A DNA stretch of 64,000 nt from NCBI GenBank assembly GCA_976551045.1, contig CDPCPM010000012.1, positions 682,001-746,000 of the forward strand, written 5' to 3'. The notes under the pieces were generated by a model. The model did not search any database. It had not been told where the DNA came from and saw nothing but the letters and a program-made list of their open reading frames with translations. Source of the DNA: Glaucostegus cemiculus (lineage: Eukaryota). Position 1 is the first letter of the stretch; the number at the start of each line of letters is the position of its first letter. This document shows, piece by piece, positions 1 through 64,000 of this stretch. Position numbers and translations under genes: made by a program.

Positions 1-21
1 AGCTCTGATTTGCAATGTGAC

Positions 22-196
22 AAAAACCCACACAGTCATAAGGAGAACATGCAAACTACACACAGACAGCATTTGAGGTTGGAATTGAACCTGGGTTACC
101 GCAGGTAGCTGCACCACTGTGCTGCCCTAAGTATGTAGGGAATCCTTTCTGTTGCCACTCTTACTCAGTTACGCTGCAATCCTTTTAAAATTACTT
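22..196 (-). repeat. Left arm of a local inverted duplication (SINE 5' part plus unique flank)
   Basis: Reverse complement of 383-558, e.g. gcaccactgtgctgccctaagtatgtagggaatc vs gattccctacatacttagggcagcacagtggtgc. Confidence 0.9.
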
Positions 197-451
197 TGTT
201 ACTTCTTGGATATATTGCACATGCATTATGTGGCTCAATAATTACTTTCCCTTCCTTAATATGACTATTTTGAGTAGTTACGTCATTTGGTCTCATTTTC
301 TAAGCAATTCTTTGCTATTAGTGATGCTTCCCTACTTACCCCAAAGGCTACTGGTATGATCTATTTATCGAGCCACATAATGAAGTCATTTTAAAAAGAT
401 TGCAGGGTAACTGAGGAAGAAGTGGCAATAGGAATGATTCCCTACATACTT

Positions 452-750
452 AGGGCAGCACAGTGGTGCAGCTACCTGCGGTAACCCAGGCTCAATTCCA
501 ACCTCAAATACAGCCTGTGTGCAGTTTGCACATTCTCCCTGTGACTGTGTGGGTTTTCCCCAGGTCCACTGGTTTCCTCCCACATTCCAAAATTATGTAG
601 GTTGGTTGGGTAATGGCTACTGTAAATTATAGGTTTACAATTTGTGGGGAAAATTGATGGCAAGAGTGGAGAATAAAATGGATAAGATTAGTGTAAAAAT
701 GGGGTTTGATAGTCGGCATGGACTCAGTGGGCTGAATCCTTCTATGACTT
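452..750 (+). mobile_element. HE1-like tRNA-derived V-SINE with CR1-type tail
   Basis: Head gggcagcacagtggtgcagc, B-box-like ggctcaattcc, V-domain gtttgcacattctccctgtgactgtgtgggttt...ggtttcctcccaca, tail ggcatggactcagtgggctgaa. Confidence 0.8.
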
Positions 751-829
751 CACCTATGCAAATATACAACTAGCCGTGTGAAGTGAGCAATTGCACAGCA
801 GATAAAATTTAACCTGAAATTTCAGATGT

Positions 830-1480
830 TAGATTTTGGTTCACTATATTTGGAAAGGCAAAACAAACTGAGCTATAAAGTTTTAAATGGTGTATAGGAA
901 CAGTGAAGTGCATTTTATAAATTTTAGAAGGTGGCAACCAAGTGGAGAAGACTGTTGAAAAGGAACATGTGATTCTACATTAATTGATAGGGGAATGGAA
1001 TACAAAAGCAAGAAAGTTACTCAGTTGGAGCATCATTACACTAATTTCATAGAACAGTACTTTAGTAAGGATCTAAAAGTTTAGAGAGGGTATAACAGAT
1101 TTGCTAGGAAGGTGCCAGGAATTAAGAATTTCAGTTCTGGAGAAGGAGAGAGATGGCGAAATCTCAGGTGTATTTCCTTAAAGCAGATAAAGTTAAGAGG
1201 TGCTCAAAAACCTACTCAGCTTTGGGGCTAAATTGCACAGAAGAGTTTCTGGTGGCAGAATTGGTAGTAGCTAGAGGACTTACAGTGATTGGCAAAATAA
1301 CTTGAGGTGACTTGATTTTTTTTTAAAGACATTAAGTTATTGTGCTCTGCAATGCACTATCAACAAGGATGGAGGAAGAGCATTCAATAGTATCTTTAAG
1401 AGAACTGGATACAAAACTAGCTCGAATATTAAATACTTATTGGGCTGTAGAGAGAGAAAGGGAGTGGACTATTATTTGGA
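830..1480 (+). mobile_element. Degenerate CR1 LINE 3' fragment
   Basis: Resembles the better-preserved CR1 at 38845-40142 (gaatacaaaagcaagaaagtta, aaggatctaaaagttttagagagggta). Confidence 0.6.
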
Positions 1481-1483
1481 AAG

Positions 1484-1612
1484 AATCAGAATCAGATTTA
1501 TTATCACTGACATATGATGTGAAATTTGTTGTTTTGCAGTATATTACAGTGCAAAGACATAAAATTGCAATGAATTACAAAAATATCACGCAAAAGAAAA
1601 GGAATAATGAGG
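1484..1612 (-). mobile_element. Rex1/Babar-type LINE 3' tail
   Basis: aatcagaatcagatttattatcactgacat...gtgcaaag is the reverse complement of the tail at ~41660-41750. Confidence 0.75.
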
Positions 1613-4239
1613 GCCATTTGTTATGGATCATTCAGGAATATGACTCTAGGAGCTGATTACACAAAGTATCGACTTTTCTTGACATCTAATAATTTGTATT
1701 TCAATTTATTATGAGTACAGGTACAATGCTGGTATCTTATAATGTAGCAAAATCATTTACCTTGAATGCTCACAGTTCATACTCTGTATGATGAATATAA
1801 GCTGCAAGCATCAGACTGGTAGAGGCTGCACCAAATAAAAAGTAATAACCCTGACCGGTGAGACCTGGAAATGACCGTCCAGTGGGATGTTGATGTTATT
1901 GGAGAAAACAACGATCTGGTTTATGAAAAATTGGGGCCAATACAACTCTTTAAATAATGATTTTGTGCCATTGCTTCACTAATAATATGGTGGCCATGCA
2001 ACCCTGACAGTATGGTTGTGCCACTGGTTGTAAGATGGATAAGGATTTCCATGTTCTGTGATGTTATGGTCCTGATACCACTGCAGATTATGGGGCCAAA
2101 TAACTTAAATACTGAAAGCAGTGAAGCAGTGAAGCCTGTAACCTAATCTATAATGCATCAGGATTGCTGGAATAGTTTAAAGGGAAAATGTGATCACAAG
2201 AAGGAGCAAGCAATCCAGGCAAAGTAGAATAATACACAATGGTTGAGCAGAAAGCCTCTGAGAGTATGGCATGGATAGAGGTGGATCAGGATGCTGATAT
2301 CCTTGGGTTTAGTGGCAGGTGACCTGCCTAGCTTGCCAACCACATTCTGCAGGAACAGCCCAGGTAAGTGACCTGCTCCTCCTACATTTTCTTGCAGTCT
2401 TTTTACATATGATGTAATATTTTTGTTCAGTAGCTTATTGTGCTGTACAACTGTGCTCTGAATTCTTCTGTGTTCTGTATCCTCTGAACATAAAAGTGAC
2501 ATCTTCTCTTGCAGTATGCCAAACCTGACTAATTTGCATCGACTCTCAATACAATCCTTTCTTCCAAAAACCTTGCATGTAAAGCTATTGCCAGCTTCAC
2601 TGCAAATCACATGCTCTTTCTGGCCTTCACATGTGAAGCTAGATTGTAATCATCAAAAGATTTCAAGGCATGGTTTTGTGATCACTTTGACTTCACTGAC
2701 AACAAACCTGAAACCCTGCTAAGGATATTATCTTGGAGATTCTGGGAGAGCAATCACCCTGTCCTTTTGCAGATGGAGACTTAGGATAGCCGCAGGTTTG
2801 TCTGGATCATATTTGCTTTGTGGCTTGCCTGTACACTTGGGTTTGGGAGCACAAGCAAACTGGGACCTGCAGTAGCTGTAGACGAACTATTATGGTATCA
2901 CCTAATGGTACAGATTTCCTTCTTTATCGTTTCTCTTGAAACACACAAAGCTTGATGCCAGTGAAGAGAAGGAAACAACAATTGCATTTCCACCTTTGAT
3001 TGGCCAGTTACATTCCCACTTCTGTGATCTCATTTAACCAGAAAGGAATTGCCTCCAATAACATGAAAGTATCCAGTCAGCAGTCAACTTTTCTGATTCT
3101 GTTGTGCATATTTGAATGGATATAACGTCTGCTGTTTTTGGTGTGATTCAATTTCTAGCCTTTTATTAAACAATAATACTTCTTGTCCTAAAATGACTGC
3201 AAATGACTCGCTTTTTGCAACTATGAATATGCTGACACCCTCTGCTCATTCTGGGGCTTTCCATTTCCACTGAGAAGCCCCAAACTGAGAAGGAGCAGGA
3301 GGAGAATAAAACCTGTTTCTTGGCACAGTAGTGTTCAACTCAGCATCATTTACAGCATTTGTAGCATACAACAGCTCAGGCACAGGCATTCAAGAGGGCC
3401 TTTAGTGACTTGGCAGAGGGAACCTGGGGTGAATCACACATCACTGGCACAGGGACAGAGTGAGGCTGAAGAAGGCTGGCTGTTGTTGAGAGTAGAGTAT
3501 TTTATAATTCACACATTCTTATTGCAAGGCACAACTACAGAAGGTTTAAAGGACAAAGATACATTTGATATTTCTGATTTACAAGTCAGAGGAATATGGA
3601 ATTTCTCACAGGTTTTATCAGTTATGTTTGGTGTCAGTATTCCTCATTTCCCCAGAACAAATCTTGCAATTGCCTTCCCCATTTAAGATTCTGGTGATGT
3701 GCCTGACTCCATGAGGAATCTGTCCGTCATAACAGTGCTTAGAAAATGAGCATTCAAATGGTGTATTTTTTTCCCACAGTGACTTCATTGCATTTGAGTG
3801 TTTATACCTCCTTCTATTAATAAAAATTGCATGAAAGCAATGTGCGTATAGGCAATGGTATTTTAGGAAATGCGACACAACACACACAATTGTGTCTGCT
3901 TTCTCAGTTGGAACCTACTTCTAGTGTTCATGTTAATGTATGCTGTTGAATGCTCAAATTAGGTACCTGTTATTGACTTGATAGAAATATAACAGCCAAT
4001 TTTATAAACCCACATTCTTGGCATGGATTCTCTCCAGCCAAGGCTACATACCAGGAAATTGATGGAATATGCACATTATTTCCTAATATTTGGCCCAAAC
4101 AGGTAAAACTTTGTGTTTTTGTAAAATTGTCTGATCCCGGGGGTATTTTCAGCTGGAGGCTAGAAGGATCCAATGTTGTGGAGGTTCAGTGTAGTGGAGA
4201 CTTTGGATTCAGTTGACAGTGAAAGCCAGATGATGCCTG

Positions 4240-5010
4240 TTAAGCTCCAACAGTGTATCTTCAAGCCACAGCTTGTATTTGTCCATACAATGCTTCTCAG
4301 TATCATCTGTAAACATGGGACTAACGTCCAAATGAATGCTGATGATACTCACCTTGGTCAAAGCTGCCATCAGGCCAACTGGCTGCCTCCGAATATTCTC
4401 TGCTGGATGAAATTGCACATTCTCCAGTGAGTACCAGCAAAATACCTGGAGCCACATTTTCTGATTCTATTACCCTCCTGGTTATTTTCTCCAGCTAACT
4501 ACAACCTTGCCTTCCTTTGCCATGTCTGACTACCCATCCAGCACATCATTTGGTCTTTCATCAAGGCTGCTTATTCCTTCTCTGTAATACTGATTCCAAT
4601 ATCCCCACTTCACCTCGAGGCTTGATTTCTCCAATGTTTTCTCACCATTTTCTAATATTTCAGTCTATATTAACTCATCTTGATCTCTGTCATTCTACCT
4701 CACAGGTAAACGCCACCGCTAAGGTCTCTTTTCTGAGTTTGTTCTTTTCAAATTACTTCACGGAACAACTTCTGTCCATGTCTCTCCACTCCTATGTTTT
4801 AGCTCCTTCCATTTTTAAGCCATTTTGCCAGTCACCCAGATTTCAGCCATCATGCTCTTCTCTGGACTTTTTTGTCTTGAAGCCTCCCTTTCCAAAATCA
4901 AAACCAGAGTCTTTCCCTGCAGCCACCTCACATCCAATAACATCTCTGACATGCTCTTGTATATCTTTAACACTAAATATCACTTTGTTAAAAACACTCT
5001 ACAAGCTTAA
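4240..5010 (+). mobile_element. Degenerate L2-like LINE fragments
   Basis: ORF 4173-4430 contains IICKHGTNVQMNADDTHL, a decayed YADD RT motif, followed by pyrimidine-rich L2-like sequence. Confidence 0.5.
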
Positions 5011-8000
5011 GCTCTAGTTTGGCTGTACGATTGATTGCAGGAGTTGAGTGATCATTTTCTGCAAGTACTCTTGACCTGAGAGAGCCAGACATCCAGCACA
5101 CTGGTGGTCCTTGGCTCCATAAAAGACAGGAAACATTGTGTTTATCATGCCACAGATGCAGACTGACTCATTAACCATCCCTAGTACTTTTCGGTTTAAC
5201 ATTGAGTTTTACAATTTCAGATAATGATACCCTTTCACGGACATAATGTTCAGTGAATTTTTTTTCGTTTTACTGTTCATTATGCTCATTCTGCTACTGT
5301 CGACAAACTCAAACTCTGCAGCTCACTCTGTGGCAATGTCATCTGCTTTAATCAAAAGCACCACTGAGCAAATTTTTAGGTCTCCCCATTAATGCCAATT
5401 AAAAAGCACTGAACAGGCCAGTGGTCAATCTATACAAAAAGGAGCAAAAAATTCTGCAAAAAATGATGTGCATAAAAGATGGCACTTACTCAATGAATGT
5501 AAATTTACAAGTTTATCATAAAATATCTGATTCACATGTGCCTGTTGGTTATTAATACCAAATAGCTAGTTGCACATGATGAGCTGCCAGAGAACCTGTT
5601 TAGCAGTGAGATTGGTCTCCAAGTGTAATTTCTAAAATCCTCAGAACCATCTTCTAGCACAGAAAGGGAGAAAAATGGAAAATAATAAAACACAAAGTTC
5701 AATGTCTGTGAGCAAAATTGTTGGCTCAGACTTTGCTGGGTTTTGTTATTGCTTCCATACAGATCTGCCAGTTCTTCTAACATAAGTTCTGGCAAGTTTC
5801 AAGATTCCTACATGAATGCCGAATCCTGAACCTACTGACTGAGTTCTGCCAGATATTTTCCAGAATTTGCACTGTCGAATCTGCTCTCGGGTCCATGCCA
5901 GGTTAGACATGGTGTGGGATCTATGAGTCCATTCATTTAAATGGGAATCATAGGGCTGAGTAGGGGGAGAGAAGGCACAAGATGTTGAGTGTCTAATTAA
6001 GTGTTTTTAGTTTATATTGTCTAATTTTTAATGTATTTTAAATTATGTTGAATAAGTTTCAGATGCATTTAAAAAATCTTGAAAAAATTGACAGATGGTA
6101 AAGGGTGTTGTGAGGCTTTATTATCTGGCTTTATTATTAGTGGAGTTCTGTGGGCAGGGCTGGTTCAGGCCCACCTGCCCACACATGATCATCTAATTGC
6201 ATCATTTGAGCTCCTGTTGTCATTAAGAGTTTTTCCCCTCAGCTACAGGACAGGATTGGTCAGCAGGGTCAGCCCTTTAGAAATGGAAATGGTAAGCTGG
6301 GGAAAATAGATGTCGAGCTTGGGCAATACACATGGCTCAGAAAAATCTCCGGCCTTTTCCTTTATATTGGGAACACACTTAAAATGATGGTGCAATTTAA
6401 AATAGCTTCTTGTCTCAAAGATTTAAGTATAGATGAAGAATATTCATCCCTGTAGTCTATTATAAAAATGACTACAATTATGACTGACCCACTAAGAGAT
6501 GCATGCTTACTTTGTTTTGTGCTTATATTGTTATCTACTTATCCCAATCTTTTTAATTAATTGGCCATCATATCACTTTAAGTATGGTTTAAGTCAGGCT
6601 ATAGATCTGCTGTGGGGGGTGTCATTTGCAAAATAATTGATAATATAACCACTTCCACTCTTTGTCCTTACTGCATGATTACTGATGCTGCTCTAACGGG
6701 TTTGAATACTTGTAGACATCATTCTCCCTGCAGTCTGAGTTTCACGGGTGGAAGACTGCCATCTAGTATGGAGTAGATTCTGATGTTATTAATTAGCCCT
6801 GGGAATGGGATGGGATTGGTATTTTCTACTGAAGGGTTACAGTGATATCCTGCTTGATGAGTAGACAGAGGTACTGAATTATCAGTGTTATATTAAGACA
6901 GGAGTAGCAAATTAATGAAACCTTGTGACATTTGCGTGGATCAAGATTAACATAATTATTGCTTTAGAAAAATGATTTATCAATAATGGATCAGTGGATT
7001 TAATAATGTTGAAATACTGAAAGCTACTGTTAAGTGCTATTTAATTAGATTCTTGAGGCGTGAGTAAAGTTAAAGTTTGGTTATTAAAGAAAAACTCATT
7101 ATGAGTTCTCTTTGCAATGGAGGTGAAGGAAGAAGACATATGGGGTGAAATCATGCAGGGTGTGCCACACGTTGTGTTAATTGTTGGTGCAGAATACAAA
7201 TTTATCCTCCTTTGAATGTGAAAGCCAGGGTATATTTTAGAATCTTGGTGCGGAGCTAAAGTTGGAGAGTTATGTCCTGTGAGAAAATAACACCCACCAC
7301 ACCATACTTTCCATCTAAAAAAAGAATGAAAGGAAAGTAATGAAGAAAAGGATAATTGAAGAGCAAGGACAGAGGGAGAAGATGAAGGGGAGCGAAGCAG
7401 GGGAGCGAAGCAGATAGAGAACTATAAAGGGACGGGTGGGTGGGAGATTGGCAGTGAATTTAACTTTTACCACCGGGCAAAAAGCAAGTGACTTTTTTTT
7501 CACCTAGCCTTTTCTGTGGTTCTTGTGACTGTTCTGCTGAAGTTACAACAGATGTTGGAAGGAACTCTATGAAAATGAGCCACTATTATACCTAAGCTCA
7601 TATGAACACAACACTTGTTTTGTTGTTTGGTGTTGTTGTAGACACATTATCAGAATCTTCAGGTGGGAAAACTCTGTGAAGGCCACAGTATTGTTTTACA
7701 AAATATGTGAAATGTCAAATATTCAAGTTTTATTGCAATATATTGACTTCTTGTGTTCCACAAGAAGTCTTTTATATTGTCTTTTGTACTGGCTTTGATA
7801 ATGGATTAGATCTTCCTGGACCTACTCAGTAAACACACTTGGTCTGGCTGGAGAGACTGCTGATCTCACTGGTCCTCCAATTCTGTGGCTGGGTGGTTAG
7901 TCAGCCTCCGCCAGTGTATTGCTGAGGCCCCACTCCTAGAATCCCCATGACAGGCTTCAACAGAAAGCAACGCTAGGGCAGAACTGTGTGTCCTGTCAAA

Positions 8001-8422
8001 TCTCTCAAGGGATTGAACAGTTTAAAGGTATTTAATTATATTAAAATTGGCAGAAGTAATTAAAATAGTAAAGTTTGTTAAAACAGATTATCATTAATAA
8101 ATAGGCTTTCTATCCAATGCCATAGGCTGAGAAACCCAGTTTAAATTAGTAAGATCTATGAACAGATGCCAAACCTGACCTTGTATAGCATTGGAAAGGC
8201 AATTTGCTCTGTGTGATGCCGTGAAATCCCATCAAGACCAGGCTCTGTTGTTGGACTCCAGGTGGTGTCCAGCAATGGAAATGGGTGACAAAGGGGGTAT
8301 CTGTTGCTGAATGATTTCTGATAATTCAGCAGGGCTGGGATTGACTTTTGTGAGAATGTTTATATGCCATCAGAACTACTGACCACAGAAGACAGAAGCC
8401 CTGTGTGTTTCAATTTAGAGAG

Positions 8423-8870
8423 GTAATACTTGCATTTATCTAGCACTTTATTATGATTAAAATAAAACTTTTATTCATTTTATATTGATACACAAAAATA
8501 CTGTGGCATTTGTGTCTATCCCAAAATGTTTTACAATCAATGAAGAAATATTTAATATGTAGCCATTGTTGTAATGTAGGGGAAATGACTCTTAATATGC
8601 CTAAAGCAGGTTCCCCAAGACAGTAATGTGATAATCATCAAATAATTTGAATGGGAGATAAATATTGACTATGACACTGGCAACTACTCCAATGGACTTC
8701 CTCAAAATAATGTCATTTAATCTTTCACAATCATCTAAAGGGCACACTAGGCTTCAATATTACATCTTCTTTGAAAGATGGTATATCCAACAGTACAGCC
8801 TTTCCTCAATAGTGGTTCTCAGAAAAAAATATCTGATGCTTGTCTCTGGAGTGGGACTCGAGAATGCAAT
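8423..8870 (-). mobile_element. Deu-domain SINE (SacSINE1/AmnSINE1-like)
   Basis: acttgcatttatctagcactt...ttgttgtaatgtagg...tgtgataatcatc...gaaagatgg...ctggagtgggactcga; colinear with the copies at 22630, 28190 and 32620. Confidence 0.7.
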
Positions 8871-11104
8871 ATTTTACCTCCTTAACTTTCATTTTTTTAA
8901 AAGTAAAATACAAATCTGTTTGTTTGTTTAGCATTATTAAATGTTGATATAAGTGTGTTTCAAAAGTAGCAAGCAGTACTTGTATGGTATCTTTTCACAT
9001 TGAAAATCACTTCACAATTACATAATTCTGGAATGCAGAAACATTTATATGGACATTCAGTGGCATTAATGGATGACTATGTGATCTTGATTTTGTGTGT
9101 CTGCATTGAATGAAGAATCATGAGCTGTTAACAATTTGCCTTTCAGAAATTAAAAGGAATCTTTAAAGGACCTAGAGGGGCAACACTGGGCTCAGCAGTG
9201 ACGTATGTTATAATCAAAAAGTCTGTAAATGTTGTCCCAGTGGGTGTTCATGCAGACGGAATGCTCTCCAACATGAATTGCCTTAAGAAGTGTAAAAATT
9301 AGAAGGGTGGGCAAAAAATTTAAGTTACCATAAAAAGAATTGAAAAAAGTGATGACTTCATTCATATGCATTAGAGGTCAATAAATGCAATGCTGTAAAA
9401 CTGTATTTCTGTCTCGTGGGTGCATATTGATATTATTTTCAGTTCTTGACACTTTGGCAATGCATCTAATCACTCTGTGATTAAGTGCTTACTGAACCAA
9501 TGGGACTGGCAATATCTGGTAACTGCTAAGGTCAAGGCATATGCAGGGACAAAATCAATGACCATCTAATCCCCCAAAGACAGATTAAGTATATAATTGA
9601 CCTATCTAATCCACGTATCATCTCCAGTCAAGTTTGAGAATCTGTCTGTTGCAAACTGGCATCTTGCCTGCAAGAAAACTATCTTACAGATCATAGCAGT
9701 GAATCTGATGAAAGCTGAAGAGATGGCTTTTGATCTGTAATCAAGGAGGCTGCTAGATTTAAGCAGATGAGCCACAGCTTAGCACAGCTGTTTAGATCCT
9801 TATCTCTGCACAGGCTGTTCTACTGTGACTACATGAAGCAAAAAGAAATTAATTTTTGTATTACCTCAATAACCTTAAAATCTTTATAGTATGATCTGAC
9901 CCAGTTAAATCACTGTTCAGTAAAGCCTTACCACAATATGTTATATTTCCTTTTGCTTGTACATAGCACAGTGATAAACGATTCCTTATGAAATGAAATC
10001 TCATGAACTCTGCCTAAAATGTGCCTTTTAACATACTATTGTTTTGTGTGGTTTCCAAACTCAAAAGTGTGTTTTTAAGAAAAAATCTAAATATGGAACA
10101 AGAAGTAAAATACAATCAAAACTTATGCAGCACTGTTGTCTACGGTTTATGACTTATTATTAAAATAAACTGAGTATAATTAGAATGAAGAAAATGTAGC
10201 CCATTCACACAGTTTGTGCAGTGCAACATGTTTCTTTACTGTTTGTTGTAAATGACATTTATTGAAATCCTGCAGAATAAGACACTGCAGTCCATTTGGC
10301 CTTTCTGTAAAGTTTGCAGTTATAGGTTCTAACAAGTTAATGATAGATATTCATAAAGTTATAATTTTATTTTGGCATAGTTACAAACTATTAGATGAAA
10401 ATAAGGGAAAATATAAAATGAAAATCAATCTTTGGAAAAATATATAAAACAAATTAATTTTCCTAAGAGTCCAATTATTCTTTTGAGTATTTCACATTTC
10501 TTTGCATTTTTCTGATTTTATTTTTCTCCCACAAACATGAATGGGCTTCATTTTTAAAGATTTTGTCTGTAGCTAGAGGTGATACAATAAGCATAAACCA
10601 CATGACCATATATTTAAGTAATTGTTACATTAAATAATTTATTATGGAGTGAACCATATGTGACTATCACCATCATTAACAGATAACATCTGTCAGATTT
10701 TAGAATATATAAATTTGACCAAAACAAAAAAAAACAAGTTTTCCAAAGCAGGAGCAAATTATAAGGGTAAAGTAGAACAAATGTGAAGACCTATATCTTT
10801 GCATTAAAAGTGTCTAATGCAAAAATCTATGTTCCATGGTGACAATTTAAAGCTAGCACTTCAAATGAGAGCAAGCGTGTACTTATCTTTTCAAAACTGT
10901 CATTAGATCTAATGCTTGTTCCAGTAATATATTACATAATGTTTTTTCTACCCAGTATAAATCTTCTGCTGGGTTCCTCACCTACTCTAGTCTTGAATAA
11001 AGATAGTCAGCTCAGGGTATTAGTAGATATCTCAAACCCCATGAAATTACTTGTAACTTTGGCTGGTTTGGAGCAATGCTTCAATGTGTTAGCCACCTGA
11101 CTAG

Positions 11105-11215
11105 AAAATTGGTTTATTATTGTCACATGTACCGAGGTACAGTAGAAAAACTTTGTTTTGCATGCCATCCATACACATCATTTCATCACATCAGTGTATT
11201 GAAGTGGTACAAATA
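11105..11215 (-). mobile_element. LINE/SINE 3' tail fragment (Rex1/L2-type)
   Basis: ggtttattattgtcacatgtaccgaggtacagt; same tail type as the SINEs at 23706 and 38408. Confidence 0.55.
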
Positions 11216-11599
11216 GTACAGGACTACCAAATATTGTAAATGCACACAATAAAATGGAGTTTAAAAGCTATAGAACAACTAGGCAATTGCAATTAAACAT
11301 TGCATAGGATCCTGTCACAGTGAACTAATAAAGGCATATCTTCGCCAAAGACTATTAAGCTAGAGCATTCCATACAGTATTTAGTGTATTGTTACTGACT
11401 AAAGGGCACTGATGCTTGCATATCTTCATTCAACCAACTCATCCTTCTCTTTCATGTTTAAGAGTTGCTTATCCCAAAGCTTGTCTGTATTGCAGCCTTA
11501 AAGCAATAAAGAAAACCACATTTAAAGATTAAGTGTGCTGATAGAGTTATATGTTCAAAAACAATGTACATATACTCATAGTTTGGTATGATTTCTCTA

Positions 11600-11779
11600 G
11601 CAGAGATTATTGGGCAGATACATTAGGGACATTTAAGAGACTCTTAGATAGCCTTTTATTTTTCTATCATTCACATGGCTATGTGGGAGGGAAGGGTTAG
11701 ATAGATCTTAGAGCAGGTTAAAATGTCAGCACAACATTGAGGGCTGAAGGGCCTGTATTGTGCTGTAATGTTCTATGTA
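11600..11779 (+). mobile_element. CR1 3' end
   Basis: gcagatacattagggacatttaagagactcttagatag...gggctgaagggcctgtattgtgctgtaatgttctatg. Confidence 0.8.
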
Positions 11780-12299
11780 AATCTAAAAATAAATTGCAGA
11801 TATGGATTTACATTTACTAAGAGTCTAACATTAGACTAGTAGATTACAATTAATTAAGCTTCTTTCTGGTCTTTAAGATAGTGCCTAATGGTGTTTCCAA
11901 GTGATTTACTCTCCATGGATCAGTCTTTGGTCTTCACTTACTCTTAATCACTAACAATGGAACTGTGTTAAAAGTTTTCTTAATATCCAATCAGCAAAAT
12001 AATATCAACTACATTTTCAAATCCATCACTAACAATTATCTTCAACATTAGCAATTTAAACGTAACTGCTCTTATCTGAATCTTTGCTAACTGCTGTTTA
12101 CTCAGCTATATTTTTTCAGAAAGTGCTGGACTCTAGTTTAACTATATCAGAAAAGCATGATTCAGTTGCAAACAAGTATTTCATTTTAATGAGCTCTCCT
12201 AGGAGAAATATGACAAACAACATAATTGAAATCTTCATAACCTTTCCCAATCAACTCCTTTTGTTTGTTGGTCAATACACCTAGTCAACTCAGCAGGAG

Positions 12300-13823
12300 C
12301 CTCAGTAATGCAAGTTGGGACACTGTGATGTTATTAGTAGTCCGATGAATCAGGGAAAGAAAATCAGTTTTGACTATTCTGGTGCCACTGCCCTTCCTGT
12401 GCTACCTGTTCCTTTAACCCCACTGGATAAAGTCACCACCTCCTCAGATCCATTATTGGTCTGCAGACCGATGAGAATCTGTGACCTTAGTATCAGAGGT
12501 CAGAGTGAATGACCGCAAAAGTGAGGCCACATTTTCCGGCAAGTGGTCTGTCTATTGGGTCCCTTCACTATTGGATCTGATTAGCTGAAGGTGCTGGGAA
12601 CATGGTTTGGAAAAGTTGGACATGTACATGAACCAGGTGTGGTATACAACCAAGGTAATGCACACCTTGTGAGAGGTGCTCCCTTTCTGTTACAGGAAAG
12701 GACCTAGTCATTATGTGTTGGATCCTCTTACATTTTATATTGAGATCAAAACTGAATCTGTCCACCGAGGCACGGTGCATGAATTTCTAGAGAAAGGATA
12801 AATAATATAGCCAATTGCCCCTCATGCTAAGGGCTACCTTTCTGTGTGCCTGCACAGGTTGTATGTAGACTCTGGGTATGCAAGGACTGGCTACTATTAC
12901 ATGCTGAAGTTGTATGGGTCCATGGTGTTGCAAAGGATGGATTTGCCAACATTGTTCCAGAATATTCCATTCAGTTGGACAATACAGAATTATCTACCCC
13001 CTTGTAGGAAAGTATATGTTGAAGAACACCTTTAATCAGAAGTCAGTCAGGGAGTATTCTACACAAAACAGCCATGTGGAAAAGAAGATGGTGGATTCTG
13101 TCAGATGGTTCTCCAGGTGAACTGTCAATCATTTGGAGGAATACTGCATTACCAGAATTTTCAAACAAGCACCAAGATCTTTCTTGTCTAGTGATGAGAA
13201 GGGCCCTCTGACAGATCCTTCATGCACAGGCAGAGTTACAGCACCTTGAGATGGCTGTGTTGTGGATGAGACTATCATCTACCTCTTCCCGCAATGCCAA
13301 ATTGTCAAGAAGATATGGAAAGAAGTTCTATGGTCTTTGTTGAAGTTCATCCATTACAGCCAACTAACACAAGATTCTGTGGTATTTGGGTTATTCCCAA
13401 GGATAAACACTGACACAAAGACCAATTGTAGCTATATGTTTGTTAACTCAGTGAAATGTTCTCTCTCATCTGTCCAAAACTTTTTGGTCTTCCAGTGTAA
13501 GGCACTGTCTGCAGCCAAATATTACAGACTGGTGAGTTCCATGGTCCAGGACTAGGTGCCTTTGGACACATTGAAACCTGGTGTAGATACCACAAAAACT
13601 CTATGGCAAAGACCACAGTGTACGGACCCTCTGCTATGGCCCTGCTGGACCCTACGTACAAAGTATCAGACATGGCTCAAGGAAATAATGGGGAAGAAAA
13701 TTTGACCTTATGATTATAATGTAAATCTTCTATGTTAATGGAATGATAGTTAACATTCACAGTGGAAGACATACAAAGATACTAAATTATGTTTGCAAAT
13801 TTATCAATAAAGCATATTTTTTT
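12300..13823 (+). mobile_element. Degenerate Tx1/L1-clade LINE, 3' part
   Basis: ORF 13262-13555 (DETIIYLFPQCQIVKKIWKEV...VVFGLFP) resembles the C-terminal zinc-binding region of L1/Tx1 ORF2; ends in aataaagcatatttttttg. Confidence 0.65.
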
Positions 13824-16800
13824 GGTGGGGGATAAAATCCCTTGCACCTACCTCTGTCAAAGTTCTATCAAATGTTCTATTAGTCAGAGCAATACATTTA
13901 ATGGAATATTGACATGAATAAACTTTAGAAGCTATTATTTAACTGTCTCGCATACACCATCCTTTTTCAAACCAGTCTGTAGATGACATATCCTAAAGCA
14001 CATCACAAATTACTTCCAAGTAAATTGCAGCAATTGTTTGTATTTTACTGGTATTCTAAGTCATATAATATGAACGTACAAATCAGTTGTTTCCGCACAA
14101 CTAAAGCTTGAGAAAGGGCATGATGAGAACAATTACATCTTCAGCTGTCACAGCTTCACTGTGTTAGATTATGCTGCATCAATGGAAAAGTTAATACAAT
14201 CTTAATTCAGTGACTATTGCTAAGGTTTCAGACCATTGTATTTTGAAGAGTTTGCCACAAATCATAAAATGGAACACTAAAAAAGATTTTTGAAGCAAAA
14301 GAGATCTGCATCATTTTGCACTTATGCAATTAAAAATAAATAAAAGTACAAGGCAAATTACACTGAAGAAATAATACTCTGTAACTGGAACAGAAACTAA
14401 TAAATCGAAAGTTGTAACTCAAATTCCAAATATAGTCCGATCCCTTAATATAATTATTTAACAAAATTGTCGTACTTACAGTCTTTAGTTGTAATTATGC
14501 CATACTGTATGTCTCTTCCCACTTATGTTATTTTTCATCCAATAAACTGCACACTAAACTGAAATACTGTCAAACACAATCATAAGTCATATTTTACAGT
14601 TATTATTTTCAAAATCATTACAAGATGGAATCTCTTTCAAAATGTAATCTATGGATAAGTTAAATACTTCATGTTTGTCACAATGTTAAGTTATTCTAGA
14701 AGAGGAAAGTGACAAATTCTGGTAACAGTTTAAGAAAAAGAGTGATACAAATATTTTTAATTAGTCCATTGCTTGTGCGTAAATATTAGAGATTCTAGGG
14801 TTTAGTGCTTTTTAGTGAAGCTTACACCACTATAAGGTTTTCAATAATAGAAATATCACTATTGTGTCATTTTCAATTAAATTATTTTAGTATCCGATTC
14901 TTGTTACTAGCTCTGGATGGAAACACAGCATTATGCTCCTTAGCTTGAAGAGATTTTATTCGAGCTTCTTCTCCATTCCAATCCAAAGTACTTTCTAATC
15001 AGCCGACCAGTGGTTGGATTAGGAGCCTATCTGCTTAAGTATTCAAATACTTACATCAACGTGAGTAAAATCAGGTGGGATGCAAAATTGACAGCCAAAC
15101 CAAACCATTTTACCATTTGAAGGGAAGGCTAAAATTATCCCACTGTATTTGCATGTCTGAAAATCCCTGCATGCCTAGCCAGCCAGTGTTAAACTTGCAC
15201 ATGAATACAGACAGTCACTAAAATTCTTCTTCCAAAACTCTGAATGGATTTACATCTCCAATTTCAGATTGAGTTACCCTAAACATAATAGACAAGGGAG
15301 ATTAAAGGTGTATGTTGTTGATAGGTTCATTTGAACTCCTATTATTATCTATGTCTTTGTACAAAATACTTTTTTGAAGGAATGGATATGTACAAATAGC
15401 TATAGTGCAATTGAACAATGTGTTCAATACTGCCTGCTGTTTTCTAAAACAAATGAAACAACTGTCCTATTTCTAAAGCAAATTGCTATGCATTAAAGTG
15501 ATTTCTATGACTCTGAATACAATGATAGAGAGAAATTGAGGTACAACAGTATTCCAAAGTTGACTTAGTCACCTAATTTCCTTCACAAAGGAGATTAAAA
15601 TAAAGAACATGGGAAGTAATATTAGAATCTACATAATCTCCTGAAAGCACAGATATCTGAACAGCCTAATGCAGCAAAATTGTATACAATAACGTAACAT
15701 TGCATGCTGAGGGATCATTTTTGTACATGTACATTTATATAAAAAGTAGTGGCACGATTAAAAGAATTTATGAATACCAAATTAAAATTCAAGTTCTCAA
15801 AGGATTACCACAAATATTTTCAAGTACATGACATTTTAAAACATGGAAAATAAAGAAGGTAAATAAAAAAAACCTAAACCCTGGTAGTGGAAGTGAATGG
15901 AGAACAGGAAGACCAAATAAAGGGAAAAAGAGGTAGAGTCCAGTAATTAAATTATGTTTCCAAAATTTGGTCACAATTCCTAACTGGTTTATTTCAGCTC
16001 AGTGTAACTGGAGCTACTTCAGCTATCTTCTTCAGAGTGTCACTGTTTATTCACAAATAGAGTATTTTTCTTGTATTATGATAAGGGACTCAATTTAAGT
16101 CACTGATCCCAAATAAATTAAATTTCTTAAATTTAGTTCAAAATGATAGAATACAACTGGACTCACTTAGGTCTTTGTGTAATATATTGCAATTGTATGT
16201 TTTTCATAATTTCACTTAACTAGGAACAGAAGCAAGATTTATGTAAGAACAATTCAATTCATAACCTGAAACCAGCTGATGTTTCTTAAATTCTCAATGT
16301 AACTGCAGGAATTAGATGTGCCAACCATTTACTTTCTATATTGTTCTGATATACAATGTAAGCTAGAAGAAAAAGTCATTAACAGTCACCACTTAACACA
16401 CATTTATGCTTTCAGAAGAATTGTATAGTATTATGATCGTGCTTGCATATTCTTATATTATTGAAGAACTGAACTCTAGTTACAGTACGAGAAAACAATA
16501 AAGATACTTCCTTTAGCTTTGCTCCCAACTGAAGAGGTGTATGATTTTACTTTTTTCAATTTTCCACAATTGTTGAGATACCACCTTCAAAGAGAAATTC
16601 TTTGAATAAAATGTTTAATCAACAAATACAGCTTAGTGTCTTCAACCCTTCAGAAATTGCTCATAACTGATTGCTTAATTTAATTTTCTGACAATGGAGG
16701 GTGTTATTTTCATTAAGGTGGTTGCAAAGCACAGTGCATCAAAATGTTGCACAAAAATGATCTATTAGTATATTTAATATGTTTTGGCAGTGAGCTTAAA

Positions 16801-17089
16801 TAGAATAGATGACTGGCGACATATAAATGCTAATGCTACATTAGCGTTAAACATCTACATAAATTTGCTATTATTTAGCATTTTTTGCTGGCTTGAGACA
16901 AAATTACTTACTTTTGTTCCTGCAGCACATTTACTGATATATCAGGGTAGCAACCACCCTGGCTGCAGTAATGCTAGTGGCCAAGGCATTTCTGAAGTTT
17001 AAGATAAAAGCATGGGAATGTTGTAGCTGTAAGGTACAATACAGAAAGAATGAAAACCTCTGAAAAAGATGTCTCAACTCAGTTGAAGA

Positions 17090-17252
17090 GTAGGGAGACA
17101 TAAGAAACTGCAATACTGGATCTGGAGCAAAAAAAAACTGCTGGAAGAACTCAGTGGATTAAGCAGCATCTGTGGAGGCAAAGAGATGGTCAACATTTTG
17201 CATTGTGACCCTGCGTCAGTCCTGAGTTCTTACAGCAGGTTTTTGTTTGCTC
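17090..17252. mobile_element. Short Penelope-like derivative with inverted arms
   Basis: gagcaaaaaaaaactgctggaagaactcag ... ctgagttcttacagcaggtttttgtttgctc; same terminus family as 31136 and 53583. Confidence 0.7.
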
Positions 17253-17303
17253 ATTTAAAGAGTAAGCATTTAACTCTCAAACATTATTCCTTTCTTTTGA
17301 GCT

Positions 17304-17483
17304 TTACCTGTTCTCATACACATCATTGCTCCTCTGTAGGATCATAAGCTGATAAGGACTAGCCCTGCTCCGCAGAAGCTTATCCTTTGTCAGACAGAAA
17401 CGTTGCTGTGCCGATAGTGGAAGTGATGGATAAATATGCGACTGAAGACCATCCAGCTGGCTGGCAACTGGCAATGGCAGGGT
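17304..17483 (-). CDS. CADPS: Candidate alternative CADPS terminal exon (59 aa TLPLPVASQLDG...SNDVYENR*), or 176-nt frameshifting cassette 17308-17483
   Basis: Branch-like ctgac and pyrimidine tract then taag|ACC, phase 0 matching the upstream exon; open frame with several retained CpGs; ends AAC AG|G TAA AG, so the stop overlaps a donor-like site. Confidence 0.5.
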   Translation of the reverse strand, partial: TLPLPVASQLDGLQSHIYPSLPLSAQQRFCLTKDKLLRSRASPYQLMILQRSNDVYENR

Positions 17484-18991
17484 CTTAATGGGGTGCAGGG
17501 AATGGTCAGAATAAAGTAAATATTTTAAAAGATGCATTCAGGAAGTTTATTGCAACACAATTGAAGAAAATGGCATATTGTCTAGACATTAGACAGAATC
17601 AGCCAACATAACAATTGACTCATCATTGAACTCTTTAGCTATCAGTTTAACTCAACACCAAAACTGGCAATTTCCATACTCCAATAGTCATAGAAAGTGA
17701 GTCATTTGGTTGGTTTGATTATGCCTTCAATGTCAACCAAATGGATGATATTTTCCCCATTTCTTACAACCTTTAAGTTTCCTGTTAGGCATCCATGCAT
17801 AGAGCATTGAGAGCTCATAATGTGCTTTATGCATGTATGAAACAATCTTGTAGATATGGGCCATGATAGTAGATGTACACAGCAAGATTATTTGACTGAA
17901 AATCGTGCCACTTGATACAATGTGACAAAACACTGGATGTGAGAGATAAGTTTCATTTTAATTATTGGAAAACGGATGAAAGGGAAGAGATGGAAAGCAA
18001 TTAGAAAACAATGAAGGAAAGGAAAGAAATTTGTCAACAGAAATGAGACAGTTGACAGAACCTTATGAAAGCATGAGCAAAGATAACAGAATAACGCACC
18101 ACCACAATACAAAGCCCTCAATTAAATATTTTTACAAAATAACACTTGGAACAGAAACTGAAATAATTTAAACATTTTTGTAAACAATCTTAATGATATA
18201 ATACAATACTTTGATGGAAAGTCCTCTTATGAAATGATTTTCTTTAAATCTACACTTTGTTAAAACCTCACCAAATTCATCAGCCCTATAAAAGAGCAGC
18301 AATAGAAATGGGTTATAAAATAAGAAACAAAATCTATGTACACACTACAAATACAAAATGAAAGAAAGCATTGCTGTACCAAGCAGTACAAAGGACAAAA
18401 CTAAATAATCCACACCTATTCTAACTAAATGCATGAATGCAATGAATCTTGTTAATAAATGTGGTTGAAAGTAGTTCACAGCAAATAATAAACTTAGCCA
18501 CAGTTTATATGTTATATGTTGACATTTACTGCCTGATAGTTCCTATAGTGAGGGTTCATGAGAATATTTAGTTTCCATTCCATTCCACTATTGTATTTTA
18601 TGTTATTGAAGGACAAAAATGTATACCTAATAGTTTCAGAGAGAATAAAAGCAGCAGCTAATTTTTTACATCCTGTGTGGACTGGGAAGAATACTGTTCC
18701 ATCTCTTATAAAGGTTGCTCATAGACATGAGCTAACAAAACCTGCTCATAAGAAGGCACTGTGACAGAAGTCACATGCAGACAGACCAGGAGCTGATGCA
18801 ACATATATGGTAGACTACAGTGCAGAGTCAGAACAGAGAGAGGCAGAGAGGAGCCTGAGTCAGAGGAACAGAAAAGATCTGAACAGCCACTGAATTTCTC
18901 TCAAAATGTGACTTATCCCTCTTTCTTTCGTATTGTCACATTTTGGATAGTCTCCTCCCTGACCAGCAAGGAGGAGAAGGCATTTACTTAC

Positions 18992-19099
18992 ATCAAATAA
19001 CCTTTCTATATACATCTCCTCATTGACCTTGTCACGCAGGATATCCTGACTCTGGCGCACAAAGGTCACGTAAGCATCTGCCAAATCCATTCCAGGTTT
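18992..19099 (-). CDS. CADPS: CADPS exon, 108 nt: [36 protein letters not shown]
   Basis: ttcttaccag|AAA ... GAT|gtaagt, phase 0-0, matches vertebrate CAPS1. Confidence 0.97.
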
Positions 19100-19624
19100 C
19101 TGGTAAGAAAAAGAGAAATATAACATCACATGAGATGACTGGCTTTTTAAAAAAAAGTTAAGTGTTAAGCTCATCAATGAATTCTAAAAGTAAGTGTTTC
19201 TGCACTAGCCGAACTGTATGCAGTTTATCGAAATGCAATTGAGGATTCTGATGCTAGTTGGCATATTGCTAAAGCAAAGACATTTTAATGCTGTAATGAC
19301 TTAAATTGACACAAAGCTGTATCCAGCTATTTAATCTCAAAGAAATCAGTATCTCTATAATTATTTCTAAATTACAAAGAACATTCTTTTGGCATGCTTT
19401 ATCTAATCTCTTTTCTCTGTGTAAATATATACCTATCATATCCATTTCTTGTTTTTACACCTTTTACTATAAATTACGCATAATTGTAAATGGTGTATTC
19501 CCAATAGTTTATGGTCCAAATAGTCCTAGTCCACATTCTATTACTTTTTGGATCAATGCAAGGTATATCCTTCACTCTACATTACCATCAAGTAGGGGAC
19601 CAAACGGAGTTCAGTGAGAAAAGT

Positions 19625-19647
19625 AACAACAACAGCAGCAGCAGCAA
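19625..19647 (+). repeat. Short (CAA)n(CAG)n microsatellite
   Basis: aacaacaacagcagcagcagcaa. Confidence 0.8.
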
Positions 19648-19659
19648 CCATACATCAAA

Positions 19660-21420
19660 CTGAAGTGCCAATATGGTAGGTCAACCTGGACGGTGAAGAG
19701 CAGTGTGCTATAGACTAAGCTAGGCAATCTCAAACCCCAAACTCTACAGTCCTGCCACATCCAGTCATGAATGGTGGTGGAGAGGTAAACAGCCAATGGA
19801 GAAGTAAACAGCTAGTGGAGGTGAGGGTGTTGTGAGGAATGAGACTCCATGAATATTTGAGTCAACAACAGTGAAGCCCACCATGTGAGCACTAAAGACA
19901 AAAGATCCTTGGGTAGAAGTGCCAAATAGATCTTTAGCTTATCCAACATCATATAAGCCAGCCTTCAGACAAATTGATTCACTCTTGGTGATACCAAGAA
20001 AGAGCTGGGTGTACAACAATTATTATGGCCATGATCCAAGGCAGTCTAGTACAAGAACACCCAATTAACAAGTGGAAAAAAGTACCTAAGTGAATCATAT
20101 CCATCAAGACAGGACAAAGCTAATCTGGCTAACTGTGAAGCCATTGGTCTACTCAAACATGAATAAAATCACAGATCGTGTTAGTGATACCAAGTTGTGC
20201 TTAATCACTGATAACCTGGTCTGTGATTCTATGTTTGGGGTCGACTGGGGTTACTTGGTTCCAAACTCCATTTCAGCATCGACAGAAAATAAACAAATAG
20301 ATGAAAGAGCTGAGTTACTGATGTTAGATATCAAGGCAGCACTTGATTAAGTGTGGCAGCAAGGAGACCTGGTAAATTTTAAATCAACGGGAATTTCACC
20401 CCCTCCCCATCTCCCCCATCCCCATTGGTTGAAGTCATACTTCACATAATACTTGTAGTTTTCTAGAGCTGAAATGATTGGAAGCCAATTGTTTCAGCTC
20501 TAGGGAACTGACACTCACATTCTTCAGGGCAGTGTCTTAGGCCTGACTAGCTGCAGTTATCTTCAGTTACATTATTAATAACCTTTCCTTCATAATAAGA
20601 AAAAGTGTTCAATTGCATTTGCAAATACTTGAATAATGGACCAGTTCATGTCTTCATACTGCAACAGCTAGTTAACAATCAGGCATGGTCTAATCAATAA
20701 AACCAGTAGTATTTATGGCACTAAAGTGCCAGAAAGTGACAATCAACAAGAGGGACTCTAATGACTGCACCTTAATGTGTAATAGCATAATTAATAAAGC
20801 TCCATTATCAACATCCTGGAGTTGTATTCAAATAGCAACTTATTTAGACTAACCACATAAAAAGTGGCAACTTTGGAGGTCATAGATTGGGTGTCCTGAG
20901 ATGAGAGATTTACCTCCTGACTGTCAAAAGCATTGCTACCGTCTACTCGGCACTTCAGGACCACAATGGAATACACCTTACTTTCTTGAATGAGTCCAGC
21001 TCCAGCAACCAGATAAACTTGACACCAACTAGAACAAAGCAACCCATTTTGGCACCCCCCACACCACTGTAAATATTTATACTTTCCACTTCTAGTGCAC
21101 TGTATCTGCACCTGTACAGACTAGAAGGTACATTGCAGCAAGACCACTTTGTCAGTGTCTGCCAAACCCAAAACCTCAACTAAGTTAAAAGACAAGGGCA
21201 GCAAGTACAAGGGAACACCTACAAAATCTCCTCCAAATCAATACCATCCTGACTTAGAAATGTATCACTGTTCTTCATTGTTAATGTGTGAATACCTTCC
21301 CCAGAAGGATAGCAGTAGTTCAAGGAGGTGGCTCATTACACCTTCTCAAAGAGAAGAAGGGGTAAGCAATAGATGCTGGTCTTGGCAATGGAATTAATTC
21401 CCTCAATGAATTAAACAAAA
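19660..21420 (+). mobile_element. Degenerate CR1-group LINE, second family
   Basis: RT-like LMLDIKAALD*VWQQG near 20320-20365; 3' tail ccttctcaaag...gcaatagatgctggtcttggca shared with 57985-58733. Confidence 0.7.
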
Positions 21421-21422
21421 AA

Positions 21423-22192
21423 GGCATTGTAGAGAGTGAGAGGATTGTCTTTAGGCTACAATATGATATTGATCAGCTGAAAAATTGGGCAGGGCAATGG
21501 CAGAGAGGGTTTAATCCTGACAAAGGTGAAATGATGCACTTTGGAAGATCAGATAAGGGTTGGACATACACAGAAAATGGTAGGAACCTGGAAAATGTTG
21601 ATGAACAGAGGGACATTGGGGTACAAGTCTATAGATCCCTGAAGGTAGAATTACAAGTAGAGTGGTGTCTAAAGCACGTGGGATGCTTGCCTTCATCAGT
21701 CATGAGACAGAATATATGAGCAGGGATGTCATGTTATAAAACATTTGTTAGGCCATATCTGGAGTATTATGTGCACTACTGGAAGGATATAAACATGCTG
21801 GACTAAGTGCAGTGGCGTTTCACCAAGATGTTGTCTGGATTGGAGAATTTCAGTTATGGGAGAGATTGGACAGGTTGGGTTTGTTTTCACTGGAGTGGAG
21901 AAGGCTGACCTGATAGAGGTATACAAAGTTATGAGGGAAACAGACAGAAAATCTTTTTCCCATTGTGGGGGTGTTTATAACAAGAGGGCATTGGTATAAG
22001 GTAAGAGGTAGGAGTGCTTGGAATCTGGATCGTGCTAATGGTGTAGGTGATAGAGGCAGAGACTCCCACAATGTTTAAGAAGTATCTTGACGAGCAATTG
22101 AATTGGCAAGGCGTAGAAGGCTATGAACCAAATGTGGGTAAATGGTATTAATATAGATAAAGACCTGTTTCTGTGCTGTATGATTCTATGAA
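21423..22192 (+). mobile_element. CR1 LINE 3' fragment
   Basis: RT C-terminal remnants (MHFGRSDKG...EQRDIGVQVYRSLKV); tail ctgtgctgtatgattctatg. Confidence 0.85.
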
Positions 22193-22629
22193 TCTGTTTC
22201 AGCAGGCAGGTCATATGTTATGGAAGAACCATTTAGGAGAATAATGATTGACCTCCATTGCTGCAACCAGTTCATGGTAATCAAATCACAAGCAAAATGT
22301 GCATGGATGGATAAGGACCACCAGTTTATTTGCTATGCTTTCGATAAGGTTGAAGGGTTTAGAATCTGAAAGGTACAGTGTAAATCTTAAAATTTAAATC
22401 CAACAGAAATTTGTGAACCAGATTTCTCAGCATTCGCCATCATTGCACTGTGAAGTTTACATGAACCTTGGTTTCTCTGCGTTTGAGCAATTTGACGTGG
22501 AAATCAAAGCTGCTGTCAGTGATTCACGGTACCACCACAAACTGCACCATCTTGCAGCCTTCTCCAAGTAAGACAGAAATGAATAACTCATCTGACAAGT
22601 AATATGCGCATTGAGAAACTATTCTTGAT

Positions 22630-22990
22630 GTAAAGATCTGCACTTGTATAGTGTCTTTTGTGTCTCAAAATGCTTTACTTTTGAAATGTAGCACTATTGT
22701 AATATAAGAAAAAAAGACAAGGTCCTACAACAAGTGATAATGACAAAAATCTTGACATTAAAATATTCATTGAGGGTTAAATATTTGTGATACTAGACAT
22801 AACTCCCAGTTCATCAATGAATTAGTGCCATGTGATCATTTATGTCAATCTGAAAGAGCAGATGGGGACACATTTTAACAACTCAAATGAAAATCTGCTT
22901 AAGAGCAGCACCCATTCAGTATTGCACAATAGCATCAGTGTAGATTTTTTGAGTTTGTTTGTCTGAGATAGAACATTCTCCCACTGAGGT
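22630..22990 (-). mobile_element. Deu-domain SINE
   Basis: gagggttaaatatttg...tagtgccatgtgatcatttatgtcaatctgaaagagcagatgggg. Confidence 0.7.
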
Positions 22991-23211
22991 ATCCCGAAAA
23001 CTTCTGCTTTGTTGATAAGCAAATGTTTAATGACATTGCTTGACACTGGTTTGCAATCAGATTGGCACTATTGTGAATCTACTGGCCAGGATCAAGTCTT
23101 ATGTGCCGTCATGAAGCAAATGTACGATGGTGAGGAATTTCTATAGACAGTCAAATTTGAGGATAGTATTCCTCATCTCCCAATTGTCAGAGTCAAAGGC
23201 AGTAAGGCACT

Positions 23212-24630
23212 TAGAACATAGAACAGTACAGCACAGAACAGGCCCTACGGCCCACAATGTTGTGCCGACCATAGTTATTCCCTCCTGCCTACAGAATGCC
23301 CATATTCCTCAATTTTCCTCTCATGCAATGTGCCCATCCAAGTTCTTCTTGAAAGCCTCCAATGAGTTTGCCTCCACCACTCTATCAGGCAATGCATTTC
23401 AGGTATCCACCACTCTCTCAGTAAAAACAGACACTCTCACGTCTGTTCTGTACCTACCCCCTCTCACCTTAAATGCATGTCATCTGGTACTGATCACTCA
23501 ATAATGGGAAAAAGATATTGCTTGTCCACCCTATCTATGCCCCTCATAATTTCATATACTTAAAACAGATCACCCCTCAGCCTCCGCTGCTCCAGAGAAA
23601 AGCACCAAAGTTTGTCCAGCCTCTCCTGATAGCACACGCCCTCTAATCCAGGGAATATCCTGGAAAACCTCCTCTGCACCCTTTCTAAAGCCTCGACATC
23701 TTTCCTATAAGATAAGATTAGATAATATATCTTTATTAGTCACATGTACATCAAAGCACACAGTGAAATACATCTTTTTTGCATAGAGTGCTCTGGGAGC
23801 AGCCCACAAGTGTCGCCACACTTCCAGTGCCAACACAGTATGCCTACAACTTCCTAACCCGTACATCTTTTGGAATGTGGGAGGAAACTGGAGCACCCAG
23901 AGGAAACCCACGCAGACATGGGGAGAAGGTACAAACTCCTCACAGACAGCAGCCGGAATTGAACCCGGGTCGCTGGCGCTGTAAAATGTTACACTAACCG
24001 CTATGCATATAGTGGGGTGACCAGAATTGCACACAATACTCTAAATGCAGCCTAACCAGAGTTCTAATAGAGATGCATCATAACTTCTTGACTCCTATAC
24101 TCAATACCTCTATTAATAAATGCAAGCATTCCAAAAGCCACCTTAACCACCCTGTCTACCTGTGTAGCCGCTTTCAATGTCGTGGACTTGCACTCCAAGG
24201 TCTCTCTGCTCTTCAACATTGTTAAGAGTCTTATCCCTGAAGAGTGTACTTTCTCTTGATATTAGTCCTACCAAGGTGCAACACCTTACATTTATCTGGG
24301 TTAAGCTCCATCTGCCATTTCTCTGTCCACATTTACAGCTGACCTATATCATGCTGTATCCGTTGCCAGTCTTCTACACTATTCACAATTCCGCCAATCT
24401 TGGTATCATCTGCAAACTTACTAACCAATCCATCAACATACTTATCCAGGTCATTTATGTGAATCACAAACAGCAGAGGTCCCAGCACAGATCCCTGCGG
24501 AACACCACTACTCACAGGCCTCCAGCCTGAATAAGTCCCTTCAACCACAGCCTTTCGTCTTCTATAGGCAAGCCAGTTCTGGATCCACACAGCCAATTCT
24601 CCACTGACCCCATGCAGCCAAACTTCCTTG
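23212..24630 (-). mobile_element. CR1 LINE 3' fragment, interrupted by a SINE
   Basis: ORF 24333-24647 [22 protein letters not shown]...[10 protein letters not shown] (RT); reversed tail tagaacatagaacagtacagcac. Confidence 0.92.
23706..24005 (-). mobile_element. tRNA-derived V-SINE with Rex1/L2-type tail, nested in CR1
   Basis: B-box gggttcaattcc, V-domain and (TCTTA)n-like tail; CR1 sequence resumes on both sides (ttcctata | tatagtggggtgaccag). Confidence 0.85.
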
Positions 24631-26364
24631 ATTAAAAACTTGAACAAGACTGTGTTGGTGCACTCACAGGATTTCTTTTAGAGTTAGGACAGAGTGCCTC
24701 TATTTGAATGGGGTTCACATTGTGATTTGGGGAGGAGCTCTTTGGCCACTGGGAGGAGGTGGTTGAGAAGCAGCCTGGTGATGACCTTTGCAGTGTGCAG
24801 GCAGCAGGGAGTCTCCTCCATGGTTAATTCAGTCAGATTTGTCTCCTTTCTTGAAGGCAGTCATTATTACAAACTCCCAGAGGTTCCCTGACATTTCCTT
24901 TTCTTCCTAGATGTTGGCAATGAGATTGTGGATAAGTGATTGCATTTCCTCACCATTACATTTTAGAGCATAAATGCTCAAATGCTCTATAAGCCTTGTT
25001 TTTTTTAATTGGCAATATGGTTGCTTCAACTTGTTGGTCAGGAGTGGTGCAACATTGCACTGGGCAGGTTGTTAAGGGCATTCATATCAAGGATAGATAC
25101 ATGGGTGAGGAGATCTTCAAAGTGTTCCTTCCATCAGGTGCCATTTGCCTCTGTCCCTTCTTGCCTCCCGCTGGATGGGGCTTGTGTGTCTGGGCCTCAG
25201 GTGGTGATGACAGTGCTGAAGAACCCATGCATAGCATGGCTGTCATAGATTTGCTAGACTTCCTATGTTTTTTCCTCTACCATCTTCTCCTTAGGTTCTG
25301 GGTTTTCTGCTGGACCTCTACTTTCAGGTGACTATAGAGCTGTTTCTTTTCCTTTGAGGTTTATTGGAATTTTCAATGCAAGATCACCTTTAATTTGCAG
25401 TTAATTACCTCCTAAATCTTTTTGTCATTCTCATCAAACCAGTCCTAATGCTCTTTGGCAAAGTAGCCAAGAGTCTGTTGACAGGTAAGACTTCAGAGCA
25501 GTTCAGGTACTATGTGCACTCTGTGGCTCCTGTTGCGTGGGGCTTGTCAGGCTGACTGTGAGATCATTTTGACTGCGAGGCAGTCAAAGTGTTACCTTTG
25601 CAGTGTCCTTGAGAGTTTTGATATTATTTATTTTTGCGGCAATATTTCTATTGTCATGTCATTGTCCCGATGCTTTTATCAATTTTTGCCTTGCCTCTTG
25701 CAAGTTTCAAGGAGAAGTGGAACCAATCTACAGGACAAATGGGAAACTGTTGTACCTTTGGCAAACCCAGCCTTAGTAGTCCAGCTGGAGCCTGTTGTGA
25801 ACATTTGAGGCCAGGCTACAATTCACCATCGACCTTTGATTTGTTCACTAAAGCATATGACGAAGAATATTATACATTCAAAAGCAGCTAAACAATGATC
25901 CTCTACCAAGCTTTCCCTATAGTAAAGGACCCATATTACAGGGGCCACCTTTCAGTACAGGCACATGTCAATGGTTAAATTCACCACACTTCAATGTGCC
26001 AGCAGATATACAGCCGTCTGAGCAAAAGGGTATTTCTAAAGACCTCAAATCAACCCGACAAATAAAAAAAAGGGTGTGTGGCATGTCCTCCTCATCCTGT
26101 AGGAGGTGAGCCTCTGAATTTGTACCTGAAGTTCCTCTCCACCAAGCTTTAGAACTTCAACAGGGAATAACAGGACTTTTGGAGCAGTTGGGGTTTCAAG
26201 CTCCCCAACTGTAGAGTGCATTCTATCTTGTTGCTTTTACTAAAGCTTCTTCCAAATTCTCTTCAGCATCAAGGTGCATTGATTCCTCAATAGGGGGAGG
26301 GTGAAAGGTGGTAATCCCATTCAACTGTGCTCTCCGTAGCTTGTTGACCTCAAGTTAAACGACA

Positions 26365-26715
26365 CCTTGATTTTAAAATTCTCCATATTTCATCTTGCTT
26401 CCTATCACTTCCCTGCCTTATCTTCCCAAATCTGGAATCTCCTCCAGAGCTTCAACTCACTGCACTCCCTCAGTTCTGTTATCTTTGCCATCACTGAATT
26501 GAATCCCTCTAGAATTGTTGACCATGCCGTCAGTTGCCAAGGTCTTAAATGAAGAGAGTCCACCTAATAAACTTCTACATCCCTCTTTCAAAATACCTTT
26601 AAAACCTACTTCTCTGACTGAGCTTTTAGTCATCTTGTTCTTTATCTTGTTGTGCAATCTATGCCTGGTAATGCTCCTGTGAAGCAGCTTTTAGGCCATT
26701 TTGCCTTGTTGAAGG
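26365..26715 (+). mobile_element. L2-like LINE 3' end
   Basis: ttttaaaattctc...aatctcctccag...cctttaaaacctacttctctgactgagcttttagtca...gctcctgtgaagc. Confidence 0.6.
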
Positions 26716-28029
26716 AAGTGTATGTTTCAGGGAACACATGGTAATATTTGATGATGCCAGGAGATTTCAGGGGATAGGAAATGTTGAGTTCCCTGGCCAT
26801 TCCCTCACATTGTATTCCACCGTGGGTACACTGCCACCAACTTTGGTACACTGTTACCACCTTTGGTGTGCTCAAGGATGATGATAGAAGATACTGGGAC
26901 ATTCACTAAAATGTTTAATCCTTAAGTGAGACCATGTGAAGCTGTTGCTTGACTAGTCAATGGCACATGTCCCTAAATGTGACTGAATTGGATTTTGCAA
27001 AATTTACTCAGCTGGTTATGTCTTTGTCATGTGTAGATCTGATTCCTAGATCAATATCAGGTTATCTGTCCAATTTGATTATTTGTTATGGCAAATTGGT
27101 AGAATTGCTCTGTTGGTAAGGATTGCTAAGGGTTAACCACATGCTCTGGAGTCATATAAATGCCAGAACAGGTAATGACAGCAGACTTCCTTCCCTGAAG
27201 GACCTTGTAGGATTTGTACAACAATTTGTTCAACCCTGAAGAACTTGTACAACAATTGGGTAGATTCATAATTAAAATTACCAGTACTCTCTATTACAGA
27301 TAAATTTAATTAACCAAATTTAAATATGCCAGCTGCCATGATGACATCGTGTCCAGTGTCTGGATTATCAGTCTACAGCTATAATACATTTTTGATGAAT
27401 ACATTTTGCTCAGACTTCGTATTTAATTTTATAGCAGGCAGCCATATTTACAAAGTTAAATAGCCTGGCAGTTATTATTAAGCATTTGCTGCCCAAAAGC
27501 TCACAGCCAGATATTTGAATGGTTTTGATTGTTTCTATGGTGAGCAACTTCCAGAGGATAATCTGTCCGTTCAGGGAAGAGATTCAGAAGGAGATTGTTC
27601 CTTGGGGCTGCTACTCTATTAAGATGAAAGCTGATGACCAAGTATTTCATGATTCCTAAAGTGATGGGATTTTTATACCAAAGACACTGACTGAAATGAA
27701 GATAATAACGTGATGATATTCTTAGATGGTGAACGTTTCTAATAATATTTTCAGTGATGTTGGAAGTGTGGCATCTTCAGGAAGAGGTGTCTGAACAACT
27801 CTTTCTATTTATTTGCAAGCTCACAACACATTTACGTAGGTGCCAATTATCCTGACCTTTCCCTGCAGGTACTGTCCCATTTTTCTAGGCAAAAAAGTCA
27901 GGGAAAGTGGAGCAAAAGAAAACGAGTTTGCTCACTGTTTTACAATGCCTGATGCTCCAAGGTGGGGAGATGGGGGCTACTGGACTTACATGCACCAAGG
28001 CTGCAGGCGTCAATGAGCTGAGAAAAGAC

Positions 28030-28185
28030 TTGAAGATAAAAATAAAACACAACATTTTGGAAATACTTGGCAGGTCAGGCAGCATCTCCACAAAGACTGA
28101 GTTTCTTGGACCGGAAATGCTAACTGTTTCCCTTTCCACAGGTTCTACCTAATTTGCTGAGTGGTTTCAGCATTTTCCTTTTTTA
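28030..28185. mobile_element. Short Penelope-like derivative with inverted arms
   Basis: ggaaatacttggcaggtcaggcagcatc ... ctacctaatttgctgagtggtttcagcatttt. Confidence 0.6.
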
Positions 28186-28189
28186 AAAC

Positions 28190-28600
28190 AGGACTTGCAT
28201 TTTTATGATGTTTTTTGCGACTTCCAGACATCGCAATGTTTTGCAGCTAGTTGAGCACTGCTTTTTGGAAGGGGAGTCACCACTGTGATGCTGGAAACAA
28301 AGTAGACAAATTGCATAGAGGAAGCACCCAGAAAGAGAAGTGTGACAATGATTAGCTCTCCTCAGTGTTTTGGATAGAGGGATTAAAACTGACCAGAGCA
28401 CTAGGGATAAGAAGCCTGTTTATCTTTAAAATAATGCCATGAGATCTTTTATGTCCCTCTGAAAGAGATGACAGGGCCCAGGGTAATACCTCATTTGAAA
28501 GGTGACTCCTTTCACAATAAAATAGACCTTCAGTGCTACGTTTGAGCATCAACTTTGAATGACATTTCAAGTTGGAGGCAAATGTGCAACCCACTGAACC
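28190..28600 (-). mobile_element. Deu-domain SINE
   Basis: acttgcattttt...aataatgccatgagatcttttatgtccctctgaaagag...cctcatttgaaaggtg. Confidence 0.7.
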
Positions 28601-31135
28601 ACAGGTGGAGGCGTTGTTCTTGGTCTTCTGCCTCCTTTTTCCATTGCAATGCTCATTGTACATCCAGGTGCAACAGCATGAATTATGAAACCATACCTTG
28701 CCCAGTAGAATATTAGTGGGAATCTGGGAAGGCACACTGATGACAGGGGTAATTATTCCTCCCTTTCATGCCATTGAGCTGTTTACAAGGAATCATAGTC
28801 TTCTGTAGCCATGTGCCCTGATATCACAGGCTCAGTACACAGCTACAGGCCCGAGAAGTCAACTGTCTTGTTTTCTCCTCCTCCTATTGCTAGAGGGTCC
28901 CGCCCGGGCTGAGATACCTCTAAAGCAGAAAATACTTCAGTTCACACCTAAGACTACCCATTGGTTGTCCTTCAGCAGCTGCTGCTAAGATGTCATCGAC
29001 TCTGTTGCCAACTCACTTGCACAAGTGGCAGCACACAACAAAAGGCTGCTATGCGGTAAGCAATGAAGACCGCTGAGACTGAATCCCTGGGACTGGGCGA
29101 GAGGAAGAATGCTATTCCCACATGGAAGGATGAGAAACAAATGGGAAGCTTAGGAATCCAGATCCCTGAGGCTTAAATCTTTAAAGAGCTATGATCTCAA
29201 GTGGTGGGAGTGGAGACTGTCTCTGTGTATTTCATTGTGTTTATTGATAAATGAGGGGGAGTGCGGAGTTATTACCAATATTACAAACACAATAAGAAAG
29301 AAGATCCTCATGATCCACAGAATTCCCCTGAGGCAGCTAGAAACTCCAGGAAGATTTTTTAAGCACATGTAGCAAAAATGAAGGGGAATGGGTATAAATG
29401 TTAGCCAAGAGCTTTTAGTCCATCTCAGTATGATAGAGTAAAGTTGTAATGGGCTTTGAGAGGAAGCTACTGTTTTTGTTGGGGGAATTCAGTTTTTTAA
29501 AATTCATTTTCAGAATCTGGGTGTGCTGACAAGGCCAGCATTTATTGCTCTTCCTTAATTATTTGTGGCAGATTTGAGGTGGTAACATTTTAGACCAGAT
29601 TCCTCTCTTTACTCCTCTTGATTAAGAGGAGTTGAAAAGACAGTGGTACTTCAGGAAATAATTGAAGCCGCAAGTGTTACCTGTTTTTGAACTTGAAAGA
29701 TTTGATGTTACTGTTTCAAGTAAAGCCACTGAATTAATATAATGGGTTTATTACTTGTATGGGTAAAGCTAACTTCAAGATTACTCTGATTATGGTCACA
29801 TTTTGAATAATGGGAAACCTGGGATTGCCTGTGTAAGATCTTTGCACTGGACAAATCAAAAATACTCTTAAATTGTGAGTACTATTTCATTAAATGGCCA
29901 AAGCAGGTTAAAACAAGTTAAAATGAATTTAAATTTTCAGAAAGTACAGTTTTCACAATGCAGCATTTCAAATGTAGATATTTGTGATTAGTATACTGTT
30001 ATTGTTGGTGAATGCCAATTATCAGTTTGCCAATGACAAGAGTCATACTAGGTTAAGTTTAATCACAGTATCTACAGTAACCCAATTAAAATGAATGGGC
30101 TCCCGTAAGCATTGTGATGGGGGGCAGTGGGGTGGAATTTGAGCTGCCTGTGCACATTAAGCTGTATAACCCACACCTCATTAAACAGATAGAATTGTGT
30201 GTGGCTCTAAAGGTTAATAGGATTCTTTGTATTTATAATTCACTTTTATTCAGTATGACAGAATTCTAAACTTTAATCTTCCTCTGTTTCTGACCATAAA
30301 CAGTTCAGACACAAACTTTTAACAGGAAGAGATAATCAGCTCTCACCTTTTTTCTCTTTAGTCACCTTCAAGAGCCACCAGTAGATTTACAGCCACATTT
30401 TAATACAAAATAATCATCTAAACTCATTATCAGGCTTATGCACAAGACTGTTTAAAGATACTGATATTCAGATGATGACTGTTTACACCTGAAGATTGCC
30501 TTTGCTGTGAATTAGTTTTTCTAATAAGATATATTTAAGACCATAGGGTACCCATTCTCCACAATATTTGATTGTCAGGCACCAGAAATTGCAGTTAGTT
30601 AACACTATAGTATTGTCTCCAGGGTGCTAATGATCAGCCTTTAGGAAGGGGCAGGCCTGAAAGATTTTTATATAAAGGTAAAAATATTTGGAACTCAGGA
30701 CTCTTGCAGTATTATTGGCAACTGCGGCTTTAGTGAGAGCAAACAACAATGCATCAGCTGAAAAATATATCATTATAGCAAGTGGTGTGAAATTCTGATC
30801 ACTAGTGTCTGTTCTGTGGATGAAATGGATGCTGTCTGAGTACCAAACTGGTGCCTGTGATGCATACACATTTTTACGGTGCATTTTGTAGCAGAAGTCA
30901 TGTTGGTGAGAACAACATACACTGATAGCCCGTGGGATGATTTAGAGTTGGGAGGAATGTGAACAACCACCATCCAACATAGGTTCCTTGCCTGCATGGC
31001 CTTTTTGGATCTCAGTGTTCCAACCAGCACTTCTATTAAACACAAGAGCAGTAAAAATCCAACCACCCCTTCCACCACGCCCCCCCCACCCCCCACGTTT
31101 ATTTAAAGGGATTACCCAATCCCTACAGGGAGTTA

Positions 31136-31553
31136 CAAACATAAAATGCTGGAGGAACTCAAAACAGGTCAGGCAGCACCTATGGAGGGAAATGAACAGT
31201 TGAAGTTTTGGGTGAGACCCTTCATCAGGACTGGAAAGGGAGAAGGCAGAAGCCAGAATAAAAGGGTAGGGAAGGGAGAGAAGCGCAGGCTGGCAGGTGA
31301 TAAGTGAGTCCAGGTGAGAGGTGGGTAGGTAGGTAGGTGGGGGAGGGGACATGAAAGGGAATGATGTGAGAAGCTGGAAATTGATAGATGGAAGAAGCAA
31401 AAGGGCTGAAAATAAGGAATCGGATAGGAGAGGACGGTAGACCATGGAATAAAGGGAAGGTGGGCTGGTCGTGAGGGCGGGGAAGGGGAAAGAGAAGGAG
31501 TGAAAGAGGTTCGTTGCTCCAGTTTTCCAGCATGTACGATCTCTCTTGTGTCT
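31136..31553. mobile_element. Penelope-like element remnant with 15-bp TSD
   Basis: TSD ccctacagggagtta (31121-31135) / ccttacagggagtta (31554-31568); decayed hammerhead ctgatgaagggtctcacccaaaac on the minus strand. Confidence 0.8.
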
Positions 31554-31664
31554 CCTTACAGGGAGTTATAGTGATTCTGCAAGTATTGGTGATTGGTTCA
31601 TTGTAAGTTTTCTCCAGTTACTTCAAGTTGGAGGAGTAGTCATGGATAGGTGCAACATATGTTG

Positions 31665-32050
31665 AAGGACAATTCCTGTTGCACAATCCAGCTCTTCCCA
31701 TGCATGCATTCATTGCTAGGTAGCCCCATTCAATGTCATGTGACTGGGTGAAAGAACAGGTCAAGTTGGTGGAAGGGAGAAGAGGAGAAGAAAAGCTCAT
31801 AACAGGAGGTCATTGCCATTCAGAGACTTTAGGAACAATTGTCCTATTTGAATCTCAATGGGGAACAAGGTGTGAGATGTCTGTCTATCAGTAAGGATCC
31901 CCTTCATTTTTCATAGCCACAATTCTAACATCAAAAGGTGACAGAGACCACATTGCAGTGGATGACAAGATAGTGAACTTTTGCATGGGTTTACCTGCCA
32001 CTGAAAGCATGCATGGAAACAGCTGGATTGTGTGTCAGAAATTGTCCTTT
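31665..32050. mobile_element. MITE-like element with ~65-bp imperfect TIRs
   Basis: aaggacaattcctgttgcacaatccagctcttcccatgcatgc... vs ...gcatgcatggaaacagctggattgtgtgtcagaaattgtcctt. Confidence 0.75.
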
Positions 32051-32619
32051 AAGAATCACGTTCCATTCTGGGTGGAAGTGGAAAAATGTGCAATGTCTCA
32101 CAGTCCGCTGATCACTGATGAAAAGGTACGTTACTGAAGTTCCCTGATCAAAGGATACTAACTACATCTCAAAGGAGAGCAAAAAAGTAGCTTTGTGAGC
32201 ATTGTAGGTTTCCTACAGTACAGTACAGCACACCAGTGACCTGTCTGGAGGGGTGCAGATTGAACAATGCTCAAGACATGATACTACGCAGGGCAAACCA
32301 GCCCACTTGACTGGATCAAGTAAGAGGTGCTTACATCAATTGCAACTTGTAACCAGAAATGAGCAGGTGGGGAAGTTTGATGGTAGGAAGAGATTAATGA
32401 TGTGCAAATGATGGGAATATAGTGAAATGAACTCTACAGGTCAGGCCATCGGACCATGATCTCGCCAGCCTTGACCACTTGGCACGATCACTGAACTTCA
32501 ACAATTTCTGTCATTCAGGACTTGGCTCTAACATATGTTCCACTGCATTCTCAAACACTTAGCACTTTTCCAATTCATCACACTCACAACTCAGCTTGCA
32601 CAGCATGTCAGCCATTCAA

Positions 32620-33005
32620 CTAGCTCTTCCAGATTATCCAATCGGAAGCTCAGCTGTTAACATACTCAACACTGAGGCAGGAGGTTATACTCCAGAGACT
32701 TTGCACAAACAAATGTTTTCAATCCAGAGCAAGACTGAGGGAATGCTGCCCTGTCTTCTTCATACAATTCCATGGCAATATTTCAAATAAGTACACGGAG
32801 CTATTTCAGATCTCCTAGCTGATGGATATCCTTCGGTCAATGCCTATGGATTATCTAATCATTATTAACTATGTTGTTTTGTGGGAGCTTGTTGCGCATG
32901 GGGTATTGTGTTTCCTACATTCCAAAAGTGATCACCATTCAAAAATACTACATTTTATTGTCAAATACTTTGAGATGTCCTGAGTTAGAGGCACTATACA
33001 ATAAA
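32620..33005 (+). mobile_element. Deu-domain SINE
   Basis: actgagggaatgctgc...ccatggcaatatttc...ttgtgggagcttgttgcgca...tgtttcctacatt...tttgagatgtcctgag. Confidence 0.72.
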
Positions 33006-34599
33006 TATTTCATTTCTCATATTCATGACATTTTCCAAAAGGGAAAAGCTACTAATGGACCATGTCAGGGAGCCAGTTGGTTGTGTAGAAGTCTTGAAAT
33101 CAAGGCAAATAGCTTCAGCACCTGCAAAGATCTTTCCACTCAACTTTAAGGGGCTCTACAAAGAGCCACACAGGCATAGAACAGCACTGACAACCAGCAG
33201 AAATTAATCAGCAACAAACTTGGAAACAGTGCAAGAGGTCTTTGAATAGCAATAATAGGGATGGGGATAGGTCGGAGGGGGGATGCAGGGAGGTGAGGAC
33301 TTGTTTCATTGCTACATGCATGTTTAGTTGTGTGGGAATATGAAGGGATGCTTCAATATGACAGTGCTGTGATAGTTATTGCAATCTTTCTACCTGATGT
33401 AACTCTAGTTGGCTCATGCCCCTCACCAACATGGGGACCAGAACTACACGTGTCACAAATTGTACACCCAAACACCTTTGCCACAGAGTTGGATCTTGTG
33501 GCTTCTATTTTCAGAAAAGATTAAAATTAAAATCAGTTGGAAGGTTTGATAAACATACTAATTTTTCTCAAATTCTTTCATCATGGTGTATAGCACAACT
33601 ATAGACACCACTATCTACTGCTCCAGAACTCACTATATCAAATAGAAAATGTACAGCTTTTACCAGAGAATAACGATCAATGGCCTTTTGGTATGTTGCT
33701 TTAAAGGAATCATAAATTAATTTCTCTGAGGATTATCCTCATCACCCAATGCAACTTTGCCAGAAGAGACAATTAAATCCTAGACCAACTGGCTGGTATT
33801 TCCTCTCCCTTGCCCAGGAGCACTGAAGCAATTTATAACACACATCATACATGATTGAACTATAAATATGCTGATAGAAAAATAATAGGTACATTGAAAT
33901 AATTACAATGATTCAGCATCTAACAAGGCAAATTAGTAAGAAAATTCATTTTGGTTATCTTGTGAACAATACTCACTTTTACTCATTTATAAACAGCAGT
34001 TCATGTTTACTGAAAAATCTTTAGGTACTCTAGTTCTAAAACCTAACAAACACAACATGTTATCAGCAATAATCTGTTGAGCATTGTCGTGTAGTGGATG
34101 ATTTCATTGCTTAGGCACAAGCTCAGTATAATTTAGATTAGCTCAGGCATATTCGTCTGTGTTCCAAAGAGAATATAGTATTAATATTGAAAGCTAAAAT
34201 GGGGAGTGAAGACATTTCTTATAGCATATTTTTTGCTCAATAGTGGATGATGAATATTATAAATTACCTTCATGTCCCTTAGCCAGGGAGAAGAAATGAT
34301 AGCTAGAGTTTAATTACCTCTTCATACATAATTACAGAGAAAAATCCTCATAGAAATTCACCTCGAGGAAATAGGGCAAAATTATGGTGCAATTTAAAAT
34401 CCAAGAACAGATCACTTGGCTGAAATGTTGTTTGAACAATCATAACATACAAGGCTCTGGACCAAGGACTAGGAAGTGGGATAACCCACAGTCTATTTTT
34501 GCGTTGCATGGACTAGAGGACTGCTTGGATACAAAACTGAGACCTGACCCAACATACAAGCTTTTTTCTGATCTGACTAATTATGTACTTATAGAGCTT

Positions 34600-34990
34600 C
34601 CCCTGAAAAGCAGAACTAGTCCTTATAGCAACTTCAACACTCTAACAGCTCCCTGGATAAAGAAGTTTCTCTTGTATTTCATGATAGATTTCCTGGTGAC
34701 TTTGATACATTAATGAGCTCCTGCTTAGGACTCCCTCACAGATGGAAATGTGTTCTTCCACCTTCTGAGAATTTTAGAGGTCTCTATTAGTTCAGCTCTC
34801 TGGCTTTATCTTTCCACAGAAAAGATGCTCATTGTTTTCCTGAAAATTGTAACTTTTTAGTTCTGAGATTATTTTTGTAATCCTTTTCTGCACCTCCTCT
34901 TGCATCTCTAAAATGGAGGCCAGAGTGAATCATATATCTCCAAGTGTGACTAACTAAGGTGCTACAGAAGCTTAGCTTAATTTTTGTGCT
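34600..34990 (-). mobile_element. Degenerate CR1 fragment
   Basis: aagaagtttctc...ttctgcacctcc...ctccaagtgtgactaactaagg resembles the reverse complement of CR1 3' sequence. Confidence 0.55.
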
Positions 34991-35248
34991 TTTCAATTAC
35001 TTAGCTGGAATTGAATATGTCTGTGTTTCTAAGGCAAGTTGCCTTTGTATGAGCTCAATTCTAGTCAGTCTGCAATAAAATGTTAATTTGAACCAGTTTT
35101 AAAGACAAAGTTTCATCTTGTTTCATGTGCCCCCTCTGAAAATTCTAAGTTTAATTAATATTATGAAGTAGAACTTTCCTTCATCTTATTTCAGAAGTTT
35201 AATTTGGATGTCAACGGAAAAGTTGATAGACTTATTGGGTACACTTAC

Positions 35249-35281
35249 AGGCACATCCACATACTTGGAGGCTGCTTTCAC
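35249..35281 (-). CDS. CADPS: CADPS 33-nt exon: VKAASKYVDVP
   Basis: ttttaaag|GTG...CCT|gtaagt. Confidence 0.96.
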
Positions 35282-35830
35282 CTTTAAAATAAAATAGAAA
35301 GAAGGAGATGACAAAAAGAATCCTTGGGGTAAATCCACAGATGCATCACATTAACATGTTGTGTATATTTTTAACATACAAAAAGTCACAATGCCTTTTA
35401 ACTGTGCCTTGTAAAATGACAAGCGTGGAACCTCAGATTAATAGATAATCAAGAATCCCCAGCTTTGGTCTAGCATGTATGATACAGATACTCATTAGGA
35501 ATGGAGAAAACACTGGTACAAAGTTTACAAGTTAACCTTTCTTTTGTGTTGCATGGTTGTTCTAAATCAGAGAAGGAAGGAAGTAATGTGGACAAGCTGT
35601 AAAATAAGATTAAATCTCACACATGGGCCTGCTCCAAACAAGTCCAGCAGATAATTCAGGAAAATGGCTAACCAGAGTACAGATGCAAGGGTACATGCCA
35701 TGCCATCCATATACAACTTTGAATGAAAACATACAATACTTTCATGTTACTTTTCTAAATGGATAGAGCATCTATATTCATCTTCATTAACATACTGAGC
35801 ACAAAAATAACATAAAAACTTTTCTCTTAC

Positions 35831-35914
35831 AGTGAATGACAGAAAGGATGAGAAGAGAGTTCCTTCATCGTATCTGGATAATTTGGACAGTACTCCTTCC
35901 AAAATAGTAACAAA
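35831..35914 (-). CDS. CADPS: CADPS 84-nt exon: [28 protein letters not shown]
   Basis: ccaatag|TTT...ACT|gtaaga. Confidence 0.97.
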
Positions 35915-36512
35915 CTATTGGAAGAAAATGATTAAAGTCAAATGAAGTTACTGGTTATTAAAACTTTAACAGTTCCTTCCAATCTGAAAAGTAGATGAAC
36001 ATAAGCTAACAAGGCACTTTCAGAAGGATCTAAACTTAATTTTATTCCATCATTCTTAATTCTAATGAATGAACTGAAAGGACCTGACTTGCCATTTGTA
36101 CAGTTCAGTCCACTGCTGTTAATATCACAGTTTGCTGCTAATTGGACCACAAATTGTCATATATATGCTTGATCAGATGTAGCACTACTATTGATCAGTT
36201 AAATTAGTGAATTGCCTCTCCATCAAATTCATTTCTTATAATGTAGTCAAAAAGACTAGTTCTCTCTACAATGTGATTTTTATAGAATTCTTCAGAAAAT
36301 TCATTAACACAGTCATATCACTAAAGCATTTGAATCAAATACATGGCATTTAATAATGCTAACAAAGATAACACATTATCTAACTAATCATTCCCTTTGA
36401 AAAGGTCAGGTGAAAAGTACAACATCCAATTGTAAAAACCATCCTTGTTTAGAGGGTGTCTTAAATAAGAGATCTGATTTCTAAAACATGGTCATAATAT
36501 TCTGAACTTTAC

Positions 36513-36587
36513 CTTAGCAACCATGAGGGTTATCATTTCTTTGACAGTTTCTTCAATCAACTCATCAATTTTAGAATGGTATTGCCG
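36513..36587 (-). CDS. CADPS: CADPS 75-nt exon: [25 protein letters not shown]
   Basis: ttttcag|CGG...AAG|gtaaag. Confidence 0.97.
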
Positions 36588-38407
36588 CTGAAAAAAAATA
36601 GAAAAGTGCATGGGCAAAATGCGATATTCACTTTTTAAACAAAATATGGCAGAGGCAGATCAAATGTTCACCCAACAATACATATACAATTTGCTCCTTT
36701 ATCTAGTTCTGTTCATAGTCACTTTATTATTTGTTTAGTATTCCAATACCTTGGTGGTTGTGGGGAAATTATATACAATAAAATATTAAAATAATTTGTG
36801 TGTGTATTGTTGATGAATATTGCTCTTTTAATCCTTCAAGGAGATATGCAAGGAAACATTACATCTTTTCCTTTTCAGTGAGAACAAAGTTATTGACAAA
36901 TGTCATCGGAACAAATTATTAGTTCTAATAGGGAGAAACATGTTTGTCATTTAAATTTTGTTCTGTAATGGCTAAAGATAAGCATATGATTACAGTTAAA
37001 GTTGCAGCTTCTTAGCATTGTTGAAGACATACAGCCAAGTGGTATCTTTGAAGAGGAATTGATACAGGAAAGATACTAATTTTAATGATTCTGAGAAGTG
37101 CAATTTTGTGTGGCAGTTTGTCTGAATCCTTAACTATGAATGGTTAGGAAATTACATCATTTTTTGCATGTCTTTAAAATTTGTTTGTTTTTGCATCATT
37201 TACTAACCTAATCAGAGTTAAAAGCCAGTCTGTGGTCTGATCCCTGATGTAGGTTGTGTGGAGTTCTATACGTGTACACTTATTTTTGAGATGGTTTTGA
37301 AATGATTTAAATGATATGAATGCTTTGTAGTTCCAAATCAATTCCGCGTCTTCTAACAAAAAGGCTCAGATGAAACAGTAATTCCGATCTCTTTCCAAAC
37401 ATGTTGCTTAACTTTGAGTGTTTCCAGCATTTTCTGTTTTTATTTCAGATTTCCAGCACTGCAATTTTTCTTTGTTTTTTTCACTTATTTCGAAGTTGGA
37501 TGAGAGTGAAAATAGTAAATGTGTATACCCAGCAAAAGTCTGAATTAACTTTTAAGTTGCTGTGGGTGTAAACTTAATGTGGATCTTACTGTGACTTTGC
37601 TTTTCAGGGACTAGGTATGACCTTCAAGGTTTAGCCCAGCAGTTGATGCTTCAGGATTGTGTTTTATTTTAAATAAAATGAAATTTTGATTCTGTTGGGT
37701 TGCTGCTGGAAATTGCATTTCTTTCATGCAGTTTAAATTGGAATTAATGAAAGCTCTGCTTAATCTGAGCAAGACTCGGTATTCCTCAGTGACTCCTTGT
37801 GCATCCACATAGGTTCAGAAAAGGCAATGAGATAAGGGAAAGGCTCAGTTACTCAAATTATAAGTTGCATTTATTTATAAGGATAGTGTCTCTTTGGGAC
37901 ATATGCAAAAGCTATTTAGAGCCCAAATACTTTGTGAAGCTCCACCATGTTTCCTGTTTAATGAGAGTATTTTTCCTCAGACATGTTCATTACTTTTAAA
38001 TTTATTTGGCTTCTGGTAACTTAAAAATCAACTGAAGAAAGAACAAGATGATGTAATTTACTGGGTGTTGTTTGCAAGCACATGCAATCACACAATCTGT
38101 TTTTTTAATTGTGGTTTAGTTGATAAAATGTTGATCTGAATTAAATTTGGAAGAAATTATGATGACCTGAATTCCACAAGATCCATATGCAATTCTGACT
38201 AATTTTGTAAATTATGTGAGAGACTAGTTTGGGAGACATCACTTAATAAAAATTGGTGTCAATGATTTCTATGTTCGAATGGGATTTTAAGGATAAAATT
38301 AGTACAAGTTTCAAATTGTACAAAAACTTAGAGAAGAAACAATATGAATGCATGTCTTAATACAGTTTAGATATCAGATCCTACACTACTGAGTGAGCTG
38401 AGAGTGC

Positions 38408-38715
38408 TTAGATTAGATTAGATATTTATTTATAGTCACATGTACATCGAAACACAGTGAAATATGTCTTCTTGCGTTAATGAGAATATGCTGGAGGCAG
38501 CCTGCAAGTGTCACCACTCTTCCGGCACCAACATCACACGCCCATAACTCCTAACCTGTATGTCTTTGGAATGTGGGAGGAAACCAGAGCACCTGGAGGA
38601 AACCCGAGCAGATACATGGGGAGAACGTACAAATTCCTTACAGACAGCGGTGGGAATTGAACCCGGGTCGCTGGCACTGTAATAGTGTTACGCTAACCGC
38701 TACACTACCATGCTG
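38408..38715 (-). mobile_element. tRNA-derived V-SINE with Rex1/L2-type tail
   Basis: A-box tagcggttag, B-box gggttcaattcc, V-domain, (TCTAA)n tail; same family as 23706-24005. Confidence 0.85.
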
Positions 38716-38844
38716 TAATCAAGTCTCCCAATTCACAAGGGAATCCTTTGAAGTGCAGAAATGAATAAATCAGGATTGTTCAATTTGACTTTAAAGAACA
38801 TGTAAAACATATCTTATAAAAAGTATCCCACCCAATGAGTTAAC

Positions 38845-40142
38845 CACGGGCTAATTAGGGACAGTCAGCATGGCTTTGTGTGGGGCAAGTTGTGGTTTAC
38901 TAATCTGATTGTGTTTTTGAGGAGATGACGAAGATGATTGATGAAGGTAGAGCTGTGGATGTTGTCTATGTGGATTTTAGTAATGTGTTTGACAAGGTCC
39001 CTCAAGGTTGGCTCATCCAGAAGATTAAGGTGCTTGGGATCCATGGTGACTTAGCCATTTGGATTCAGAATCGGCTTGCCCATAGATGACAGAGGGTAGT
39101 GATTGATGGAATTTGTTCTGGCTAGAGATCTGTGACTAGTGGTGTTCTGCAGGAATCTGTACTGGGACCTCTGCTTTTTGTGACTATATATAAATGACCT
39201 GGATGAAAACATAGATGGGTGGGTTAGTAAGTTCACAGATGATGCAAAGATTGGTGGTGTTGTGGGTAGCATAGAAGACTGGTAAAGAATACAGCAGGAT
39301 ATAGATCATTTGCAGATATGGGCAGAGAAATGGCCGATGGAGTTCAACCCGGCCAAATGTGAGCTGTTGCACTTTAGGAGTAATATAAAGGGACTTTACA
39401 CTGTTAATGGCAAGATCCTTAACTGTGTTGACGTATAGAGGGATCTTGGGGTCCATGTTCATAGCTCCCTGAAACATAGGCTTATAGGGTTGATAAGGTG
39501 GCATGCTTGCCTTTATTAGTCAAGACACTGAGTTCGAGAGTCGGGAAGTTATGTTGCAGCTTTATAAGACTCTAGTTAGGCTGCATCTGGAGCACTGCAT
39601 TCAGTTCTGGTCGCCCCATTATAGGGAGGATGTGGAGGCTTTGGAGAGGGTGCAGAAGAGATTTACCAGGATGCTGCCTGGATTAGAGGGCATGTGCTAT
39701 AAAGAGAGGTTGGACAAACTTGAATTGTTTTCTCTAGAGAGGCAGAGGCTGAGGGGAGACCTGATAGTTTATTAAGATTATGAGAGGTACAGAGAGAGTA
39801 GACAGCCGGTATCTTTGTCCAAAGGTCAAAATGTCTATTACTAGAGGGCACGCATTTAAGGTGGGAGGGAGTAAATTCAAAGGAGATGTGCAGGGCAAGT
39901 TTTTTTTTTACACAGGGAGTGGTGGGTGCCTGGAATGCACTGGCGGGGTGGTGGTGGAGGCAGATACGATAGAGGTGTTTAAGATGTTCTTACATAGGCA
40001 CATGAATATGTAGAGAATGGAGGGATATGGATATTATTAGGCAAGAGGGATTAGTTTAGTTAGGCATTTAATTACTAGTTTAATTAGTTTGGCATAATAT
40101 TGTGGGCCAAAGGGCCTGTTCTTGTGTAGTATGTTCTATGTT
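38845..40142 (+). mobile_element. CR1 (HER1-like) LINE, 5'-truncated, ~1.3 kb
   Basis: RT remnants DSQHGF, AVDVVYVDFS, FTDDAKIGG; LYKTLVRLHLEHCIQFWSPHY...ERVQKRFTRMLPGL; tail gtatgttctatg. Confidence 0.93.
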
Positions 40143-41164
40143 CATTGTGTCTAAATGATAAAATTATCCTACACAGCATCACAAGTTTCTCACCTTAATG
40201 AAATATAACTGGACACCTCATATATACCCCAGGATATCACTTGGCACAAGCAGCTTTCTCCCTTTATGTGGAGTAATTAAAGGATTTACCAAGGCTGGAA
40301 GTTCTAAAATGATTGGAACATTTCTTCCAACTTATGTTAAATAGTGCAATTGCAAGTGATGATATTTTATAGCATTAAAGAAAATTAATCCTTTCTGCAG
40401 ACAGTTCACATTAGTGAACAGTTTCTCAGCATGTTACCGAACAGTTTCACCGTCAGAGGCATTGGTAACCCTAGCCATGAGCATAAAGCCCCACACTTGG
40501 CAATTCTTCAACTACCTCTGCCATTTACCCAGGGGCTTCTGGACTTGATCCCATGGACCATGCATTAATCAGCCTCTGCTCAAGAATGGCCTGAATTGAA
40601 TGACTCATGACATGGCACGGAAATACGCTGAGTGTACAAATGTGATTGGTCATTGCAATACGGAAGTTGAACCACAGAGCAAGTTTGCACAGAAAAACAG
40701 GTCTCAGACGTGCAAAGTTGTTTGACAAGAGTACAACCTTAACATAGTTAATGAGTTCAGGCGAGAGAGACAACTGACAAAATCATTAAAGCAATGGCAC
40801 ATATGCCAAAGAGAAAGTGATTTGGAAACAATTGAGATAGTGTTAATCTTTTGAAGAAAGTGAAGTTAAAATTAGGAGGAACATACAACAATAGAATTAG
40901 GATAATTAAATAGTGGGGAAATTTGATAGCCAGCAAATTATCCACAAAATCATTAAACAAAATTTGTACAGAATTGATAGAGACACTTCTTTTACAAGAG
41001 AAGATGCTAGTTTTAAGCATCAGACAATTGAATATCAATATACCACCATTATCAATAATTATCCTGGATTTAATTGAGTGTGCACTGACCCAGCTGACAA
41101 CATGGCTCAACCAGACTGTGAGTTTGACTGGGATCAGATACCTCTACTGTATCATTTTAACGTA

Positions 41165-41750
41165 TATCTCAGAGGATCTATCTTGGGCCCAACACATTGA
41201 TGCAATCACAAGGAAAGCACACCAGCAGCTCTGCTTCATTAAATGTTTGAGGAGATTTGGTATGTCACCAAAGACTCTGGCAAATTTCTATGGATGTATG
41301 GTGAAAAGCATTCTGACTGGTTGTATCACCGCCTGGTATGGAGGCTCCAATTTGCAGGATTGAAAGAGGCTGCAGACAGTTGCGGACTCTGCCAGCTCCA
41401 TCATGGGCACAACCCTCCCCGCTATCGAGGACATCTTCAAGAGCTGGTGCCTCAAGAAGGTGGCATCCATTATTAAGGACTCTCACCATCTGGGGCATGC
41501 CCTCTTCTTGCTACTACCATCAGGGAGGAGGTAAAGGAGCATGAAGACCCACACTCAATATTTCAGCAACAGCTCCTTCCCCTCCCCCATTAGATTTCTG
41601 AACGGCCCATGAACACTACCTTGTTATTCCTCTTTTGCACTACTATTTATTTTTATAACTTACAGTAATTTGCATATCTTGCACTGTACTACTGCCATAA
41701 AACAACAAGTTTCATGACATGTCAGTGTTAAACAACCTGATTCTGATTAA
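41165..41750 (+). mobile_element. Rex1/Babar LINE 3' fragment
   Basis: ISEDLSWAQHIDAITRKAHQQLCFIKCLRRFGMSPKTLANFY...CITAWYG; tail cctgattctgatt. Confidence 0.88.
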
Positions 41751-42129
41751 TGCAAACTGCACAGTACTTGGACACTAATATTGCTGACCATGTCATACCT
41801 TGACAACAATTCCCCTTTTATTAAGCCCATTATTTTCTTCACTTGGGACAGAATGTCACCAATACATAATTCTCAATGTCAAGGTTCAAAGAAGATACTG
41901 ATAAGTATTATCATCATTGCTAAAACATCAGACTAAACATTTTATTCTTGTCCAAATAATTTTAAATACTGCTAACTTTACACATGTAATACCTAGAATA
42001 CAGCTAAAATTAACAGAAATATGTTTAACCATTCAAATGCAAAAACCTCAGAAAAACTAACAAATGAGAACAGCTAAAACAAATGCATAATTTAAGAAAA
42101 TATGTGGATACATTAGGAATCGTACCCAC

Positions 42130-42141
42130 CCAATCCAGGGG
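42130..42141 (-). CDS. CADPS: Candidate 12-nt CADPS microexon (PLDW)
   Basis: cctcacttgcaaatttttccag|CCCCTGGATTGG|gtgggt, phase 0-0, in the intron where mammalian CAPS1 has an optional W-ending microexon (FAKEW, from recall). Confidence 0.5.
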
Positions 42142-42699
42142 CTGGAAAAATTTGCAAGTGAGGTAAAATATATCAAAAGTGGAGACAACCTAATGGAAAG
42201 CAAGTTAACAAGGCAAACAGAGAAAAAAATAGCTTTGAAATACTGTGAGCTCCCAAGAATGGGAAGGTTTGTTCATGTCAATCAGCAGAAAGGGAAATGT
42301 TTTCACAGCCTGGAAGATGGCTCTGGGAACTTAATGTCCTTCAAGTATCAACAGGAATGAATATATTGACAAATAGTATGAAAACCTATTGATAGTTCTG
42401 ATGGGAAACATAGTTTTCCACTTACTATTTATCTATTTTTGTATACATTTACAATAAAATCATTGCTTCTTGAGAATTGAATTGCTGTCTCTGACAGGGT
42501 TTGGCGTAGGCTGAAAACTAACATCTTTTCAGCATCAAGAGAAAGAGTTGAGTCTTAGATTCAATTAGGATATAGTCAATGACCTTATCTTAATTTTTAA
42601 ATTAAAGGCATGTGCACTCTTAGTTCAGCGTGAGAGTAGGTAGTATTGCCTATTATGTGTTTCAGTATTGATAACCAGTTAGTTTAATACCACTTTGTG

Positions 42700-43435
42700 T
42701 TAATTTTGCTGAGAGTCAAGCATTGGTCCTATAGAAAGTAAGTGTGAAGAATTAAAATAAGAAGCAAGGCAGAGGAATTAAATGGGTCTTTACTAGAGAG
42801 GATACAAGAAATAGATGCAAATTGAAAATTGCAAAGGAGGAATGAACTCAGGAAAATAACATTCACTGGGGAAGTGGTACTGAACAAAATTGTTGAAGCT
42901 GTGGGATGGCAAGTCCCTGGGTGCTGAAGGAAGGAAGGTCTTAGAGGAAGTGATTAGTGAGAAAGTTGATGCATTGATTTTAATTTTTAAAAATGACTAA
43001 GATCTTACTGAAGTGGGTAAGTTATGGTTCAGTCACAATATAGAGTCACAATATAGACCTCTTTATTTAAGGAAGAATGTAAATGTGCTGTCAGATTTAG
43101 TGGACAGTGAGGCTAGGTTGTCTAATGAAGTAAGATTGGACAGGCTTTGCTCTTGTGGGAGAATTTAGGATCAGGTTTACAGCTCAAAATGATGGGACTG
43201 CCAAGGTAGGAATGGGAGAAATAATTTTGCTTGAGGATCATTGGTCTCACCTCTCAAAGGACAGAAGAAGAATATTTTTATGCCAGATTTAAACAGAATC
43301 TTGGTAAGTGGGTAAAAGGTTAGCAGAAGTAGGCAGGTATGCAGGGCTGAGGTTGCAATCAGATCAGTTGTGATCTTATTGAATGCTGGAGCAGGCTTGA
43401 GGGGCCAGGTGGCCTTCACCTACTCCTAATTCATA
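42700..43435 (+). mobile_element. Degenerate, fragmented CR1
   Basis: Tail gatcttattgaatgctggagcaggcttgaggggccaggtggcc...ctcctaattc. Confidence 0.65.
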
Positions 43436-44619
43436 AATTTGTCTGATAATAAAACAAACTATTCTTAACTATGTTGGTGTCATTGAATCATTGACCTCAA
43501 AATATGTTATAGTGTCAGCAGCAATGTTTTCAAATGAGAATGATCCTTGGGCATTATTCTCATGGAGAAATTGACTATTTTTGAGAGATCACGAGGAAAT
43601 CTTGGTCCTTCCCTAATCAGAACAGAAGTGCTTTTAGGACCAAGTACAGAATTTTCTATGAACATACCTTGTATGCAAGTACCTCCCTGCAGGAAGGAAG
43701 AATTTGAGATGAATGGATGAAACTTACAAAATTTCCAAACATTACAAGCAAAGATCTGTAACTAGAATAAACTTGTTCTCTATGTTGAAATTTAAAGAAT
43801 ATGTACCCAAATTTATTGCATTATTCTGGCATCAAATAATCAATGCATTTGCCTGTTTCAACTATTTTTGTCACAGTGTAAGCCTACTTGCAGAAAAAGA
43901 GGCAATTGAAATAAATGCATTTATGTGTTAGGATGTGGCTGTCCAATAGTATAATAGAGCTTACAAAAATAAATACAAATAATATTAAATCAATAAAAGT
44001 AAGTTCTAAAATGATATTATGGATTGGTACTTCAGTAAGTCTTATACTTTTGGACATGTACTTTTTAACACACAAGTCCAAGAGTTACTGATTGACAGAC
44101 TGTACTGCATCTGTCACTATACTCCACCACTGGACTTCACCTAGAGTAGGATGCAGTCCCGATGTTCCATTTTTTTTCAATGGAGATTCTTAGCCTGGAG
44201 ACAAAGGGGGACGTTAATATATTTCAAAAAATTATTTCTTTACAGTTTAATGCTTCCAATTTTTTGCCATTATTTATGTCTTTTAATTAATTTTTAATTA
44301 TTTTGCACATTATAATATTCAATTCAAATAATATTCAATTTCAGAAGTTTTCAATGTGTTTTAAACTAAGGGACATTTAAAAACTCTTAAAATTTACTTA
44401 CAGCTCTGACAAGGCAAAGTGCTGCTGCCAGCTTTGTTTTCTGTCAGAAGTGTTCTGTACTTTGTTGCAGAGTTGTCACCTCCTGACTCAAAGTAGAGAG
44501 GGCCAGTGAGGGCGATCCTCTGCATCCAGATCAGGTGAGTATGGGCTGTGACTATGGGCAGTGGGCCAGATCAAGAATGATTCATGTCACTGTTCCTTGC
44601 TAATTCTGGAATGGATTTG

Positions 44620-45342
44620 ATAGGCTAAATAAATGGTGTAAGGTTTCTACAAACCAGAAGATCTATCCATCAGAGGTGTACTGGTTGAAAACAGCCATGA
44701 AGCTTCAAGGACATTATTTTTTATGGCCTTGTCATGTTGTCATATTATTGCAATTTGGATTTTATAAGTAAGAGCACAAAATTCCAAATGAGTAAGTTGT
44801 ACTAAAATTCTACAAATCACTGGCAGGTCACAGTTGGAGCATTGAGAACAATATGGACACCTCACTTTGGGAATGATGTCGAAGTCTCAGAGAAGAGCAG
44901 AGGACATTTACCAAAGTTATACTGGGGATGAGAGACTAGTTATGTTGAATGATCAGAGAAGCTCGGATTGCTCTCCTTAGAGTAACAGAGGTTAAAGGGA
45001 GATCTAACGTGCATTCAAAATGCTGAGGGGTTCTGACAGAGCTGGTGGGAAGAGACAGTTTCTTCCTGCACCAATTTAAAGCAATTCACAAAAGAACTAG
45101 AGAGAAATGAGCAGGAATGCTTTCATTCAGAAGGCTGTCAAGATCTGGTAAGCACTACCCGAAAGGATGTTAGAAGTCAATCCCACAGGAACTTTTCATA
45201 GGTGCTCATTAAAGAGAATTAATTTGTAGCATTATGGGAAGAAGTTTGGGGTGTGAACTAAACTGGATGACTTGTTCAAAGAGCCAGAACTGGCATCACA
45301 GGCTGAAAGGCTTCCTTCTGTACTGAGTTTATAATTCTATGG
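44620..45342 (+). mobile_element. Degenerate CR1 3' fragment
   Basis: gagactagttatgttgaatgatcagagaagctcggattgctctccttagag; tail ccttctgtactg...attctatg. Confidence 0.7.
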
Positions 45343-46198
45343 TTGTTGATTAAACAATATCAAAAGAATTGAAACATTTCACAATTTATCTTTGAACTGG
45401 GGCCTCTAAGTGCCTGCTTTCTGAATTTAGGAATCCAGTTTTTGAATTATGCTCAAATTCCACTCCATGAACGTGTCATCCCTACTGACTCTGTGTTTGT
45501 TATGGATAGTGAATTACTAAGGGAGCTTCATCTTCCAATAAATAAATGATTGGCTGTACTGAACTGGCCACTATTTGGTCGTTCCACCAATCATCAATCA
45601 TTCACAGCTCAGCCCTATTCGGACTGCCATACCTGCTTGGAGGTCAAACATCAGCATGTTTGACCTCCTGCTCCACTGCTGGACTCGCAATGGAGTCCAG
45701 GAACAGAGCACTGCCTATCGTGCCAATGATGGTCAGAAACTGAGTTATTTAGTTTGTAGATATCAGTTTGTAGCCTTACAGGTTATGGCTCTTCAAGTGC
45801 CTATCCAACTACTTTTAAAATGCAATGAGGGCTTCTGTTAATTTTTGTAATCCAGTAAATTTAGAAATGCTAAATAATTTTGGATGTTTTTCTAATGCTG
45901 TATTACACCATTCAACTGAAATTGTAACAAGATAAATCTCTGTTGCTATTAATTTAGAAACACTTATCTTTGAAAACTGCAGCACAGATTAAGCATTCAA
46001 GGGGTTAATGTAGATTGGTCTAATAGATGGTATTATTTTGTTTAAAGTATTATGCACAAAATAGGTCATCTTTGTATACTGTATAAATATTCTGCTCTAA
46101 GCATTATAATTATGTAATGATTTGCTTCAGCTAAGTTTGATTTATATCGTAAGCTGCTCACTGGAACTACTCATTTTCGTGAAAAAGTGTTAACTTAC

Positions 46199-46346
46199 TT
46201 CCTGGCCCACCTCCATACTGCAAAGCTTTGTGGACTGCGTCTTGGCATCAACCATCACATTAAACATGGTGCATATTGACTGTGGGACACGGAAATCTGT
46301 TGACCTGCTTGTCTTCTGTAGCTTGGCTTCAAATGCAATCCTAGTC
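46199..46346 (-). CDS. CADPS: CADPS 148-nt exon: (R)[49 protein letters not shown]
   Basis: tttgttag|G...GAA|gtaagt, phase 2-0. Confidence 0.97.
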
Positions 46347-46879
46347 CTAACAAAGGAAAAAAGGATTGTTTTAAAATTTGGAACACAATTGGTGTTAGGG
46401 GCTGCCTGCCAGTGACAAGCATTAAGATTGTATTTTTTAATTCAAAAATATTTATTGTTTTTATTGCATAATAATTGTACAATTATTGTAGATACTTATA
46501 AGCATACCTTATTCTATTCTCTTGTGCATTATGTTACTGTCTAAAATATTCAAATTACTTGTAGTTTCTACAGGTAGAGGCAGCTTGCGAGACTCTGGTA
46601 TTACATTTCAGGCCACTTGTCTAACTCTGTCACCAGTAAGCATTCCCATGTAATATCCAATTAAGATTATGTTGTTAGTGATCATAATACGGAATTGAAC
46701 ACAGCAAATGATTGATGTGCTATGTCAAGCTTGTCGCTGTAATACAACAGGCTTCTTTTATTTCTAAATTGGCAATCATTAACTATAATTAAATCTTACA
46801 GATAATCACTAAATAGGGATTATGTTCTCACACAAATACTTGTTGGGTTTGTCTTTAATCCTTCTATAGAAAGCCTAAC

Positions 46880-47035
46880 CTTTTAACACATGATTCAATC
46901 ATATCGCTGGACATGAGCTTTAGTCTTTGCTCCAGGTGTTTTGCAAATTCCTCCTCTGGCCAATGCAAATCTCTAATAAAGGTCTGCAAAGCATCCAGTT
47001 TCCAGAACAGATCTTCTGAGGTTCCTGAGCCATTG
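46880..47035 (-). CDS. CADPS: CADPS 156-nt exon: [51 protein letters not shown](R)
   Basis: cttttcag|C...AAAAG|gttagg, phase 2-2. Confidence 0.97.
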
Positions 47036-49391
47036 CTGAAAAGAAAAGAAGGATATTAAAGTCACTTTCTGGTCACTGTCAGTGATTACAGAAGCTGCAA
47101 TCAATGCCTGGGGTGTACAGCAGTTGTAAACAAGGGAAAGATATTGGGTGTAAAGGTCTCCATAGTCATAGCTCTGGATTTTTTTTATCATACACTTTAA
47201 AGTCTTGTTGCCTCATGTTACGTAACAGTTAATAATTCAAAGGACTGCAAAGGAAAATTTTTCAAAGCTATTAGGGAACAAGTATGTTTTTAAAAGTGTA
47301 TGGTAAAAAGTAACCTGGAATTATAACCACCAGGAAAGTGTGGTTATCTTATGTTGTGATTTCATGCACACTTCAAAACATGTCTCTCAAAAACAAGTAG
47401 TAGCTGCTGTTGGGATCGGGTAGTTTTGTGGTTAGTAGTGGTGGGCGAGGCTTTGCTGTTCTCTTCATCCCTTGCAACACAGGTCACTCAGCCAACAGCT
47501 GTCTTATTTTGGACAATCATGACTAAATAATTTTGAAATATTCAAATACACTCTTCCACAGAAAATCCCAAACAGCACAGGAATATGTAGGCTAGTTATG
47601 ACCAATACCATTGGATAAAATAAACCTATGCAATTCAGAATTTTAGCAGCTTGGCTGCACTGTGAGATCTGAAGCACATTTTCTTGCCTCATGAAATTCA
47701 TCCTCGCAAACCACTAATGCCAACACTGTACTTTTTTTTAGATGTTGTACACACCATGCATTACCATTACTGCTGGCATCATCTTCAGAAACAACATATG
47801 GCAGCGTGCGTTTCCAACGTGATGGATGCCAGCTGCACTGAAGTAATGATTGCTTCAGAGCGTAGAGAAAGCTACCGTGGGATGAGACCATATCCCAGCA
47901 TGCCAAGGTAACCCTCACCTTGTGGGAACTCTGTGGTGACAGGAACATATTCCTAAGAGGGTTCATTTGTTTTTGGGACCCTTATCAGTTGTCTACAGAG
48001 ATCACAGTTAAAGTAATTTATCTATTGCACAAAGGGGGTTGCAAATATTGCATGAAAGGGGGTTGGAAATAGTCCAGTTCCATTGGAAAGATATAGAATC
48101 AAGCATTTTATAGTCTACTTAATTTTGACATAACAATATCCATGTCACAACAAAGTGCTTTCTGCGAGCACACTGAAGTCTAATGCCATTACTTCTGGAG
48201 AACCAAGAACACAACCACACAACCAGGAATTATGAATTGTTAATCATCAGCCTTATTTCTCTCAAGTTCTATATAAAAGTACATACCATCCTCAGTATAA
48301 TAGTCCATGGGGAGCCAAGTATTGTGAATGTTATAATGAGTTGTATATTATAAAGAATGTCTCATAACATGCTATAAAAAGTATCACAATTACATTGTGA
48401 GTCAACAACCAGCAGCAGAGTCTATGCTATGTCATGAGGATGGGGTGCACGATAATAAGATTTTATTGTGGTTGTCGACTTAGCTTTCCTCAAATGTTTG
48501 ATCCATATCTTTCCAAAGCATCACACAGCATGCAACAAAAGAAAATGGAAAATCATTTATGCATTCCATTTTCATATGTTTCCTAATCTAGTCTTCCATA
48601 TAGTCAACCTGGCATGAAAATACTTCTTCATGTCTTTGGAATGATTCCAACTTTGCAAGGCTATATGTCATGCTTTGAGTGATTTGAATGCATTTAAACT
48701 GTTAAGTATCCATACAGTTAACAACTTGGCACATCACTTTATTAAAATATTTCCTTTTAAGTAACTTAAGTTAGGGCTTTTACAAAAATTCAGGTGATCA
48801 GCCTGAAACAATAAATGAAACCATGTTTTTCTTGTATCTATTATTGTATCTATGATACAATAGTACTATCGGCTGCCATATATTGGTATGCATAAATCAC
48901 TGGGTAAGGCAACCACCATTATATCTCAAATGAGCAGATAATTCTGAGACTTACACTTAAGTAATAAAATGTTTAAAACTTTGGAAGTTATCTTTGATGA
49001 TTTGTTAAACATTGACTACGAAGTCGTCCACTATATATCCAAGTATGGGTATGAAGTGACACCCTAGATCAGTCATTATCTCTGAATTTTGTATTTACAG
49101 GCCTCTAAAATTTTACTGTTTCCAAAAGTTCTGAAAATATGTACTTCTTCATAATGTAATTAAGAAATGTTTATAAATGGAGAGAGAACATTTAATTATC
49201 TGAGACTACAAACATATTCTTAATTAGTTTCTTACAACATTTTAAATGGATGTTCTCAGTGAAAATTAATGGGATATCTGTTTTGCTATTTTATTACCCA
49301 AATTCTTGATTTAAATCAAGCAGATAAAGAACAAATTCATGCCAGGTTGCTTTAGGTGACAAATCAGACCTAACGTGTATTCAATACACAC

Positions 49392-49526
49392 TCTGCATCA
49401 TATATAGTAGCGATCCAGGACGAAGCAGAAAAACTAGGCATTTGTGGGAGGTTAACTGGTAGATTTGGTACTTTGGGGAGATTCACATTTGGTAGATTCA
49501 CATTGGGCAGATTACTTGTTAAACTC
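49392..49526 (-). CDS. CADPS: CADPS 135-nt cassette exon: [44 protein letters not shown](D)
   Basis: ttccacag|G...GA|gtgtgt, symmetric phase 2-2; homologous to the NLPNV-repeat alternative exon of CAPS1. Confidence 0.93.
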
Positions 49527-52500
49527 CTGTGGAAGAAACAGACAGAAAGAAAACACCATAACAGTGACAATGTAGATGCAGATGTGGAAGCATGTGACAC
49601 CCCTAAATAAATTTGCAAAACTATCAAAAAATTCACAGCAAATAAAAAAATACAACAAAAGTTGTGTTGATTAAGAACGTGTCCATGAGCTGTGAGCTTG
49701 CTGTGGATTTTCTGAGTGTTGCATTAGCAAGATTTAAGCAAAGTTAGAAAAAAATAAGAAGATACCAGGCATCTGGAAGCAAAAATTTGATCATTGACAA
49801 ACAAAAAAAATGTTTGTGGCATGAAATATGTTATTACATTTATATAATTACTGAATGAAAATCATCATTTTGTTCATTCACCACGTCTTAATGTGCAGCT
49901 GTGATTTTTGTGTCAGCTGTCATTTTAACCCTCCGACCTTTGCTTAATATTTTTTACTTTAACATCAGAGTTAACTTCTGCTATCAATATATTTGTCTGC
50001 TCAAAAATGCAGACCCCCCAATAAAAAATATGTACTGCACATACAAGTAGTGGTACAGAATAATTGTTAATCATTGCACTCGAACTGCCACTTAATACTT
50101 TTCATCTGGGATTTACTTAATAAACTAAAATAGGCCAATGTCCTCCTAACAGAAAAGTTACCAATATAAAATAACTGCTTATTTTGTGTAGTTATTTGCA
50201 ATTAGTAATTAATTACAATTGTTTAATATGAATTGTTAACTTAAATAGGAATTAAATATAATTTGGAGTCAACAGAATAAACATAATTAAAAATGCTTAT
50301 TACATGAAATAGCCACAGATCAGAGTCTTTGCTATGTTAGAACAGCACAAAAATAAATCATTTATGGTGTAAATTCTGATCAGATTGACAGTAAGATAAT
50401 GAATTGTGGATGAACAGCCAAGTAACTGTGAACTTTTCGGGAAATTTGAATATTGACGTGGAGTTAGAAAGTGACTGTCTCATATAAAGAGTTAGCTCCC
50501 CATCTGTTGCATGTCTCCATGCAGCGTGGACCTCATTTTGATGATAGATTCACTCACTACTCAGAGTTCAAGATTAAGGAATAAAACTGGAAACCATTAA
50601 TAGCAGCATGATCAAACCATTGTCCCATAGCTACTTTAATCTTTTAAGTTGCAATTTTTTTTCTTTAATTAAAAAAAAGCAAAAATAAATATCAGCTTGC
50701 TTAAGATGAACAGCAGTGGAAAAATCAGTGGCATCAGGTTTTTAAATGGGTCAGTTTGCCTGTGAAATACACCTGTCACTGTTAGTCTGGCTGCAATTCC
50801 CTCTGACATTCATTTGCATGAAATTTACATCGCTGTGCCCTCTTCAGGCACAGACAGGGACAGACAGCAGAGAAAACAGAAGTTGTTTGTGTGCAGTACC
50901 ACTCAGAAGCAAATTGAGAAAAAGATCAGTACCCATATTTCCACTGCACTATTGCCATTTTTGAGACACTATTTGGCACCAAGGTAGAAGAGAACAGGCC
51001 CCAATAGTCCTTTAAACAGGCAAAAGTGGTTTGGCTTTCACATAGATTTGACAGTATTGCTCTAAAATTGACACTGGGTCTGTAAACTGCTAAAATATAG
51101 CAGGTTGTAGAGCAGTTTAAGACAGTGAATTATATTTCAAGCATTACTGGGATAGCCAACACTCAGCCATAAAATTAGAAAATGTATCCATAACCAAATT
51201 ACAAATGTATTTGCACACAGAAAACCACAAATATTTGTGTCACTTTTTAGTTTTCATGTAATTCACTTCACATTTAATTGAAACCTTTGTATTTTTGTAC
51301 ATTTTTAAGTCAAAATTGATGGATAACTTGTAACTTGCTTTTATCATTTCCTGTTTATTTACTGAAGGAACAAAAATAAAAGTTTTACCTTAGTGAATGC
51401 CAACAATGAGTCAAGGGTAGACATATCAAAGGTATTATTGTATTCATAAATATAATTGCTTGCACCTTGCTTCCCCATATCAAAGGAAGAGCACAGATTT
51501 AACCTGATCCACCCAGAAGAAAGTGGGTGGGTCGGCATATAAAAAGCCACAGTTTGTTTGGCAATCAGCCAGGTCACACTGATTAAAATATTTATTTTGC
51601 CTTTTTAATGGGTATCTAAGCTAGCAAGGATCTCCTGTAATTGTGTTGATCATGAAACAGTGATTTTATATCAGTTTTTAACAATGATTTTAACTTGTGC
51701 CTGAGCAGGAAAATGGCTGCAACTTTCTTGCCAGGCAAAGGAGAGTCAGGGTCTGCTGGGAAGGTGAAGAGGCCAAAATTACAAGTTCATCTCTCACTTT
51801 GCTGGGAAGCTGGAATGCACCCATCTTAGCTCACCCCCAACCCCATATTTTCATAAGAGCCCTGCTGAATATCCGATTCCATATCTACCTTCATGCCAGT
51901 AGCTGGCCAAAGGCAGTAGGATTTTCCAGGGGATATTCGCCTATAGCACAAAAAGAAGATGTGGTTTTTGAAACTGACATTGACTCAACCTGCTACAGGC
52001 AGACAGAAATTAATAGCCGATAAACCTTCCCATCTGCTGCCAGTTAAAATCCACTCTCTGGGTTTGGCAATTTCATTTTTAGATCTCAAAGGGGTATTTT
52101 AGTTTCAAAGATAAAACAAATTGGTTCAAGTTTTTCTAGGCTGGATTGCAAAGGGCTCTGCCTGTGAAGCTCTCATTTTACAGCATGTGTGAATACTTGG
52201 ACCACAGCAATAAACCGGTCAAAAAGGACCTGAAAGGAAACACACCTGCCATTCAGCACTTTGTGCAGTTATTGGAATGTTAAACCATGTACAATGTGGT
52301 TGAGAAACTATTGCTTTGTTTTACATTAAAATATTCTCATTGTCTCTTTGCTCATTGCTGCGTGCTAGATTCCACACGCATTGATTATTCTTGGATATCT
52401 GATCCAAATAGTTGCTGTTGGGTTGAGAGCCTGGACAATGAATCCTGGCTGGGTAGGAATTGTAGTGGGTGGCTGGTTCACCACCATCAGCTTTTAATAT

Positions 52501-53230
52501 GCATCCAAAGTATAAATTACCTCTAATTTCTAATTTACATATCTTCTTACATCTCACTTCAATTCAGTGGTAATGCATTTAACTTAATTATATTTACTAA
52601 GTGTAGATTTGAAACTTGGTCAGGCAATCTGGATGTGAGACATTTAAAGGAACACTCCAGAAGTGATTGTATTTTTACTTTTGTTATAACTTTTGTACTT
52701 TACCTTCAAAACTCATCTTCGCCTCACTTATATTTTTAGTTCACTTGACTAAAAGCAAAATAGTTACATAACATACTTAACGGTAGAAGACAGTTGAATT
52801 TTGATTGTCAGACTTTCTAACAATGAAAATTGGTACTCCCATTACTTCAACTGTAGATGTGAGAGTTTTATGATTTTAAATTATGCTCTGCAAATATGCC
52901 TCTGTTTTTACTTGGCTTTCTCAGTCCAACAACCAGACTTCCTGACAATAAAGCTTTATAAAGTGGCAGGGAAGTGAGTCCACTGAATCCAAGTTTATTC
53001 AGACCAAGAAAATGTTCCTGACAATATGGAAATGGCCAAAACATAATCAGCAGGATTATTTTAGCAAACTGAGAACATTTCGATTTGTACATCCTGAAGT
53101 TTTCCTTTAAGTTGAATGCTGATGGTTATGATAAAATGTGATACCTTGACTCTAACTGTAGCAAATTTAGTCATCATGTGTAAAATCCATCAGCATTCAA
53201 CTCAAAATATATCAAAAGAGGTGTCCTTAC

Positions 53231-53372
53231 TTTACAGGTTCCCATGATTCTCGGTCAAAGCCCCTGTGAATCGATTGTGCAATTGATGACTCCATCAAAT
53301 CGACATATCTAACCACAAGAGGAGCGAAGACATCTTGAAGGTGTTTGTGGAACTTTCCATTCAACAGATTAT
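53231..53372 (-). CDS. CADPS: CADPS 142-nt exon: (Y)[46 protein letters not shown](K/N)
   Basis: aattttag|AT...AA|gtaagg, phase 1-2. Confidence 0.97.
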
Positions 53373-53582
53373 CTAAAATTGGGAATTAAGAAACAGATTT
53401 ATAAAGCTATATTAATGGGAACACAGAAAGATCAGGAACACAGTTAGACCATTCAGCCTCTCATGTTTTCTCTGTCATTCACTTAGGTCTTTGGCAATCT
53501 GTTTCTAGAATCTATTTTGCTGTTGTTTCTTCATTGTCCTTTAAACTTATGTTTTGACTGAAGTCTACCAAAAAGATTCACT

Positions 53583-54395
53583 AGCAACACACAAAATGCC
53601 GGAGGAACTCAGCAGGTCAGGCAGCATCTATGGAGAGAAATAAACAGTCAACATTTCGGGTTGAGACCCTTCATCAGGACTGAAAAGAAGGCAGAATAAA
53701 AAGATCAGGGGAGGAGGAGCAGCACGAGCTGGCAGGTGATAGGTGAGTCCAGGTGAAAGGGGGAAGATGGCGGGTGGGGGAGGGAGGATGAAAGGGAATG
53801 ATGTAAGAAGCTGAGAGGTGATAGATAGGAGAGGACAGTAGACCATGGAGTAAAGGAAAGGAGTTGGGGGATGGGGGGGAGGTACTGAACAGGTCATGAG
53901 GGCATCAACATCGATTTCTCTAACTTCTAGTAACCCCTCCCTCTTGTTCCTCCCCCCTTTGTTTTCCCTCATTCCTGTGGCCCCCTCCTCTTTCCCCTCC
54001 CCCACCCTCATGACCTGCCCACCACCTCCCTCCTATTCCCCATTTCCTTCCATTTATTCCATGGTCTACTGTCCTCTTTGATTAGATTCCTCCTTCTTTG
54101 GCGTTTTGCCTCTTCCACCCGTCACCTCTCAGCTTCTTACAACACTCCCTTTCATCCTCCCTCCCCACCTCCCTGTCACCTGGACTCACCTATCACCTGC
54201 CAGCCCGTGCTCCTCCCCCTCCCCCTACTATTTTATTCTGGCTTCTGCCCTCTTCCTTTCCAGTCCTAGTGAAGGGTCTTGACCCAAAACGGCAACTGTT
54301 TATTTCCCTCCACAGATGCTGCCTGACCTGCTGAGCTCTCTGGCATTTTATATGTGTTGCTCCAGATTCTAGCATCTGCAGAATCTCTTGTGCCT
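53583..54395. mobile_element. Penelope-like insertion made of two inverted terminal-repeat copies, 15-bp TSD, inside an old CR1-like fragment
   Basis: TSD ccaaaaagattcact (53568-53582) / ccaacaagattcagt (54396-54410); arms ~53585-53890 and ~54000-54357 are reverse complements. Confidence 0.85.
53645..53682 (-). ncRNA. Minimal type-I hammerhead ribozyme motif (Penelope-type)
   Basis: CAGUC-CUGAUGA-A-GGGU(CUCA)ACCC-GAAA-UG-UU-GACUG: core intact, 5-bp stem I, 4-bp stem II, vestigial stem III. Confidence 0.7.
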
Positions 54396-55244
54396 CCAAC
54401 AAGATTCAGTGTCCAGTTTTGCAAGTGTATGAGGAAGAGAACCTCACTTTTCCACCACACTCTGCACAAGGAACTGTTTTCTGATTGGCTCCTCAGTGCC
54501 CTGGTTTCAATGTTAAGATTATTCTTGATTTTTCTCAAATAATTTCTCAGTATTTACCAAATCAAAGCCTTCGAATATTTTAAGCAACTTGATCAGATCA
54601 CCTCTCAATTCTTTGTACTGAAGAGAATACAAATCAAGTCTATACGACCTGTCATTATTTAACTCTATTAAACTTTTGTGTCATTCTGCTGACTCTGTGA
54701 TGGATCTTTTTCATGACCAGTTTAATAACATTAGGTTATAACTATCTGAAGAATATAAAAGGTTGACTGGACTTAAAAAACATTTTTAGGATGTTTAAAA
54801 AAATAGCATTTTTAGCAGGGAAGCCATCAGCAGACAGGAGTGCCATCGTGCTGGCCAGAAAACTCTTCCTGGTTTCACATCAAAATGTAGAAATATTATG
54901 ACTTACCATTTTGGTGTTGCCTTACCTGAAAGTGAACTGAAGTTAGGGTAACGCTGCTTCTGCTCCCTCAGGCTCAATTTCCCCAACCTATGCAATAGCC
55001 CGCAAACCAACCCTCCCCACCCCCCCCACGAAGGACTTACTTTGGGGTCTGCTTGAAAGTGGTCCAGCCTAATACCAAGTTGGACATTTTATGGTCTCTG
55101 CAATTGTGCCCCATTTTCCACCACGAAAGACAGAATTGCTACAACATCATTAATCTAGTCATTGTTACAATAAAAATTAAGAATTAATCAAGAAAATAAA
55201 AATTGAACAGCATAGAATTTTTTTTAGTAAAATACAATACATAC

Positions 55245-55401
55245 AATCACTCCTCAGGAAATCATTTAGCAGCTGAAATAGTGGGAAGCTGTCCCAGGTA
55301 TCCGGGGCCTGTGTCTCCAATACACCGTCCATGTCCACGGCAAAGAGTGAGAGGAAGGTCTCTGCGTGTTCAACCATCAAATCAGACCACCAAGCAAAAG
55401 C
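55245..55401 (-). CDS. CADPS: CADPS 157-nt exon: [52 protein letters not shown]
   Basis: ttcaaag|GCT...T|gtatgt; [16 protein letters not shown] matches CAPS1 rather than CAPS2 (WPDLLAEHAEKFWALF, from recall). Confidence 0.97.
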
Positions 55402-57984
55402 CTTTGAAGCATAGAGCCAGAGAGGGAAAAAGAAACAATGCAAATAAAATCTCTCAGATAGTTCACAGAACTTTATAATAATCTGGAACTTGGATCACAT
55501 TTAACTCTAAAGGGTAGGTGTTCATATTAGGGAACCAAAGGAGTTATTGTAAAGAAACAAGCACCCTGATATGTCTGAGAAAGGAAAATATTCTAAATCC
55601 AATTGAGAAGTTGAGTCGTCAGTCTTCTCAAATTTTGTACAACGCAGGATCTTACATTTATTTGCATTTTGAGCAAAGTTTTCCTGTTGTTCTCTTAACA
55701 ATAACTCACTGACGTCATGCCATTTACCAGCTTACTACAAGACAATGCCTCTTTGGGTATATTGGCTATTTTTAGTTTGCACTTCAAATATTCATGCAGC
55801 TGGGGCTTGTGCATGCTTTCCAACGTTCTGGGGAGGTTTCCCATGAGTTTTTGGGAGTTACATTCACATCCTGGGTAACAAAGATGTGAATGTGTTGAAA
55901 ATGCATGCATGTTTGTCCTGTTTTCTGTTGCTGGCTGGTAACATGCAACATGAGTGGTGCCAGCAATGGAATTTTCATACAATAATACTGAGGCAACATA
56001 ATGCCAGGCTCATTTTATGTAGATTGCTTTCTTAATATATATTTTTAAGGTCTGATCTTAAACTAGTCAACACTACACTTTTAGTAGCTGGCTAGCAAAT
56101 TCCAATTAAATTTGAAAATCTGCTTTTTTAAAAAATAATAGAATACTTGGATGATTTTTTTTGCACATATTCCCTCTTTCTGGCTCTGTTGAGATTATTC
56201 AGACAAGAATCTGGCTTGGATGATAAGTCAGTGACTGTGCACATCGCCACAGTTTTATGGTCTCTGGTAACATGCTCTTTGGTTGGGATGCAGGGAGTTT
56301 AAAAATCACAATCTGAATTGGGGCCACTAATAAGTCTCTTCCTATTCTGTCAGTTTAGTACCTCACCTCTGCTTAGTGCTGTTGGCCAGTGACCTAGGTG
56401 AGATTGGTACTTAGCGTTTTAGTAAAATCCAAGAGGAAATGTCAGCCAAGGCTGGATCTCCCAATCTGTGGCTTGGCAAATGGATGGATATCGTTATAGT
56501 GCCTTCATCTAGCTGAAGTAAACTAAATGGCCCAAAATTTACTGGAGCAGGGCATCACAAGTGTATTTCATTTGTTGGATTTCATTTCTTCACCCTTCAG
56601 ATTGAAAGCTTTCTGTGATACAAGTTGATACTGGTCAACAGAGTACCTGGGCCTTTGTCAACAAGCAGAAACAGCTGTATATCACAATTAGCATAAAGAT
56701 TTAAAATTAGAGAAGAAATCAGAGAAAAGACAGAAAAGGAAATAGGGCAAATTAGATTCAAATTAGACGGAGAAAGATAAATAAAGAAAAAGAGAATAGA
56801 AGGAATTGTCATTCAACATAGCATCAAATTCTGGGCTAATAGTGCGAGTGTGAGGGTGATTGCAATAGCCACATATAACCAGTGACCTCCATTTAAAGGT
56901 GTCCATCCTCAAGATTTTAAACTATTTATTGCAAAAAATACATTTTAATATGGGTATTTTACATTTTAAATTACTTCTTTTTTAATTCATGTGTACAATT
57001 TTGAATCCCCCTTTATTGTCCTAAATGGTGTTCAAATTCATTAATCAATCTTGATGCAGGCATATATTTCAGAAAACTCAATAAATAGTGATGATTTATA
57101 AATAATTATGATTATAAACAAGTAGCAGTGTAGCTGCTCCAAATAAATGCACATTTGGTATTCATAACATTTTGTTTGTTCCACAGACACTGCACAGAAT
57201 TACACTGTGCTCATTGATAATGTCTTTATTTTTCTTGTCTACTTGCACTTAAAGTTCAACTTTTGCCAACTGATAACTAGACAAAAATGTTTTTTTACTG
57301 TCAATCATCTTTCACATTCACTATTTGGGTGAATTTACTCATGATGGCAATGCAATACGATTTCGAACTCACAGCAATTTTAAACAAATGGAGAGAAATT
57401 TATCTTCTATGAGATGTGCTGAACATGTGGCAGCTGGGCACTACACTCCTCTTGTGAAATACATTGATTTCATTGATGAGGTTGGTTGTGCCAGTAGACT
57501 TTTAACTGGAAAAGTTGGAAGTCCTCTCTTGCTCACATGCTGTGAAGCTTTGATTCCATGGTATGCCTATTTTTTTGCAGTAAAATCCATGTCTGGAAGT
57601 CAGTCTGATAATCAGGTTAGCTTCCAGTTGTTCATAGAGTCCAGACCAGACCAAAGCTCCTGGTTTTTGGTCCGATCTGAGCTCAGATTATGTGCTCTGA
57701 CAATGTGGACTTTGGCTGGGTCTGAGGGGCAGGACAAAGCACTTCTGCTCTTTCTGACCTCTCCCGCCACAACAATGAAGCAAAGTTGTGGGGGATGGGG
57801 AATCTCTGTCATGCCCAGGTGGGATTAATAGAGACTTGCACAGGTTTGATTATCCAATTTTCATTTGGAGGCTGTCCCTTTATACTTGGTCACAGTCCAT
57901 ACATTGTATGTACTAGAATGTTAAAATAATATATCAAGTTTTCCTTAGGTTTCTCTGAAATGTAAGACAACAAAGCTCTCCATA

Positions 57985-58733
57985 CCCAGTTGAAGCAGTA
58001 TCTAGACAACATTCCAGTGTCACGGAAGTACAGGTTATGACCATGTCTAACAAGAGATAGAGTCTAACAACCTCCTCTTAACATTCAATGATGTTTGCAT
58101 TGTTAATTCTCTCATCATCAACATCCTGTAGGATACCACTGACCAGAAACTTAACTGGACCAGCCACATAAACACTGTGGCTGCAAGAGCAGAGACTGTA
58201 GTGAGTAACTTATCTTCAGACTCCCTGAAGACTTTCCACCAATCATAAAGAACAAGACAGGAGTGTTATGGAATACTCTCCACCTGCAGGGATGAGTGCA
58301 GCTCCAACCACACTAAAAAGCTCGATACCATCCAGAAAAAGCAGTATGTTTGATTGGTGCCCCACCTATTACCCTAAACATTGGCTCCCTCCGCCACCAG
58401 TGCACCATTGCCTGGTGTACATTGTCCACAAAACACACTGGAGTTACTCACTTAGGCTATTCTCACTGCATCTCTCAAACCCATGCCCCCTACCACGAGC
58501 ACGGGAACGCTACCATCTGACTGCACACATTATCCAGAATTTAACTATAATTGTTGTTCCTTCATTGTTGCTGAGTTTAAATCCTGGAATCCCCTCATAA
58601 CAGCATTGTTTTAGCACTTACATCAGAAGGCAAAAAAGGCAGCCCACACCACCTTCTCAAGGGCAATTTTGGATGTGGAATGGGGAATAAATGCCGGCCT
58701 TGCCAGTGATGTCTGAATCCCATAAATAAATAA
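57985..58733 (+). mobile_element. CR1-group LINE 3' fragment, same family as 19660-21420
   Basis: gaccagaaacttaactggaccagccacataaa; MEYSPPAGMSAAPTTLK; tail caccttctcaagggcaatt...aataaatgccggccttgccagtga. Confidence 0.8.
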
Positions 58734-60784
58734 GAAACAGCCAGGCTGATTTGAAATAAACACCTAACTGCATAATTCCTTCAAAGTCAAATCCAAGAAG
58801 AATGAGTAACTATTTTCAAAAATATTTATGAAGTGCCTGATGGAATTTCAAGAGAATAAGATTTATCAAGTACTAACACCTCCAACACCTAATGAATATA
58901 AAAAATAGGAGTGTCTTAGCCTGGTAATTCTACCACATGGCACAATGTCTTTCGTGTACTACAAGATAGATTGTTTAAAGAAAATCTCGATCACTAGATG
59001 TGACTGGGCACTTTGAGCAACAGTCGCATACTTCCTAAAATCTTCCAAGTGGATGCTGAACATATGCAGAGGCTACTGGGCTGATGTCCTCAGGCTTCCC
59101 TGACTGACAGCCATCCTTTGATTGTCTTCATAATTGATCCTCCTATCCCTTGATCATCTACATACTCAATGCCACCCTCTGAATATCACCCAAACAATAT
59201 CACTCCCATCATCTGATCATCTTACTAGGTGAATCTCTAATCATCTTCATGGCCTCGGCTATAACTGTTGGCAGGAGAGTGTGGAAGGGGGAAATGGAAG
59301 GAGATGATTCTATTATCGGGTCCTCTTTTCTTAACGGTGACACCACAGCACTGTTTCCATTACACCAGTGGGAAATATCACACTTTCTCCATGATACAGA
59401 AACTATTGCATAGGTTGATATTTGTGGCTAGATTCAGTTTTAAAACAACTATGAATCAACTTTTGTCTGTAAAATCAGCTGTGAACTTAGTTTCTGGGAT
59501 GCCTTTGCAAACCAGCACAACAATAATGCTACTTAATATCCTGCTATGGAGGCTCAATCAGGAAGATTCATTACTGGAAAGTTAACTCATATGTATAGAT
59601 GTCTGATACAGTGGAGCGCTTCTTTTAATGAAATGAATTGCATATATTTTACTATAATTTTTACATTTGCCTTTTGTTTTCAAATAGCAATTACAGCAGC
59701 TCTGTCCCCTTTCTAGGGTTCTTAGTTATGTTTTTCTTTCCTTCTGTTGTGATTGTATTGAGTTCTGCTGAGGTACATCTAGGACTACATCAATACCACA
59801 TTTAAATGGCCAATACTTTTTTCCAAGTGGCCAAACTTCATTTCTAAGTGCCCATTTATTAAAATAAGCATGCATAGCAAATGATAATAGGCTATTTTGC
59901 AATGGTGGGTTCATTGCTGAAGGCAGTTTCATAAAGTTCCTATATGCAGTATTTTAATAGAGGTGCTAATCTGATCATGTGCTATTAATCAAGCTGCTTA
60001 ATTTCATAGAAGTACTATCCAGAGTTCTTATTGTTCATTTTTCAATCATTTTGTCCAAATCACTATTTTTAGTTAACTACATTATCTTGCAACAATATGG
60101 TGGAATGCATGACTCATTACCCATATTCACACTGGTAGAAATAGTAAACATATTTTACTCTTTTTAAGATGGAGTTCCTACTCACACCAAAATGATTCCA
60201 TATTTAAGAAATTAACAATCAGTTGCATTTGAACTGATGCTACGTTCTACATTGTAAAACAAAATTCAATTCCTGCTTTCAGGGTAAAAGTTCATCCTTC
60301 ATCTTCTGTGCTAAAAGTGTACAATAACAAAGGTCCATTGTAAATGGTCTTCAATATTTGCCTCCATTGATGTCAATGGAGCCAAATTTCAGAAGCAGAA
60401 AATAAAGAGCAGCTACCACAATGTATGCACATTTAGCACAAGAGGCTAAGAACAAATTCCTTCTCTAATCTACAAAGACAAATATAGTGGATTTAGGGAA
60501 GTTTCCAGTAGGTAAAGACTGGTGGGATGATGCAGCTCCTGTGCTTGATACAACATCCAACAGTACATGCAGAGGCTGTTTAGCCAGCCCAAGCAAACCA
60601 TTTCAGATACCAAGTCTAAACAACAGTTTTGCAAGCACTGTGCTGACAGTTGGTAGTAGACTGCTTTGAAGAAGAGTAAGAGCAGGGAAGGCCAAGGTAA
60701 AATCCCAATAGGAAGGATGATATCTTTAGGACATGCATGAGACATATGGGGAGGTGACTCATTTCACTCAGTTTAGTCACATAC

Positions 60785-60793
60785 CTCTTTTCC
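60785..60793 (-). CDS. CADPS: CADPS 9-nt microexon (GKE)
   Basis: attaccacag|GGAAAAGAG|gtatgt, phase 0-0, giving HHAE-GKE-AFAWW; equivalent to GRE in CAPS2 (from recall). Confidence 0.85.
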
Positions 60794-62329
60794 CTGTGGT
60801 AATCCAACAATGATTGAACAGTAGGGAGGAAATTTGAATATGCAAATCAAATATTAGTTGGGACCGGTGCATTAATTTTGTAGCAAATAATAAAGGCACT
60901 ATGGATTCAATACTCCAGTTTCACACTTTTCTCTGGTTAACATGAATACAATCTCTATAGAAAGTTAAATTTAATATCAAAATGTATAAATAAACAGCAA
61001 AGAAAATGACACCAGAAAAGGTAGCAACATAAAGCTCTTAAAAATAAAAGATATTGTTAACACCAAACATCTGTTAATGTTATGGTAAGTGGGAGGAAGC
61101 GTCTTTGTTGAATTCACATATTGCAATAATTATTTGGAAAAAATTATCAAATTACCTTTTATATGTTTCAGTGTGTAGTAGGTAAACTATGAGTTCACAC
61201 ATGCTCAAATAGTGTGTGTAAAAGGCAGCATATTCTATTATTATGTTTATCAGTCTGATAGAGCCGGAGATTTTGCTGAAACAAATAAGCTATTTCAACA
61301 TTGAATATTATCACATTGTTGAAATACTGAAATGTTACTATTTTGCTTTCACTATGTTCACATATGAATTATCAAAGTTGTAAAGAGTGATGTGTCCCCT
61401 CAGTAAGGAGAGCTTGAAGGGAAGCTATATTTGCACAGAGTATTAACATTGTAATCCTGATTTTCCATGAAGTCCCTGCAAATGTTGGAAGCATGCAATT
61501 TTGAAATAGCTGCTAAGTACCAACAGTTTTGGACCATCAAGGCGATTGAAATTTAGTTATTTCCTACTCAGAAATTATTTCAAAGTTTAGTTATTTGTCA
61601 ATGTTAAATTTCATGTGAAATTTTAAAGCAGTCTGGAATTCTGGAAGACAATAGCAAGAATTTGGATGGAAACAGTTGAATATTGCTAGTGATGTTAGCA
61701 GCTGCTAACTACATCTTTTGTAATCATCTTGCCCATGCAGTTTAAAAAAAAGTATGTTTTTTTTCAAAGAGACTTCTGTATCAGTATTTCACTTGAGAAG
61801 ATCACTAGCAGAAGTTGCAGAGAAAATTCACAATACTTTATATTCTAACATGGTCATTCACCTGTCTTGGGAGATTAAAAACTTGGAAGTATCCACCTAA
61901 AAGATCTAATGGAAGGAATGAAATTGATGTAGTCAATGAACATTTTTCGATCCATACCATGTTTAGACCAGGTACTTAGATGTTCCTCGGGTATAAGATG
62001 GCTATAACAAAGGTACATGATTTCATCTGGTCATTATACTTAACACCAAAATTAGAGCAGAAAATGTTTTTGTTATTTCAGGCAAGAAATTTTAAAATTA
62101 TAGCTTTAAGTTTTCATTGTAAGTATCAATCAAGAGAACATATTCCTGTCATGCTTATCATGTTGTTTCTATAGCAACTTCTACTCTCCATCTAATTAAG
62201 ATTATTCAATATGATTGGATGATAGAGATATTAAGAGATTATGGAACTAATTTTATCTATCAGGCAACATCCTTAAAATAGCTTCAAACCATATAACTTA
62301 GTCTGTAAGCTATTAAGTGTAACACTCAC

Positions 62330-62436
62330 CTCTGCATGGTGCTCTTCATTTTGCTGCAGCACCTCAATAACCAGTTCAGCAAGACGAATTGTATCTTCCA
62401 GTTTTTTGGCAGGAGTGACTAACTGTCCTACATTTT
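62330..62436 (-). CDS. CADPS: CADPS 107-nt exon: (E)[35 protein letters not shown]
   Basis: caccacag|AA...GAG|gtgagt, phase 1-0. Confidence 0.97.
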
Positions 62437-63266
62437 CTGTGGTGAACAGTATTACAAATGAGCAATATAATAAAAAATAACTTTTCTCCAATTTGCACTT
62501 CTTATTTAAGAAGCCAATACCTAAGTATATTTACTTTTACCTTTTTTAGTATTTTTAGAATACATACTTGACATAAACATTTTACTAGAAATTAGATAAA
62601 ATATACTGCAATGTTTACTCCAGTTTAATAAAATTGCACAATGCTCCAGCTAGTATATTATCCAGGGGATAGGACTATACTCAAGTTCTGATTTTAATAT
62701 ATCTTATATAAATCAGCAATTTGTAAATATACGGTAGAACATTTATCTGGATGAAGCAGTCCAATTCCATTCCTATAAATTCCTAATTTTTTCTCTTTGA
62801 TGTACACATATTTTGGGGGAAAGGTGGAATTTGGATGGTAAGCTTCACAAAAACAGTTTAATAAATAGAAAGGCAACATTTCAAATGAATAACCAGAACA
62901 ATAAAGAAACTATCTAACTGGAGCACAGTTGGCTGCCAATAGGATATTACTGTACAACAGTGTTTTATAAAAGCACTTCATCATGCAGTATGTTATGCAG
63001 CAACACTGTTAGTTTGTGCTGACATTTATATTTGTGAATGTTGCGTGCACCAAATGCTTAACAAAAATGGCAAAGTATTCTTTTCCTATGCTCTAACTAG
63101 AAATTTAACCAATCATTACAATGAAATAGCAAATTCTTGTTTAAGTTTATATCAGACCATATATTTCTGTAACAAACTCAACGTAACCAAGGTAAATAAA
63201 AGAATTATAAAAAACAACAAGCTACAGAAGAACTTAAATAACTGAAATAAAAAGCTGTAACAGTAC

Positions 63267-63368
63267 TTGGTATTTGTTTAGGCATGCCTCTGATTCTCTG
63301 ACTAAGACTGTTTTGCCGCGTTTTTATGGGTGGAGGTGCAGGCGGTGGCTTAGGCCAAGATCGTCGTG
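63267..63368 (-). CDS. CADPS: Candidate 102-nt proline-rich CADPS cassette exon: (A)RRSWPKPPPAPPPIKTRQNSLSQRIRGMPKQIP(K)
   Basis: Pyrimidine tract then tgcatgacag|CA...CCAA|gtactg; symmetric phase 1-1, matching the phase-1 acceptor at 62436; stop-free and CpG-retaining. Confidence 0.7.
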
Positions 63369-64000
63369 CTGTCATGCATGAGTGAAAGAGACAGGAAAAG
63401 TAAGCAAGCAGGTGACTGAACGAGCAATGGTACAAGTAATGAAAAAGTCAAAATAGTGAAAGAAACATTAAGCATATTCATGACATTTCAAGAGATACTT
63501 CTGTAACTGCTAACGACAGTTGTAGCTAAATGTTTCTAAAGATCTCAATAATGTACCGTATAGCAGATATTTTAAGCACATGACATGAAATTTGTCAATA
63601 TCAGATCAAAGGATATGCCGGAAAAAATAGCAATCTTGTTTAAAATTTTGCTTATCTTTTTTAATTTAATTGGGTTAAATAGCGCAGTTCACTCAAATTC
63701 TCAGATATACGGTTTTCTTTAAAGAAACTATCAGAAGTTAGTAATGAAATGGCATAAGAAATCATAGCTTTAACAATAATTCCACCCTCAAAAATAGCCA
63801 TCAAATCTATAATTAAATCAGGTATTTTGTTTGTCAGTTACTTTGATTTTGTTCATTGTTCCTTTCTTTCAACAAGTGCAACTAGGACCCAATGGGGATC
63901 TTTTCAGCTTCGCTGCATGGACAATAATCCAGCATAAAGGATTACTTAACTCATTGCAGAACCCACTGGATATACATCCTATTGAAAAGATTGAATCAAG

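Follow-up and report, generated by a model that had tools for sequence, protein, structure and literature searches.

Two intronic hairpins behind the edited CADPS exon of Glaucostegus cemiculus as probable parts of one conserved long-range RNA structure

The CADPS Editing Exon and Its Recoding Site

The window analyzed here is a 64-kb stretch of Glaucostegus cemiculus DNA in which CADPS (CAPS1) is a minus-strand gene. A protein search with the upstream CADPS exon 35914-35828 as query gave 3091 matches, and the named proteins among the 120 listed were CAPS1, a few rows being hypothetical proteins. The 36 residues encoded by exon 19099-18992 were identical in 11 of these 120 listed matches, and the eight shown were shark CAPS1. 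The next constitutive CADPS exon is located 30,176 nt downstream, the two being separated by a 30-kb intron.

18992-19099, minus strand: CADPS (CAPS1) coding exon with the E/G editing site, 108 nt (translation and protein matches)
19020, minus strand: adenosine of a GAG codon, ortholog of the E/G recoding site in CAPS1, 28 nt from the exon 3' end

The human CADPS editing exon also comprises 108 nt, and its E/G site (chr3:62423807) lies 28 nt before the exon 3' end (PMC6724681 supplement). A sequence-only reading of this DNA had proposed an edited exon with its site at A19020, which agrees with the human exon in length, offset, and codon, and the CAPS1 protein matches identify the same gene. 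By orthology, A19020 is presumably edited in Glaucostegus cemiculus as well. Editing of the CAPS1 E/G site has been reported for human, mouse, rat, cow, opossum, and zebrafish (sources including the accessible text of bioRxiv 10.1101/178202), with levels in mouse of 23.5% in cortex and 9.2% in cerebellum according to the same text. On the minus strand, the exon frame runs on without a stop through the donor, from 19099 to about 18850 (107 residues), so that intron retention would append a short tail.

Two Hairpins Behind the Donor

Both hairpins that had been described behind the donor are present with exactly the coordinates and sequences given for them, the first with an 11-bp stem and the second with a perfect 11-bp stem.

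18951-18977, minus strand: hairpin 1, 11 bp including one G-U, loop of 5 nt, 5' arm 18977-18967; predicted side arm of a three-way junction
18902-18945, minus strand: hairpin 2, stem 18945-18935 with 18912-18902 and a 22-nt loop; predicted early fold whose arms and purine-rich loop re-pair with a distal block (folding, conservation in a second species)

The minimum-energy fold of 18880-19100 contains both hairpins (z -2.72), and only 2 of 200 shuffled sequences were as stable. On the minus strand of the window we counted eight hairpins with at least 11 bp, at most one G-U, and a loop of up to 30 nt; hairpins 1 and 2 are among them and lie 5 nt apart. The other six, all intronic and with 11-13 bp, are located at 61768-61741, 55893-55860, 45668-45639, 20503-20463, 10826-10795, and 7769-7745. 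A scan of 17700-18960 against Rfam gave a single match, to the greA leader, with 26 bits at a cut-off of 60, which was taken as chance.

Hairpin 1 has a 5' arm that is able to pair across A19020. On the window's minus strand, the segment 18977-18967 alone matches 19025-19015 with 10 or more Watson-Crick pairs out of 11, and we roughly estimate the chance of such a match so near the editing site at about 0.01, for a register picked post hoc. Ranked by energy, the hairpin 1 arm is the 12th of 3792 windows as partner of the 21-nt site. Hairpin 1 and pairing of the arm with the exon site exclude each other in silico, as had been proposed, because both use the same 5' arm.

An Orthologous Locus in a Second Vertebrate

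A pattern scan of metagenome contigs revealed one orthologous locus, here called L003, in another vertebrate, which is probably an amniote because its exon peptide equals a mammalian CAPS1 match. No further orthologs were found in the prokaryote and viral contigs. When 19300-16500 was compared with L003, only two long blocks aligned: a proximal block (19102-18887; 83.8% over 216 nt, E 1.6e-60) and a distal block (17962-17830; 84.3% over 134 nt, E 1.2e-36). Behind hairpin 2, a weaker pyrimidine-rich similarity to L003 extends over 18880-18775; no conserved pairing partner was found for it, and it possibly represents protein-binding sites.

Both hairpins occur in L003. All 11 pairs of hairpin 2 are unchanged, and in hairpin 1 nine pairs are unchanged, one shows a one-sided change (G-U to A-U), and one is broken. 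The 5' arm of hairpin 1 has no changes at its 11 positions and the 3' arm has two at 11, a difference that is not significant; all five loop letters differ. The arm ranks 4th of 496 windows in L003 as partner of the 21-nt site.

A paralogous exon, L002 (G000:C49:5617372-5617479), has 83% protein identity and the same GAG codon and probably belongs to CADPS2. Within the 1.5 kb compared there, no conserved blocks were found, and the best exon partner reaches -22.6 kcal/mol.

The Predicted Editing Complementary Sequence Lies in the Distal Block

The sequence-only reading had taken 18977-18967 as the candidate editing-site complementary sequence (ECS). In our first scan of 947 intron windows the proximal window did rank first as exon partner, with -33.8 kcal/mol versus -33.3 for a distal one, and the duplex near 17.9 kb was far more regular than the proximal one. 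Full folding gave -39.4 kcal/mol for the distal exon:ECS duplex and -22.1 kcal/mol for the proximal exon:intron duplex, and 17896-17859 was the best exon partner among 1893 windows (mean -12.5, standard deviation 3.5 kcal/mol). In the full pre-mRNA fold the proximal pairing has a probability of 0.0, and imposing it on a transcript that includes the distal block requires 18.4 kcal/mol here and 24.6 kcal/mol in L003. The proximal exon:intron duplex had also been regarded as editable; the model gives it about 7+3 pairs at the site, which is probably too short.

17859-17896, minus strand: ECS, pairing with the exon 3' end in 13-bp and 12-bp helices and then in a looser 10-pair stretch over A19020 (folding, L003)

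According to the computation, 17896-17859 is a conserved intronic complement that forms a long imperfect duplex of 35 pairs over the site, and all 25 core pairs are unchanged in L003. The distance from the exon site to the ECS is 1154 nt. In mouse, the CAPS1 ECS was mapped about 1.5 kb into the intron, where its mutation abolishes editing and a compensatory mutation restores it (accessible text of bioRxiv 10.1101/178202). Table S11 of PMC4053846 contains an unnamed human row in which a complement is predicted 1470 nt downstream of the editing site; we assigned this row to CADPS by position. Against a distal ECS stands PMC6724681, in which the human CADPS ECS was classed as exonic by prediction. 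Because 17896-17859 is the best exon partner, is conserved in L003, and has a position consistent with the mouse mapping, our folding models identify it, and not 18977-18967, as the ECS.

Pairing at A19020 itself is loose (about 0.45). The base opposite the edited A is U at 17866 here and G at position 3716 in L003, where the edited-site A is mostly unpaired (0.62) or shifted to U3714. This difference could lead to different editing levels between the species.

A Predicted Extension of the Editing Duplex into a Long-Range Rod

About 1.3 kb of each species, folded independently, gave the same helices in the same architecture. From the exon outward, this predicted rod consists of the exon:ECS helices, an internal loop with the donor, a helix of 4-5 pairs, a three-way junction, and the extension helices.

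18986-18991, minus strand: 5' splice site, predicted in an internal loop of the rod (folding)
18979-18982, minus strand: junction helix, 5' strand, pairing with 17909-17906 (4 bp, P 0.97)
17906-17909, minus strand: junction helix, 3' strand (folding, L003)
17919-17961, minus strand: distal scaffold block, 32 pairs with the hairpin 2 region (folding, L003)

Around the donor, exon positions -3 to -1 are paired with P of at least 0.98, +1 and +2 are mostly open, and +3 to +6 are paired with P 0.54-0.82. The junction helix has five pairs in L003, and its four pairs found here are unchanged there. Hairpin 1 is present at the three-way junction alongside the editing duplex with P 0.95. Thus, of the editing switch that had been proposed, the competition between local folds was reproduced; sequestration of the ECS by hairpin 1 was not, the hairpin and the editing duplex being predicted to coexist.

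What the sequence-only reading overlooked is that both arms of hairpin 2 are predicted to pair with the conserved distal block. The extension consists of three helices of 13, 11, and 8 pairs, in which the two arms of hairpin 2 and its loop take part with P 0.93-1.0 (17961-17954 with 18908-18901, 17951-17941 with 18921-18911, and 17932-17919 with 18942-18929). The block adjoining the ECS was the best partner of the hairpin 2 region among 1882 windows here and 235 windows in L003, in collinear order, and two-strand folds lacking the long loop gave the same helices at 10-41°C. Forcing hairpin 2 costs 11.8 kcal/mol here and 12.1 kcal/mol in L003. The truly mutually exclusive folds are therefore predicted to be hairpin 2 and the rod. 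Since the exon:ECS duplex is equally stable when hairpin 2 is forced (P 1.0), the extension is thermodynamically dispensable for that duplex.

The two blocks conserved in L003 coincide with the two strands of the rod, and the distal one is longer than an ECS requires. Intronic changes relative to L003 affect 9 of the 129 positions paired in the rod or in hairpin 1 and 22 of the 54 unpaired ones (Fisher p 1.6e-7). Third codon positions are identical to L003 in 13/13 cases in the paired exon part and in 12/23 upstream; the corresponding figures for the paralog are 9/13 and 12/23. Among the 32 extension pairs there are two one-sided changes, no two-sided change, and three pairs scored as broken, partly through register shifts. 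In this comparison of two species the hairpin pairs are mostly kept and no helix contains a two-sided compensatory change; the covariation that had been suggested as a check is thus not demonstrated.

Folding Order and the Role of the Hairpins

Folding of nascent transcripts of increasing length gave hairpin 2 a probability of 0.96-1.0 up to an end at 17935, 0.26 at 17925, and at most 0.02 at 17900 and beyond; these are equilibrium calculations and not kinetics, so that hairpin 2 could be trapped. The rod reaches 0.97 between 17935 and 17900, when the ECS is still absent, and the ECS helices follow by 17880-17870. In L003, hairpin 2 likewise gives way to the rod between 3645 and 3670. The distal block alone folds weakly (-4.1 kcal/mol here, -2.2 in L003), hairpin 2 alone has -12.6 and -12.7 kcal/mol, respectively, and the duplex of the hairpin 2 loop with the distal block has -11.9 and -13.0 kcal/mol.

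We consider it probable from these models that both hairpins are parts of one conserved long-range editing structure, with hairpin 1 as a permanent side arm and hairpin 2 as a temporary fold. In the early transcript, hairpin 2 would be closed with its purine-rich loop exposed, and hairpin 1 would compete with the short exon:intron duplex, which is probably too short for editing. Once its partner block has been transcribed about 1 kb later, hairpin 2 would open: the emerging, nearly unstructured distal block would likely bind the loop, forming a pseudoknot, and displace the stem. Loop-initiated invasion is suggested by the distal block being nearly unstructured and complementary to the hairpin 2 loop. 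Zipping toward the exon via the junction helix would then deliver the ECS, and the resulting 35-pair duplex would let ADAR edit A19020 while the 30-kb intron is still in place. The 32-pair extension might act as a stabilizer or as a landing stem for ADAR, with the donor sitting in the internal loop. The folding order and all effects of the hairpins on editing and splicing are our inference from the models.

Antisense kissing complexes are known for loop-initiated strand displacement. The predicted invasion of an exposed-loop hairpin by a complementary, weakly folded strand resembles them; the CADPS case differs in that it would be intramolecular, in a vertebrate intron, and timed by transcription. 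A stronger version, a transcription-timed switch kept from sharks to amniotes in which hairpin 2 is the landing pad invaded by the distal block and hairpin 1 removes a decoy, is a tentative proposal to which we give roughly one chance in four. If it were true, the extent of E/G editing in CAPS1 would be set by how fast the polymerase moves, by temperature, or by proteins that bind the loop.

A simpler reading accepts the extension as real and treats hairpin 2 as a by-product of the rod sequence or a relic, with no intermediate role. It is in line with the rod's stability advantage of about 12 kcal/mol in each species and with the stem of hairpin 2, of whose 22 nucleotides 17 are paired in the rod and thus already constrained. 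However, a rod does not require that a strand be self-complementary; the distal strand no longer has the corresponding self-complementarity, and the five hairpin 2 stem positions that the rod leaves unpaired have all been kept (0/5 changed; p 0.09, or 0.054 relative to proximal unpaired positions). This is a hint, not proof, that hairpin 2 was selected in its own right, and we regard the static reading as rather unlikely.

A little less likely still is that the proximal arm has been conserved as a competitor, locking the exon in a form that cannot be edited and from which hairpin 1 releases it, the balance leading to the partial editing in vivo. The decoy and hairpin 1 are nearly equal here (0.42-0.58) at all five intermediate transcript lengths from 18700 to 17940, and in L003 both changes fall on the 3' arm, one hairpin pair being broken there with the exon pairing kept. 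In L003, however, the decoy stays at or below 0.02 at six lengths between 2675 and 3645 and reaches 0.6 at a single later one, the balance is strongly sensitive to the folding window, and the arm is not exceptional energetically, given its ranks in the two species. Under the favored structure with two hairpins of different roles, the proximal exon complement may serve as a short-lived decoy or be left over from an earlier ECS. We also considered and rejected a switch by temperature from decoy to hairpin 1 or back: its direction and size depended on the window, and no shift occurred at 10-41°C with the distal block present.

The original switch, in which 18977-18967 is the ECS and its sequestration by hairpin 1 turns editing off, appears very improbable. 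The segment is the only complement of its quality to the 11-mer around A19020 in the window and is unchanged in L003. Partition-function folding of short windows favored the exon:intron duplex or hairpin 1 depending on the window ends, and the proximal duplex won with P 0.92-1.0 in 4 of 7; the distal fold wins when its block is included, by the energies given above. The conservation of the two strands is not independent support, each being under constraint on other grounds, and the mouse minigene contains the proximal intron, yet mutation of the distal element abolishes editing (accessible text of bioRxiv 10.1101/178202). Equally improbable is that the proximal block is kept for protein binding or splice-site strength and that the local hairpins never meet the distal block, which would fit the CU-rich arm directly behind the donor and the partnerless pyrimidine-rich conserved stretch to about 18775 but leaves the conserved, collinear, complementary block 17961-17919 unexplained.

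Relation to Known Editing Substrates

The CAPS1 E/G site and its distal ECS are already known. The CAPS1/CADPS substrate described in the accessible text of bioRxiv 10.1101/178202 and, via citing papers, by Miyake et al. (2016) shares the gene, exon length, and codon with the locus studied here and likewise has an intronic ECS more than 1 kb downstream, at about 1.5 kb in mouse versus 1154 nt here. The published CAPS1 text accessible to us describes a small exon:intron duplex and does not mention a 32-pair extension, a side-arm hairpin, or hairpin 2. We found no description of the extension or the hairpins in the searchable literature on CAPS1/CADPS editing and long-range pairing, which includes the accessible parts of PMC10404624, PMC8096273, PMC7075269, PMC5192505, PMC6071210, and PMC8052449; a prior description elsewhere is possible. 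CADPS has no entry in five supplements of the PCCR paper, which possibly do not include its full catalogue.

The rod resembles two described types of substrate, in neither of which its membership is established. Sites 1-3 of Drosophila paralytic combine an ECS, a sequence complementary to the donor site (DCS), and an intronic hairpin, i.e., an editing duplex up to the donor, intronic pairing past it, and a hairpin in the substrate (PMC4299485, accessible text). In the CADPS rod, by contrast, the donor is only weakly paired, and that text describes no counterpart of hairpin 2. A conserved docking loop of the paralytic type is absent from hairpin 1, the unconserved loop of which makes a sequence-specific loop pseudoknot unlikely. 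Editing inducer elements (EIEs) are likewise conserved intronic stems next to an edited stem, with an internal loop between (PMC5654063, accessible text). In both species, 32 pairs are predicted on the far side of the donor loop and the junction, a number within the 25-54 pairs listed for EIE stems in Table 1 of that paper. The EIE sites in the accessible text are, however, mostly edited to at least 50%, versus about 20% for CAPS1 in mouse brain, and CADPS is absent from its main text as far as accessible. The CADPS stem also differs in joining blocks 1 kb apart and in having an alternative local fold.

CAPS1 E/G recoding alters vesicle release, and its editing is partial and region-dependent. 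The extension, the side arm, and the hairpin 2 switch are thus named as candidate cis-elements for the editing level, and if conserved in mouse they would lie within the minigene published for that species, which spans exon 27 and about 1.7 kb of intron. If confirmed, the structure would be a vertebrate counterpart of the multi-element paralytic substrate of the fly and an example of recoding governed by the folding order over a kilobase.

A Candidate Exon Downstream and an Amphibian Cassette

The sequence-only reading had further suggested that the fold might influence use of an exon at 17483. The candidate 17483-17308 shows 59 open codons behind a plausible acceptor and is single-copy in the genome. 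It was rejected as an alternative exon: no protein matched it among 71 candidates, no Pfam match was found, none of the 112 proteins containing the edited exon continues into it, and its best matches in L003 have E values of 0.14 and 0.37. A frame of this length arises often by chance, an equally long one being opened by 37 of the 1181 AGs in the window's part of the intron. The weaker L003 match, 3996-4052, lies about as far behind the ECS as the 17483 frame does and resembles the beginning of that frame (47% identity over 19 residues, E 0.37); it has no acceptor AG and was taken as chance.

A 16-residue cassette directly follows the edited exon in 49 of the 112 proteins, which are amphibian entries where checked. 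In the window and 50 kb beyond, this cassette was not found; the best scores were 26 and 27, none of these with exon borders. In 98 of the 112 proteins, I replaces M two codons past the edited codon, within the ECS-paired stretch, which suggests that the duplex has been remodeled in amphibians.

Follow-up and report, generated by a model that had tools for sequence, protein, structure and literature searches.

We found that the minus strand of the 64-kb window (the whole stretch of Glaucostegus cemiculus DNA analysed) carries, within the 3' part of the CADPS (CAPS1) gene, a 102-nt cassette exon (63267..63368) which is almost certainly genuine. The best explanation for its distribution among gene models is that it represents an ancient CADPS exon, probably dating to the last common ancestor of jawed vertebrates. 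Taken as a whole, the account towards which we lean is that of an ancient cassette that would be skipped by default and, when included, would supply a disordered docking arm tuning vesicle priming. CAPS1 primes dense-core and synaptic vesicles, and exon 16a, located in the same loop, has recently been tied to CaV2.2 in nociceptors; the cassette is a candidate isoform with a defined motif, extending from sharks to placental mammals but not found in the human and mouse models inspected. As conserved optional proline-rich disordered inserts are common and the cassette is already present in automatic models, it should interest mainly CAPS and splicing specialists.

Gene context and anatomy of the exon

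Shark and ray CAPS1 proteins each gave 9–10 collinear tblastn matches in the window, most of them at 89–100%, with the ray proteins apparently somewhat the nearer. The exons for the CAPS MUN/DAMH region follow in order, with matches to PF06292 and PDB 6A68, which assigns them to CADPS; the exons upstream of the cassette (16, 16a and an 18-nt microexon) fall beyond the window edge. Read along the minus strand, the cassette is organized as a polypyrimidine tract (63381..63400), TGCATG (63373..63378), the acceptor AG (63369..63370), the 102-nt exon and the donor GTACTG (63261..63266, after CAA). The candidate branch point is CTTAC (63400..63404, with A at -33), judged against the yUnAy consensus. 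The exon has AG/GT borders, a length divisible by three and a stop-free frame, which, read after two bases, yields 33 whole codons including WPKPPPAPPP and RQNS; the N-terminal half is proline-rich, the C-terminal half basic/hydrophobic and conserved. The first-pass annotation had described just such a proline-rich cassette of 34 codons, symmetric in phase 1 and with UGCAUG at 63378-63373 (-10 to -5). The hexamer is there in the sequence, and the phase at both ends is borne out by the junction residues of orthologous proteins, which shift from E to A/V/P...K upon inclusion. The next exon (ENVG...HHAE, 62330..62436, minus strand) begins 830 nt after the cassette and opens the DAMH fragment whose structure is PDB 6A68. 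Further along the same strand lies the 9-nt GKE microexon (60785..60793), followed downstream by UGCAUG at +48 and +214.

As a check for chance, the minus strand of the window was scanned for YAG..GTR candidates of 3n length preceded by a pyrimidine tract. There were 97, of which 22 were open, and among the latter the cassette has the highest proline share (27%, with the runner-up at 14%). A six-frame scan with the orthologue profile, to which the window peptide itself contributes, scored the cassette at 50 bits and everything else below 0; no second copy was found in the 64-kb window. No stable RNA structure was detected around the exon (z +1.4).

Elsewhere in the window, a proline/asparagine-rich CADPS exon is located at 49390-49525; its orthologue may be a chicken CADPS exon of 147 nt that is recorded as enriched in retina and neural tissue, and CAPS2 exon 22 could be its paralogue. 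The introns hold high-copy repeats, presumably SINE/LINE-like (e.g., at 53580-54380), which dominated the read mapping of 53000-64000.

Orthologues and annotated isoforms

Gene models from RefSeq, UniRef or submitters place orthologues of the cassette in 39 other named taxa, ranging from sharks to placental mammals, although such models may be projected from one another and do not equal 39 independent RNA observations. They comprise 4 sharks, reedfish, gar, bowfin, 10 amphibians, a turtle, 3 squamates, 2 crows and 16 mammals, including a Cercopithecinae UniRef entry (Old World monkey). Fish, amphibian and amniote models, the groups to which the first-pass annotation had pointed, thus all conserve the frame-keeping exon. 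Together with the window peptide, one model per taxon gave an alignment of 40 sequences (Bos indicus shares the Bos taurus sequence and is not counted separately). The search with the window peptide returned eight candidates, all of them Scyliorhinus or Heterodontus CAPS1 isoforms, while for the search with a Chiloscyllium isoform region the best 120 of 2189 matches were listed and cluster members added. When a profile of the 40 peptides was run against 484 proteins, 179 of them (the window peptide included) reached at least 43 bits, and the next one scored 1.9.

Its status as a cassette follows from the models with and without the exon that coexist in Scyliorhinus, Chiloscyllium, Engystomops, Lepisosteus and other species, all of these being models and not reads. 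Two other optional exons, the 23-codon exon 16a and then the 18-nt NQKD microexon, come before it in the interval from AKIE to ENVG. The orthologous exon is held by RefSeq and UniRef CADPS isoform models, all of them automatic (e.g., XP_038666466.1, XP_067907691.1, XP_061252465.1 and UniRef100_A0A2I3NBW1), and is apparently undescribed in print. Within a search that placed most subscription journals and several supplements outside its scope, no paper dealt with the cassette, its name, regulation or function, and three cassette peptide strings occurred in no paper searched.

The first-pass annotation stated that canonical human CAPS1 lacks the exon; the two human models checked, isoforms X3 and X6, are without it. 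The cassette is likewise missing from all 15 mouse RefSeq isoforms listed (of 22; X1 included), from macaque X1, the X1 models of the rays Mobula and Hemitrygon, two models of lampreys and one of a chimaera, and from every teleost model listed, these absences referring to model lists and not to genomes. For primates the test is a weak one, because the query region (905-946 of P0121) consists of exon 16a plus the first prolines and misses the conserved core. The cassette is also not among the 16 Cadps/Cadps2 rows in the available part of a mouse retina table. Its absence from the models of several lineages and from these rows suggests that some lines may be losing the cassette or be able to do without it. 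Two metagenome scans for orthologous DNA gave no match, and an Atlas search yielded scores below 0.8 only. Other variation was seen in the same region (proteins P0224, P0227-P0235, P0461-P0464; P0037, P0048): in salmonids and pike a longer charged exon replaces the 18-nt microexon, and gar, bowfin and salmonids possess an extra optional exon of 10–11 residues ahead of GKE.

Several known CAPS exons resemble the cassette in part. Mouse Cadps exon 16a, which couples CAPS1 to CaV2.2 and enhances CaV2.2 currents in nociceptors (PMC13232204), is likewise a frame-keeping, vertebrate-conserved cassette of the same intron cluster and protein loop; it is cell-type-restricted and confers an isoform-specific property on CAPS1. 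Yet, it has 23 codons of unrelated sequence, lies upstream of the cassette and is annotated in mouse and human; the words "proline", "e16b" and "e16c" occur nowhere in the text of that report. Cadps2 exon 22, as described in PMC1853102, is alternatively spliced, proline-rich and situated in the CAPS MUN/MHD region, brain-specific and linked to higher release activity; in contrast to the cassette, it belongs to the paralogous gene, has 40 codons and is by description located further downstream in the domain. The 9-nt (GKE), 18-nt (NQKD) and 21-nt CADPS microexons are also optional in-frame MUN-loop inserts under neural splicing control. They have Srrm3 or RBFOX1 evidence, whereas the cassette, at 102 nt, is in no matching row of the supplement portions available for PMC9303857, PMC4991804 and PMC13067610.

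The encoded peptide and its predicted structure

The cassette has 34 codons in the window and in 17 aligned shark, non-teleost ray-finned fish and amphibian taxa, 35–37 in sauropsids and 31–33 in mammals. Its C-terminal half contains a QR[LI][KR]GMP[KR]-like core preceded by two mostly hydrophobic columns. Across the same 40-peptide alignment from which this pattern was derived, the successive core columns hold Q in 37/40, R in 35/40, L or I in 38/40, K or R in 40/40, G in 39/40, M in 35/40, P in 36/40 and K or R in 40/40 sequences; no match to the pattern was found elsewhere among the 150 representatives listed. The N-terminal half retains 5–13 prolines in a freely changing sequence and has lost its basic residues in mammals. 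Identity to the window peptide amounts to 76–91% in sharks and 32–64% outside cartilaginous fishes.

The first-pass annotation proposed a WPKPPP ligand for SH3, WW or EVH1 domains, a phospho-switch at RQNS, and RBFOX splicing opposite to that of GKE, a combination that we consider very unlikely. Judged by the usual SH3, WW and EVH1 ligand patterns, PxxP occurs in 40/40 peptides and class I [RK]xxPxxP in 19/40, which agrees with an SH3 ligand; the former is near-automatic with 5–13 prolines per peptide, and the latter is found in none of the 16 mammals. Class II PxxPx[RK] is present in 0/40, as are PPxY, [FLWY]PPPP and PPxxF, which leaves no WW group I and no Ena-VASP or Homer EVH1 ligand pattern in the alignment. 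The tryptophan that creates the WPxPP EVH1-like site appears in 5/40 sequences, all from cartilaginous fishes, and [FLWY]PxPP also in 5/40. RQNS fares no better as a kinase site of the RxxS type, being private to the window sequence (1/40); its serine column is M/I/L/V/T/A in the others. Moreover, the available part of PMC1853102 reports that a two-hybrid screen with CAPS2 exon 22, a different proline-rich exon, found no SH3 partner. What survives of the proposed interaction surface is an alternatively used, frame-keeping segment that adds a proline-rich basic stretch of predicted disorder, while the named motifs are mostly not conserved.

As for its position, the insertion does precede ENVG and stands directly ahead of the DAMH fragment, and only its placement at the start of the MHD region has to be corrected: in P0003 the Pfam MUN match starts with residue 864, some 30 residues ahead of the insertion at about residue 894. 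Alignment to the rat DAMH chain 6A68 starts at residue 928, immediately behind the insert. In an AlphaFold model of Scyliorhinus residues 801-1066, built with a 40-row alignment (mean pLDDT 82), pLDDT drops below 50 solely at model residues 92-131, i.e., the insert, between confident helices at 58-90 and 136-160; Foldseek matched this model to 6A68 (DAMH) and to the Munc13-1 MUN domain. The insert is therefore predicted to form a disordered loop directly ahead of the DAMH domain, which binds SNAREs (PMC12702071). A strong amphipathic helix was considered and rejected, with a hydrophobic moment of 0.19–0.45 and no helix in the model.

According to the account that we favor, exon 16a, the 18-nt NQKD microexon and the cassette would all insert in one MUN surface loop just ahead of DAMH. 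Inclusion of the cassette would keep the fold intact and add a disordered arm of 34 residues (8 basic, 0 acidic), composed of a loose polyproline spacer followed by the conserved short motif (two hydrophobics and QR-hydrophobic-[KR]GMP[KR]). This core, and not WPKPP or RQNS, would be the likely dock for a partner protein or an acidic membrane. Alternatively, the cassette could be a tolerated, rarely included loop extension, either a mere spacer or kept for RNA-level reasons, given that the G-M codons carry GCAUG. This agrees with the low identity outside cartilaginous fishes next to a nearly unchanged following exon, with the models of several lineages that do without the cassette, and with the unrelated inserts that invertebrate-like homologues bear and tolerate at the same site (CAPS2-like proteins bear none). 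Yet, an open frame, a fixed length and an 8-residue core persist across all jawed-vertebrate classes seen, and we regard a mere extension as improbable in a high degree. The RNA-level version also meets with Engystomops, where the exon end at the Gly codon implies GGT at this position and hence no exonic GCAUG, yet G-M appears to be kept. In two Engystomops models (P0168 and P0173) the cassette ends at this core Gly codon, which corresponds to an alternative donor removing GMP[KR].

Splice signals and control of inclusion

Three RBFOX-type sites occupy repressive positions: the consensus UGCAUG from -10, GCACG formed across the acceptor by AG and the first exon bases, and the exonic GCAUG over the Gly-Met codons of the core (63283..63287, minus strand, +82). 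GCACG is counted here as a secondary RBFOX motif. One further UGCAUG, at +280 (62982..62987, minus strand), is in an activating position, the rule, as given in PMC10551640, being that upstream and exonic sites usually repress and downstream ones activate. UGCAUG occurs 33 times on the minus strand of the window, so that a chance occurrence would be expected in about 1.3% of acceptor windows of 26 nt, a figure calculated post hoc. The donor GTACTG departs from GTRAGT at +4, +5 and +6 and is thus probably weak. In the favored account, this weak donor together with the UGCAUG, GCACG and exonic GCAUG would cause the cassette to be skipped by default, and its inclusion would be restricted to a set of secretory cells, in which docking would tune vesicle priming. 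Repression by RBFOX in itself seems plausible, if somewhat short of probable. In the supplement part available of PMC10676425, none of six mouse Cadps RBFOX2 eCLIP peaks (MIN6 cells) falls in the matching intron, the exon being unannotated in the mouse models seen.

Read mapping comprised four (X1, X2, X21 and X22) of the 24 runs listed, all from relatives, of unknown tissue and none on record as RNA. The joints listed, 15 of 356, include no cassette junction, 63267 to 62436 among those sought. In X1, a spliced contig links the ENVG and AFAWW exons via the GKE bases at a depth of 391, and the listed cassette cover is an unspliced contig of depth 80. In X2, the cassette lies under an unspliced contig of depth 16.5, compared with a mean of 281 over the bin containing the next exon. 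The raw-read runs X21 and X22 show zero depth from 62909 to 64000, while that bin reaches 2.9 in X21 and 0.3 in X22. Given unspliced or zero cover and no listed joint, inclusion looks low in these samples. In X2, a single relative, the contig spanning the cassette and its flanks is better conserved than the two intron contigs beside it, with 15 substitutions in 360 positions versus 60 in 583 (Fisher p 0.0007). The unspliced X1 contig (62787-63946) has a depth of 80 versus about 15–32 in other listed intron contigs, possibly reflecting slow splicing or intron retention.

The same signals can be read in the opposite direction: the cassette would be a neural-activated exon, with SRRM3/4 acting through the UGC of UGCAUG and RBFOX enhancing inclusion through the UGCAUG at +280, and would be co-included with neural microexons at least outside mammals. 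We hold this reading to be doubtful. According to 10.1101/2024.09.17.613571, UGC is found between the branch point and AG in 74–79% of SRRM3/4 microexons. The UGC at -10 of the cassette fits this position, provided that the branch point is as deduced, and further UGC triplets occur at -38, -42 and -58; however, at 102 nt the exon is far above the size of SRRM3/4 microexons (27 nt or less). The cassette and GKE occur together in 72 models, which agrees with co-inclusion, and all four combinations of the two exons are on record. Against it, X1 has the GKE-spliced contig and yet unspliced cassette cover. This pattern, and the location of UGCAUG upstream of the cassette and downstream of GKE, would suit the opposite regulation proposed by the first-pass annotation.

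A further association is with the upstream 18-nt microexon, joined to the cassette in 120 of 123 non-mammalian models but in 0 of 55 mammalian ones, counts that concern non-independent, possibly projected models retrieved with a Chiloscyllium query that contained the 18-nt exon and so would have ranked mammalian models with this exon first. The non-mammalian count speaks for neural activation and the mammalian one against it. If the difference is real, any "opposite" partner in mammals would be the 18-nt exon and not GKE. In the portion of the mouse retina data available from PMC4991804, the 18-nt exon has a PSI of 0.79–0.96 and nothing is present between it and ENVG. Pairing with so highly included an exon fits neuronal inclusion and fits poorly a simple RBFOX shut-off in neurons. 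According to supplementary data, the 9-nt exon shows retinal enrichment in human and declines in srrm3-mutant zebrafish eyes (PMC9303857), and the mouse RBFOX1 target listed is the 21-nt microexon, not GKE (PMC13067610), where coordinates in both sources were assigned to exons by length and order and the identities are to that extent deduced.

A bolder extension of the favored account, which we consider unlikely, is that the cassette defines a jawed-vertebrate CAPS1 isoform missed by human and mouse annotation and made in rare secretory cells. Here, QR[LI][KR]GMP[KR] would recruit a partner or PIP2 membrane beside the SNARE-binding domain, human and mouse DNA would still carry the exon intact, and mammals would have rewired co-inclusion with the 18-nt microexon into mutual exclusion.

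Two other regulators were considered. A Musashi/photoreceptor exon was rejected, as UAG shows no excess downstream (4 copies in 294 nt, where the mean is 3.7) and the cassette is not in the 5 CADPS rows of the available part of a retina-exon file. For the idea of a TDP-43 cryptic exon, the accessible parts of the two papers examined (PMC6440020 and PMC12143990) name Cadps2 only; those of PMC12436618 and 10.1101/2024.06.13.598849 also concern CADPS2 only. Separately, three UAG triplets lie within 14 nt at 63086-63099, about 170 nt past the donor; six such clusters exist in the window, where the UAG total is at background. UGCAUG is unevenly spread on the minus strand, with 6 of its 33 copies in the 4-kb bin 60000-64000, which contains both the cassette and GKE, and 0–3 in the other bins.
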